This document shows positions 1 through 64,000 of a stretch of 64,000 nt of DNA, in pieces; within the stretch, counting starts at the first letter, position 1, and each line of letters opens with the position of its first letter. Position numbers and translations under genes: made by a program. Below the pieces are notes generated by a model. That model was not told where the DNA came from. It was given only the letters and a program-made list of their open reading frames with translations, and made no database searches. The stretch comes from Anthoceros angustus. Lineage: Eukaryota > Plantae > Anthocerotophyta. The stretch lies in assembly GCA_010909165.1 (NCBI GenBank), contig MU008179.1, positions 620,001 to 684,000 on the forward strand. The letters are read 5' to 3'.

Positions 1-1053
1 TGTGGATGACATCATAATTGCTACGAATAGCCGTGGAGTTATTATCAAAAGTGAAGACCACTCTTAGTTCCAAGTACCAGATGAAGGATATTGGGACTCT
101 TACCTATTGTCTTGGAGTTCAAATTGCTAGGAATAGGGCGTAAGGTACACTTAGTATGTATCAAACCAAATATGTTAAAGAGCTTCTTAATCGTTTCAAG
201 CTTGAGGCAGCTCATCCTGCAGCCACTCCACTTGTATGGACAAGTCTTATCTACTCGAGCCCACCCACGAGGAGGAACGAGAGAGGATGCTTCACACACT
301 TTATAGGAGGCGAGGATGCTTACTCTTCCTGAGTGGCTGGACTCGACCTGATATCACTCATGTTGTTTCTATTGTATCGCAATTCCTTTCTAATCCCGAT
401 TTAGCTCATTGGGTTGAGGTAAAACGCATCTATCGTTATGTATCTGGGACCCTGCATGTAGGACTTCAATATAAGCGATCAGGAACAGGAAGACTGTTGC
501 TTGAGGGTTGGTCTGATGCTAATTGGGCAGCTGATCCGTTGACAAGGAAAAGCCTATCTAGCTATTGTTTTACCTTATGTGGTGCTGTAGTTTCATGGAC
601 ATGTAAGAAGCAACAGAGTGTGTCTCTTAGCTCAATTGAGAGTGAAAATGATTCCTTAACACTTGCTGGTAAGGAAGCTGTAGCTGGAAGGTCCTTAATA
701 GCGGAGATGGATCAAGCACAGGACTCACCTACCTTGTTGCATTGCGACAATATGTCGGCAATAGCTTTAACCAAGACGCCAAGTACCATGCTCGGACTAA
801 GCATATAGGCATTTATCATCATTTTATTAGACAGCTAGTCTCCGAGCATCATGTAACTATTGAATACATCCCAACAGAGGAGAACCCGGCGGATATATTT
901 ACAAAGAGTTTATCCAAGGCCAAGCACCGATTTCTCTTACGCTTTAGGCCTTGTGGACTTATCAAATGGTTCTTCTTAAGTGGGAGCTCTTACGCACATA
1001 CGCTAACTTGCTATACATTTACGTTCTTATCAAGAGTGAACTGGACGTGTTAG
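1..1053 (+). mobile_element. Ty1/copia retrotransposon pol 3' end (RT C-terminus and RNase H), frameshifted, truncated by the window edge
   Basis: TRPDITHVVSIVSQFLSNP, WSDANWAAD..TRKS, SWTCKKQQSVSLSS.ESE, HCDNMSAIAL and ARTKHIGIYHHFIR..YIPTEENPADIFTKSL are split over ORFs 236-808 and 742-1053. Confidence 0.95.
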
Positions 1054-1094
1054 CTTGTTAGTCTCATTCATGTTGCTTCAAGCGTGAGTGGGAG

Positions 1095-1306
1095 TGTAGA
1101 GGTTATGGCTATTAGAGCCCTAGTTAGGGCACGTTTGAAGATTATACTTTAATAATTACTTAAGTTACAGTGATGATATGAATAGGCATCTTAGATTCAG
1201 TTTTATAACTACTTTTATATGCTCTTCAAAAACATTGTCTTGGTTCACTTTTTTCAATTCATACACTCTTTGTTCTACGCTTCTGTGAAATCCATGTGCC
1301 TTCACA
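1095..1306 (+). mobile_element. Probable 3' LTR of the copia element
   Basis: Purine tract GAGTGGGAG (1086-1094) is followed by TGTAGAGG. The segment ends in CCTTCACA, an imperfect inverted repeat giving TG...CA. Confidence 0.7.
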
Positions 1307-2303
1307 AGAGCAAGAAAGAAAAGGCTGAGCAATCAGCTACAAAAAGGTAACGACAAAAAGCGCAAAGTCGAGGTCACAGTTAAGAGACAACACTTTGAGG
1401 CGATAAACGGGTCGGAGAGTGTCGAGAAGAAGAAGAAGAAGCAGGCGGACTAATGTTAGACCTGACTCTCCCTCTTTCAGGCCTGGAGGATCCTCTCTTC
1501 TGGTGGGATGGAAGGCCTTAATTTTGCTCCCGTCACCTTGTTGGGTAGCCAACAGGATGTATTATTTATGGAAGTGTCTCCGAGACTCGGGGAGGTGTGC
1601 CCTGTCTATCTAGGGCGCACAACCGATTTTGTGAAGGCTTCTCATAGCCTAGAGTGGCTCTCCCAGGCAAGAAATGAGGCAGGCTTCCGCCCGCCGAGCG
1701 CGAGGTAGGTCTGTTGGGGTGCCAGTCAAGCGTGTGTTGCCATAGTAGCTGAGAATCTCTGTCACCTTACAGCGCCTAACGCCTCCCGGAGAAGGCCGCC
1801 GCCCGCGTGAACCCATGCGGAGCCCTATCTCCATCGTGCCCACATTTGTAACCAATCCGGCAGCAGGGCACTTGTGGCTGCCAGCATTGTAAGTTATCAA
1901 ATTTGCAGGTGTTTGATGAAATGGCAGGTGTAGATGCTATCGAGGGCGCTCATGAGTCACCTGGCACCACTCTTATGATCTGACCGACAGTTTTTCCACG
2001 TGCTACGCCTGCCTCCAAGGTGGTTGGTGTAGCATAGTGCTTCCTAGCTCTTCATAAAAGATGAAGTTGAGCTTTCTGTCTCTTCAAAAAGGCGAAGTTG
2101 AGCTTTCTGGCTCGGCCTGCCACACAGACAGAGAAAGGCAAAGTTGAGCCGTATTTGACCCAGGTACCATATATAGCTCTCTTAATGAATGGGATGTAAA
2201 TGAATGAATTAAGGAGGCAGAGCCTAAACGTGAGGAGCTTTGAAATTATTGGTTCCCCGAGCCTGTTGCATTCCGATTGGAGGATTAGGAAGGGGCAAAA
2301 GCG

Positions 2304-2342
2304 GCAAGCAGGAAGCCCGGGCGCAAGGCGAGCATGGCTGCA
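2304..2342 (+). promoter_or_regulatory. Conserved upstream motif of the germin array (also at 4257-4295, 4375-4411, 6736-6772)
   Basis: GCAAGCAGGAAGCCCGGGCGCAA(G/A)GCGAGCATGGC recurs four times, upstream of both germin genes and at an orphan site. Confidence 0.55.
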
Positions 2343-2522
2343 GATGAGATATTTCGATGCGTGGAAAGCGAGGATCAGATACACGCAGGAAAGTGCACAC
2401 TGCGCAGGCTCGTCAGCGAGCGGACTGGTACAAATAGCGGGCCGTTGGGCACTGCATTCCAACGATTTCATCCAGCAATTTCAGCGCTTCCCGGGTCTCC
2501 GAGTCGTCGTGCGGATCGAGCC

Positions 2523-3164
2523 ATGGCAGCATCCCAGCTCCTGTTCCTGGCCGTGGCCATGGCGGCAGCAGCCCTGGTTGCAGGCGACGCGGAAGTGGTG
2601 GTGGATTTCTGCGTGACGGACCCGGCGCCCGGCAACTCCATCCGACCCACCGGAAGCCCCTGCAAGGCTCTGGCCGACGTCAAGTCCTCCGACTTCAAGT
2701 TCACGCTGGTGCCGGGCGCCCCGGCGCCGCCTCAACTTCGGCGTCGCGGTGGGCTTCGCCGACCAGTGGGGCGGGCTCAACGGCCTGCAGGTTGCCATCG
2801 CGAGGCTGGATTTCGGAAAGGGCGGCCAGATCCTCCCCACCACCACCCGCGCGCCACCGAGATCTTCTACGTGGTGAAGGGCAAGGTGCTGAACGGCTTC
2901 ATCGACTCCGCCGGCACCCTGTACGAGGAGGTGTTGAGCGCGGGCCAGGCCTTCGTCTTCCCAGAGGCCTCATCCACTACCAGCAGAACGTGGGCAAGGG
3001 CCCCGCCTACGGCATCTCCTCCTTCAACAGCCAGAGCCCCGGCCTGCAGCTCACATTCAACGCCGTCCTCGAATCCAACCCCTCATTTCCTCCAAGGATC
3101 TCGCCCAAACTCTCAACGTCAAGAAGAGCGAGGTCGACTCCTGCGCAAGGCCTTTGGAGCCTAA
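2523..3164 (+). pseudogene. Germin-like protein (cupin), copy 1, frameshifted as assembled
   Basis: Signal peptide MAASQLLFLAVAMAAAALVAG, germin box 1 HHHPRATE, and box 2 PRGLIHYQQN after frame correction. It is 642 bp against 648 bp for the intact paralog; the six missing bases are all in or beside C/G runs. Confidence 0.9.
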
Positions 3165-4139
3165 TCGTTCAGCACCTGTCCGCCTCCGGATCCGGAGCTT
3201 CCTCGTTCAGGTCCCCTAGTGTGTCCCCAGTTGTTCCCAGTCCTAGTCCAATCCGGTGACACCAGTGATAGGGATATGTAAGCAAGCGCACCGATTAATG
3301 CTCGCTGCGGATTTGATCTTTTGCTTTTCCTTGGGGAGACAGTCACGGCCCAGGCCTGGCTGTGCCAGTGGTAGCCATCTCCTCAACGTTTTACATTTTA
3401 TCACATGACCTTGTGTGAGCACACGTCCCTCTCGGCAACCCAGTGCCGTACACTCTACGCCCATGAGTTTACTCGTAAACCCTTGGCCTGCATGTGTGCT
3501 TTGTGGTGCTAGGTGCGCAAGCTAGTGTTCCATCGTTGTTCAGCAGACGACTGAATCAGGAACAGTGTTCTCGAAACCGGAAGAACAGCAGCCGCATACG
3601 CCCGCACCATGGTTCCGGATATGGAACAAGGGTTGAGAGATGCAGGTTTTGCGATAAAGAACTTCAGCTACGTCCGAATATCGGAAGGACAACGTACCCA
3701 CAGCTCCCCACGTGCGCCATGTCTCCGAGTCCCGAACAATATTCGCAAGATCCGTTTTGGTCTTGCACGGTGCCCCGACGCCATCCTTCAGACAATCCCG
3801 TTTGGAAGGGGCTTCCTTGGTCAGGAACCAGACCTGTTCGCCCATAATATGGTTTAAAGCCTTTTTGACTCATAATATGTTCTGCGCCTCTCCCCAAGGT
3901 GGCTCCTGCAGCAAAGTGCACTTTGCCTCGGCTCACAAGGCACATTTGAGCTGTATGTCACAACTGCATTGAAGGCTGTCAATATTAAAATATTGAAGGC
4001 TGTCAATATTAAAATGATGTACGCAGGCGGGATGTAGGTATCAGGGAGGCAGATATGCCTGCAATGCATGTCAGTGGCCGCAGATTGGTGAACTTGTTGG
4101 TTAGCCCTGAAAGCTGCAAGCAGAACAAGGAGAAGGTAT

Positions 4140-4191
4140 GTGGGCAAGGGCCCCGCCTACGTGGCCAGAACTTGGGCGGGCCCCTTGCCCA
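4140..4191. repeat. Short hairpin whose left arm is germin coding sequence
   Basis: 4140-4161 is identical to germin-1 CDS 2990-3011. 4141-4157 pairs with 4175-4191 at 16 of 17 positions. Confidence 0.75.
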
Positions 4192-4639
4192 GCCAGATTG
4201 AATAAAAGTCTTCTCAGCTTATCTGCATACTCAAAGGCCCCAGCAAAGCTGCAATTGCAAGCAGGAAGCACGGGCGCAAAGCGAGCATGGCTGCATATGA
4301 GATATTTTGTTGCGTGGAAAGCGAGAGTCCGATACACGTAGGGAAAGTCCTCTTCAAAGCGGCGGTTACCCCTTGCAAGCAGGAAGCCCGGGCGCAAAGC
4401 CAGCATGGCGGCCCATGGGATTACATGATTTGATGCGTGGAATTTGAAATCATGGGTCAGATACATGGAGGGTCGAGACTCAAAGTATTGGAATAAGAGC
4501 TTGCCCCTGCTGCATTGCATGCACTTGGTAGTTGGTGCTTGCTTTGAGATTTTAGAGGAGGAGGTTGAGGTGGAAATGAAGGAAGCTGTTAACGTGTCCA
4601 TGGGCAAAGAAGTTAGTCAGCACGATATGTTTACCATTC

Positions 4640-5896
4640 CACTTTCCTTTACGTCAACTCCACGAGAATCCCCCACATAGGCCAGCTGCTTCTCCTTCTT
4701 ATTAGTGAAGGTTATGAACAGGTGTCTATTGTTTGAGACATGGGTTGTGGCCCCAGAATCCATAAATCATAGTGGTTTCTTAATGATGTAAGCAGACAAT
4801 AAGAACAGTGGAGCCACTCTTGTAAATAGGCTGTGAGGATGAAGCACCCTTAGAGGCAACATGAGCAGTAGGTTTGAAATCCTTCCTAGGTTCACCAGTT
4901 CTTTTTGCAACAGTCTCTCTCCCATTGTCTAGTAATCTGACACCAGTTGCAGGTACCTTCGCATTTGGCAACAGTGGGAGTAGCAGAAGATGGATTTTTC
5001 TTTTTCTTCCCCTTCTCTCTCCCTATCCAAATGCTTTTCCCGAATTGATGCAACTAGAACCTTCTCTGTGTGCCCCCTTGCGATGCTACTAGATTGAGTT
5101 CGACTCTACTCCTTTTGAAGAATGGCTCCAATTAGCTCATTGAGGGTAAGAGTTGGTGTACTTCCTGATTGCACTACAGAAACATATGTCAGCAAGGAAG
5201 AATTCTGATTGGAAACAAATTGCTGGTAGAAAGAAGGAAGACTGGAAAGAAGTTGAGCAACGACTTCAATTTCCTATAGCTTACTGCCTAACATGGTAAG
5301 CTTAGCCTTAAAACATTGAAATGTGCTTATATGAGTGCCGATGTTGACCCCTTCTTCCATTTCTAGCAATAACCAAGGTTAGAATGTTGTGAACTTCTTT
5401 CATTTCTAGCAGTAACCAAGGTTAGAATGTTGTGAACTTGATATGTGTCTTCAAATGTGTCCATACATCTGCCGCTATTGGGAGAAACTCAACCTCGAAA
5501 TAATAGCCTCATCCAATCCAGACAGTAAGATGGCAAATGCAACTTTATTGCCCTTATTAAATTTGGCAATATCATCAAGTAAAGCTCTGGTCTAGGTCTT
5601 GAGATAGAGCCATCAACAAATTCTCACATGTCTCTAGCATTAAGGAATGCCTTCATTCTAGCTCTCCAGCTCTCGTAACTGGTAGCCTCATGACTGGCAG
5701 GCTTGCCATCAAACCTGTCTTTCACCTTGAACTCCCCTCCATAAGTATGATCAGCAAAGGTAGCCATGCTAGCACGCACTTGAGGAATAGGAGGAGAGAA
5801 GGAGGGAAATTGCTGAGCTAGAGATGTTAGAAAATCAACATCAATGTCCTCGTCTTCATCTATGTCACTATTATGTAGCCACCAAAATTGCGGCAT
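4640..5896 (-). mobile_element. Degenerate Ty1/copia gag-protease fragment
   Basis: Gag N-terminus RFDGK..SYESWRARMKAFLNARDM, decayed zinc knuckle CNWCQITRQWERDC near 4890-4940, and protease motif (W>stop)FMDSGATTHVSNNRHLF near 4720-4775. Confidence 0.85.
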
Positions 5897-6859
5897 GGGA
5901 ATGAGGATAGATGGAGTAGGAGAATGGCTGAAAAGTGCAGGAGAAGGATGTTGTTGTGACTAGCTAGATGTACAGGAATACTAGCTAATGTACTCTTGAA
6001 GAGGTACTAATTAACACCACTTCATTTCCTTTTTAGGGTTACGAGAAAAAAAAAACTTAAGGATATTAAAAAGGCCAGCTGGAAACTAAAGTTATAACAC
6101 ATTTCCACATGGCAATCATCATGGCATATAGCATGGATCATCTGCCATATTAGCAATTGCCAAAAGGGTTCTTCATATTCTTGGTCATCATTTGTATTGC
6201 CACATCAAGGCTTGTGCAAGACCGTTTCTCCAATACCTGCTCAAGGCCTGCTGAATGTTTGCTCAAGGCTTCTGAAGGTCTACTGAAGGTTGCTGAATGT
6301 ATGCTCAAGGGTGCCGAAGGTCGCTGACGGTATGTTCAAGGTTGCTCAAAGTTTGCACATAGATGCTGCAAAGGCTTACAAGTCTCATACTTTGTGGCTT
6401 GAGGTTCACAAGACGGGTGCTTGCGTTCAAGCACCAATGTTCCCACAGCCCTAAAACACAAAAATATGTATATCGTATGCAAAAAGATCCATGACACACA
6501 CCTGCCAACGACATGGATACACGGGGCAGCCCCCGGCCGATGTCGTTAAGTGTATGACGACATGCGGAGGGAGAACTTAGGTCACCTTCGATAAAAACCC
6601 CTGGTGTTACGGTGACGTTCGGTATTCCATAGTTAGCCGCCCGAGGCTCCGACATGACGTTTGAAGCACGTGATTCATGAAACAGGTCGTTTCTGCTTCT
6701 CTGGGGTGTGAATACTACTGACGGGCCCCAAAGTTGCAAGAGGAATCCCGGGCGCAAAACGAGCATGGCGGCCGATATATGCGATAAGGTATAGTTTGAT
6801 GCGATGATACTTTGAATCTATCCGCTCGAAAGTGCACACTGCACACTGGAGTGCAGTGC

Positions 6860-7231
6860 TATGGCGTATCGATCTCGTCACGAAGGAAGAAGTTATACTT
6901 TTTTTGTGATGTGAGTGGAGCACCAGCTAGTTCGGTGCGGGCCAGCTGGTGCTCCACCTCTGCACTTGCAAGCTGATCACCAAGCTGATCGATTGGTGGA
7001 TCGGGCGGGGCTCCGCCTGATTAGGTATAGCAACCGATCGATCGCTGGGCAGATCGATCTCCGCAACAATTAGACAGTCACGGGCAGGGCAAGGGATCGC
7101 CGCGATGGCCGGGTTCGCCGTGCTGGAGCTCGAGCTTGGTGAATCGGGCCAGCTGATGCTCCACCTCACCATGGCCATCAGAAAAACAAAACGCATAACA
7201 ATTTCCTTCGTGACGAGATGGGTACGCCATA
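6860..7231. mobile_element. Non-autonomous TIR element (MITE-like) in the germin-2 promoter
   Basis: Imperfect TIRs TATGGCGTATCGATCTCGTCACGAAGGAA / TTCCTTCGTGACGAGATGGGTACGCCATA extend to roughly 70-90 bp. CAGTGC flanks both sides. The element is absent from the matching germin-1 upstream region. Confidence 0.8.
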
Positions 7232-7398
7232 CAGTGCAAAGGCTCTCTCACAGTGCGAAGGCTCGTGAGCGAGCGAACTGTTGCAAATACCGGGCCGAGG
7301 GTCCCTGCATTCCAGGCCTTCAGCAATTTCATCGCTTCCCGACTCCGAATCGTCTCAGTCCCAAATCGACGCCCGCGCCTCGTCGTCTGGATCGAGCC

Positions 7399-8046
7399 AT
7401 GGTCGCATCCCAGCTCCTGTTCCTGGCCGTGGCCATGACGGCAGCGGCCACGGTTGCAGGCGACGCGGAAGTGGTCGTGGATTTCTGCGTCAGGGCCTTG
7501 GCGCCCATCAATTCGATCCGACCCACCGGAGGCGCCTGCAAGGATCTGGCTAACGTCACGTCCGCCGACTTCAAGCACACGCTGGCGCCCAGCGCCCCGG
7601 CCGGCCGCTCCAACGTGGGCGTGGCTGTGGGCTTCGCCGACCAGTGGCCCGGAATCAACGGCCTGCAGATCGCCATCTCCAGGCTAAACTTCGGAGTGAA
7701 CGGCCAGGTGGGTTTCCATCACCACCCGCGCGCCACCGAGGTCTTCTACGTGGTGGAGGGCCAGGTGTTGTGCGGCTTCATCGACAGCGCCGGCACCCTG
7801 TACGAGGAGGCGGTGGGCGCAGGCCAGGCCTGTGTCTTCCCCAGAGGCCTCATCCACTACCAGTGGAACGAGGGAAAGGGCTCCGCCTCCGGCATCGCCT
7901 CCTTCAACAGCCAGGACCCCGGGCTGCAGCCCACGTTCAGCGCCGTCCTGGGATCCAAGCTCCTCGTTTCCTTCAAGCTTCTCGCCCAAGATCTAAATGT
8001 GAAGACGAGCGTAGTTGACTCCCTGCGTAAGGCCTTGAGATCTTAA
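7399..8046 (+). CDS. Germin-like protein (cupin), copy 2, intact, 215 aa, intronless
   Basis: Signal peptide, DFCV, HHHPRATE and PRGLIHYQWN metal-binding boxes. Collinear with copy 1, including the flanks. Confidence 0.95.
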   Translation: MVASQLLFLAVAMTAAATVAGDAEVVVDFCVRALAPINSIRPTGGACKDLANVTSADFKHTLAPSAPAGRSNVGVAVGFADQWPGINGLQIAISRLNFGVNGQVGFHHHPRATEVFYVVEGQVLCGFIDSAGTLYEEAVGAGQACVFPRGLIHYQWNEGKGSASGIASFNSQDPGLQPTFSAVLGSKLLVSFKLLAQDLNVKTSVVDSLRKALRS

Positions 8047-8356
8047 TCAGCCTCTTCCTCCTTGGGAGCTTCCTCATTCGCCATTTCAGGTCGTCGATGT
8101 CTCGCAGCTAGTTGTTCCTAGTCATAGTCGAGTAACATAGTTATGCAAGCTAGCGCACCAATGAATGCTCGCGAGCGCTGCTTTCGTTTGCTTTTTCCGT
8201 GAGGAGACAGGCACGGCCTGGCTTTTGTAGCCATCTCTCCAAATTTTGCATTTCCCACGATTTCGCATTCTTGTGCTCGTACCTCTCCTCCCAGCAGCCC
8301 GAGCCCACAATTTACGCCCATCAGTTACCTACTCACAACTGCACGTCAGTAGACCC

Positions 8357-8557
8357 CTACCGCCCCCAACGCACATGAGAGGATCGGCACTCGATAACAT
8401 CAAAGTCGTGCACATATTTAGTTTCAGAATCACACACCATCCATACCTTCAACCCCCAGCGGACTGGCTTGTTTGCAATATATGGCATAATTTTGCAAGG
8501 CCTATTTCTACATGGAATCATAGCCTCATCTACCTGGAGTTGGTTTCTCAATGACAC
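8357..8557 (-). mobile_element. piggyBac-family transposase fragment
   Basis: LQVDEAMIPCRNRPCKIMPYIANKPVRWGLKVWMVCDSETKYVHDFDV matches the piggyBac VDE.MIPF.GR...KQY.P.KP.KWG.K.W.LCDS..GY block containing the first catalytic Asp. Confidence 0.85.
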
Positions 8558-8570
8558 TGAAGAGTAGATA

Positions 8571-8747
8571 CATTACATGGATGCACAAGACAGTGATGCA
8601 GAGGAAACAGGAGACGCATGTAAGGAATGCGAATGCACTGTCACGAGAGCATCCTGGCACATTACATGGATGCACAAGCCAGTGATGCAGAGGAAACAGG
8701 AGACGCATGTAAGGAATGCGAATGCACTGTCACGAAAGCATCCTGGC
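8571..8747. repeat. 89-bp tandem duplication spanning the receptor kinase stop codon
   Basis: Near-identical units start at 8571 and 8660. Confidence 0.9.
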
Positions 8748-11706
8748 TTGCCTGAATTTCAGGGCCTCCAGCGTCTTGATCCAGGAGACAGTCAGGGATG
8801 CCGGCTGACTGGAGCCAGAGTCTGTGCAGCTCTTTCACTACTTCTTTCATAGTTGGTCTGTCCTTGGGAGAGGAGCTTAAACAGTGGACAGCCAGCTTAC
8901 CCATGCTGGAGATAGACGCCTTCCCAGAAGTAGACTGGTATGTTGAGGAAAGCGCAGGGTCCAAAATGAGGGGCATCTCTCGGTTTACAATGAGGGGAAT
9001 TGCCATGTTCACCAGGCTGGCCTCCTCAACACCCCTGCGAAAGTCCACCGGCGCTTGCGCAGACAGAAGCTCCAGCAGCACCACCCCAAAGCTGTAGACA
9101 TCGCTTTTACAAGTGAACTGGAAGGTCTGGTAGTACTGCGGGTCGATGTATCCGGGGGTGCCCTGCACGGCGATGGTGGACACATGTGTGGCCTCCAGAG
9201 GAGCCAGCTTGGAGATCCCGAAGTCCGCAACCTTGGCATTCAGGTTGTCATCCAGCAGAATGTTGGAGGACTTCACATCCCGGTGGAAGATAGGAGGGTT
9301 GGCAGCAGAGTGCAGGTACGCTAGGGCATCCGCTGTCTGGAGGGCCACCTGCAGCCTCTGCGGCCAGCTGAGCCCGGTGCCTCTCTCCCCTCGGAGATGC
9401 TCCCGAAGCGTCCCGTTGGAGACGTACTCGAACACCAGCACCGCAGCCTTCTTCTCCAGGCAGCATCCCAGGAGCCTCACCAGGTTGCGGTGATTCACCT
9501 TGGAGAGGATGAGGACCTCGTTCAGGAATTGGTCCTTCCCCCTGTCATTCTCCGCGCGCTTGCATTTCTTCACAGCCACGGTTGTGCCATCACTCAGCCT
9601 GCCTGCGTACACTGTGCCGAAAGCGCCCTCCCCGATCTGGCAATCCTGTGAAAAATTTGATGTGGCCCTTTGCAGGTTCCGGAGCGGCATCAAGGTGGCC
9701 TTGTCCTTGTCCTGCATCGCCGCAATCAACTCCGCGTCTTGGACATGTCTGCGGCTGTAGATTCTCCAGCGCCACCCTACTAGACAGCAAGTTGCCAAGC
9801 ATGCGAGCATGGACACATCGACCATGGCAAATATCATAATCCATGTCATCCCTTTCTTTCTTCTTGTGCTGGGAATTGGCCATGGCGCACTCTCTGCAAG
9901 CCACACCAGTGTCAGATTCGTCGGGAAGAATGCGTGCGAATTGCAGGGACTGTCATACTTCACAGGCAGTCATGACTCACCAGTTTTTTGAGGTATACCT
10001 GGGGCAGAGCCATCACAAGGTGGTAAAGGGACACCACACAGTCCTGGATTGCCGGCAAACCACTCCGGCTTCTGAAGTGCTTCTGGCAGCGCCGGCAGGG
10101 GGCCAGACAAATTGTTGCTGGAAAGGTTGAGATACGTCAGCTTCTTCAGCTTTGTCAAGCCGGCAGGAACTTGGCCCTGCAGCTGATTGTTGGACAGATC
10201 CAACCAACGCAGTAAGGGCATGTACGTCATGTTGTAAGCGCCAGGGATATCCCCTTCCAGCTTGTTGTTGCTCAGATCCAGCGTATGCAAAAGAGGCAAC
10301 ATCTTTCCGCTGGGAAGGGCTCCTGTGAGATTGGTGGCCCCTAATCTTAGCTCCTCCAAGGTGCTACCATACTTCTGGAAGATGAAACGCAGGGTGCCTT
10401 CGTCTGCCCCGCTGCTGCGAGGCCTTGCATTGTAGCCCAGATCAAGGACACTGATATTTGTGAAGTTGCTGGAACGGATCATTGCTACGGCCCCTGTGAG
10501 ATTGTTGTGCCCTAACCGCAGCTCCGTGATGTCTCCAGCAAACTGTTGCGTCGACACATCTCCGCTCAAATTGTTTTGTTGCAGGCACAGCTGCCGCAGC
10601 AGGGGCATGGACCTGTTGCTGAACCACATGGGAATGGGGCCATCTATTTGGTTATTGCTCAGATCCAGGGTGTTGAGCACACTCATTTGCCCGCTAAGCC
10701 CGTACTTCCCCACCTCAGGGATGCGTCCTGTAAGCAAATTGTGGCTCAGATTCAGCGTAGTCATGGACGCACTGGGCTGTAGCAGCTCGCCAGGAATGCC
10801 ACCGGTAAGCCGATTTGCCGACAAATCTATCATCTCAGAACGATTGCTCCATAGCCCTTGAGGAATCTCTCCCACTAACTGGTTTCCGGATATATCTAAC
10901 GACGCCAGAGACTTCAATCCTGTGCAGTCGGGGATCCTGCCGCTAAGATTGTTGTGAGACAGAGAGAGGTGTTGCATGCCCACAAGGCTGTCCAAATCCG
11001 GAATAGTGCCCGCAAGCCCGTTACTGGAGAGGTTGAGTTCCATCAAATTTCTCAGACCCGCCAGCTTGGGAATGTTGCCGGTAAGGCGGTTGTTTGACAG
11101 CTCCAAGCCTCGAAGCTCTGAAAGAGCCTGCAGATCAGGAATCGTACCTGTGAGCTCGCTGGATCCCAACGCCAAGGCCTGCAGGCTCGAGAGCACGCCG
11201 ATGCCGCTGGGAATGCTCCCGGTCAGAGGGTTGCTAGAAAGATCAAGGTAAGACAGATTCTTCATCATAACTCCAAAGTTCGCAGGCATAGGACCGGAAA
11301 AATTGTTCCTGGCCAAGTCCAAGCCGCGGAGGCTTTCGAGAGAAGCGAGAATGGGAAGAGTAGCCTGCAAAGTGCCTATCAAAGTAGGCCCGTTGTAGCT
11401 GCTAAGCAGATTGATATACTGCACGTCACCACTGAGGTTAGAGTCCTTGGACAGTCCTGGTGTGCAGGTTACTCCAGCCCACCAGCATGGATTGTCATCG
11501 CTCTCCTCCCAGTTGCTTAGCCTTCCTACTTCATCCCGTACCTGGCTTTTAAATCTGAGCAGCTGCTTGCCATCCATGGACAGAGCGTCAACCTTCCGGC
11601 TGACAACCAAGATGAAAACAAGCACCATCAGGCATTCCTTCCTTGCTAAACACAAACTAACCATGTCTTCTCCTTTCCTACAACATAACGCTGAGCACAA
11701 AGCCAT
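8662..11706 (-). CDS. LRR receptor-like kinase with WAK-like kinase domain, 2 exons (11706-9981, 9893-8662), about 985 aa
   Basis: LRRNT (NW..SD.NPC.W.GVTC), many plant LxxLxLSxNxLxGxIP repeats and a GNPGLCG cap. An 87-bp GT-AG intron (9894-9980) joins this in frame to the TM segment and a kinase with GxGxFG, VAVK, HRDVKSSN, DFG and GTPGYIDP. The start codon is uncertain. Confidence 0.92.
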
Positions 11707-12093
11707 AACGCTGGGCCATTTCACGTCTGAGCAATCAACTACTGGCCGTCACAACGTTGAGACGATTCGAGCGTGTGAAAATCCCGCCAGAAGGGGTTCA
11801 TTTTCCTATGATTAGGTGAGCAGTAGCAGAATAATTTCGTCTCAGACACCGCGTTTATTGTTAATATTCACCCACTGGGAGCCTAGACATAAAGCGCAGT
11901 TCGGGACAAGAATTTCGGCTAACTCGTAAACCAATGGCAGATAGAAATGAAAGTTTCAGATCTGCCTGTTCTAAAAATACATGGCCCACGGGCAATAAGT
12001 GTGGTGCGAAAGCCAAAACTTCACATGACCCCATGCAAAGTGATGCTGCACAGCGTAGTGATAACGTAATCCACCCTCGAAAATGTCAGCCGC

Positions 12094-15000
12094 TTATGGG
12101 AAGTCCCCACAGGAGCATGACCCAGCCTTGAAGTGATGGACACGGTGCGCATCTCGGACGATGATCTCCCGCCTTTCCATCTTAGAGATAACCTTGCTGC
12201 CACTATGGCAGTCACTGCACATTCTTAGATCCTTAATCACTAGCAAGCTAGTGCCTTCTGGTGTGTTGAGAAGGCCAAAAGCTATGGCTAGATTTTCGGC
12301 GTGGCCGCAGAGCGCATCTTCCTTCTCCCTGTTGGAAATGGGCTTCCGCACCAAATATGTGTGGGGTACATGGCCCTCCTCCTTCATTCGCACACTTAAA
12401 CTCCTTAACTTATTGTAAAGCCCAGCCCTGTGAGCCAGCTCTGTTGGACTTGTGCTGCTCGGTTCCCTCCATGAAAAGCTCCTGTCACCTACAATGAACT
12501 TGTGCACCTTGTCATTCACTTCGATCAGGGCTGTTGCAGGCTGCTTCTGAGCGCCTGCGGATCTTCGCAACCTTTCTATCTCATCGGTTTCCGCTGACAT
12601 GCCAGCATCAGAATAAATGTTTGACATTAGCACATAAGCAGCACCCCTATGGGGATCCAGTTGGATGAGACGATCAAAACATCGCTTTCCTTGATCCACA
12701 CTCCTGTATGCCTGGCATGCAGTTAGCAGAGACATCCATCCCACACCGTCTGGTTTCATTGGCATGGTTTGCAAAAGCTTTTCTGCCTCATCCACACAAC
12801 CTGACCGTCCTAACAGATCAACCATGCAGTTATAGTGATCGATTGATGGAGTGATACCATGCTCAGTTTCCATCATTTGAAAGTAATGCTGACCCTCTTT
12901 CACTAGGGCAACATGGCTGCACGCAGTAAGCAGGCAGACATAGGTTGTGGCATCAGGCTCAACTCCCTGTCGGAGCATCTCTTCGAAACACTGCACAGCC
13001 AGTCTTCCCTTGTTATGCTGGCCATAGCAATTGATCATTGCAGTCCATGCGACCACATTCCGGTTAGGCAACGTATCAAATACAACGAGGGCGTCTTCCA
13101 ACCTCCCACATCCGGTGTACATATTCATAAGTGAACTCCCAACATGCAGATCAGTGTGAAGCCCCCTTTTCAAAACGAGGGCATGTACTCTCTTGCCTTC
13201 CTGTAAGGCTCCGATGCTACCACATACGCTCAATATGGTAACAAGTGTCACTGTGTCTGGTCTGACACCCTCTTGTTGCATCCTGTGAAATAGTTCAAGG
13301 GCTTCCTGACCAGCCCCATGCCGTGTGTACCCTGCAATCATCGCAGTCCATGCCACGACATTCTTGGCTGCCAGCCCTTCGAATACTTTCTCTGCCTCCT
13401 CAAGGCATCCACAATCAATGTACATGTTAATGAGTGTGGTGGCAACGACCACATCTCTATCAAGTCCTCGCTTGACAATTTGAGCATGGACTCTCTTGCC
13501 TTCCAATATGGCTCCAGCACTGCCACATGCTCTTAAAATGCTGCCTAGTGTAATGCTATCTGGTGTTATCCCGTCCAGTTGCATTCTGCTGTAGAGCTCG
13601 AGGGCTTCAACACCCAGACCACGCTGAACATACCCTCCAATAATTGTTGTCCAAGTCACAACATTTCTGGTTGGCAATGTCTCAAAGACTCTGCGTGCCA
13701 TATCCAGATTTCCGCAGTCAGCATACATAGCCATGAGAGAATTACCAATGAAGACATCTGCCTCAAGACCCTCTTTCAAAATCTGACCATGGATCTTTTC
13801 GCCCTCCTGTATGGCGCCTATGCTTCCACAGGCTTTCAAAGCACTTAAGTATGTAAGCTTGTTTGGTATCACACCTTCCTCCTGCATCCTAACGTAAAGT
13901 CGGAGGCCCTCCTGACCTAGTCCATGCTGTGCATATCCTAAAATCATGGATGTCCAGGTAACCACATTTTTCGTGCGCAACCTATCAAAAAGGCTGCGAG
14001 CATCGTCCAACTTTCCAAATTTGCTGTACATGTTGACAAGTGCATTGCCAACAAACTGGTTGGATTCAAATCCACTATCCATCGCATCAGAATGCACCAC
14101 CTTGCCAGAGGTCAAATCATCGGCACTGGTGCATGCTTTGAGGGCAGCCACGTACACATAGTTGTTAGGTTTCACACTTGATTCTCGCATCTGCATATAG
14201 AACTGGACAGCCTTTTCAGCTTGTCCCTGCTCAGCATGTGCTGAAATAATAGACGCCCACCCAAACTCGTCCGGTGCAGACAGCCGGCTAAACACCTGGC
14301 TTGCTTCCAACAGACTGCCCTGAGCAGCATACATCCGGATGATGTGATTCCCCACACAGGTATTACATTCTTGCCCACTTCTGACAGCAAGAGCATGTAA
14401 ACGCCTGCCGAGGCCAAAGTTTTTCCTCCCAACGCATTCTGAGAGGAGGCGCTGAAACATGTCTGAAGGTACCGATACTCCTCGCTGCTCCATGAGGTCA
14501 AGCACCCCGAATGCCTCCTCGAGCTGACCATTGTCACAGAGCTTGCTCCAGGCTTCAGAACTTAAAGCCCCTTCAGTGGCTACCCTGCAAGCACCGTGCA
14601 TAACAAACAGACTGTTCAGCAAAGACCTCCAGCCACTCCAAACCTAAACCAGCAGCCAGCCTTCCCACAATGAGCAGGTTAAAAAGGAAGCACCTTACAG
14701 CGCCGTCAACCCCGCAATCCGCAGCAGGAGCTAAGCCACCGCGGTAGGACGCTCTGGTGGCACCAGCAGCTCGTGCTTCCCGTAACGCTGCAACCTTGGC
14801 TTTCACCCAAGCAGGGTTGGACCAGCCGTCGATCCACAAGCCCTCCCTTGTTGCGCTGTGCACGAAGTCCGGGTACTTGACGTTCCTCTGTGGTGATCAC
14901 TTATGGTCAACTGCACACTGTGGAACAAGCAGCGCCTAAACAGGCCTCAAAGTCTTGCTAAGCATGGCAACGTCAGGAAACTCACAGGGCTGGTCTACAA

Positions 15001-15321
15001 GAGGGCAGCAGACTTGTACCTTGCTGCACCTGTGGTCCCACCACTGGGAAGGATCCTCCAGGAACTTTCTCCACAATGCCTTCCGTGCTGCTATAGGCCT
15101 GTCTTCATCTGCAGGCAAGGAGCTACAACTTCAGCAGGGAGCAACAACTTCAAAATTGCTTAATTCTCACAGCCGCAACTTGAGCGAGCAGCTGAGCAAA
15201 GCCGACACTCACCCCGGCCACGTCCAGGCTTCCAGCGCTTCGGTGGACACTCCTGGTTCGATAAACACCTGTGCCATCCTTGTCGAGGAACTAGTCTGCC
15301 GACGTTGCCACTGATCCTCAT
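12094..15321 (-). CDS. PLS-class PPR-E-DYW:KP RNA editing factor with N-terminal transit peptide and OSB-type PDF motif. Exons 15321-15213, 15108-15020, 14887-14694, 14584-12094; about 960 aa
   Basis: About 17 P/L/S repeats, E1/E2, and a deaminase domain with VRKP, HAENLA, MCSDCH and terminal SCGDFP. Three upstream GT-AG-bounded exons splice in frame and encode LWRKFLEDPSQWWDHRCSKRNVKYPDFVHSATREGLWID. The PPR-DYW part is secure; the 5' splicing is a hand model. Confidence 0.9.
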
Positions 15322-15957
15322 CGCCTCCAAGCGCCTTGGCAGGGCATGGATGCAACATACAAGGCCAGCAATCTAATCTGGTTCCAAGCCTGCTCCCTCA
15401 CGCAGCTGATAACTTGAGCAAGGTTTTGGCGGCGCTCCACCGCTGTATTCGGGATAATTCGCGTTTCACGATACACGGTTCGCTGCGTTTGGCACGTGCT
15501 TGGAGGGAACAAGCGGCTTCCAGTATGCCGAGTTCCAACTTGAGGTGAAACGTTTTTGAAAAATAATCCGTTGAGTTACGACACTGCTCAAAAGTTCAAA
15601 CAGGATGGATGCACCAGAGTGACCAGACCCCCATTCCTCTGGCCAATTCTTTTGGGAATCTTGGAACACGACTTCCAGCATTGGCAGCTGGAGCCTGCCA
15701 TTCGCTGCACATGGAAAACTTAGGGAAAGTGGAGGGTAGCATTTCATGCTTCAAAAGTTCTCAACCAAAATTGCCTTGAACCTTTTCAGTTGGAGACTCT
15801 TAGCAGCCTTCTGGACACTTTAGGCTGCTTCTCTCCCGTCGGAGGTTCTACAGATTCAACTGAACTACGAACTTGGACAGTACTTCCAACAGGGGTACTT
15901 AACAGCTTGAATGCACACCTGCCATATTTGAACAGGGAAACGTGTCAAACACCGACA

Positions 15958-17316
15958 TCAATTCGGTCGGAAGAGATGGAACGATCTGCAGGAGTAGAAC
16001 CGCACGCCGTCGTAACTGAGACTCCATCTATCGTCGCGAATGTTGTATCCCAGCAAGTGCGGGCACAAACGCAATTCATGGTCGAGCTGTTTGGCTATGG
16101 CAACAGTGACGTACATTGTATCACCGAACAAGATTGCTGTGATCCTCAGCTTCAACCAACGCCGATACTTGGCAGATTCCAGGACCATTTCCTGAAATAT
16201 CGTAGGCAGAAACGATACCTTCCGCCAGATATATGGGCTCCTTTCCAGCTCCCAAACCCCAAAATCCACCTTCAGCTGCTCGTGGTCTTGTTCAAGGCAA
16301 AAAATTCTCCCCTACCACGCAAAGCCATGGCAGCTAACCCTGCGTATCCCCATCCTTCTCGTCTTCATCTATGTTAAAGCTTTCGATACCCCGGTTCCAA
16401 TTCCAAATAACCCGACCACTTTCGAGACATTGCATGTTCAAATAGTTGTTCAGCTGCGTTAACAGTCCAGCATTGCACAAAACATACTGAGGCCATTAGC
16501 TTGGGTCATCGTCGTAGCCTAACCCGTCGGAAAGGCAGCGTGGCTGTTGAGTCAGTGCCGTGGCTTTCCAGCAATTATCCTTGGACTGTAGATGCTTACA
16601 GTTGGTTCATTTTTCCGCATACACAAAACAATGACGGTGAAATGTCCGTCTACGTCCACCTCAAGCTGATCTCTCCAGCAGCTTCGGTTGTAAGTCTCAA
16701 CTACATTTTTTGTTGGTGGATCTGGGGGGCTGGGAAGATATGGTGGCTGGGTAGTGGCTGGGCAATTCTGGTGCCTGTGTAGTTGTGGAATTCATGTGGA
16801 GGCAGGCTTTGATGTCTCGCCTTATTCAAAAGCCTGCTGCCATTCCTCCCTCTAGTAGGACACAGGCTGTGCTGCCTCGGCCGCCATTCCTCCCTCTAGC
16901 AAAAGGGCTGAGCCGCGCTGCCTGCCGCGTTCATTTGCTTCGCCACCCCTACCGCCCGTCTGTTCCTCCCCGCAGGGCAAAGAAGCTGTTGAAAACGATG
17001 TGTAAATACCATACTACCATATGTAAAAGCTCCCAGAATATGTAGGTAGTCCACACTTTTGAATAAGAGGGGGGATGAACCATCTCCCAAAGCACACCTC
17101 GGACGAACCCATCTTCCAGAATTGGCGTTCCGACAATCTGGGGCCTCAGGGAGGCTCGGGCTGCGCTTGGAGAAACATCAAAGTACTTTTCGTTTCCTGA
17201 GGTCCTGAATCGGTTTACAAAGTGAATGTCATCATGTCAAACACACAATTTGTCTAATTTGTATGCTCACGATAAGAAGATGCAGGAAGGGAATCGGGCA
17301 ATTGGTCCCAAAGCAT
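15958..17316 (-). pseudogene. Probable degenerate F-box (kelch-associated type) gene
   Basis: MLWDQLPDSL then, in another frame, LHLLIVSIQIRQIV resembles an F-box start. The distal ORF GVWELERS..WRKVSFLP...LLGYNIRDDRW resembles F-box-associated beta repeats. Multiple stops and frameshifts. Confidence 0.4.
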
Positions 17317-18403
17317 GGACTCCTGTTCACTTCAGCCTGAGTCACAAGATTTAACAAAGCCCAGTTGTGAGTTGTTGCCGCAAATACACAAACACACAAC
17401 AGACTGTAACAAGACCAACCTAAACCACACAGTTCAGACAAGGGACTTATTCGCAGGATCAAGTCTCAGGTTTGCAGAAGAGGTTCTCATCAAGTGGCAG
17501 GTGAAGGTCAAAGATTCGAAAATGCCACTAGTGCATACCAGGCCTTTGGGACACTCTATCCACCACTGACCTAAATGACTCCAGGGCACCTTCAAGAGGC
17601 TCTGACATCCAACACGTACCAAGCAACTATCGCGGGATGTGTATTGAATGCAGACCCCAAGCGTCCGCCTTTCTCCCCAAAACTTAATCTCCCCCGCTAA
17701 TTTCCTAGAAGCATGCGACACACAGAATCCACTCCACAACACACAGGCAGCAAATCGTGTGAACAAACCGTTGCGTAAAGAAGACATGTGCGACTTATCA
17801 TACTTCTCACTGCGCACTACCAGCACAGAGAAACCTGGCAAAGTTGCTACCATACAAATGGTCTCCATGTAGGAAGAGCGCGAAAGCGGCGCAGCTCGCT
17901 GTCTCCCTCTGAAACGAGAGCTCAGCATAGAAAGCTGCGATTCAAGCTACCGAACTGAGCTTGCCGCAGACAAAGAAAGTCTTGTCCTCCAAAGATCACA
18001 CAACTCAGAACAAGACATCCACACTCCCGCAGACACAAGGCAAAGGAAACAAGCACTCGCCGAGTTAACCTCGAAGTGAACTCTCTTGAAATCCCCAGAT
18101 CCAGAACCGGATTGCTCAGCCTTCGTCGGGCTTTCTTGAGTTATCGCGGACCCTGCACAGAGGCGCTCCAGCGATATCGAGGCGGAATCAAATAGAAACT
18201 TACTGCAGGCCAGTGCTTGCCTTTACTTGTTGCGGTTTCTATCTTCGGGAGGCGGAATCAATAGAAACTTACTGCAGGTTAGCGCTTGCGTGGCAACATG
18301 ACGTAAATTTTATTGAAAATAATCGGGGATTAAATGGAAGCGGTTACACCCAAGCACTGCAAAGACTGCCAGCCAGGTAAAATACAGGGTATCTTGTACA
18401 TCT

Positions 18404-21400
18404 TCACTCTGCTAAGCTGCTGAATCTGCTCGCAATCTTGGCTGTTTTGTAGTCTTCTCGGAGTGAGATGAACCTGCAAACAGACATGATGAACAGACAT
18501 GAGGTGCAAAGAGTCGGCAGAAGGAGTGGAGTGGTGCGAAGCAAGCCCTACAAACGCTGTGCTGAAACGTACTTGATTGCATCCTTCCGTGCTTGTTTCA
18601 AGCTGCCATCCACAAGAGTTGGGAGACTTTCTGGTGCAACGATGAATACATTCATCATCCTGCAACAGAAAAAGAACGCATGAGAGAGTTCTCCACGAGT
18701 CCTTAACGAGTGTTGTTACCAAATCTAGCCCTCACACACTTACGTTCCTAAAAGCTCGAATTTCTCATCGACTGCAGGTGCTTTGAAACTCCTCACAAAT
18801 TCCGCATACTCGGAAACGTCACGCTTCAACCGAAGGCCTCCACTGCAAAGAACTACAGTTAATCTCTCTACCACCTTCAAGGCGTGACACGGCCCTAAAG
18901 TTAAAAACTGCTGCCCCGCGGGAACGACTGCATACCTTGGACTGAAGGTAAACCGTTGCCAATGTACAATAAAACCTTTGTAGAGGCGATTACCCTGTCA
19001 TTGCGGCAGTGATAAGTACAGTGTCCTCAATCGAAACAGCCCTTTCAGATACAAATGTCAAACATCACTACCAGCTCTGTCATAAACGCCTGCTTGTTCA
19101 ATCCTTCCAAAGCACCATAAGCTGCTTCCAGCATTCGGCCCAAGTATGCCACCACCCTGATGTCACCAGAGTTAACGAAGGTATCTCCACAAATGTACAA
19201 TCTGAACTGACAAAGCGAGGTACATTGCCCTCCGCTCACCTTGTGCAGGCTCCTGTTGGGCGATGATCTGGAGGATTGCCATCTTCAGGGGGCTTATAAT
19301 CGGATACTTTCTGCTCAGAGGTGAGAAGACGCTCCACCTGCCAATCCCTCCCATGCGCAGAAGGTCATGCATTAGCAACCCTCCGTCATGATCACGCTGA
19401 GCATAGAGCTTTGGACTGTAATACACAATTCACAAATTTCTCGCGTGCCATCCACCTCTGCCATAATAGTATCGATGCAATGCTGAAGGCCTTTCAAGGC
19501 TGCACTTTCAGCGTCAGACATTGCTGTAGCCATTTCTTCGCAGCAAGCAGCATGAGCTCCATCCACCGGTAACAACAGTCGAGCGACTGTATTAACGAAA
19601 TACTGCAAAAGCACGTAAGGAGAGTAATCAACAAAGCCTTCCCCATGACGGTGCCCTAATAATTCTATGCTGCATTTAGACAAACGGCTGCACACAGATG
19701 TTGCTTACTTGTTGAACCAGCCCGACATTTGTGGTAGCCCTTTGCACAGCCACCATAAACGCACGAAAGCTATTTTCCCCCGCTGCAGCAGCTGCTTCTG
19801 CCTGCGATGTTAGGACACCAGGAAAAAATATCAAAATGAGCTCGACTACCACTAGATCTAGGACATCATTACGTACAGTTAAGAAACTCACAGCGGCTGC
19901 TGCTGCTGCTGCTACTCTCCTACTCATTGTCGCCCCAATGATAAATCGTTCTCTCAGGGAGCCCGCCTCATTTAGCGCCTCCTGTGCTCTTTGCAAGCCT
20001 TCCGTGGTGTATTGGCCAACCTACACATACCACCAGTTCAGCTTTTAATTCAAACGTTGAAACTGAGCACGCTGTGAAGAATTCACACTTTTCACTATGT
20101 GCAGCCAGACCTGATCAAGGAGGCAAGTAAAGATCGCTCTCACGTTTGTAGCCAAGGGGACAGGCTGCAGAACGAGGCCAGACATGAAATATAAGATCAT
20201 CAAACCGAAGAGGAAATCTGTCCGTAACAAGACTTGGAGCCACCATAGAGAGATGAAAACTTGTCATTGACCCAGTCCAGTAAGAAAATGGCATGCATGG
20301 CATTAACCTGACTCGTTAGCAGAGCACAGCGAGAAACAGCTTCCTCATTCCACCGCACGAATTCTGTAACAACGCCGACTGACATTGGAGGCTGTGACAG
20401 GGTGGCAGCAACTCGACTATTCCGTTGTTCTGCCCCTTGCAAAGTTCCAGACTTGAACTCCAGCATCTGCTTAGAGGAACAACCATCAATGGCTGCTCCT
20501 TAATATCTTCCAGTAGACTACAGCCAACAAAAAGCATCTCCGTACCTTTGCTTGGAACAGCTGGCTTAACGACCCTCTTTCAAGCTCAATATACTCCTCT
20601 CTGTGAGTCGAGAACAACACCTCAGCAAGCCCTGGGAAGATCACCGGTGCTTGGGGTGTCAGACCTTAGACGATAACCTTCACAGATGTACTGCTGAACA
20701 AGAATCTTGCAAAAGTATTTCACTGCCTTTCATGCATGTAAGTGTCAGATACGACACTAGGCAAACATAACCAAGCCAGTATAGACACTATCCTAAACTG
20801 CCAAAAGCATACATTTTTGGCAGGGGAGAAAGATGACCTTCCACATCAAGCTCCCCACATCCAAGTCCATGCAGTTCCTTTGCCAGCTCCTGGGTCCGCT
20901 CATACGCAGCAGCGAATGTCCGGAGATACTGCAAAACAGCACATGACACAATCAGTACAACTCATACATACCTCATGGCAGACTCATGAGCCGCATTACA
21001 CACCTGAAGGTAACCACCCTCTTCCATAGGAATGGGATTCGTCAAGGATGGTCTCGGCAAAATTCGATCCAACACGGCAAATACCCGTTGTTCCATGACA
21101 CGCTGCACAAACAAGAGAATGCGAGTCTGTGAACACCTGTACTCCAGCATTCCTAACTGACACTACAACGGGTGATAAAGACCAAAATCAAAAGTGACCT
21201 GCACAAGGATTGCCATCACGGCATCAGGAGATGGGAATACAGCAGCCACTGTAGCTGCTTCCTTGCGCACAGTTTCTGCAATAAAGTTTAGTGCAGCGTT
21301 CAGTTCAGGAAAACACTCTTTGAAAGCTTCTGATAGCAGAGAACAATAAGGCTTTGGTCAGGGGATCACCAACAATTTCCTTGTAAAGAGCCGACAGTCC

Positions 21401-23386
21401 TCTTGCCAGAGCATTTGGACCCCACTGTGACCCCTTTTCCCCGAGGACTGTCCTGGCATCCATGGTCATGATCTCAACATCAATGAACATGGGTCGTGAA
21501 GCAACATAGCGTTGCATTGCGCTTGTTCCTCTGTTGAACTGCCATGCATGCGCATGATAAGGACATTAGACGGCTGGACAAGCTACGCAAACAAATCGGA
21601 GTTAGCCCTAGAGCCTGCCTTGTCTGCACTGATAAGTCTTCTGGCCAGCAGAAAAGGCGTCCTTCACATATTGACATGGACGACACGCAATTGTCACCTG
21701 AACAAGAATCTTAGCACACTCTGCCATGGTAGCCAATTCTCGCTTGTGTGATGCAGCATCGAATCTTGACAGCAGGCGATTTTCCAGTTCTGCACCAAAT
21801 GACTAGCTTTTAGAGACAGACTGCTGTTTCATCTTCCGGATGCACATTGAGGTAGCGGTCAGGAGAGTTACCATTGCAATAGTCTTGAAGGTTCGCAATA
21901 GCCACTTCTAAACCAGAGCTCGCATTCGCAGTGCCCTTTCCAGATGTGCCCGAGCCAGACCTTCCCATATCACCCTCAGCCAGAGCACCTAAGGTGCTAG
22001 AATGGTATTGCAGTTTAGTTCCAAACGACTCATAGAAAACTCCTAGAGGTCAATATCGATAAACACAGTTTGTGAGCAAATGCTCCAGCTTTGAACAGAG
22101 GTAAAGTGGCTTACGGAGCTTTTGAGCGATTGCAGCTGCTTCAGCAACACGGCTATCATCAGAGAAGAGTGGGGATAGCTCCATGAGATCACCATACGAT
22201 CCATTGAACTCCATCAAATACTGAGGTAGCACAAGGGTCAGGAATCAGTTCTAACGGGAAGACTTGCATGTACATAATCATCGCATAAGCTGATGCAACC
22301 CTGAGTTCCCAACAGTTCAGGAAACTAGTTTCACTAGATCAGGAGGACAGCAATTGGTACTCTGATGAGTTCGATTGATTGATTGGCCGTCTCCTTTTGT
22401 TGATCAGCATTCTGAAACAAATGATGACAATGACAGATCAGAAAGCGGAGAATTCCTTTCAAACAACACATCAAGCTAATTGCTAAACATGAAAGCTTGA
22501 GGGAGGAAGGGTTATCAACCTGTAAATGTTCCCCAATTCTCGCTGCAGTTTGGCCAATCCCAGAAATTCGACTGTCTAAGCGGTTGAAGCTGTCATATAA
22601 TACACCTATGTTTTTATCTAGCTGCCAGCAAAACTTAAGCTCAGACCTGGGAATCACAGAGCTCCACATCCGCATAACGATGCACACCATGGCATAGACT
22701 GACCATGGCAAAAGCCTCAGAACAAACACCACACAAATCAGGTGCTCGAAACCTCACCTCCACGAGCTTCTTTCTATGCTTGCCATCATGCAAGGACACT
22801 TCCTTAGTCAGCTTCTTTAACCGCCCGTCAATCTACCCCAAGGAGCAACGAAGCCCTGGTCAGGACAATCTTCAAACTGACACCAAGCTCAATACCAAAC
22901 CAGATACCCCATTTCAATCCAAATCCCCTGCACGAGAAATGACAAGCCACGAACACCACCTGGCTGCTCAGCTCCATCAACTCCCTCCGAGCCTCCTTAA
23001 AGAGTGGCAACAATGCTTCAGCCTCAACAAAGGCCGGACCAGTGAACCCACCGGAGCCTTTGTGTCCCCCATCCGAATCAACTCGGTGCAATCCATTGGA
23101 CAGCCCACCGTGATTGTTGGCCCCGTCAGCCGCGTCGAGCTCATCATCGTATACAGACGGCAAATAGTCGCTCACCAGATTCTTAAAAAAGTCATCAAAG
23201 GAGAAGGACCCCTGCACACAAGCACCACGGTTCAGGCCCCGTCCCGGATCCCGACGCTGCCCTCGGACTGCTCCAGCACCGAGGTGTGAGATAAGGGGGA
23301 GTAGCGGGCTAAGGAGTCTCAGGAGAGGGCAATTGCGTAAGAAGACGCACCTTCCACGTTGTTGGAGGCCATTGAGCCGCTGACAT
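18404..23386 (-). CDS. SEC10: Exocyst complex component SEC10 (multi-exon)
   Basis: Exons encode GSFSFDDFFKNLV, YLMEFNGSYGDLMELSPLFSDDSRVAEAA, MQRYVASRPMFIDVE, LLLPVDGAHAACCEEMATAMS, GGLRLKRD..Y.EFVRSF and FISLREDYKTAK, ending in TGA at 18404. The first exon (23386-23351) is tentative. Confidence 0.95.
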
Positions 23387-24599
23387 CGCTGAAAGTGGTC
23401 ACAGCTTCCTGGCCAAAGGCATTCCCGACCCTCGCTCCACAATTGCAAGACGGAAGCAGGAGGCGGTACCGCAGTCACAAAACCTGGATCTGTGCAGCAA
23501 TCAGCTGAACAGGCACGTTCCGTCGCGGATTGTGACTGGATGATGCCAGTGGCGAGATACTGCGTCGCCTGCAGAGCATCAGTCGTCGTCTTGTCTGGCA
23601 AACTCCCAGCTAGGCAGCTGCGGTACCCTTCAACTCCAGCTAGACTGTGAGCATCCCATTCCGCTAATACGTCCTCGTAGCTTGTCAAATTGGACCAGTC
23701 CACAAGGTTTACCAGTCAACGTTCGCTTGCTCCTCGTATTTCACATTGAGTTGCAGATAATGCACCTCTATCATTCTCAACGCCAAACTACATCGGTAGT
23801 ATAAACAACTCTAACTTAGAAAGAGAATAAACTCATCTTTTTTTTTAAACTTTATCTATGTAGCTAATTATTATTATTTTAACATCATTTCAAGAATTAG
23901 TATCATTTAATTATATAAAATATTAAATATACTCAATATATAAATTCTTTGAAATAATTATTTTAATTTATGTACTTTTTATTACTGATATATAAGAGGG
24001 TGGTAAGTCTTAATGTCTTTCACTTATATGTGTATGTATGGTGGCTTCCTCAACCCTCATGCCACTTGTGTCACCTTGATCTCGCAAATCTAACTTTGGG
24101 ACTATGTTATTTCAAAGCTAATTCCAAAATGTTTGAATTGGATGTTTTGAGGAATCATCAAACTCTTACAATTGTCAGGGTCGGGAGCTTTGTCCAGTGC
24201 CACGAACTTGCAATGTTCTAAAGATCCAAATAGCCGGCCATAGTCCATAGCAGTTCCAGATTTACAGCCACACAATGAAGGTGTGGCTCATGGTTCCACT
24301 TCTATTGTGCGGTTCTTACAAATTTACTTACACATGCGTACCCTTAGGGATTCTTAGAAAAAAAAAATCAGATAAATAACTAGTATAGCACGGGACGAGA
24401 ACAATTGAGGGCCTCCCACCCAAGAGATCGACTTACATGACAGACGCATGCAAGTTCCCTTGTCAAATAATCGAACATTTTTCAAAAGTGTCATCGAGTG
24501 TGATCAAATTATGATGTATGTTTCATATATCCTTCTGAAACTATTATTTGTGCCAGGCATGCAAAAAGAGGACATGAATAGAAAGAAGTACAGTATCCA

Positions 24600-25150
24600 G
24601 GTGCAATATACTCTAGGGCTACGGGAATTCTTAGCATAGAACGGGGCACCTATAAAATGCGGAATCATACCACAATATTTAGTCAAATTGTGACTCAGGA
24701 CAATGATCTTCTTCGTGGTGGGGGAGAAAGTAAGAAGCCATGCGCGCAACAAAGGAATTATCTTGGATCCAGGTTAGTAAGTTAAGAGGTTAATGATAGA
24801 GAGGCTTTGCTTAGGGCTTAAGAAAGGTAGTCTGCTTTAGGCAGTTACTTAGCTAGGGACTTATAATTAGAGGGAGGTTAGCGGTAGAGAGGCTTTGCTG
24901 AGGGTCTAAAAAAGGTAGTTTTCTTCTTGAGGCAGTTACTTAGCTAGGGACTTCCCTCCAAGTAACTGCCTAAAACAATTACTTCAGCAAGTCTTCTTAT
25001 ATAAAGGATGAGGCTAGCCCTAATTAAAGAACTGTTCCCTAGCACTTGTGCTACACACTTGAGAAGTAACTGGCTAATTAAAGAATCATTCCCTAGCACT
25101 TATGCCACACACTTGAGCTTAGAGTGCATGTGTTTGAGGACAATGATGTT
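24600..25150 (+). mobile_element. Possible decayed Ty3/gypsy 3' end and LTR remnant
   Basis: PQYLVKL resembles the chromodomain YLVKW motif. It is followed by AGGACAATG...GTGGGGGAGAA (PPT-like) and a segment with internal repeats. Heavily degraded. Confidence 0.3.
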
Positions 25151-25566
25151 TCTTAGGGAAGTGAAGGGTGGATCTAGTACTCATAGTCACACACATAATC
25201 TATTATTTCTCAAATGATCATGATATCATGCGTTAAACTACTTCAAATTTCCCAAAAGCCCCTTTTGAAGATATCCACTTATTACTTAACATTTCAAGAG
25301 GCTAGCAATTGTTTCTATCTTTTCTCGACACATAAGACGATTTAGTCTATATATGTGTGTGGTGAACAACTAATATACATAATAAAAGTTTCTCAACACA
25401 TAAGACGATTTAGTCTATATATGTGTGTGATGAACAACTAATATACATAATAAAAGTTCCAACTGATATGAACCTCGTATTTCTTATTACAATTATTGAT
25501 TTTTACCTGAAAAGAAATTATTATTACATATCCTCTTCTATTTTACGCATTCATAGGTAACTCGTT

Positions 25567-26334
25567 ATGGCACTTTCAAGTTGGATGCAAGGCATACTTT
25601 CTGCGCAAGATATTTCATGTGATACATTTACAGGATGTAATGAACACAACAGAAAGTGTAATTATTATTGTATAACATGTAATGATTCCAAGCTTTGCTG
25701 CAAGCTATGTGCGAAGAATCGCCATAACAGTCACGAATGCGTGCAATGCTTTATATGTGATAGAAGAGGATTTGGATGTAAGACAACTGAACTTAAAGCT
25801 CTAGGAGTGGACATTGTCAATAGTGGCATAAAATGTAATAATGTATGCAACAAAAGTGAATACACATTGTTTCGAAAGCAGTGGACGGAAAGGAGTAGGA
25901 AGAAACATGTATCGATGGCGAGAAGTTGCATAATTTGCCACCATGACCTTCTAGACAATACATGGGACTATTGCAGTGTACAATGTTACTACACTAGAGT
26001 ATCCATACCTAATGCGTCATCTAATTCTGCTCATCCTCTTGTGGCTATTAGTGATAGACCATCTACGGCAAATCCAGTCCCTGTAAACACTAATCTTGCT
26101 GTTGCGAAGAAAGATGACGTGCACAATAAGTCCGGTGCAGAGGAAGACGTTGTGTACCATGATGAGATTGCAAATTTGAAGGAAGATGATGTACATGGTG
26201 AGCGTAATGCGGAGGAAGAAATGCGAATTGAACCAGGGGTTGGACATGTTCTCTATGTCTCCCCTACCCGTCTAAGCTATGATGATCCTTGGTTTGGACT
26301 CAGTTTGCTAGCGCACGTTAGCACACTGACATAG
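25567..26334 (+). CDS. Divergent intronless PLATZ-like zinc-binding protein
   Basis: W...IL..., C..H....NYYCITC....CC..C...H..H...Q, D.VNSGI...N and C-terminal CIIC.HDL.....YCSVQC follow the PLATZ B-box and second zinc cluster pattern. 255-aa open frame in AT-rich DNA. Confidence 0.75.
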   Translation: MALSSWMQGILSAQDISCDTFTGCNEHNRKCNYYCITCNDSKLCCKLCAKNRHNSHECVQCFICDRRGFGCKTTELKALGVDIVNSGIKCNNVCNKSEYTLFRKQWTERSRKKHVSMARSCIICHHDLLDNTWDYCSVQCYYTRVSIPNASSNSAHPLVAISDRPSTANPVPVNTNLAVAKKDDVHNKSGAEEDVVYHDEIANLKEDDVHGERNAEEEMRIEPGVGHVLYVSPTRLSYDDPWFGLSLLAHVSTLT

Positions 26335-26761
26335 TGTCGAGATTGAAGGAGTAAAGAACAATTAATTTAATTAGATCATTCTCACTATTGAGTCATTAGG
26401 TCTAGAAGTGTTTTGAAGTCCACTAAGAATGGAACTTGTATTGCATTTTGTTAATAGACTTCTCTTTCTTCTTCAATCCTCCCTTAATCATGACTTATGT
26501 TGTCTTTGTTTAAAGTTTAATTATTTATATTAAAGAAAAAACTGAGTTCGGATTACAAGGATTAAAAAAGAATCCGCTCTTAAGCCATAGTCGGGGCCAA
26601 GGTGGGACTAGCAAAACCCTTAATCCCAGAATGCCCAACCCACTCAAATCTTAACATTGTACACAATTTTTGTATGACACTAGTTCAGGTTAAGGTTGCC
26701 TTTTGTGGTAAAATATGTTCTCTAAATTACAAAATATAATTAAAAAGTTAGACAACTTGTA

Positions 26762-27310
26762 TTTAAAGCTCTAGGAGTGGACATGCTAAATAGAGGCATA
26801 AGATATGATAATGTACGTACCAAAGGTGAATATATGTTGTTTCGAAAGCAGTGGAGGGAAAGGAGCAAGAGGAAACAGTGGAGGGAAAGGAGCAAGAGGA
26901 AACAAGTATCAATGGTGAGAAGCGTTGTGTTTTATTGAGGGAAAAAACAATGGGGAAAAACCCATCCAACACGGGACGATGAGGGTGGACCTTGGGGGTC
27001 AAGGTGAAAAAGAAGACTAAGCTCCTTACCTAAAGTTACCTACTGCTCCTAGAACATCATATGCATAAGAACAAATGGCTTGCACATGACGGAGGAAGAG
27101 AGACGATTCCCTCCTCCAACTAGACACAAGATCCTAATGGTGACAAGTTGCTTAATTATCACCATGACCTCTTAGACAATACATAGAATTGTTATAATAT
27201 ATAATATTATTATAGTAGAATATCTCTACCCGATGCATAATCTCATTTTGCTCATGCTCTCATGGCTAGAAGTGATGGACACCGCTCACACCTGCTAGAA
27301 GTGATGGACA
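26762..27310 (+). pseudogene. Decayed partial copy of the PLATZ-like gene
   Basis: 26762-26870 aligns with about 25794-25900 and 27140-27300 aligns with about 25918-26060, with stops and an intervening insertion. Confidence 0.85.
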
Positions 27311-27763
27311 CCGCTCACACCTATAACCTAAAACTCGTCCTCGGTTCTGCAAACCTTGAAATATGACGCTCTAGTCTAGACTAAGGGGGAGCCGAAAGAC
27401 TCTCGCCCCACACAATCCCTATTAAACAAAGCTTGTTTAAGTACAAAGGCCTGCTGGCTTCGTGCGCGTAGCTAGCGGATGGGTTAGGATTTACAGGGAT
27501 GAGGTCGGGTCCTGGCAAGCAGATGGCTCACACGCCATATTTAAAAAAAAAAAGAACTAGATACTAAAGGCAGGGCTCACACGATGGTGGCCAGCCTTGC
27601 AGGAAAGAAAGTATTTAGGACTTGGGCACTGTGAAATTTAGCTCCGTTCCAGCGCTAGCTTCTCCACCACCGCAAGTGAGAGCTCCACCTCCTACCGACG
27701 ACTTTTGCAGGAGCCCGATCTCGATCGCTGAGGTAAGCCAAGGCGGAGCTGAGGGCTGCGTGC

Positions 27764-28562
27764 TCAGGCTTGCACGGCAACATTTTGCAAGCCTTCCTCC
27801 AGCTTGGCCACGGCGGGCTCCTCCTCCCGCTGCATCTTGGTGAGCGCGGCGAGGAATCCCTCCCTGTCGAAATGCACCTGCAGCTCCTCGATGACGAGAT
27901 CCTTGTTCACCCGGGCCAGGGTGTGGCCGATGATCTCGATCATCTCCCCGTGCGCAGGGCAGCCCTTGAAGGGCCCGGCCATGCGCCCGAAGTGGCGCCA
28001 GGTGAAGGAGACGGCGGGAGGCGGCGAGAACACCTCCAGCACCTCGAATGCGAAGCCCTCCGGGAAGGCTTGTTTGAAGGCTTCGTTGGCCGACTCGTAC
28101 GTCTCGGTGCTGGCCTTGTAGTGGCGCATGCAGTCTCCCAGCAGAATGTTGTAAGGCCCGGCCTCCGCCATGGCCGCCGCGTCCACCGGCCCGGCCCCGT
28201 TGGAGAAGGCCTGGAAGCGCGGCGCGTCCATCGTCTTCCACAGCTTCACGTCCGCAATGTGATGTGACTCCACCTGCAGCCCCGCGTCCGATTCATCATA
28301 GCACCGCATCAGCTGTCAAAGTCAGAAGCCGAGACGGAGCGCGAAGGCGCCCTACCCGTGAAGCAGCCACATTCGCATTCATGATTACCTCCCAGTTCTT
28401 CACTATCTTCTGCACCACCTCCTCCAGCGACCCCGCCGCGTGCTTCTTGCTCCGGTGCTGGAAGTAGGCCTTGTTGACGATGGCGTAGTCCGGCAGGCCG
28501 AACCTCCAGGGCGTGTCCTCGTCCGGCTGGTAGTCGCGGATGATCTCCTCCGGGCTGCCCAT
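27764..28562 (-). CDS. Pathogen-related protein (NTF2/SnoaL-like), exons 28562-28389 and 28273-27764, about 227 aa
   Basis: WRFGLPDY..VN, GSLEEVVQKIVKNWE|VESH, YN.LLG, FK.AFPEGFAFEVLEVFSPPP.V.F.WRHFG. GT-AG intron in phase 0; strong GC3 bias. Confidence 0.88.
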
Positions 28563-29537
28563 GCTCTCCCGGCTCAGGCTTCCCTTCGGCCCTCCGTGCG
28601 CAAGCGCCATCCCCCCTGACGGTGAGCTTCAGCGACGAGTCACGACGCACAGCAAGAAGAAAGCTTCTTCCTGCTCACGGGAGGCTCCCGATGTGAAGAC
28701 ACGGGAGGACTTGCTGCGCCGAAACCGAGCGAGCTGGTGCACTGGCTGTAAGGAGGAACAAGAGCTGCAACTGTGAGGTCGCTGGAGGAGTTCCGGCGCC
28801 GAGGCCGGTAGAGCTGACGGACTGGCAAACCACGATAAGATCCAGCTCCTTTTAAGCTGCGGCGTGACATGAGTGGTGGCCTCTGTTTGGTGGTGATGGT
28901 GATGACGGCGCGAGGAAGTCAGCTGTAGCGGATTCCGGTGTGTCAGATGCAAAAGGGACGGAAAGGACCGTCGCACGCTGCAACTTTTAATTAATTTAGA
29001 ACAGGATTTGCTGACAGGGGAGGCCGACCGCAGAATGTGGATGTGGTTTGTGGAATCAGGACGGAAGAGTCCGAGACGGTGGACAGGTTCCTTTGCAAGT
29101 TTCTTCATCAGACATGCATGGCATGTGGGGCGCGAGTCCCGACCCCAGGCACCCCAGGCTATGACCGCCGCTGACGCCGCTCTCTCTTTCCCTCGTCTCC
29201 GCACCAGGCATCGGAGCAGCTCTCGTTCCGGCGACATTCCGGGATCGGATCTGCCGTTATTAGAAGACGGAAGGGCGGGAAAATTCTCCCCAGACTTCGT
29301 CAAAGGGTGTGCCAAAGCTACTTCCGAGGGCATCCACTCTGTCTAGGCACCCCATCTAAGTACCCGTTTAAGCACAAAGACGCGTAATAACAGCGTTTTT
29401 TTAAGTATGTGTTCTGGACACACGTTATTAGTTGCCCGGTTCGTCTCGTGTGCGCCCCGGCTACTGTGGTAGCATTCTACTTACTTTACTTATTATAGTT
29501 GAGTTGCAAGTTTTTCTTTACTACTCATCATCAAGGC

Positions 29538-30600
29538 TAGGCTTGGGCTTGTTAGTATTAAAGGTAAGACTCCAGTATCGTAGTAATTAAGATAGTAATC
29601 ATTATAGTAAAGTAAAACGGTATTTTTTAGTTATATCATATGGTAATAAAAAATATAATTATATGATAAAGAATTGCATATTTATTGTAAATTTACGTAT
29701 ATATGTGAAATAAGATGACCCTTGTATAAAGTTGGTATGCTTATTTAAGTCTATTATGACAGTAGAGTGTTAAAACGGTACAGGAGTGTTAAAATGGCAT
29801 AATACTACTATTGAAGCAACAGGAGGATTGGATGGCGGATTTAGAAAGTCTTCAATCTATGTAAGTGGTTGCAGGAAGTGGCATGGAAGATGTCCGCCAA
29901 GGTGAAATGAAGGACAAGGAAGAAGCATGGAAGATGTCCGCCATGGTGAAATGGAAGACAAGAAAGAAGCATGGAAGATGTCCGCCATGGTGAAATGGAA
30001 GACAAGAAAGAAGCATGGAAGATGTCCGCCATGGTGAAATGGAAGACACGAAAGAAGCATGAAAGATCTCTGCCATGGTGAAATGGAAGACAAGAAAGAA
30101 GCATGGAAGATGTCCGCCATGGTGAAATGGAAGACACGAAAAAAGCATGAAAGATCTCTGCCATGGTGAAATGGAAGACAAGGAAGAGGCATGGAAGATG
30201 TTCGCTATGGTGAAATGAAAGACAAAGAAGAAGCATGAAAGATGTCGAAATGGAGGACAAGGAAGAAGGAGTGTGCGTCTCGGAAGGAGACTGCAAACAA
30301 TGAAGAGAAGAATCTACCTTGAGCTTATAAGTTTATTTTCATGCATGTTTACTTAAAATTATAGTATATTATATATCTATATTTTAGTATATATTATTAT
30401 ATTAACAAATCGTAATAGTTTATTTTAAATCTTAATATTTTACATACATATTAAGTATATTACATACATTATGTATATCTTATAAATTATATATGCCATA
30501 TAATTTACAATAAAAACCTTAAAATTCCTCGATGTTAGTAATTATATCATATTTTATAATAATATTATAAAATATATAATATAAATTAAAAACTAATGCT
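29538..30600 (+). mobile_element. Old, AT-eroded hAT-derived element related to the one at 43300-44221
   Basis: 29538-29660 and 30285-30600 align with the reverse complement of the two ends of the 43.3-44.2 kb element. Confidence 0.7.
29883..30270. repeat. 44-bp minisatellite, 8 full units plus a partial unit
   Basis: Unit ATGGAAGATGTCCGCCATGGTGAAATGGAAGACAAGAAAGAAGC is repeated head to tail with no spacers. Confidence 0.95.
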
Positions 30601-31011
30601 TTTACAAGAAAGATTAAATTCTAAGTCTAACATTCTAATTCTAACACCACCTGGCGGAAATTAAAAACTAATGCTTTTACAAGAAAGATTAAATTCTAAT
30701 TTTAACATTCCAATTCTAACACCATTGGATACCTATTGAATATACCATATGATTTATTTTAATATTTATATATTATATTATATTAATTTAAATAATCCCT
30801 ATTTATATATTCTATTATATTAATTTAAATAATCCCCTGAATATGATATTCAGGTGCTCAAATAACCAACGTACGAAAACAAAGTACATATTCACAAAAG
30901 TTAACAAAGTACATATTCACACTTAGTGAGTTAAGCTGTTTGTCTAAGTATGCACAGGTTTTTCACACCGATATCCACAAGCGAGGCACGTAACATCAGA
31001 GTGGCTCCAAG

Positions 31012-31094
31012 TTGGACGTTGGTGTAGACGGGCTCCACATAAGTCACAAAGAAGATAACGCCAGATTATTGTCGTGCCAAATCCCTTCTCCACA
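31012..31094 (-). repeat. Diverged tandem copy of the last ~85 coding bases of the decarboxylase
   Basis: 31012-31094 aligns with 31101-31181, sharing TTGGACGTTGGTGTAGACGGGCTC. Confidence 0.85.
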
Positions 31095-31998
31095 TCAGAA
31101 TTGGACGTTGGTGTAGACGGGCTCAACATACGTAACAAAGCAAATGGACGCCAGAATTGTGCCAAATCCTTTTTCCACTTCATGCTCCAGCACAGTATAA
31201 TCCTCATCAAAGTACTCGTATTGATCTGCGTCAAACCTTCTGGCGAATATGCTCTTCAGGTCCAACTGCAAAATCTCGCGTGCCCGTTTCTTGTTGGCGT
31301 GCCCTTTGTACTCGGCTGCATATCCGCCTATGAGTTGGTTGTCCGACTTTCTTCTGATCTGCATCAATACAACAACAAGGCATTAGTCCTTCATTTTCAG
31401 TTGCTCAGTTGGTGGACAGTGGCATGTGGAAGAGTAACCACCTGCATGCGGCCAACTCCTGCCGTAATGCGATCGCCTTTCACTCCGTGCATGACCGCCA
31501 TGATCACCTCCATGACAGCTCCGTGCCGAAAAAACGGTTTGGCTTGTTCGTATGTCACTGCTGTTGCCTCTGGCGGAATCACCGACGTGTAGCTCTGCAC
31601 GTTGAAGTCCTGGATGCCTACGGGATGCAAAGAAGTTCCATAAACTATTCCTCACGATAGCCTCAAACCATCAATCAAACAACTACCGAGAGGAATTTCA
31701 AGATCTTACCGGCGTCCTCAAGTGCCAGGTCGTAGGAGCCCGTTTCCCAGGGATCGTTTCCGTCTCCCTGATCAGTCTCACCGAAACCATGGACTGTGAA
31801 GAAGTGCAAGGGAATTCTGGAGCCAAACAGAATCCCGTGGCCACCAGCAGCAAGCTTGTGGGTGGAGAACTGTGTCACGGCGTGCTCGATTCCCAAATCG
31901 GGAGGCAGCGCCATGGGCTGCCCGTCTTCCCGCCGCTCCACATGATACTTGTGCCTCTCTTCTTTCTTGGCGTCATCCTTGGTAGCATTCAATGACAT
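31095..31998 (-). CDS. Pyruvoyl-dependent arginine decarboxylase (PvlArgDC, AaxB/PdaD-like). Exons 31998-31710, 31617-31442, 31358-31095; about 242 aa
   Basis: IP..FF.V.G.GETD.G...DPWETGSYDLALEDAG|IQDFNVQSYTSVIPP (Thr-Ser self-cleavage site), HGAVMEVIMA..G..G.RITAGVG, GGYAAEY.G and FGT.LA.ICFVTY. Two GT-AG introns join the exons in frame. Confidence 0.88.
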
Positions 31999-33168
31999 GA
32001 TATCGGGCCTGGACAACAAACAAGCATTAGCTTTCAGCTAGGAGCTCTCGCCAGTGGTTAGCAGAACAGGTAATTACGCAATCTGCTGCACTCTTCACTG
32101 CTGCAGACGACGCACTGAACCAGATCACAGGCCGCATGCCCATTACCTTGGACTGCACTCTCAGCCGTGTGTCGCGCTCCCATCCCGCCAGACTGCTGCA
32201 TGAAGCCACTGATGAACCGCCTGCCACCTGGTCCTCGCTGGGGCCACGATATATGGTGACCGGTTGTAGCCGGTCACACCAGACTCCGAGTCCTCGCAGC
32301 TGTGAAAGGACGCCGCCTGCTCCTCGGTACAGGTCTGTCCACATGCCAACCTTTCAAGGCAGAAACATACGATGGGCAAGGAATGTAACAGCACCTGCAC
32401 ACATCGTTAGTTTCAAAATTTCTCTGGACCCGGCACTCGATCCTAAGCCCTGCGGGCACACATTTGTGGTGTCCATGATCATTCTGCGGCCTCCGAAATT
32501 TAGTACAGTCTACAAGGCTTCTACATCTGAAGGACTTCAATATGATCATCTCACATTCCACAGAGCCTACACTATTCCCAGGGGCTTAAGGATTTCCTGC
32601 CGCTTGGCATCTGCTGTTTTGGAAATGCAGGCAAGCCAGAGGTATGAAGTTGAAAGATCTCCTAAAGATGCGTTCAGGCATGTCATTTCTACAGCCCCTT
32701 GAGTTGATCACTTCTTTGCACCTTCATATTAGTCACGAATATTTCTTCTATGATGACCAGCATTGATATAAGTACTTCGTTTTACTAGCAAGAAACACTG
32801 AACTTCGCAAAATGCACATCCCTGTCTATACCACCGAATTTGCGGATTAATCCAGGAAAACATTGGAGACTGCATCCAGTGGCCTCTGCACCATAGTAGG
32901 CTTGGCATCCCTGCTCTGTGACCTCAAATCCATCCTGAATTCCCTGATACAAGCCTTAGGTACTCTGACTATCTGCATGATTAATTGCTAGAACAAACCT
33001 CCTGACGTGAGATGCGGCAACATATTCCCTGTGGCAAATCCTAAACATTGCGTGCCTCACAAAGCAGATCGAACATTTCCGGAACACCACACCGGCAAAC
33101 AACAGCAATGTTTCCAAAGTCAGGGTTAGATTGAAAGCGGAGGTGGATGGAGGTGATTTAAGATCATC

Positions 33169-34416
33169 ATGGAATCTGCAGACGAAAGATCTGGCTCAGT
33201 CAGGATTTGCGGCAGAAGGAACTGTCACCGAGGCAGCCGGGGCAAGGGGCTTGCCAGCTCTAGCAGATCCGGCGAACCTGAGAGGTCTGAAGGAACTCAA
33301 ACAAACGGAGAGCAGGAAATCCAGGGATGTCGAAAGCGGCGCAGACTGACTAAACTACAGTACGCTTCGGAACACATTGGATCAGACTATAGCGAAATCC
33401 CACAGGAAGTGGTAGAGCCAGTGCCAGGGGAGTCAGACGACGAAGACGCTCCAGGCGAGGGGGACAATGAAGCTTCCCGAAGGCAGCGCAGATCCTCCTC
33501 CCCTGCGCAGCGTCCCAGTCCACAGTCCTCCCAAGCCGCTGCTGTGCACGCTGCCACTTCCTGCTCAGCCAATTCATCGGGCAACAAGCAGGCCCTAGAA
33601 CCCGCCGATTTCAGCAAGCTTGTACAAAATGCGGGCAGCAAACAAGGCAAGGACGGATCCGGCCGGCGCGGCCGGAGGAGCATGAAGGTTGCCGCCGCAA
33701 GGGCAATCGCTCGCAAGAGGAAACGGAACCGCCGGCGCCGACGCCGGAATCCGGGCCGGCATCTCGCCTGGGTCCAGACCCGGGCAGCGGAACGAGGCCG
33801 TCTCCGACGACTGCTCCGGCGACGGAAACGGCGACACAACAGACGGAGGCGACGACGGCGGCGGTCGTTGTCGCCGTCCGGCTACCGGTCGCGATCTCCG
33901 TCGAGGTCTCGCTCCCGGTCGCCGCACAATAGCCTGGAGTCCCCTCGGAGCACCAAGGACGCCCTGGCGCTGGCCTGTAACTGGGACGCGGCATGGGCCA
34001 GCTGCTCTGCCGCGGCGGCTACCGCGTCCTCTGGTCGCACAACCACAACCGCCAGTAGCGGCTCATCAGACACCGACTCCTCCAGTGCTAGTTGGCTCAA
34101 GCCTGCGATCAAACGCAAAAACAGACACAAACAGCACCGCAACAAAAAACATAAGAACAAACCTTCTCAGCAAATCGACATCGAGGACTTATTGATCGAC
34201 ACTCAATCCTTGAAGCCTCGTCTTATGTTCACCAGATTTGATCTCAGACCCCGTTCTCTTGTTAAAGGTAATGCTCCATTTGTTGCCCAGCCGATGCCAG
34301 TAGGATGTTATGTTATCATACTTTCAAGTGCTTCACTTTTGTGGAAAAATATCACCCATTCCAATCTTGTTGCCCTTGATTCCAATTGGCTTGCTTCCAT
34401 ATTGTTCAACAGCTAA
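33169..34416 (+). CDS. Unassigned GC-rich, Arg/Ser-rich low-complexity ORF (strand and reality uncertain)
   Basis: 415-aa open frame, but other frames are also open and the minus strand shows an intron-like tract near 34105-34170. No recognisable domain. Confidence 0.2.
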   Translation: MESADERSGSVRICGRRNCHRGSRGKGLASSSRSGEPERSEGTQTNGEQEIQGCRKRRRLTKLQYASEHIGSDYSEIPQEVVEPVPGESDDEDAPGEGDNEASRRQRRSSSPAQRPSPQSSQAAAVHAATSCSANSSGNKQALEPADFSKLVQNAGSKQGKDGSGRRGRRSMKVAAARAIARKRKRNRRRRRRNPGRHLAWVQTRAAERGRLRRLLRRRKRRHNRRRRRRRRSLSPSGYRSRSPSRSRSRSPHNSLESPRSTKDALALACNWDAAWASCSAAAATASSGRTTTTASSGSSDTDSSSASWLKPAIKRKNRHKQHRNKKHKNKPSQQIDIEDLLIDTQSLKPRLMFTRFDLRPRSLVKGNAPFVAQPMPVGCYVIILSSASLLWKNITHSNLVALDSNWLASILFNS

Positions 34417-35412
34417 TTCCAATGCAAGACCTGTGATTTATACTAGAAGAAGAGTTGCACTAGATATTGGATTGATGTTAATCAATGAGCTCCTCAACCT
34501 TATTTGGTACTCATATAATCCAAGCTCAAAATCATTAGTGGTATGTATGTCTTTCCAATTGGGTTTCAACTGATGGAATGCAAGGAAAAATCAAGCACAT
34601 AATCATACTCGTAGAAATTAAATACATGAAAAAATACTCAATCACGTACATTATCTTTTCTACATCATAAAAATTTTCCCATATTAGATGCGCCTCTATT
34701 TCCTTACAGAATTTGATGTGAAATTGAAAGTGTATATTTTTGCATGTTGATACCCATACTTACATGATGTTACACATTAGCTAGTACAATGTTTAAGTCA
34801 TCACCTCTTTTGTTATATCATGATAGGTCTTGATTTACCTCTAACACTTGGATGAAATTACAAGGAAGGACACACTAGCTACAAATGGAGGTGGAAAATG
34901 GAACAGAACCTTGAATTTAGTGACGTTATGAAAAGGGCAGCTAAACACAGGCCATCAGAATTTGAGGTTCTACCCAAAGTATTACAAGATGCTATTGAAT
35001 TATGTGCAGCAGCTGACAGTGTAAAGCTCAACCTTAACTACACAATGTCAACATCTGTAAAGCTCAACCTTAACTACACAATGTCAACATCTTACTACAT
35101 AATATCAACATCTTACTACGCTGCTATGTATAATACTTTGAAAAACATTGTCTGTCATGGCATGCAATATCCATATGCATATTTCACTCAAAAATTGTGT
35201 TAGATGATTTCTTCGTATTTTGAAAAACATATTTTCAGGCAAAGGTTTTTATTAGCTACATGAATTCTAACTATGCCAAATTATACGGACGTTACATATT
35301 GTGCCAATATCAATATGCATATTTCACTCAAAAATTGTATTAGATGATTTCTTCTCATTTTGAAAAACATATGTTCAGGCAAAGGTTTTTATTAGTTGCG
35401 TGAATTCTAACC

Positions 35413-36332
35413 ATGCCAAATTATACTGATGCTACATATTGTGCCAATATTTTTGTCAGGCAGATATGCAATACAAGAAACCATATGGTTCATTATAATC
35501 ATGATGCTATGGAAGAAGTACTTGAAAATATAGATGCTTTTATCCATGAAAACCTTATAGCTTGTTTAGCTATAACAGAGAATGACAGCCCTAAAGTCAA
35601 GCATGTATTGCAGCTCATGCAATATTTCATGTTTTCAGCTCATACACTAGTGAACATATTGCTGGATAAAAGAATTTACTTGAAGCTAGTGGAGCAAATG
35701 TTGCTCTACTTTGCTTATGCTGCTGGACTTGTGACTGCTCGACTAGAGTGGGCTGAAGCAATCAAAGATCAATCTTTTATAGATAACAAGGCTGCTAAAA
35801 AAATTATTCAAGAGCTCTTACACCATATAAAAAATGGTAGGAAAGGAAAATTTTTTCCAGCTCAACTGACAAGGCCATCACGTTTTGAAGAGACAATTCC
35901 ACAAAATGTAATTAATGGAGGAGAAATCTCTCTCGCTAAATATTTAGATGAGCGAATGTTTTTTGTGAAGGCTACTGTAGGACGTAAGTATTCAAACTCA
36001 TAGATAATTTTATTTTTGAAATTTATTTGAACCCTCACTAAATCTTCGATGTGATATAATTTACAGCCTCCACAATAGCTGCAGTTTGCCATGACATTTC
36101 TGATACAATGAGGCGATTTGAACGCTACCAAGACATAGAAATTATTACAGACAAAGTTCTTGGACAGTGCGAGCTTTTTTACACAGTTGCTTCATGTGCA
36201 GCCGTTATTAGCTCCATGTTAAATATGTCGTTGAAAAGGTTTAACAAAATGAAAAAAGAATATAATAAAGAATTACATTCAAGATTCACCAAGAAGAAAA
36301 GACCTAGAAAATCACATCTTTGGTTGGATTGA
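35413..36332 (+). CDS. Spliced orphan ORF within an AT-rich island (exons ~35413/35461-35983 and 36067-36332)
   Basis: A 196-aa open frame in very AT-rich DNA. GTAAGT at 35984 and TTACAG at 36066 join it in frame to the 36108-36332 ORF. A possible earlier exon lies at 34898-35200. Confidence 0.55.
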
Positions 36333-37395
36333 CCATGGAACAAATTTCAAGTATGTCACATTGAGAACAATGAGTTGGTTTCAATTTGATTGGATTATAA
36401 AACAACCAATTGAGGGATGATATAAATTCAAAATATTTGTTGTACCATACTTTTGAGTTTACTATAGCTTCGTAACCCAATAATAAGAATGAATCTTACA
36501 ATGTAAACATATGAAATTATGAATTTTGTACTATTACCAGTACAGTATACTTAGTCTCTTCAGTTGCCAAGGTTACATTTAAAGCAAGCAATCATAGCCA
36601 TTGCTCCGACATTTGAACTTTCACAAGCTCATCAGTTTGAAGATTAGATTAAAAAGAAAAAGAACTACTATATGGACGTATGACGCTTTACATGTAAGCA
36701 TTCTTTGTAAAACATGATCTTGTTGATCCATTTATCTAACAATTTTTTCCTGCCCAATTTGGACCTTTTTACATACAAACGTATTTTGAATTAGATAATC
36801 CAATTTTTTTTGCTACCATTAAATATGTATGGACCATAGAACTTTCTCTAAAATTTAAAATTTCTCTAAACTTTATAGTATTATGTATTATATACATAAC
36901 TTGATTTTGATAGAGTTTCACATAAGACAATGTTTGGAAGTTTCAACATTGCTAAAATGAACATATCCCTTAAAAAGAAGATGGAAAAAATAAATTATTT
37001 AATAAAATTTTATGAAACTTTCTAACCTAAGTTAATCTATAAATTTGTGTTGAATTTGTTTTTACTTTTTCCCCATTAGATTAAAAATACCTCAAAAGTA
37101 GCGATAATAAGATACACATACCTTTTGAAGTGACACGACACTTCATTTGGCGGACTGTACAAAATGACCATGTATTGGAGTTGGATCTCATCCTCTTGCA
37201 TGTACTTACCACTTCATGTTTATTGTTTTATCATTCTTTTGATTCTTCAAGTTTCTTGGGCTTCAGAAGTTTTTGTTACTTGTTATTAATTATCTGTGTT
37301 AAATTATCTAACTCCCATTGATTTTTAATCCACTTGAGTTTGATTCTCTCTCTGTTTACATAATCTTTCTTGCAAAAGTAGTACTCAAATCTAAA

Positions 37396-37910
37396 ATTTC
37401 ATCAAAATTGTGTACTAAGACCATATATGTTATCTTACATTATCTAACTGTTATTGATTTTTAACCAATACCACATCGACTTTTGGTTCTTTTTGTGTTT
37501 GCATGATCTCCTTACCAAAAATCTCTTTGTGTTTGCATGATCTCCTTACAAAGGTCATAGACAAATCTAGAATTTCATCAATATTGTGTACTAAGACCAT
37601 ATACATTATAGGTCTCACATTATCTAACTCTTATTGATTTTTAACCAATACCACATTAAGTTTGGCTCTCTTTATGTTTGCATGATCTTCCTTGCAAAGG
37701 TCGTACTCAAATTTATAATTTCATCAATAGTGTGTACTAAGACCATATACATTATAGGTCTCAAAGTCTCTAATTTTTATTGATCTTTAACCAATACCAC
37801 AATAAGTTTGGCTCTATTTGTGTTTGCATGATCTCCCTTGCAAAAGTCTTAATCGAATCTAAATTTCATCAATATTCTGTACTAAGACCATATACATTAT
37901 AGGTCTCACA
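37396..37910. repeat. Tandem array, ~145-bp unit, about 4 copies
   Basis: AATTTCATCAATATTGTGTACTAAGACCATATA recurs near 37396, 37572, 37718 and 37862. Confidence 0.85.
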
Positions 37911-38878
37911 CCATGAAGGGAAGATTAGTTTTTAGAACACTTCTTTCATTACTTATTATAGCACTATCGTCACCAGCTTTTAATTTATCTCCTGAGCTTT
38001 CCCTAATCTTGCGTCTCTTGCAAATCTTTGATTTTCTATTCTCAGGAAGTTTATGGTAATCCCTAACCAATTAAAGATACAAACTGATATACGGCCCAGG
38101 AAACTATCCTTTCTATTGCCAAAGAGAAATCGTAGTAATATAATGGTAAAAGATACATAACATCATGTATAATGCAGTGCCAATGCTAGAAGATGCAAAA
38201 GATTTAGTTGCTATCCTAATCTAGTACATTCCATGACATGATCAACTTTGTAGCTTAAACCTGATATCTAATTTGTTATCCCAAAAAGAATCATAGATAC
38301 ATAATATGAAAATTATGCCTTGTACCTTGTAGTATTGTACATGTTGTGATTTCATGGATCGAAATCCTCATGTAGAACACCATACTTATTGTTAGCTTAA
38401 GTATGAATTCTTTTTGGTATAAACCTTGCATTATGATCTTTTCTATGCAACCTGCATTATGAATATTTCTTCACAGCATTCATGAAATTATAATTCAATT
38501 GCAATACAATCCTCAAAAGAGTGGCAAAATTAATTTTCTTGGGAAAAATTAATATACATTATTTGCTTTCAAAGTAGATTATACACTTGAGTCCTCTTGC
38601 TATGCCTTCAAATGATATTGGTTTGAGCGTCTTAATGTGTTTGATTTTTGTGATACATAAATTTTGAGAAATAATTTTGTTGATATCATAAAATATACTA
38701 TGATATCGTGTCATTGTATTGTGACTATAGTTCATGAAGGTATCTCAAATTCAATATGTGATTAATATGTGCCTAAAACATACCTGACTAAACTAAAATT
38801 ATACGATGACTTTGGTGCAGTGATTTCAAAATTTAGTATCATTGTGAATTGCTCACTTTGTTAGTAATGAAGAGAATA

Positions 38879-39720
38879 TTAAGTTGAAGGTGTAGGGATG
38901 AAAGAAAAATTGATAGCTACAAAGACATTATAGAAGATGAGATGAGACATCACAATGCCTTGGATGGATGTACTATTAATATAACTTTCAGAATCTTCCT
39001 TGAGTTGAAGGTATAGGGATCAAAGAAATATTGATCCCTACAAATACATTGTAGAAGACGACAATGGACAACACAATACCTTGAATGGATGTACAATCAA
39101 TATAACATCAAGAATGTTGGTTGAGTTGAAGGTAAATAGATGAAAGAAATATTGATCCTACAAATACATTGTAGGAGACGACACTGGACAACACAATACC
39201 TTAGATGAATGTACAATCTATAGAACATTGAGAATCTTCCTTGAGTTGAAGGTATAGGGTTGAAAGAAATATTGGTGGCTATACATACATTGTAAGAGAC
39301 GACAAGGGACAAGACAATACCTGGGATGGATGTACAATCAATTTAACATTGAGAATCTTCCTTGAGTTGAGCTGTAGCAATGAAAGGAATATTGATGCTA
39401 CAAATACATAATTTGTAGAAGATGATAGGGGACAACACAATACCTACCTTGGATGATGTACAATCAATAAAACATTGAGAATCTTCCTTGAGTTGAAGGT
39501 ATAGATGAAAGAAATATTGATAGCTACATATACATTGCATAAGACCATATGGGACAAGACAATACCTTAGATGGATGTACAATCAATAAAACATTGAGAA
39601 TCTTCTTTGAGTTGAAGGTATAGGGATGAAAGAAATATTGATCGCTACAAATATATTGTAGAAGGTGAGAGGAGATATAATGCATACCTTCAAAGGATGT
39701 ACAATCAACATAATATTAAG
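38879..39720. repeat. Tandem array, ~120-bp unit, about 7 copies
   Basis: TTGAGTTGAAGGTATAGGGAT.AAAGAAATATTGAT recurs at roughly 120-bp spacing. Confidence 0.9.
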
Positions 39721-40984
39721 GACTTTCCTTCAACACAAACTTTGGGAGAAGAATGTTGGATGATTACTATTATCCCAATTCAGTTCATAAAAATATTGTT
39801 ATTATCTCAAAATTCTAGGCAAGGGAAAACATATGCATGTAAGCTTATGTTTACTAGCCCTACCATAACACCAATGCATATCATTGGATAGGATTCTTGT
39901 TTCAAGCAAAGTGAGAACTTTCACCCAACCTTTACTTATAAGGACAGGAGAGCTACATTCGCCTTCTTGTGATGTATAATAGTTTTGAGTTTACCTCCTT
40001 GTCTTGGTATTTGAATGTTTCTTGTTGATGAAATGCCAAATGTTCACTCTATCACTAAATTTATGACATACATATGAGAGCCTTTAACATGATCAAATTT
40101 CATTGTTATGAAGTTTTGAGCGAGATATACATAAACCAAAGGTACAACATGCACAAAGCAGATTATAACTTATAACTAAGAAAAAAAATATGTTTCTTAA
40201 CCATAGGGAATTTTTCGAATCCATAACAAACAAAAGTATTTCATAGTCTGCTTCAAGGCAAACACGAAATAACTTCTTACATAATTTTTATGGAAAGTAA
40301 AATATGATTACAGTTTATCTAGTTAAACAGATGATCTATGAAGACGAGGATATATGGATGTTTAATTTCCACATAGCAAATCATTTTTTCCATGATTATT
40401 TCATTAGCACCATTTCTTAAAAGAAAAGGAAACCTTAAATTTAACTTCCACAAACCAAATTATTTCTTTCATGACTACTTCTGCACCAGGGATTTAAAGG
40501 AAAGAGAAACCTCAACTGGTAGCCATTAATTAGATGTAATGTACTTTATTCTTTTTACTTAATTTACTTTAAAATACCTATAACCTTTATGCATCAATTT
40601 GATTAAGTTTTGGTTTTACCTTAAAAGGAGCACATTTTTGCTGCATCTTAAAATTCTTAGAAATCATAAAAATATTATAAACAAATCAATCAGAATAGTT
40701 AAACAATAAAATTATATCAAAATAAATATATGAAGAATAATTTAAAATTGGTTAGTAATCTATAAAAAATATTTAAAACAAATACCTGGTGTCTCAACTC
40801 AAGGCGTGTTGGGTGCGATTCGAAAAGTTTTCCCACACTTCTTGCTTACGGAAAGAATGCATACATAGGAAATTTTGAAGGAAGGAGGAAAGCATTGTGA
40901 CCGAAAGAGAAGCAAGGAAAAGCAGCACATATGCATGATATTATTTTTCATATTAGGTGAAGGCGAAGGGGAGGAAGGTGGGTA

Positions 40985-42547
40985 CTACAAGACAAACTCC
41001 AGGAAAAATCCGTCAGGGTTACTGGGGTCGGTGCTCTTAATCTCAATGTAGTGATACTTGGGTTTGCGCTTGTGCTGCCTGGGGCGGAAGAGGTGTGCTC
41101 TGAGGTAAGGAGAGCCCTTGAGATCGGAGAAGATGGCTTGGCACAGAGCCTTGGGGGACTTGACGTAGCCTACAAGCTGGTTGTGGGGGCCGTGCACATT
41201 GAGCTTCAGCTCTTTCAACTGCGAAATAGCGCAGTCCAGACCGGTGCTGTTGCCGGCATTGGCATTGGCATTGGCAATGCAGGTCTCCCCGTCCTGCCCG
41301 CCGGCCCTAGACCTGCTGGGCGTGTTGTACCCGCTACAGCTGCTGCGACACATTCTGTCCCTACCCGACACGCTCTCACTCTCGCACCAGAGGGAGAGGG
41401 AGCGGGAACTGCTGGACCGGGAGGTGGAGGAGGAGGTGAGGAGCGGGCAGGAGGGAGGAGGAGGAGGCGGCCTGGCGCAGGTGTCGGGAGTCTGCACGTT
41501 GTACCTGCAGGCAGGGGAGCTGAGGGTGTGGCGCTCGGAAGCGGGCAGTGCTGGGCAGTTGAGCCTGCAGACGAGCTGCGACATGGAGACCTTGATCTGG
41601 TTGAGCGCGGCCAGGAGGGCCGTCGCCCGGAGAGAGCAGGAGGGCGGGTTGTCGGACACCTTGGCGATCACCTGATTGAGCAGGCACAGGATGTGCCCCG
41701 CGACCTGACTCCGGCGCGACTCGGAGGTGTTGGGTGAGGTGAGGGATCTGACCTTGCTCACCAGCTCGCGGAGCTTGGATGTTACCGGGCCCGAGAGGTC
41801 GGACTGGGCCAGGTCCAGGAGCTGAGTCACGTCCGCCTCCACCTGCGCCAGGAAGCACTCCGTGTCCCCGGACCCGGGCTGGTGATCGTAGGTGAGCTGG
41901 GCGGCCGAGGCCGGGTTGCGGAGCCGGTTTAGGATCTTCTCCACCTCCGGGAGGATGAGCTCCGTGATGTGCACCTTCTCGCAGCGCGGGGTGCGGCCGC
42001 AGCTGGTGTCCATGTAGTGCGACAGGATCTCCTCCACCAGCTTCACCTTGAGGCAGTTGCCCAGGGCGTCGGTCACCGGCCCGTTGTTGCATTTCAGCGC
42101 GTTGAGCAGGCCCAGCAGGATGGCCAGCTCCACGCACGACACCTGGGAGTCGTGCTTGGAGTTCTTGAGGATCGGGGACGCCCACTGGCAGGACGCGTTC
42201 TTGTTGATGGCGCTCAGCTGGCACAGCAGCTTGGTGAGGTGCGGGGAGAGGAGGTTGTCCACCGCCGCCCCGGGGCATATCTCCGCCCGCACCTTCTGGC
42301 ACCCGATCCGCTTCCGGCACTCGCTGCCGTTGAGCGTGTTGAAGTTGGCCGGGAACTTCTTGCCGTTCAGCTCCCGGATCACGCTGGCCGTCAGGTCATT
42401 GTTGAGCAGGTACACTTTGCCCTGGGTCACGCAGGGCGTGATCACGTTGGGAGCCTGGATCTTGTGGCAGTAGTACGGCACTTCCCGCTCGTACAATGTG
42501 TTCACTAGGTTGCAGTGGAGATTCTTGTCTGCATTGGGGCACTTCAT
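40985..42547 (-). CDS. Intronless orphan protein, about 520 aa, Cys-rich and helical with a Pro/Ser linker
   Basis: Long open frame with strong C/G third-position bias like the confirmed genes nearby. No family recognised. Confidence 0.8.
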   Translation of the reverse strand: MKCPNADKNLHCNLVNTLYEREVPYYCHKIQAPNVITPCVTQGKVYLLNNDLTASVIRELNGKKFPANFNTLNGSECRKRIGCQKVRAEICPGAAVDNLLSPHLTKLLCQLSAINKNASCQWASPILKNSKHDSQVSCVELAILLGLLNALKCNNGPVTDALGNCLKVKLVEEILSHYMDTSCGRTPRCEKVHITELILPEVEKILNRLRNPASAAQLTYDHQPGSGDTECFLAQVEADVTQLLDLAQSDLSGPVTSKLRELVSKVRSLTSPNTSESRRSQVAGHILCLLNQVIAKVSDNPPSCSLRATALLAALNQIKVSMSQLVCRLNCPALPASERHTLSSPACRYNVQTPDTCARPPPPPPSCPLLTSSSTSRSSSSRSLSLWCESESVSGRDRMCRSSCSGYNTPSRSRAGGQDGETCIANANANAGNSTGLDCAISQLKELKLNVHGPHNQLVGYVKSPKALCQAIFSDLKGSPYLRAHLFRPRQHKRKPKYHYIEIKSTDPSNPDGFFLEFVL

Positions 42548-43299
42548 TCCAGATGCGTGCGTGCCCTCGCCACTACGTAGTCCTTGAAAGAATATCCTTG
42601 TCCAAGCCACAAGTCGCACAAGTGCAACCCTCCAATGCTATCCTATTAGGACCTAGACCTGAACTCCCAAGCATTCAGGATGCAATGTAATCTGACTCAT
42701 CTCCCCAGCCACTATTGATGCTGAAGCCACTCTGTCTGGCTTCCAGACTCACGAGAGAATCCGCATTGTGGCCGGGGATCCGCAGACAATTAGCGCTTCT
42801 CAAGTATCAAATTGACAGGCTATCCGCACATGGAAGAGCAGAAACGGCAAAATCGAGATCAAAATGGTTCACTACATAACACATCCTTGTTAACACGAGA
42901 CTAAAATAGGAAAGCCAGAATTCTATCCTACAAGCCTAGTAGCCTCTAGCAAGAGATCAAAGTCTCCCGATTCCGCAGAGGCTCTGCCCAGCCTTGCTGC
43001 TGCGCTCCTGCGCGAAGCACAGGCACAGAGGGAAGACGCTGACGGTTGGAGAGTGGAAGTAACCGTCCTTTCCATCCCGATCGCGCGACCCGTAACTACC
43101 CCAACTGCCGCCACGTACGCCGTACCGGTGTGGTCCAGGCGCTCCAGGAACCAACCGTATAGCATGTCTGGAGCTACTTTTCTGGTCTAATCTGTTCCGT
43201 CCCGTTCCGTCGAGCACATGGTGTTTAATGTTTTTCCTTGTTGGTGAATTGTTCCATCGTTTTGATGCGCTGGCAATGGAGGAAAGGTGCTGCCCCGTG

Positions 43300-44221
43300 T
43301 AGGCTTGTGGCTTTACAATTTATCTATTTTACATCTATATTATCATCAAAAATTATGTTGTAATTACTGGATCCCTAGTAAGAGTCAGAAAGGGTTTTTT
43401 TATTATACTTAAATTACACCAAATTATAATTTTATATTTATAGATTTAGTAAAATTACATGATATATTTAATTTATATGACATACATAATATACATAATG
43501 TACGTAATATATATGTAAAATAATTTTAAAATTCTAAGATTTCAAGTAAAAAATATAATTCTGGAGTATAGTATACTAATATACTAGTATATTAATATAT
43601 AATTTGTATGTAAAATATTATAATTTCAAGTAAACATGCATAAAAATAAACTTATATGCTCCAAATGGAGGTATATTCTCTTTCTTCATTGTTTCCACTC
43701 TCCTCCAGATTCGCAGACATCCAATCCTGCCAATCTGTTGCTTCAATAATAGCATTGTGCCGTTTTAACATTCTACTATTATAGTAGACAAAAACAAGTG
43801 TTGTTTCAATAATAGCATTGTGCCGTTTTAACATTCTACTATTATAGTAGACAAAAACAAGCTTACTAACTCTGTCGACCATAGTTCTTGCTCCATTATC
43901 ATGCCAAACATGTTTCCATGCGCTCCGGTTTCTTTCCCCTCTTGTTGTAGTTGGAGGAATGGTCAACAACTTCGCTGCTACATCTGCAAGTTGTGCATAT
44001 TCCTCTCCATATGCTTCCCAACATTCCAAACTATAATACATCAACCCTTCTTGGAAATGCATCTCCTCATCAAATGCATAACTTACATGCATTCCACAAT
44101 CTGCCAGAAATTATATTTTTATCGTAAGATGTAACTATAAAATACTATTTTACCTTATAATGGTAATTACCACCGTAATTAGTACGGTGTTGGGGTCTTA
44201 CCCGTAATACCAACAAGCCTA
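43300..44221 (-). mobile_element. Internally deleted hAT DNA transposon
   Basis: TIRs TAGGCTTGT / ACAAGCCTA, with flanks GCCCCGTG and GCCCGTG (8-bp TSD with one C lost). Internal hAT dimerisation remnant W..YG.EY.QLA.VA.KLL.IP....GER..S...V......R..KLVFVYYN. Confidence 0.88.
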
Positions 44222-46038
44222 GCCCGTGTCGGTCCCGTGGCCCCCATGATGATGGTGGCTGGTTGCCGGGCTCATGCTGCTCGCGACGGGCTGGATTGTG
44301 CATCTCACGGCATGGTTCAAGTGGGCTGCAGGAATCTTTGCTCGAGGGACTCTTATGGAATGTTGGGGAACCTGTGTGTGCGGTTTCCCTTTGGAAGGAT
44401 GTTTTGGAAGCAGACTTTGCCGATGCAAGATGAGCTGATATCATGTCGGCAAAGGAGCTAAGATTGTGTGAAGCCTTTGGGTATATGATACACTATAGTG
44501 TGGGATGCTTGAGTAGTTTCCAATAGGTTACACATGCGGATCATTAGTGTGAAGCACCTGGAGCAACATCTCGGAATAAGGGTTTCTTTCATTGACATCT
44601 CTCCGTCTCGACATCCAGGAATGTGGAACGGAGGATCACAGGTGAAAGCAGCTTCGTAAGGAGGGGAGATGCGTCGAAGGCAGCAATAGGAAAGCATGCC
44701 AGCGTGCACTGCTGATGAGTGATGAGAGAACTCCAAGACAAGCAGGAAGACAGTGAGCAGGACTGGAGCTGTGGCCTGTGCGTAGGTAGACCTACCTCAC
44801 CGCCGAAAATTGGAATGACCACCTTTTCAGGGTACGACTGGCCAATGATGGAACCGTCCGATGGTAGATACACACACACGACAAGCCCAGCACGCCTTGT
44901 TCCGACCTAAACTAGAAAAAGGCGTGCTGTGAAACCGTTTAGAACAAGGGCGCAGCCCGCCGGGCCGGGCCAGCACACACTTCTAGAGCTGTGGGCTGTG
45001 GCCCACACGCTACAGGACTCGAGACTGAAGCAAACGACGACTTGGGTCATGAGAAGCTTGTGGCCGCCTGTTTTCGAGGAAGACATTGGCCAGCTGACGC
45101 GATCGGACCCTCGGACTCTGATGATTTTTTTCATATCTCCCTGACGAGGCGATGGCCGATGGGGCACTTGGCCACTGACATGGGCGTCGGACGTTTGTAT
45201 TTGTCAGGCTTTTCGGTGCCACGTTTGGGGCGGAACATTGCGGGAATCTGCAGGATTCCACCTCTCATTTCGTCGTTTCCTCGTCATGCTCATCCTTGAC
45301 AACAGTGCTAGGCTCCAGGAATCAAGACTCAAACGGCGGTTTACCCTGCTTATCGACTCGGTATTATGTACACGCATGTAATTAAGTGAAGAGAAAACGT
45401 GGTGGGTGTTTAAATTGTTTTCGCAACGTCACAGATGAATGTTGTGTACAATACAGAGAAAATGGACTGCGATTGCAGTTTTGCAAGGATAGTGATAGCA
45501 ATCCCTTGATCTGAAAGGCCCGTCACATCGGCCACCTGACACGTCTACATGCAAGGGAACCAAGTCTGATGCACCTGTAATCGGGAAACAGCGAAGCTCC
45601 AAGCACAGCGTGCGTTGGATTGGCTGGATGAAATAGCTGCTCCCGATCAGCACCAGCAACACTCCTATCATATGAAAGCCAAGGGAAGGTGGTGCGACAT
45701 CTGGCCCAAGGCTTGGATCTTGTAAGCAAATTTAGTTTTCCACTCAGATGTACCCCTCCCCCGACTGGCTCTGTATTCTTGTTCTTGCCATATTGAAAGC
45801 AGGAAAAACGAAGGAATCGAGCATATAAGCTTGCGGCCAGCACTCGCCACTTGATCAAACAGTAGCCCATCCCGATGTCACAAGCCAGATCTGCCGAGAG
45901 CCCGAACCCCGAGCCCCGAGTCGCGAACCGCGAATTGCAAAGCTGAGATAGCGGAAGCAGAAGCAGAAGCAGTAGTACGGCTCCCTCCATCCCGCATCCC
46001 GCATCCCGCACCCCGCGACCCGCAATGTCCTGCTACTG

Positions 46039-46677
46039 TTACAGCGGCTGGTGCTGCCCCTGCTGCTCCCGCTGGCGCCGCATTCTGGCTCCCCACGATT
46101 CGGGGGCAGCGGCGTACCTCACGGCCGCTCTCCTCTTCAATGTGGAGAGCTGATCCTCCCACTGCGACTTCCACTCCGCCGCGGAGGGGGCATCCGCACA
46201 CCGCCTCCTCCCGGACGCGATGGCGCTGAGCGAGTTAGCCATATCCCGGTCATACGAGGCCCGCCTCCTGGGATCCGACAGTGTCTCGTAGGCCTCCTGC
46301 ACCTCGATGAACTTCTCAGCGCACTCCTTGGACTGCCCCGGCGGGCAGACATCCGGGTGAAACTTCTTGGCCATCTGGCGGTACGCCAGCTTGATGTCCG
46401 GCAGCGCCACATCTTGCGGCAAGCCGAGCAGCTCGTAGAAATTAGGCTGAGCCGGAACAACTCTCTCCATAACCGCCCGCGGAGAAACGTACGCCACCCC
46501 GGCCCCGCTCCACAACGCCGCTGCAGATCTCACCCCGCCCGGCCTCAGCGCCGCTCCCGCAAACGAGCTCCGCAGCCGCGTCCTCTCCGCTCCCGGATTG
46601 GACGCCAAATGCGCCCCAGCCGCAAGCCCTTGCACCTGCGAGGCCACCGCCGCGCCTCCGGCCATCATCATCCTCAT
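46039..46677 (-). CDS. Small plastid-targeted J-domain protein (DnaJ 11/20-like), about 212 aa
   Basis: Ala/Ser/Arg-rich transit peptide, J domain NFYELLG...IKLAYRQMAKKFHPD...FIEVQEAYETLSDP.RRA.YD, and C-terminal W..QL..LKRR...SWGARMR. Confidence 0.93.
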   Translation of the reverse strand: MRMMMAGGAAVASQVQGLAAGAHLASNPGAERTRLRSSFAGAALRPGGVRSAAALWSGAGVAYVSPRAVMERVVPAQPNFYELLGLPQDVALPDIKLAYRQMAKKFHPDVCPPGQSKECAEKFIEVQEAYETLSDPRRRASYDRDMANSLSAIASGRRRCADAPSAAEWKSQWEDQLSTLKRRAAVRYAAAPESWGARMRRQREQQGQHQPL

Positions 46678-47109
46678 CCCTCCCTCCGCAAAAAATGCGC
46701 GGCTCCAAGAAAGCAACACTGGCAGCAACAACAACAGCAAGGCACAGTGGGACAATCCCCGAGCGCAAGCTGCTCCGCTTTCCAAGGCCCCCGCAAAGCC
46801 CTCGGAGTTATGTGTACATAAAGAGCCTTGCAAGCCAAAAGCAGTCCTTGCTCTCCTGCTCTCCTCCTCCGGCTTCGAGGTCGCCTGGCAGACCTACGGC
46901 ATTCGAAAGCTTTCACTTGGACGGCGGAGTTAGCGCGCGTCTTCAGACTGTTATTGGCCTCGCGGACTGACACACTGGCAGGCTGAAAGACGGCAAGTGG
47001 AAGCGGGAGTTATGGAGCATTGCGCTGGGGCGTGTGGCATTTTATGGAGAGCTTGCCGAGCCTCGCGCGGGCCCATCAACTCCCACCGCCCCAGAATGTG
47101 AATTACTTT

Positions 47110-47149
47110 TTTCTTCTTCTTCTTCTTCTTCTTCTTCTTCTTCTTCTTC
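47110..47149. repeat. (TTC)n microsatellite
   Basis: About 13 TTC units. Confidence 0.9.
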
Positions 47150-48558
47150 ATCACTCTAAAAGATAGTAAATATCCTACCAAATCAAACCGTAAAATCTAT
47201 TCCGCCCGCTAACCGGATTGGCACCTAGGTAGTTGGAGGTTCGCGATACACGACGCCACGACGCCACGTCTCATTGCGATACATAATTCGTTTTCGTGGA
47301 GTAAACTCCTTGGAGTGAGGCCGAAAGCGTAGGCAGCTAATTAAACCACCCCGAGTGTATGGAAATAAGGGCGTGAGCGTGTTTTTCCATGCAGGCGGCG
47401 GCCGGCCGGTAACCGCGTGCGCCCGGTACCCGGGATGTTGTGAGGGGCCGGCTCGCCGTCGGGTCCCGAGCTTGGGAGACGATTCATCTGTACACATGTA
47501 TGGAAAACACTTGCCCGCAAGGCGCCAGCTGCGATTTGGGACAAACCTGAAATGCAAGTGCACCAAGTGGCGTGGCGATCTTATCCTCACGCAACTTGGG
47601 AAATCCTTACCCGACGGTCGGGCACGAAACCCGCTTGCGTCTCTTCTTGCCTCCAACACCGCGGACACATCGATCGAGACACCGACAAGTTGGCGGGTTG
47701 GATGGGGATTGGGTTCAGGTTGGGTTGGGTTATGTTGGGTCGGGGTGAATGAACCCGGGTTTGGTTCTTCCCGAACATGGGTGCCTGCGGAACCGTGAGC
47801 CCTGTCTTGATTCCGAGGCTGTTTCCCCGGAAGCAGCCAGTCTCTAGAAGGGCCATGGCATGGGTACGGTTGCGGAAGGTTCGATGGGGGAAGATGGCGG
47901 CATGGCGGCATGGCGGCATGCCGCCGCGGCGTGCTGCCACTGGCGCAGCGCTGTGGAGCATCGAATGTTCCATGCAAGCGTGGCATGACCTGTCCCGCAC
48001 GCAGTGGTGAATTCGCTTGTGGCGCTGGTCGTTGCTTGGTGTCGACGGCGACGAAAAGCGTCCGGTGAAAGGGCTTTGGACCTCGGAAGTCGGAGGTGGG
48101 AGGGAACTGGAAGTTGCACTACAAGGAATGTAGCTGTAGTTCGTCATCGCCAAGGCGCCGCAGGCCCCGTCCGCCTACCCTGTTGCCTGAGGTTGCCAAG
48201 GGGGTACAGTTTCAACTTCCAGATCCTGATCGCCTCCGACCGATTTGCACAATAAAATCCTAGTCACACCTGCGCGCGCACAAGCATAGGCCGCCCGCCT
48301 CGTATTAAAAAACACCCACGATCTCTCATCGTAGCGCCTTTTCCGGAGGCTGGACGAGAGAATACATATATGGTCCAACTGTTCGCGTTCTCTTTGTTTT
48401 ACGTATAGGGAACGCCTTGTGCCTCCAAGAGCTCTGGTACACTTAGTTTCTCTTGTCACAGGGTCTTAGTTTTGGGCATATGCAACTCTTTGTTCATGGA
48501 ATACACGGGACGCCATCAATTGCAATGAGGGTTATTTTGCACCCTCAGAATGAGAATG

Positions 48559-48752
48559 AAAAACCCACTAGCCTGCATTTTTTATTTATATGAGATCCTT
48601 CCTATCCATATTCATTCTAAATGAGAGCTACCTTAAATCCATGGAAGTGAGAGATGAAAAAACCCATTAGCCTGCATTTTTTATTCATATGAGATCCTTC
48701 CTATCCACATTCATTCCAAATGAGAGCTACCTTAAATCCATGGAAGTGAGAG
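48559..48752. repeat. ~97-bp tandem duplication
   Basis: GAAAAACCCA.TAGCCTGCATTTTT...TCCATGGAAGTGAGAG occurs twice. Confidence 0.85.
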
Positions 48753-49871
48753 TGAATTTTTAACCAGGGGAGCCTGTGTTCACCTTCATCTTCTAGACAT
48801 ACTTTGATTCTCATATTTGTTTTCTTTCCCTCTTGCGTCTATCACAGATATTAGAAGTTTCGAACATTACTTCTTTGCTTCTTAACCAATGTCCAAGAAG
48901 CTCAACTATATTTTTTATGAATCTCTACTTACATATATATAAGTAATAAATAACAACTTACTATACGATGAATTCCTTACAATACAAAGAAGGCACATTA
49001 TCAAATTTAAAATATTATATAAAATATTTATAATTACCTAATAAATCAAAAAAGTATTTAAATTCACCTTATAATCAAACAGCTTTTGGTCGAGTGTTCA
49101 AGGCATGTGCATGCAAAGTGGTAGTAGAAGAAGAAGTGCACGGATTTGTCCTCAAGCACCTTTGGATGAGTATTTAAGTCGTGTGCTTGCTAAATGCATG
49201 GGTTTGTCATGAGTAGCTTTGGCTGAGTGGTCCAAATGGCTTAGGCCAAATGGACACACTTACCTTAAGAATATTGCAATTAAGCGTCCTACATCACAAG
49301 GGGACCCACATGGGGTACTTAGAGAGGAATGCCACGCCATAGTTAAGCGCTCTACACCACAAAAGGGACCCAAATGGGGTACCTAGAGAGGAATGCCTTC
49401 GGTGCTAGTGCTAATAGCCTAGTTTACTCCATGGAGCAAGTTGCCCGGAGAGCTGAGTCTCATGGCAGCATGTCTGTCCTTAGTGGACATCAAATAAATT
49501 GGCATGTCCATACTTCATAACTTCAAATAAATTTTTGTTTGTTTGTTTGTTTGGATGTAGGTGATAATCTTGGTACGTGATGCAGGTTTATCCCGTGCGC
49601 TTATTGCGTGGAAAACAGACGGCTGTTGTGCCAAGATGGGCAAGTGGGTCTGTACCACTTGCAACACGAGAAATTGCCCGGTTGTTGGGATTGGTGGCGT
49701 GAGCTAATCAGGTCACAACTACGGCACAAGCTAGCCATTGGTTGCGGTGAAAGAAATTAAAAATTTGGATATGTTCCTCGCGGCCGAGATCGAAGCCGTG
49801 TGGTCAGAAATAATTCGGATGCCCGCTCCTTCCGACATCACATTGACAGCTCGCCAAAACGGCTGGGAAGA

Positions 49872-50671
49872 ATGGGTCCAAGCGAGCCGTCTCACGGCAG
49901 CACAGCGAAGTCAGGACCGCCGAATTTCCTGCGACGACTGTCCATGTTGCATGTCCAACTGCTTCTATTGACACTGCTACTTGCTGCTTGTGGTCTGGTC
50001 CCTGTGGAAGATGTTGGGTTTGTGTTCTTGATTTCTGCATATATTTGGTTTTTCAACAAGGTGGCATTTCCCCCGGTTACCTCTGAGCGGCCCTCGAGCT
50101 TTTACAAGAGTAAGTTTTTTCCTGTTGCCGTTGTAGGACCTTCCTGCATGTTGTTGCTCAGAGCCTTGCTTTCTTTGCAGACAATCCGTGGTTCGGCAAA
50201 TATATCACACTCGGAGCTGTGTTGGGGCTTCTGTTGCCGCTGGGGTACATCATTGCTGCCTTTGGTCAAGGGGATCTAAAGGCAACGCGGGCAGCATCGC
50301 CCCATCTCTTCTTGCTCTCATGCCAGGTGCTCACAGAAGGTTTTTCCAATTCGAACACGGTTTCAGTGATCACACGTTGTCTTGTTCCTATTTCTTACAA
50401 CACATGGAGGTTGGGTTCAATTTCAACTTGGTTAAGGTCTTCACTTGCCGAGGAGGCGGGAGATCTTAACCAAGGACCCGGGGGTCGCCAGCTTGGCTCC
50501 TCAGGAGGACCATGGATTAGGTTTGGGCAGATACTTGCTGTTGCCAATATGATATTTTGGAGCTTCAATCTGTTCGGTTTCCTGCTACCTGTGCATTTGC
50601 CTAAGGCAATGCGAAAGCATTTTGAGTCTGAGCAAGCTTCCAGGCACACAGAGGAAGGCAGAAGAGATTAA
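49872..50671 (+). CDS. Conserved plant multi-pass membrane protein of unknown function (At5g52420-like), exons 49872-50109 and 50181-50671
   Basis: QL.LL...LAACGLV, K..FPP, GLLLPL.YI, AASPHLFLL.CQV..EG, LVPI.YN..R and AN...WSFNLFGFLLPV.LPKA. A phase-1 GT-AG intron restores the frame. Start uncertain. Confidence 0.85.
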
Positions 50672-51050
50672 CATTACTACTCTGCGCAACTTGAAACGTA
50701 CTGTGCGCAAGACCAAAAACTATGTCCGCTTTTCCAAATGTCTTCCACGACGGGAAACGGTCCAAGGTAACTGATGACTTCCACGGTATTTCGACTGGAC
50801 TTAAACTCTTAATAAATATGGGCCGCCTGCGTGTACCGTAGTCCACAAAGAATGTTTTTTCGCAGGTCCCCAATCAAACCCACTGGTCCGCAAGTGTGGC
50901 AAAGGCTCAGACTTGCATGAATTCTGCAAAATTTTGACCCGACCACTCTGTTCACAGGCAGGACAGGAACAGAATCAGCAATGCCCGAAGATCGTGGAGC
51001 GGGAGGTGATCGTTTGAATGTTTGGTGGGAGCTTCTTATTTCTCTTCTCC

Positions 51051-54000
51051 CTATTTCTTCTCCGACAAGTTCTTTTTCACGGTTCCTCCGAAGACCACCT
51101 TCTGCAGTTCCTTCGCAATCTCGTCTATGGAGAGCTTGGAGTCGCTGAAATTCACAAACTCCAACTGCAAGAGTTCCAAAACGAATTGTCTGTTAGACGT
51201 CTGTGGGAACGTTCCAACCCCAGTCAGAATACGTTTGCAAACCAGCTGTAGAATCAATGCAAATTACATGGGTGCAGCTTATGATGGGTCAATCAAATGT
51301 GGCACAACGATGCACATGCCGAATCTTCCGGAGCAAGATGCTCTTAGGACTCAAAACCCAGATTAGTGCAGACCAACATGTATGCCACCAGATGGAGCAC
51401 CAGAAACACAAGCAGTGAATGCACTTTGCCTCTTCTCAACACGTGCAACAAGGAAAGGTGAACAGGCAGCAGCGAAGCTTCAACAGGAGGCAGAATACAG
51501 ACATGCTGTCCTGATTTGAGGTCTACCACAACTCCACTGGCACGGAGGCCTCTCCTTCCCGCATGAATGTTTGTGATACTGCTGTGATCAACTTGGATTG
51601 TCTGCAAGACGACATGTTCCATTCAGCTGCTATCTCGGAATGCTGGCCGGAGTTTGCTTGTGTGAGTGGAATCCGAAACTCACCTTTTCGACGTCGGTTG
51701 ATAAAAAAATTAAATGAGCCGCTGACACTTTCAATACGCCCGGCTGCTTGGACAATATGCGCTGCTTGGAACACTGGTAGGCTGGAACACAATTACGTTG
51801 CAACATTTAGCTGGAAACCTCATGAAGTTGGCGTATATTGCTAAATAAGTCACCTTAGGCCGGGCAGTAGAGCTTACTTTTGATGGCTTCATGTTGCTGT
51901 ACATTTGAGCCATCCTCTTCCTTTGCCCACGTTGAAGCCATGTATTTTTCAAGGTAGGTTCCCGTGCCAACAACCTGGAATGACAGAGCATAAGCCCAGG
52001 CAAAATTTTTGGAAACTGAAATACCGATCGGACAGCCATAATGATCCTTACAAACCTGCTTAAAGATTACTCGGCAGACCTTGCTGCAATCCCCAATTCT
52101 TGTAAACTTGGTCGGCCGGTTGTTCAGAGCAACAATTGAGATAGAGCTGCTGTCAACTACGGAAACTCGCAGTATCCGGTCTAAGGAAAGCAGGAATACA
52201 TTCTTGTCATCGGCTGCGGCCGTGCTTGCACCGGCAAAACACACATGCCGTGGTGTCACATACAAAGTGCCTTGGGCCTTCCTTGAGTTCCTGTTACCAG
52301 CAGACGGATATTCACAGGTCAGTCATAATATCTTCGCAAACCTTAGTCATAATATCTTGACAGATCTTAGTCATAATTTCTGGACATCGTGCTGAGGTTG
52401 CAGCAGCATCAACAGCATCGAGAAATACCTGCAGGTGAAGGAGTCGACCATCTCTTCATCCTTTGGAAGTCCAAAGATGAACTGTAAGCAAAGCAGAAGC
52501 AGTAGCACGTCAATCAAGGTGCTTTTGCTGGGTAAAAGAGCCCCTCTAACAACAACACTCAGCCAGGCTATGTTAGCTCTCTGCTCACAGGCAAATACCT
52601 GCATCATCTTGTTGTTGGCGATCAAACTCTGACGCATAACGATATCCTGAGCCTCGTCGTCATTCTTCTGTCTCAGCAGCCACAAGTAGTCCAACACATG
52701 TAGCTCGGCCTCAACTTTGACAGACTCCACGTGCTCATTCGACGGCGGATTGAGCCCATGAAGTGGGCCGCATGGTGAATTCGCCTTCTTTTGCATGTCA
52801 AGATTATTGTACTTATCCCAGGCTTGCCAGTATAAGATGCAAAGCTCACGAGTGCCAAGATCCCAGCAAGAAAGAATCTTCCGAAGACGGGCAGTAGTTT
52901 CATCCATCTCCGTGCTACTTAGGCCCTTACCGCCTCCGTGGAAATAGTCATAGAAAAATGTCAGAGACTCTCCCAATTTCAGCCTCTGCGCTGGAGTCAT
53001 CGGAGTGGGATCCTCGTCACGATTGAGGGCAAACTCTTCCATGCAAAACATCAATGCGTGTGCACTCTCCTGGACACGGAATGAAGGCAGTGTTCAGAGC
53101 CACCGACAAAATCGAGGAACATGCTAGTTTGTGTCTCACCAAAAGAAAACAAGCAGGGAAACCAGCTTTCCTACCCAAAGAATGCGTCGAAAGATAGTTG
53201 GATGCAGTCCTTCGTTCATGACAGAAAGATGCTCATCCAGATACTCCGTTAAAGGCAGAAACTGCTCGCCAATATCATAATCAGCATGAGAGTCCAAATC
53301 ACGAAGGACATACTGGAGCTCACTCGTGAGACGGCCCTGCACGAGCATTTGCAATCCTCCATTAGATCCATCTACTTCTTGAGGCAGTTGAGGACCAGCC
53401 CAGAAAAAGTGAAATCGGTACTCACCTGCACGTTTTCCACAATTGAACCAATTACATTCGTCAAAGTCTGCTGCACATAGTGATGCAGATCTTTGAACCT
53501 TTGGCCGACCTGCGTACTTGGACTAAGATGTGTGTTGACAGCACCGTGGACACCATTCTCACTGAACAAACATACACACGAGCTGTTAGGGCAAACGTTA
53601 CACTCGAACAGATACTAACCAGGCTGATGACCCCAGCAGTGTATAGAAGTTTTACCCTGGAATTTCCTCATCAAGGTCAGGAAAATCCAAATCAGGATCG
53701 CTATCTTCAGTTGCATTCGCAGGAACTGGTTGCAGTGCAGTTCCCCACGTTGATTCCAGTCGTCTCTCCAAATCCAGGTCTTGTTCCAGAACTGCGTGCA
53801 TATCATTCAGCTGCACAAGTTGACCCGCAAGCGCTATCCAGTGTTACTGTTAACGTGTCCAGATGACGCGATGACCTTGTTTCCAGAAGAAGCTCTGGGA
53901 AGGTCTACAGAAGTACAACAGCTGCAGACTAAAACAACAGTCCAAACTGTGCCCAACTCACCTTGACACACAGAGTTTTCGATATTGACAGGGGCGGAAT

Positions 54001-57000
54001 TTTGTCGTCCGACTTGGACAGGCTAAGAATACCACGAGTTTCAGTTGGAAGTTCTTCTGGAAGCTCGTCCAGGCAAAGTTTTTCCAGAACTCCGACGTAG
54101 GTCTCGATGGCCGTGCAAATTCCAACTTCAACTTTTGGAAGATACTGCGCCCCAAATGGTAGGGACAGGAGGCGAGACGACAATTCATCGACAACCTCGC
54201 TAATCATGAAAAACAGATCTGCCCAGTACAACAATGAGTTGTTACCCCCCCCCCAAAAAAAAAAGCAGCCAAGATGCGAAGGGCACGCAGAAAACAGGTG
54301 TGACTGATCTTACCAACCACAGAGAATGAGAAGAATGCATTGGTATGAGGAGAGAGCGGTTCCCACTTCTCCGCACTAACAATTGAGCTTATCCAGCTGC
54401 ACGATTTTAACCAGACAAGAAACAAGCTTGTTTCAAAACTCAGCTTCTTCTGTATCTGCTTCCTGCGTGAGATCGGTTTGCACCTCACGCAAACATGCCA
54501 CGCGCAAACAAATCTCCTGAAGCAAGAAATAAAGGCCTTACTCTATCATGCGAGGTTTTGTCGTAGCCAGCCATTGCGTAAGGTGGTCCTCAAACAGGCT
54601 GTGCACGTCTATGAACTTCAGCTGCACTCCCAGTTTTTCGATATCTTCGTGGAGCAGTAACAGCTCTTTAGCCAAGTCCTGCAAAGAAGTGCACTGTTTC
54701 GATCTGCAACCGTTTCTGGAAAGAGCCGCAACCAGAAAACCATAAGTTTGAGGATCTAAGATGCCGTTGGTATCAACTCACCACGTAATCTTTAGGAAAT
54801 GTCTTCACGGAGGCAGCTCCGACAAAACTTTTGATATAGTCAGACACCTGACATTGAGAACCAGCTTTCAGCACTTCTGTTCAACACGCTTGCAAGCGTC
54901 CATGCTGCTCAGAGGATGGAAGCAGGCTTACCAACTTGTAGTAGACAGGGGCGGTGACGGCAGGAAGGAAGCAGGCATCTGGAAAGGCGTCCACGAAGGT
55001 AGAGCCATGCTCCTGAAGATCATTACGGATGAAGCGCACCACTTTGGTTATTGACTGGGAACTGATTTCCCTCACTTCCCCTGTGTACAGAGAGTCGTCC
55101 ACCAGAGACTTGTGGAACCGTTTCTCGCAAAATGACTGGTAAAAGGCCACGCACCCACCAACAGGTTAATCTCACACGGTGTGTGTGTGCGTACAAGCAA
55201 GCGTGAGAGTAGTGGAGCATCTATTACTCACCTGGACCCAGCTCCGAAGAGGAACCACAATTTCATCCAGACTGAGGTCCCAACGCAGGATCAGTGACAG
55301 AAGCTCAATAAGCCTTGACAAAGCTCCTGGAGGCTGGTTCTTTGGGAACACCGTCTGAAAATTTTCAACGATGTCCACGGCAGGTTTCATGAGCACTGGA
55401 CATCCACAAGTCATAACAGTGTGATTAGTACAAGGGCCCCGACCAAACATGGAAACCAGAACAGGAATGGAAAGTGGAACGTACACACGACAATACTGCT
55501 GTGCACAGCCAGCTCCGTCTTGGTTAGCTTGCCCTCTTTTGCAGCCAGGCAAGCTGGAGACCACTCCTCGACTACGTATTGTAGATAGTCGGCATCCGTA
55601 TTGAACTTTCCTGCCAGCACGTGGACAATGCCCAGACTACATCTCTCCTTCCGCAAGCCGTAATGAGTTGCGAAGTTGTTGACTATCCTCTTCCACTGAG
55701 GTCTTAGCTCAAACTCCCCTGCAGGCCAGGTGTGACGTTCAGTATTTCTCCCCCCTCCCCCCCGTTTCAAGCACATAGAACAAATATCCAAGGAAGACAG
55801 CAAGGCGGTGGCACCTGGCTTTTGCTGCCTGTATGCTAAACGGAGGAGTACGTCGTATGATCTCTCGACGTCATCCACTGGAGGCAACAAGAGCAACTTG
55901 TTTGGCGGTGCTTCTCTGCCAGAAAAGAAGAACGAACCGAACAAAGTTTGAGTTATCTTCAAAAATGGCCAGCTGACGACCAGACATTGATTGCAAAACC
56001 GAGGATGGACTGACGCGGACCTGTAGAACCGCTCGCAAATGCAAGAAAGCTGGAGTGTCAGAGTGGTGGTGCTCTCCCTCCCCCTGTCATCCATCAGCTG
56101 GTAATTTGTGGCAGGACCATCCCCTTGCAGCCCACCGTGTGCAAGGGCGTGTGCCTCGATATGACTGTAGGACAGTACGATTTGCCCTAGAAACGAGTCT
56201 CCACTCCAAGGAGCCACCTGCATTCACATTTCCAACGGCGTGAAACGATTCAGAAGTAAGATCGGCAGGGTGCGGTGGGCTGGCAGCATTTGCATTGGAG
56301 CTTCTTAGTACCTTTCTCCTCTTGCTCCTCCTGGAGCTCTTCCGTTTGAGATATTGTTTGAAGGAACTTTTGGTGAACTGGGCAAGGGCTATTTCCCCGT
56401 CTTGCCCAATGAGAGGTCCCCCCAGCTTGTCCCACACTTCAATGAGGAACCGGTCCTGCATGCTGCAACCCACAATTCACAATTCCGTCAAGATCCTCTT
56501 CACCGAGCGAGCTCCGTCGACAGAGACTAGGAAAAAGCGAGCGGCTGATTACCTGCCGACTGAGATCCACGGCGACTTGGCATGCCATTCTGCACTATCA
56601 ACACAAGCCACGGGATCCGTGCGAAAGGCAGGTTTTCTCCCTGCTACATCGTCGGATTCAGTGTCCGGAGATGGCATGTTCCCGGGCTTCGCTGGAAGAA
56701 CAGAGACAGAGCAATAGGCCTGCAGGGGCTGGGGGGGCTTAGCGCACCCGAACATGGACCGCCATGATGATCCGCCAGGTCCCCGGAAACCATCCCCGGA
56801 AAGGACCTCCACCTGGACAGACGCCGAGAAGGACGGCAGAGTGGCCATGAAATCGATGTCCTTTGTAAGCTCTTGGGTTTCCTCTGCCTTCCAGGCCTCG
56901 TAGTGCGCCTGATCATCGAACAGAGCCGGGTTGATGAAAGGGTCGTCGTCATGCTGAATCTTGTCCAGTCTGCTCACAATTTCTGCACAAACCCACAATT

Positions 57001-57761
57001 CTCCGGTCAACAAATTGCGGTGAAAACAACAATGCCATCCCCATCCTCAGGTGGTGAAACCGGAGGCAATCATACCTGCCCTCCGATACTGCGCAACCTT
57101 CCGAGCCCGGCTCTGCACAGTAGAATAAACCGACTCGTCCAAGCTGGTGAACACCTCCCTGACGGTGGCCGCATCCAGCATCATGTCCACCAAATCCTGG
57201 CCTTCCCGCTTGGGAGCGTAGATGGCCCGCAACAGAGCCTCGCAGAGGCGGGGATCCTGGTACTCGGCCCGATCCAGGTTGTCATGATCTGTACTCAATT
57301 TGGCATTGGCCACATTCCCATTCCCACTCCCAGTAGCAGGCAGCTGGCTGTTGATGATGATATCGGTGATCTCGGCGACGGAGATGTCATCCACGTCCAG
57401 TGGCAGTGACAGCGGCTCCGTCATAGAAGAACGCCGAGAGTGGCCGGGCCGGTAGACAAAATCCGTGCGGTGCTGCTTGGGGCCGGGCTTCACGCTCACC
57501 TCCCTGATCCGGCCTGAGGCGGCATGGGCCAGGCGGATGGTGCCCATGGCGGGCGCCTTGGCCTGGCCGTCCGCCGGGGTGGCGTCGGCATGTTGTGTGT
57601 TCCCCCTGTTGCTCAACTTCTGGAATGGCAGGCGGAATGCTGTGGGTCGGGGCCGTGGAGTCCACCACCGCCTGGGATGGCAGCGGCAGCCGCTTGGGGT
57701 CGCAGTCGTCCGCGCTGGGCTTGCGGACCGAGCTTGTGAGGCGGCTGAAATCCGGGGGCAT
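51051..57761 (-). CDS. Munc13/UNC-13-like protein (C2 domain, MUN/MHD helical region, probable C-terminal GRAM/PH-like domain), multi-exon
   Basis: C2-like strands (VQVEVLSGDG, YCSVSV, FLIEVWD, DSFLGQIVL). MUN-like blocks (FIRNDLQEH...F, ISKTLCVK, F.PLTEYLDEHL......L...F.RIL, L..YFHGGGKGLS). GRAM-like FGLP.DE.MVDSFTC...GRLF. One frameshift in a 5-C run at 57602-57606. Exon map incomplete. Confidence 0.7.
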
Positions 57762-59053
57762 CCTGACACTCGGGACATGCAGGCCAAGCCCACGCCCGGC
57801 CTCCGGCACGCAATTTCACCCAGGCGAGCTCGGCAGCTTCACAAAGCAGCAGCAGATCTCGTGACGCTCACTGCACACAGCGGAGCGGTCAGGATGGCAG
57901 ATGAGACAAATTCGCCTGAGATTCACCAACTCCACACGCACACGCACACTCACACTCACACTCAAACGAATATACATGGAGAGGACAAGATTGAATGAGG
58001 GCATAGAGGCCAAGTGCGACATATGCAGCTGCAAGCAAGCAAGCTGCATGGATTTGATTCTTTCCTCCCTCCTTTGAGGAAAGGCAGAGGCGCACCGTAC
58101 AGGTGCGAGCTTGGAGCAATAAATTGGGTGTCAGATTCAACGGGGGATGATAAAGCGGACGGAGGCAATTCACGCAAGGAAGGAACGAGGCGGCACTTCC
58201 AGGCAGACACGGGGGCTTACCGGATGAGATTGTGATGGCGCGCAGCTCCCGGGCCGACTCCAGCTCCTGCAATCCTTCAGAATTACTTGGCAAAGCGTTG
58301 GACGGCCTGGAGGCGCAATCCCACGGCTTCTCTTGGTCGCGGGAATTACACGAGAAGCTGCTGCAGTGGCGACATGGCTATCCCTTTCGCCCGCCTGCGC
58401 AATCCTCAACCGTTACCGCGGCACCAACACGGCGAGGCTCGAAGGCGAGCTTCCGCGGGTACGCCACCCGCTTCACGCCTGCAGGACAGCGGCCCCGACG
58501 CTCCGCATTCCCGCTACCGCGCGTGATCAATCCAGCTCCGCCTGTGCTGCGCTTTGCTCCTGGGAAGAGCCCGTGACCTGGAATGGTCCCGGGAGGATTT
58601 CGGAATGGGCGGGGGCTTGATGCAGCAGAAGCAGCACAGCAGCGCAGGCAGGCGCAGGCGCAGGCGCGAGTGCAAGTGCAAGTGCAAGTGCAACAGCAAG
58701 AGCGAGAGCGAGAGCAGGAGGAGAAGCAAGAGCAATCGCAGGAAAGCAGGGAAGGAAGCGGAGAAGGGAGCGAGCGCGGTAGGCGGAGGAGCGGCAGCTG
58801 GGAGCGCAACGCAGCGGATTGCAAAGCGCGCGGGCGGAGCGGGGCGGAGCGGAGCGAGGGAGGGAGGATGCAGGAGGACGGCGCTGCCGGGCTTCTCGGG
58901 CGGCGAAGACAGCAGGCGCGAGCCGAGGCCAAGAGAAGAGAGAATGGGAAGAGAAGAGAAGCCAGGAGAAGGGACGCCGAGGAAGAGGCCAGGTATCTAT
59001 GTATGTGCGCTTGCAAGCTCGGGTTGCAGAGCTGTATGTGTGTGGGCACAGAG

Positions 59054-59120
59054 CCCAGGACCCAGGACCCAGGACCCAGGACCCGGGACCCAGGACCCAG
59101 GACCCAGGACCTGGACCCAG
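59054..59120. repeat. 7-bp microsatellite (CCCAGGA)n
   Basis: About 9 units. Confidence 0.9.
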
Positions 59121-60923
59121 GGTCAGGGCACGCAGCAACGGCATCGTGCCAGGTGGTTGCTGCTCTGCACTCGGTTTTGCCATCCCAGTTGCGCCCCAAG
59201 GGCCCCTACCTTACACGTCCACTTCCTCAACCTGGACCCGGACCTGGATCACATCACCATAACCGCTCTCTCACTCCCTTCCAAACCTCATTTCCACTCC
59301 ATATACATAAGGGTCCCGTAGACACTCCATTCTTTCTCCGGTTAGTGGTCAGGCAGATAGTCTAGCATGTACCGGGTTGGGTTGCTTGCTGCTAAGGTAG
59401 TTCAACACTACACGCAAGTTCCACGCATCCATCGCAGGATGTCACGTGCCGGTCACGTGGCTGGGCCTACCAAGAGACGTGGATATTCGCACTAGACACG
59501 AATCTTTTTCAAGTAAAAAATTTAATCTCAAGATAAATCGACCGACTCTCCACAGCCGATAAGCTCGAATATATAGATGCCGAGTCGTATATTCGACTAG
59601 TCCTTAATTCAAATTTTGAACGCGAGCTAAAGCTCGAATATGCCAAATACGATTAGAAGATGCGAGACTCGTCCCTAATTCAAATTTTGAATGCGCGCTA
59701 AAAGTCGAATATGCCAAATACCATTAGATGATCAGGCGGACCTGGATTAAAAACTTTTCAATCTTAAGCTGATACTGTATCTTGCAGCCTCTAGTATTCA
59801 TACCATGATTAACATATTTATGAGCTAATATATTTCTATAAAGAAATGAAAATATGCAGCGCACTGGAAGATGAGAAAGAGGTAGGGTCCTAGGACGGGA
59901 AGGCTCCTGGGAGGTGGAAGGGCACACACAAGGGTGGAGATGTCCGCCCCTGCAGTTACTTCGTCGACGATTTACGTTACGGACGTAGTAAGCTAATTCG
60001 GAAGTATCGCCCGGGAGTGGGGCAGGCAGGGTCCGGTGGAGCGCCAGATTCTTGGCCATGATGCCACTGTGCCTTTGGGCATTGCTAAGGCCGCCCCCTG
60101 GGAATAGGGCCATGCATACATTGAATGATCTGGTGGCCGTTGGTCGCGCGGCACCCACGCTAATTAATGGACCACCCAATCCCCAGCTAAAACCCGGGCC
60201 GCCCGGGCCTTGGATTTGCTAAATGTCAAAGCCAGCTCATCCGATTGTGGAGCGGGAGGCGAAGGGACTGGACTGGACGACTGGACCAGGCTGAAATGAA
60301 CAGTGATGCCTGCTGACGACTTTTTCAACTCCCTCCCAACTCCCAGCCCCCAGCTCGTCTCCGCTTCGCCCGGCAAGCCACTATTTCGCAAATGTTGATG
60401 AGGCGCCGGCTTCCAACCTCCGCCTCCAGCCTCCAGCCTGGCTGCCCCGCTAATGAGGCCATGCCCCAAGCCCACAGCAGTTACCACACCCGAATCAGAG
60501 GAAAAGAAAGAAGGATTCCTCCACTGTATCCGGGGCGGACCGGGGCGAGGGCAGGGCCACGAGCGCGCGAAACAGCCAGGGCAAGTTAGTTGCCCACCCT
60601 TCGTTTCCATTGAAGAAGATAGAACAACAATAACTGCAGGCGGCGTGGCAGAGACAGTAAAGAGCAGGAGGAAAGGAAAGGTTCTGAGAGGAGAGGAAAG
60701 AGAGGAGGAGAAGCGAGAAACGGATGAGGTATGGAAATCAAGCGAGGCGGACCTGTCTAGCGCTGGGACCTGGGACAGGGGGCTGGCCCTGGCTGCCTGG
60801 CTGCCTGGCAGTGGAGTGTGCACCTTGCTTTTCAGAGATTTTGATTTTGGTGTCGCTGGCTTCCTCGACCCCTTTTGCACTGGGACAGTTGGCTTCCTGC
60901 TTTCCGCGCGCCTCTTTATCTTT

Positions 60924-61505
60924 TCATTTCACAGCCGGGATGTACAGTACCGTCAAGAGTATGGAATGGGATGTATGTATGTATGTGAGAGGCGGAGGGG
61001 TCCCACGGCCACCGCCTCTGCCACTCCACAAGCACCACGGCGCGCCCTTCCATGCCCTCCTATCTACATAGAAAACGCTGTGAATTCGTGTATCAGGCAG
61101 GCAGGCCCTGCAGATTCCGCACCGACACCCATGCAGCATGGCATCGCTATCTAGTACCAGGCCACCTCCCCCCTGGGACCCTGCTGCTGCTGTGATGAGG
61201 GTTTGGAAGCTCCTGTTGATGGAGCTTGGAAGATCCTGCTCATCAGGCTTGGAGGCTGTGAAAAAACACAAGGCATCCTTGTCAACGCATCGTGAACTAC
61301 GAAAGTGCTGGAAAAGTTTGTGCACTCTCCATATGTGCTCTGCCACTGCCTCTGCCCCTCTGCCCCCTGCCCCTCTGCCCCTCTGCCCCTCTGCCCCTGT
61401 CCCTGCTCCTGCCGGAGCCGGTGCCGGTGCCGTTGCCCCCGCCCTTGCCCCTGCCCACTGCTGATGCATGTATGCGTGCAGGTACTGTATCATGGCCGCG
61501 TACAT
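60924..61505 (-). CDS. Hypothetical protein exon, family unknown
   Basis: 193-aa frame with a low-complexity Gly/Ala start and a globular-looking block EHIWRVHKLFQHFRSSRCVDKDALCFF...IHSVFYVDRRAWKG. It may splice to the basic ORF near 60700-60920. Confidence 0.4.
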   Translation of the reverse strand: MYAAMIQYLHAYMHQQWAGARAGATAPAPAPAGAGTGAEGQRGRGAGGRGAEAVAEHIWRVHKLFQHFRSSRCVDKDALCFFTASKPDEQDLPSSINRSFQTLITAAAGSQGGGGLVLDSDAMLHGCRCGICRACLPDTRIHSVFYVDRRAWKGAPWCLWSGRGGGRGTPPPLTYIHTSHSILLTVLYIPAVK

Positions 61506-61797
61506 ACAGCATCACGCTCGCTGTGTACGCAAAGATCTGGCCACTGACAAGATCCCTGAAATGCGCTACTTCTGCTCTCCTGAAGGCGAAGCGAGGGGAG
61601 AAGGGGAGCGCCCCCCCCGCTTTCTAACCCTAACCCGATGTTACTTCTTCTCTTGCACCGGCCGGGCTCCGAGCTCCTGCCTCCCGGACTCCCAGTCGCC
61701 CTGCCGCTGGCCTAGGGTTGTGGTAGAGACGATGGCATGCTCATGTTAAACATGTCAATTGCTGCCAGGTACAGCGTCGAGTTGAGTCGTGGCGTAA

Positions 61798-61902
61798 GCC
61801 GTGAGCCGCGAGCCGTGAGCCGTGAGCCGTGAGCCGTGAGCCGTAAGCCGTAAGCCGTAAGCCGTAAGGTGTGAGGTGAGCCGTGAGCCGTGAGCCGTGA
61901 GC
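61798..61902. repeat. 7-bp microsatellite (GCCGT[G/A]A)n
   Basis: About 13 units with one interruption. Confidence 0.9.
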
Positions 61903-63618
61903 GTACCCAGAATCCAGGGACCACGGCCCCGCAGCGGGAGCTGCCATTGCCATGGCCGGTGCCGGTGCCTTGCCGAGGTGACGGAGGTTCCTGCCGAGCC
62001 TCCAGTCTGCACTCCAGTGCGGCCCGTCATGTGAGCCCCCCAAGTGTCACGGGATGTGCAAGCGCTGCATTCGATGCCGTTCGCCCTTCGCTGTTACGCC
62101 CGCGCGCCCGCGTGTTCCTGTCTGACCGCCGAATCATCGGGTTGGATTCCCGATGATCATCGTTGTGCCTCTGCAACACCATACACAAACCCCTGCCAGA
62201 TAGCCGTAATCAAAACCATTGCCATCTCCCTTGCCATAGCCTTTGCCACTGCGGTAAGCCAGAACCTGCAGACCCTTTCCAGTGCCGATGCCGTTCCCAA
62301 GCCCTCATCCATCTCCCTTTCACCTGTCAAGGCCTCTCTTTCCCTTGCCATCGCCATTGCTGACGGCCATGCACACGCCAACTGACATGCATTGCCACGC
62401 TCCAAATCAAAAATCCACAACGCTGCGCACGCACTGCGAATTGCGAGCAACCACGACAGAGTCGTATCATTACCGACATCACCCTGTCCGCCTTCGCCCT
62501 GCCGCAACCTGCCCGTCATTCCTTCCCTCGGCAGTGGACAACTCCAGCAGTTTCAGTTTCGCCGCGGCTAAACTCGCGCAGTGAGTGCGTTTGGCCGACG
62601 TGGCATACTGCCGTGGAGGATGACTCTGGAACCGTGCGACGCTACGAAACGAAACGAACAGCCAGGCCGCTTGAATAATTTGAGAATCTCTCGAGCATCT
62701 GCCTCCATGGCTTGCTGGCTACGGCCCCTTCTTCAGGACCCTTCGTCAACACGCTTCCTTAGCTCTTGTGAGGCTGCCCACAATGGCTCAAGTTCATTTC
62801 TGAATTGAGCTCCGCATCTCCAGGCTGCAAATCGAGCCCAGGCTCGCTGCTATCACTTCCAGATTCCCGTCACTCACTTCATTTGCGCTCCTCTTCCTGC
62901 AAGGAGCCAGCAGCAACGCTTCTGTCTGCGACGTATACCACGACACAGCCAGGTATGGTTCACTCTCTGCTTCCCTTTGAGACTCCTTTCATCAGTCTGA
63001 TTAACTTTTGCCTCTTCGAGGATGTGAGAAACGTAGAGCAACAAGTCGGGCGGAACGCCAAGACATTTGCTCTGCTGCCTTCATGGTGCTCATTCTAATT
63101 TGGCAACACGATATCGGAACCACCGACAAGGCATCAGAGATCATGATAGTGATGGATTTCAGCTACTTGCTTCCTGAACCTGTGCTGTTGCTTGGAGTGC
63201 ACACCTCTGAAGGTACTTTAAGTACCCACACTAGCTCATACTGTCCTCATCTGACGTGCTCTGTTGCTCTCCCTTCGACATGTCTTGTCGTCAACAGGAA
63301 GGAGAAACCTTTCTTGAGGAGCCTGCAGCCAGCAAGGAGTCTTGAGCCAGAGTGTATCAGTTTTGGAAGGGGTATACACTTCTAGACTCTCTGAGCCTTC
63401 TCCCGCCTCCCTCTACTCTTCAAACATTTCTTGGAGGTCTTAGTTTGGACAGGATAGGCTTTGCCAGCATAACGACAGGAGGAACTGAAGCCAATGGCCC
63501 TCACAGGAACCAGCACACCACACGAGCTTATACTACGAAGGACCCAGTCTGAGGACGCACCTTAATACCACCTTCCAGCAGTCCATAGCCTAAGGACACA
63601 CACTAGAGCTGTACGACA

Positions 63619-64000
63619 ATGGCCAAATCATCTGGAGCATCTACCACGAGGTCTAACAAATCTAAGGAGGAAGAAGATGGTGGTGACAGTGAGTCGGAAG
63701 TGGAGGGACCCTTTGGAGGTTACAACACCGGTGCAATGCCACTCAGCCACCGAATTGGATACAAATGGCACCCTGTCATTCCAGTCCCTTATTGTACAGG
63801 ACGAGGGCCACATGCCTTCATCGACACAACCAAGGGAAGAAGATCTTCAAGCTCAGCAGCCCTTACAGCCAGGCTCCTTGCTAAATGGCATTATCACAGC
63901 GCCTGCAGTGTCGAAGGTCAAGAAGCCGAGCTCAAGCGAAGAGAGGATGCCTGTAACAAGTTCTACGCAGAAAGAGACAGAGTTATTGCAGAGGCCAGAC
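63619..64000 (+). CDS. ORF running off the window end, unknown (possibly transposon-associated)
   Basis: ATG at 63619 then 127 open codons (MAKSSGASTTRSNKSKEEEDGG...). No motif recognised. Confidence 0.3.
   Translation, partial: MAKSSGASTTRSNKSKEEEDGGDSESEVEGPFGGYNTGAMPLSHRIGYKWHPVIPVPYCTGRGPHAFIDTTKGRRSSSSAALTARLLAKWHYHSACSVEGQEAELKRREDACNKFYAERDRVIAEAR

Follow-up and report, generated by a model that had tools for sequence, protein, structure and literature searches.

The window, by which we mean the whole stretch of 64,000 nucleotides analysed here, carries on its minus strand a genuine nuclear gene of a plant, which is spliced and expressed and whose product is assigned by profile matching to the pyruvoyl-dependent arginine decarboxylase family (PvlArgDC, PF01862). 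With a probability of about 0.7, we consider it to be a functional nuclear proenzyme gene of a seed-free land plant, which most likely serves the conversion of arginine to agmatine and which descends from one ancient prokaryote-derived copy that was seemingly lost before or within the seed plants. Gene structure, splicing, transcript-like expression, purifying selection, the family and fold of the clade, the catalytic residues, the single green clade and the shared introns are directly supported. The enzyme is probably a self-cleaving decarboxylase of the pyruvoyl type, i.e., independent of vitamin B6, and by family an arginine decarboxylase.

The coding sequence spans exactly 31095-31998 on the minus strand (ATG at 31998, stop TGA at 31097-31095). 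It consists of three coding exons and two GT-AG introns, and the 729 nt of the joined exons encode 242 aa plus the stop. The original prediction had given three exons, 242 aa and three motifs, all of which were confirmed, and its ends coincide with the start and the stop. In the protein, DPWETGSYDLAL occupies residues 82-93, FNVQSYTSVIPP residues 101-112, and HGAVMEVIMA residues 128-137. The features of the gene, in the direction of transcription, are as follows:

32147..33500, minus strand: 5' leader upstream of the leader intron; contig pieces run over 32146-33500 without a further joint and extend past 33500; in-frame TGA at 32163-32161.
32009..32146, minus strand: leader (5' untranslated) intron, GT..AG; the contigs from runs X1 and X3 lack it (joint 32007/8 to 32146/7).
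31710..32008, minus strand: exon 1, with 10 nt of leader and the coding part 31998..31710 (289 nt) for residues 1-96 and the first base of Gly97.
31998..31710, minus strand: content of exon 1, i.e., the 61-aa N-terminal extension, the start of the PvlArgDC domain and DPWETGSYDLAL; Asp90 codon at 31731-31729.
31618..31709, minus strand: intron 1, 92 nt, GT..AG, phase 1, within the Gly97 codon; skipped in contigs of four runs.
31442..31617, minus strand: exon 2, 176 nt, residues 97-155, with HGAVMEVIMA; Asn102 codon at 31603-31601.
31585-31583, minus strand: Ser codon of the predicted cleavage site Thr107-Ser108 in exon 2, placed by equivalence to Ser53 of Methanocaldococcus jannaschii.
31359..31441, minus strand: intron 2, 83 nt, GT..AG, phase 0; skipped in contigs of four runs.
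31095..31358, minus strand: coding part of exon 3, residues 156-242 and TGA; Glu171 codon at 31313-31311, equivalent to Glu109 of M. jannaschii.
30822..31094, minus strand: 3' untranslated region, which includes a degenerate tandem copy of the coding end; the X1 contig starts at 30822.

The in-frame TGA at 32163-32161 lies in the spliced leader, five codons ahead of the splice junction. Hence, the frame opens at the ATG at 31998. At the other end, the C-terminus reaches the end of the Selaginella protein in the alignment, and the stop is therefore genuine. The N-terminal extension, which had been put at roughly 60 aa, measures 61 aa, as the Pfam domain starts at Ile62 (a boundary transferred from the Selaginella orthologue).

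Repeats were observed around the 3' end of the gene. The degenerate tandem copy repeats the final ~85 coding nucleotides and lies on the minus strand directly past the stop, at ~30995-31092 (aligned with 31085-31180). It is 84% identical, and indels disrupt its frame. Independently, the Riccia fluitans gene has a perfect repeat of the last ~20 codons, the stop and the following bases ~55 nt downstream (L031, 1473-1535). AT-rich short direct repeats occur just downstream of the gene at 30600-30840, with a ~60-nt unit present twice at 30600-30720 and a ~50-nt unit present twice at 30740-30840.

Expression and splicing were followed by comparing contigs of four sequencing runs, from four organisms, with positions 30000-33500. 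The runs are only guessed to be RNA, and their contigs are called transcript-like here. In one run, 70% of the words sampled from the locus are present, and a contig of run X1 is 100% identical to the window across 2,366 nt. In all four runs, both coding introns (31359-31441 and 31618-31708/9) are exactly absent from the contigs, and in two of them (X1 and X3), the leader intron at 32009-32146 is removed as well. Every piece that is skipped is bounded by CT..AC on the plus strand, corresponding to GT..AG on the gene strand. The precise loss of three canonical introns in four organisms resembles what cDNA-derived assemblies give. The predicted splicing is thus borne out by these transcript-like contigs.

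Upstream of the leader intron, the transcript-like contigs continue unspliced for more than 1.3 kb and reach an open reading frame on the plus strand (33169-34416; 415 aa, rich in Arg and Ser, without a Pfam match). The transcribed stretch 32147..33500 may be an unusually long leader that contains upstream ATGs, or a neighbouring transcript may have been merged in, i.e., an unstranded assembly may have fused two overlapping divergent transcripts.

The contigs also allow the coding sequence to be compared between species. Among the best-supported differences listed, 25 of 31 fall at third codon positions, and four of the remaining six affect residues 29-34, within the N-terminal extension. This third-position bias is the pattern of purifying selection. 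Together with the intact frame, the canonical splice sites, the retention of all catalytic residues and a C-terminus that aligns to the ends of the orthologues, it speaks against a catalytically dead relic or pseudo-enzyme, which would have a non-enzymatic role or be decaying and whose transcript would be metabolically irrelevant. Such a relic would fit the fact that seed plants apparently manage without the gene, and the degenerate 3'-end duplicate in the 3' untranslated region does indicate local rearrangement. On balance, we regard a relic as very improbable and keep to a functional gene.

For searches, alignments and trees, the window protein was compared exon by exon, with the three exons as separate sequences. 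Exon 2 alone matches the Pfam profile PvlArgDC (PF01862) at positions 29-85 with E=2e-12 and 47.7 bits, where the gathering cut-off is 22.7, so that a chance match can be dismissed. Exon 3 matches positions 92-161 in the C-terminal half of the profile (E=0.0045, 17.3 bits), and exon 1 alone has no Pfam match. The Pfam scan of the three exons gave PF01862 only; the PLP-dependent Orn/DAP/Arg decarboxylase domain (PF02784) was found in none of them. With plant orthologues and their closest relatives in bacteria, the match extends over the whole PF01862 profile and reaches 96-117 bits. The three exons align ungapped and end to end with land-plant homologues, the best matches being 53-79% identical per exon; on the Sphagnum protein, exon 1 corresponds to residues 102-195, exon 2 to residues 197-254, and exon 3 to residues 255-337. 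The predicted family assignment is thus upheld, and the locus is, by its profile matches, a member of PF01862.

The link to solved structures was made via P0003, the closest full-length homologue, and via a fold search, as phmmer with exon 2 against PDB sequences gave no match and a search of the ESM Atlas with exon 2 gave no usable one. P0003 aligns with the M. jannaschii enzyme in the PDB entries 1N2M (S53A proenzyme) and 2QQD (N47A mutant) at E=7e-6; an E109Q mutant is also among the entries. Through this alignment, D90, N102, T107-S108 and E171 of the window protein are equivalent to Asp35, Asn47, Ser52-Ser53 and Glu109 of M. jannaschii, respectively. T107-S108 sits in YTSVIPP, and the Thr in front of the Ser matches the rule of the family, which has Ser or Thr before the equivalent of Ser53. 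The columns of the catalytic Asn, Ser and Glu are invariant in 26 of 26 green-lineage sequences. In AaxB of Chlamydia pneumoniae, self-cleavage takes place at Ser53, and Glu109 aids cleavage in this family (PMC2720952).

For the Selaginella orthologue, an AlphaFold model (mean pLDDT 80.5, above 90 across most of the core) agrees with the fold of the family. In Foldseek, it matches 1N2M with a TM score of 0.86-0.88, an rmsd of 2.5 Å and E=1e-12. The next-best fold, the pyruvoyl histidine decarboxylase 1PYA, is far weaker (E=0.016).

From these equivalences, the following reaction course can be proposed. The 242-aa chain would fold and cut itself between Thr107 and Ser108 by serinolysis, and Asn102 and Glu171 would assist this self-cleavage. 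The products would be a beta chain of residues 1-107 (~12 kDa) and an alpha chain of residues 108-242 (~15 kDa), and the serine then exposed at the N-terminus of the alpha chain would be converted to the pyruvoyl cofactor. The substrate is expected to be held through its alpha-amino group, as a Schiff base, by the pyruvoyl group, which would drive the loss of CO2. The likeliest reaction would be that of L-arginine to agmatine, which would provide a PLP-independent entry to the synthesis of putrescine and polyamines.

The position of the gene among its relatives was analysed with IQ-TREE (LG+C20 PMSF, 77 sequences), and 200 bootstrap trees were checked. All 29 green-lineage rows form one clade (ultrafast bootstrap 98, SH-aLRT 99), which is present in 100% of the 200 bootstrap trees; the land-plant subclade has a support of 98/85. 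The window exons, entered as three separate rows, are each placed within the clade of the land plants (SH-aLRT 97). The comparison with prokaryotic and algal PvlArgDC that the original prediction had called for thus places the exons in the land-plant part of a single green clade. This clade is nested among prokaryotic sequences. Its prokaryotic sister has a support of 60/0 and the branches are long, so that no donor is named.

The introns give the same picture. The sites of introns 1 and 2 are common to Sphagnum (moss), Adiantum (fern) and Calypogeia (leafy liverwort), which have the same 176-nt middle exon; for Sphagnum and Adiantum, the phases were determined as 1 and 0. In the chlorophyte Myrmecia, there is an intron exactly at the intron-2 site of the window; it is in phase 0, and the residues on either side of it align with Q155 and I156. 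The domain is free of introns in Marchantia and Riccia, which have lost both of them. In Coccomyxa viridis, six introns are present at other positions. Judged by the shared sites, both land-plant introns are older than the divergence of the sampled land-plant lineages. One green clade and shared intron positions mean that the gene is nuclear and has been inherited vertically since before the split of chlorophytes and streptophytes, and that the original transfer from a prokaryote to a eukaryote is older than this split. A single prokaryote-derived copy would have been present in the green-plant ancestor and was seemingly lost before or within the seed plants.

These data bear on bacterial contamination of the assembly and on a recent, plant-specific horizontal transfer, to which we give practically no probability. 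Either could be suggested by the overwhelmingly prokaryotic distribution of the family and by bacterial sequences that are as close as 53-57% identity to P0003. However, the contigs show the removal of three spliceosomal introns from the gene, its exons lie within the land-plant clade, and its intron positions are common to moss, liverwort and fern and, for intron 2, to a chlorophyte. The same window also contains plant genes. At 12094-14622 on the minus strand, there is a PPR protein of 842 aa whose domains include an E motif and a DYW deaminase; at 9970-11724 and 8662-9963, also on the minus strand, there are an open reading frame for an LRR ectodomain (LRRNT_2 and LRR) and one for a protein kinase, which are probably one LRR receptor kinase. 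The gene is neither contamination nor a recent transfer. The introns had been cited earlier as an argument against bacterial contamination, and this argument stands. Between the two histories considered at that time, retention only in seed-free plants fits the green clade, the shared introns and the failure to match seed plants best, and a recent horizontal transfer does not hold.

An exhaustive HMMER search, in which exon 2 was compared with 1.84 billion representatives, returned only 77 matches at E<=1e-3, and the named members of the top clusters were from Adiantum nelumboides, Pteridium aquilinum and Spirogloea muscicola. A word-index search with P0003 added Calypogeia fissa, Sphagnum compactum, Marchantia polymorpha, Riccia fluitans, Selaginella moellendorffii, Chlorokybus atmophyticus, Myrmecia bisecta, two Coccomyxa species and Botryococcus braunii. 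The green-lineage homologues thereby span liverworts, a moss, a lycophyte, ferns, streptophyte algae and chlorophytes. Those of liverworts, moss, lycophyte and ferns are about equally distant from the window protein and none comes close to identity with it, which would fit a hornwort as the source. After them, the matches to P0003 are bacterial and metagenomic proteins with 43-57% identity to it.

Wide distribution in seed plants would have removed the novelty of the gene, and no seed-plant protein was found in any of four database searches. A profile of 26 green-lineage sequences, run over 7,571 candidates, returned the same eukaryotes. The searched collection takes in NCBI nr and UniRef, so that annotated seed-plant proteomes were within reach. 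A word-index search with the fern protein, which is a weak test of seed-plant absence, gave only six matches and none from a seed plant. In the table of differentially expressed genes of one paper, the grapevine gene VIT_09s0002g02030 bears the label 'pyruvoyl-dependent arginine decarboxylase,' and the table offers the label only. Because of this label, absence from seed plants is not proven.

In NCBI or UniRef, automatic annotation has already given the name arginine decarboxylase to orthologues from Marchantia, Riccia, Selaginella and Coccomyxa. In the literature searched, we found no paper that deals with plant or algal PF01862 enzymes; the 'prokaryotic ADC' reported from duckweed is a PLP enzyme and was set aside as not relevant. 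The locus is one more orthologue in a green-lineage clade that is already labelled in databases and is seemingly unstudied. Its novelty is hence smaller than had been implied at first.

The nearest prokaryotic genes are scattered over Desulfarculaceae, Ignavibacteriae, Omnitrophota, Methanothrix, Sorangium and others. Some of the prokaryotic relatives have features of their own. Many of those closest in the DPWETGSYDLAL motif (P0011, P0013, P0017, P0021, P0030 and the Methanothrix sequences L009-L024) have hydrophobic N-termini that resemble signal peptides or those of lipoproteins, which would place a pyruvoyl decarboxylase outside the cytoplasm. The metagenomic proteins P0009, P0010, P0015 and P0019 (286-479 aa) combine the PvlArgDC domain with a long conserved N-terminal region of unknown function, for which one of them gives a weak hint of DUF4760; this group clusters with the signal-peptide-bearing bacterial proteins P0011, P0017, P0021 and P0030. 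For P0199 (293 aa, JGI metagenome), the precomputed Pfam data list PF01862 and PF02666 (phosphatidylserine decarboxylase) on one protein, which may be a fusion of two pyruvoyl-enzyme families.

As to the substrate, the equivalog models of NCBIfam were consulted. Plant orthologues score 49-65 bits on TIGR00286, where the cut-off is 107, and 44-57 bits on NF009064, where it is 207. The nearest bacterial relatives score 40-45 bits on these models, below both cut-offs. Since the scores are well under the equivalog cut-offs, the proteins are filed at the family level, and arginine as the substrate is inferred. By the same scores, the green clade and its nearest bacterial relatives are a separate subfamily. 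We know of no assayed member of this green-lineage subfamily, and none was found in the literature searched.

The gene neighbourhoods of the bacterial relatives show no consistent link to polyamines. In one gammaproteobacterial relative (L017), a gene for an amino-acid permease of the APC family lies 14 nt downstream of the decarboxylase gene, an order that recalls aaxB-aaxC, where aaxC encodes the arginine:agmatine antiporter (PMC2720952). One PvlArgDC gene of Methanothrix has a PLP-dependent Orn/DAP/Arg decarboxylase gene next downstream. Unrelated genes were found in the other bacterial neighbourhoods examined.

The low equivalog scores of the clade and its closest bacterial relatives, together with its separate branch at ~23% identity to the solved archaeal enzyme, would also fit an enzyme with the same fold and self-processing pyruvoyl chemistry that acts on another substrate, such as ornithine, lysine, citrulline, homoarginine or another basic amino acid, in which case there would be no second route to agmatine. 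Other pyruvoyl decarboxylase families do switch substrates, as AdoMetDC homologues have turned into ornithine and arginine decarboxylases (PMC10407285, PMC9992855). Against such a switch, the equivalents of Asp35, Asn47, Ser53 and Glu109 are all retained, and the order of decarboxylase and permease genes in the gammaproteobacterial relative resembles that of aaxB-aaxC. Moreover, all characterised members of PF01862 are, to our knowledge, arginine decarboxylases. We consider another substrate unlikely. Arginine would be the most likely substrate, at odds of about two in three, and the second route to agmatine that had been proposed at the outset should be understood as a prediction from family membership.

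The N-terminal extension differs between lineages. Conservation among land plants covers its residues ~27 to 61. In the window protein, the first 25 residues are highly charged (seven acidic and seven basic), whereas Sphagnum, Riccia, Spirogloea, Pteridium and P0003 have N-termini that are rich in Ser, Thr and Ala and poor in acidic residues, similar to transit peptides. As the N-termini contrast in this way, the location may differ by lineage, and the window protein would be cytosolic. In the Marchantia polymorpha model (L027, 1501-2800; 373 aa), a 65-aa first exon is joined to the main exon, which has an in-frame Met followed by a transit-peptide-like stretch. The true Marchantia gene may have a single-exon coding sequence like that of Riccia.

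A tentative extension of these data, which we hold to be possible but not likely, is that the green PvlArgDC clade is a functionally distinct, uncharacterised subfamily with its own substrate preference or role, with a motif in front of the domain that land plants conserve, and with plastid-like or cytosolic N-termini depending on the lineage. If so, algae and seed-free plants would have a PLP-independent decarboxylase, e.g., for stress- or compartment-specific amine synthesis, and polyamine metabolism would have been rewired when seed plants arose, as marked by the loss of this enzyme.

In the textbook account, PLP-dependent arginine or ornithine decarboxylases carry out the first step of polyamine synthesis in plants. 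The present data indicate a second decarboxylase family, of pyruvoyl type and prokaryotic origin, in the nuclear genomes of green plants since before the chlorophyte/streptophyte split. The gene is expressed and under purifying selection in seed-free plants and offers a testable case of an ancient gene acquisition followed by lineage-specific loss. It also points to an uncharacterised enzyme subfamily whose substrate and compartment are so far predictions. The value lies in the family-wide pattern, to which the locus adds one orthologue from a lineage outside the named database matches.

Among known systems, the automatically annotated green orthologues are among the closest. Like the window protein, they belong to the green clade and have its domain layout and catalytic residues, and most of the land-plant members also share both intron sites. 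The window protein differs from those of Sphagnum, Riccia, Spirogloea and Pteridium in that it does not have their Ser/Thr-rich, acid-poor N-terminus. The PLP-dependent arginine decarboxylase of land plants (SpeA-like, PF02784) catalyses the reaction presumed for the window protein, from arginine to agmatine, but has an unrelated fold and cofactor.

The PvlArgDC of M. jannaschii (MJ0316; PDB 1MT1, 1N13, 1N2M, 2QQC and 2QQD) belongs to the same Pfam family, has the serinolysis site and the residues Asn47 and Glu109, whose equivalents are kept in the window protein, and has the same fold as the Selaginella model. In contrast to this enzyme, to which its identity is ~23%, the plant protein has the 61-aa extension, a T-S cleavage dipeptide where the archaeal enzyme has S-S, and a gene with spliceosomal introns. 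AaxB of C. pneumoniae is likewise a self-cleaving, pyruvoyl-dependent member of the family (PMC2720952), and the T-S cleavage dipeptide of the window protein is of the AaxB type. The original prediction had read YT-SV.P as the site of the chlamydial enzyme and its relatives. As a predicted self-cleavage site, it holds; the T-S dipeptide is not specifically chlamydial because several plant orthologues carry S-S, as does M. jannaschii. AaxB is encoded in an operon with a porin and an antiporter and has an acidic pH optimum near 3.4. An AaxABC-type layout with a transporter was not found near the plant gene, as the long neighbouring open reading frames of the window have no Pfam transporter match, and among the bacterial relatives, only L017 has an APC permease directly downstream.

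Ao-ADC1 of Aspergillus oryzae is a eukaryotic, pyruvoyl-dependent and self-cleaving arginine decarboxylase as well. It belongs, however, to the phosphatidylserine decarboxylase family (PF02666), is cleaved between Gly and Ser, and is not homologous to PF01862 (PMC12904898).
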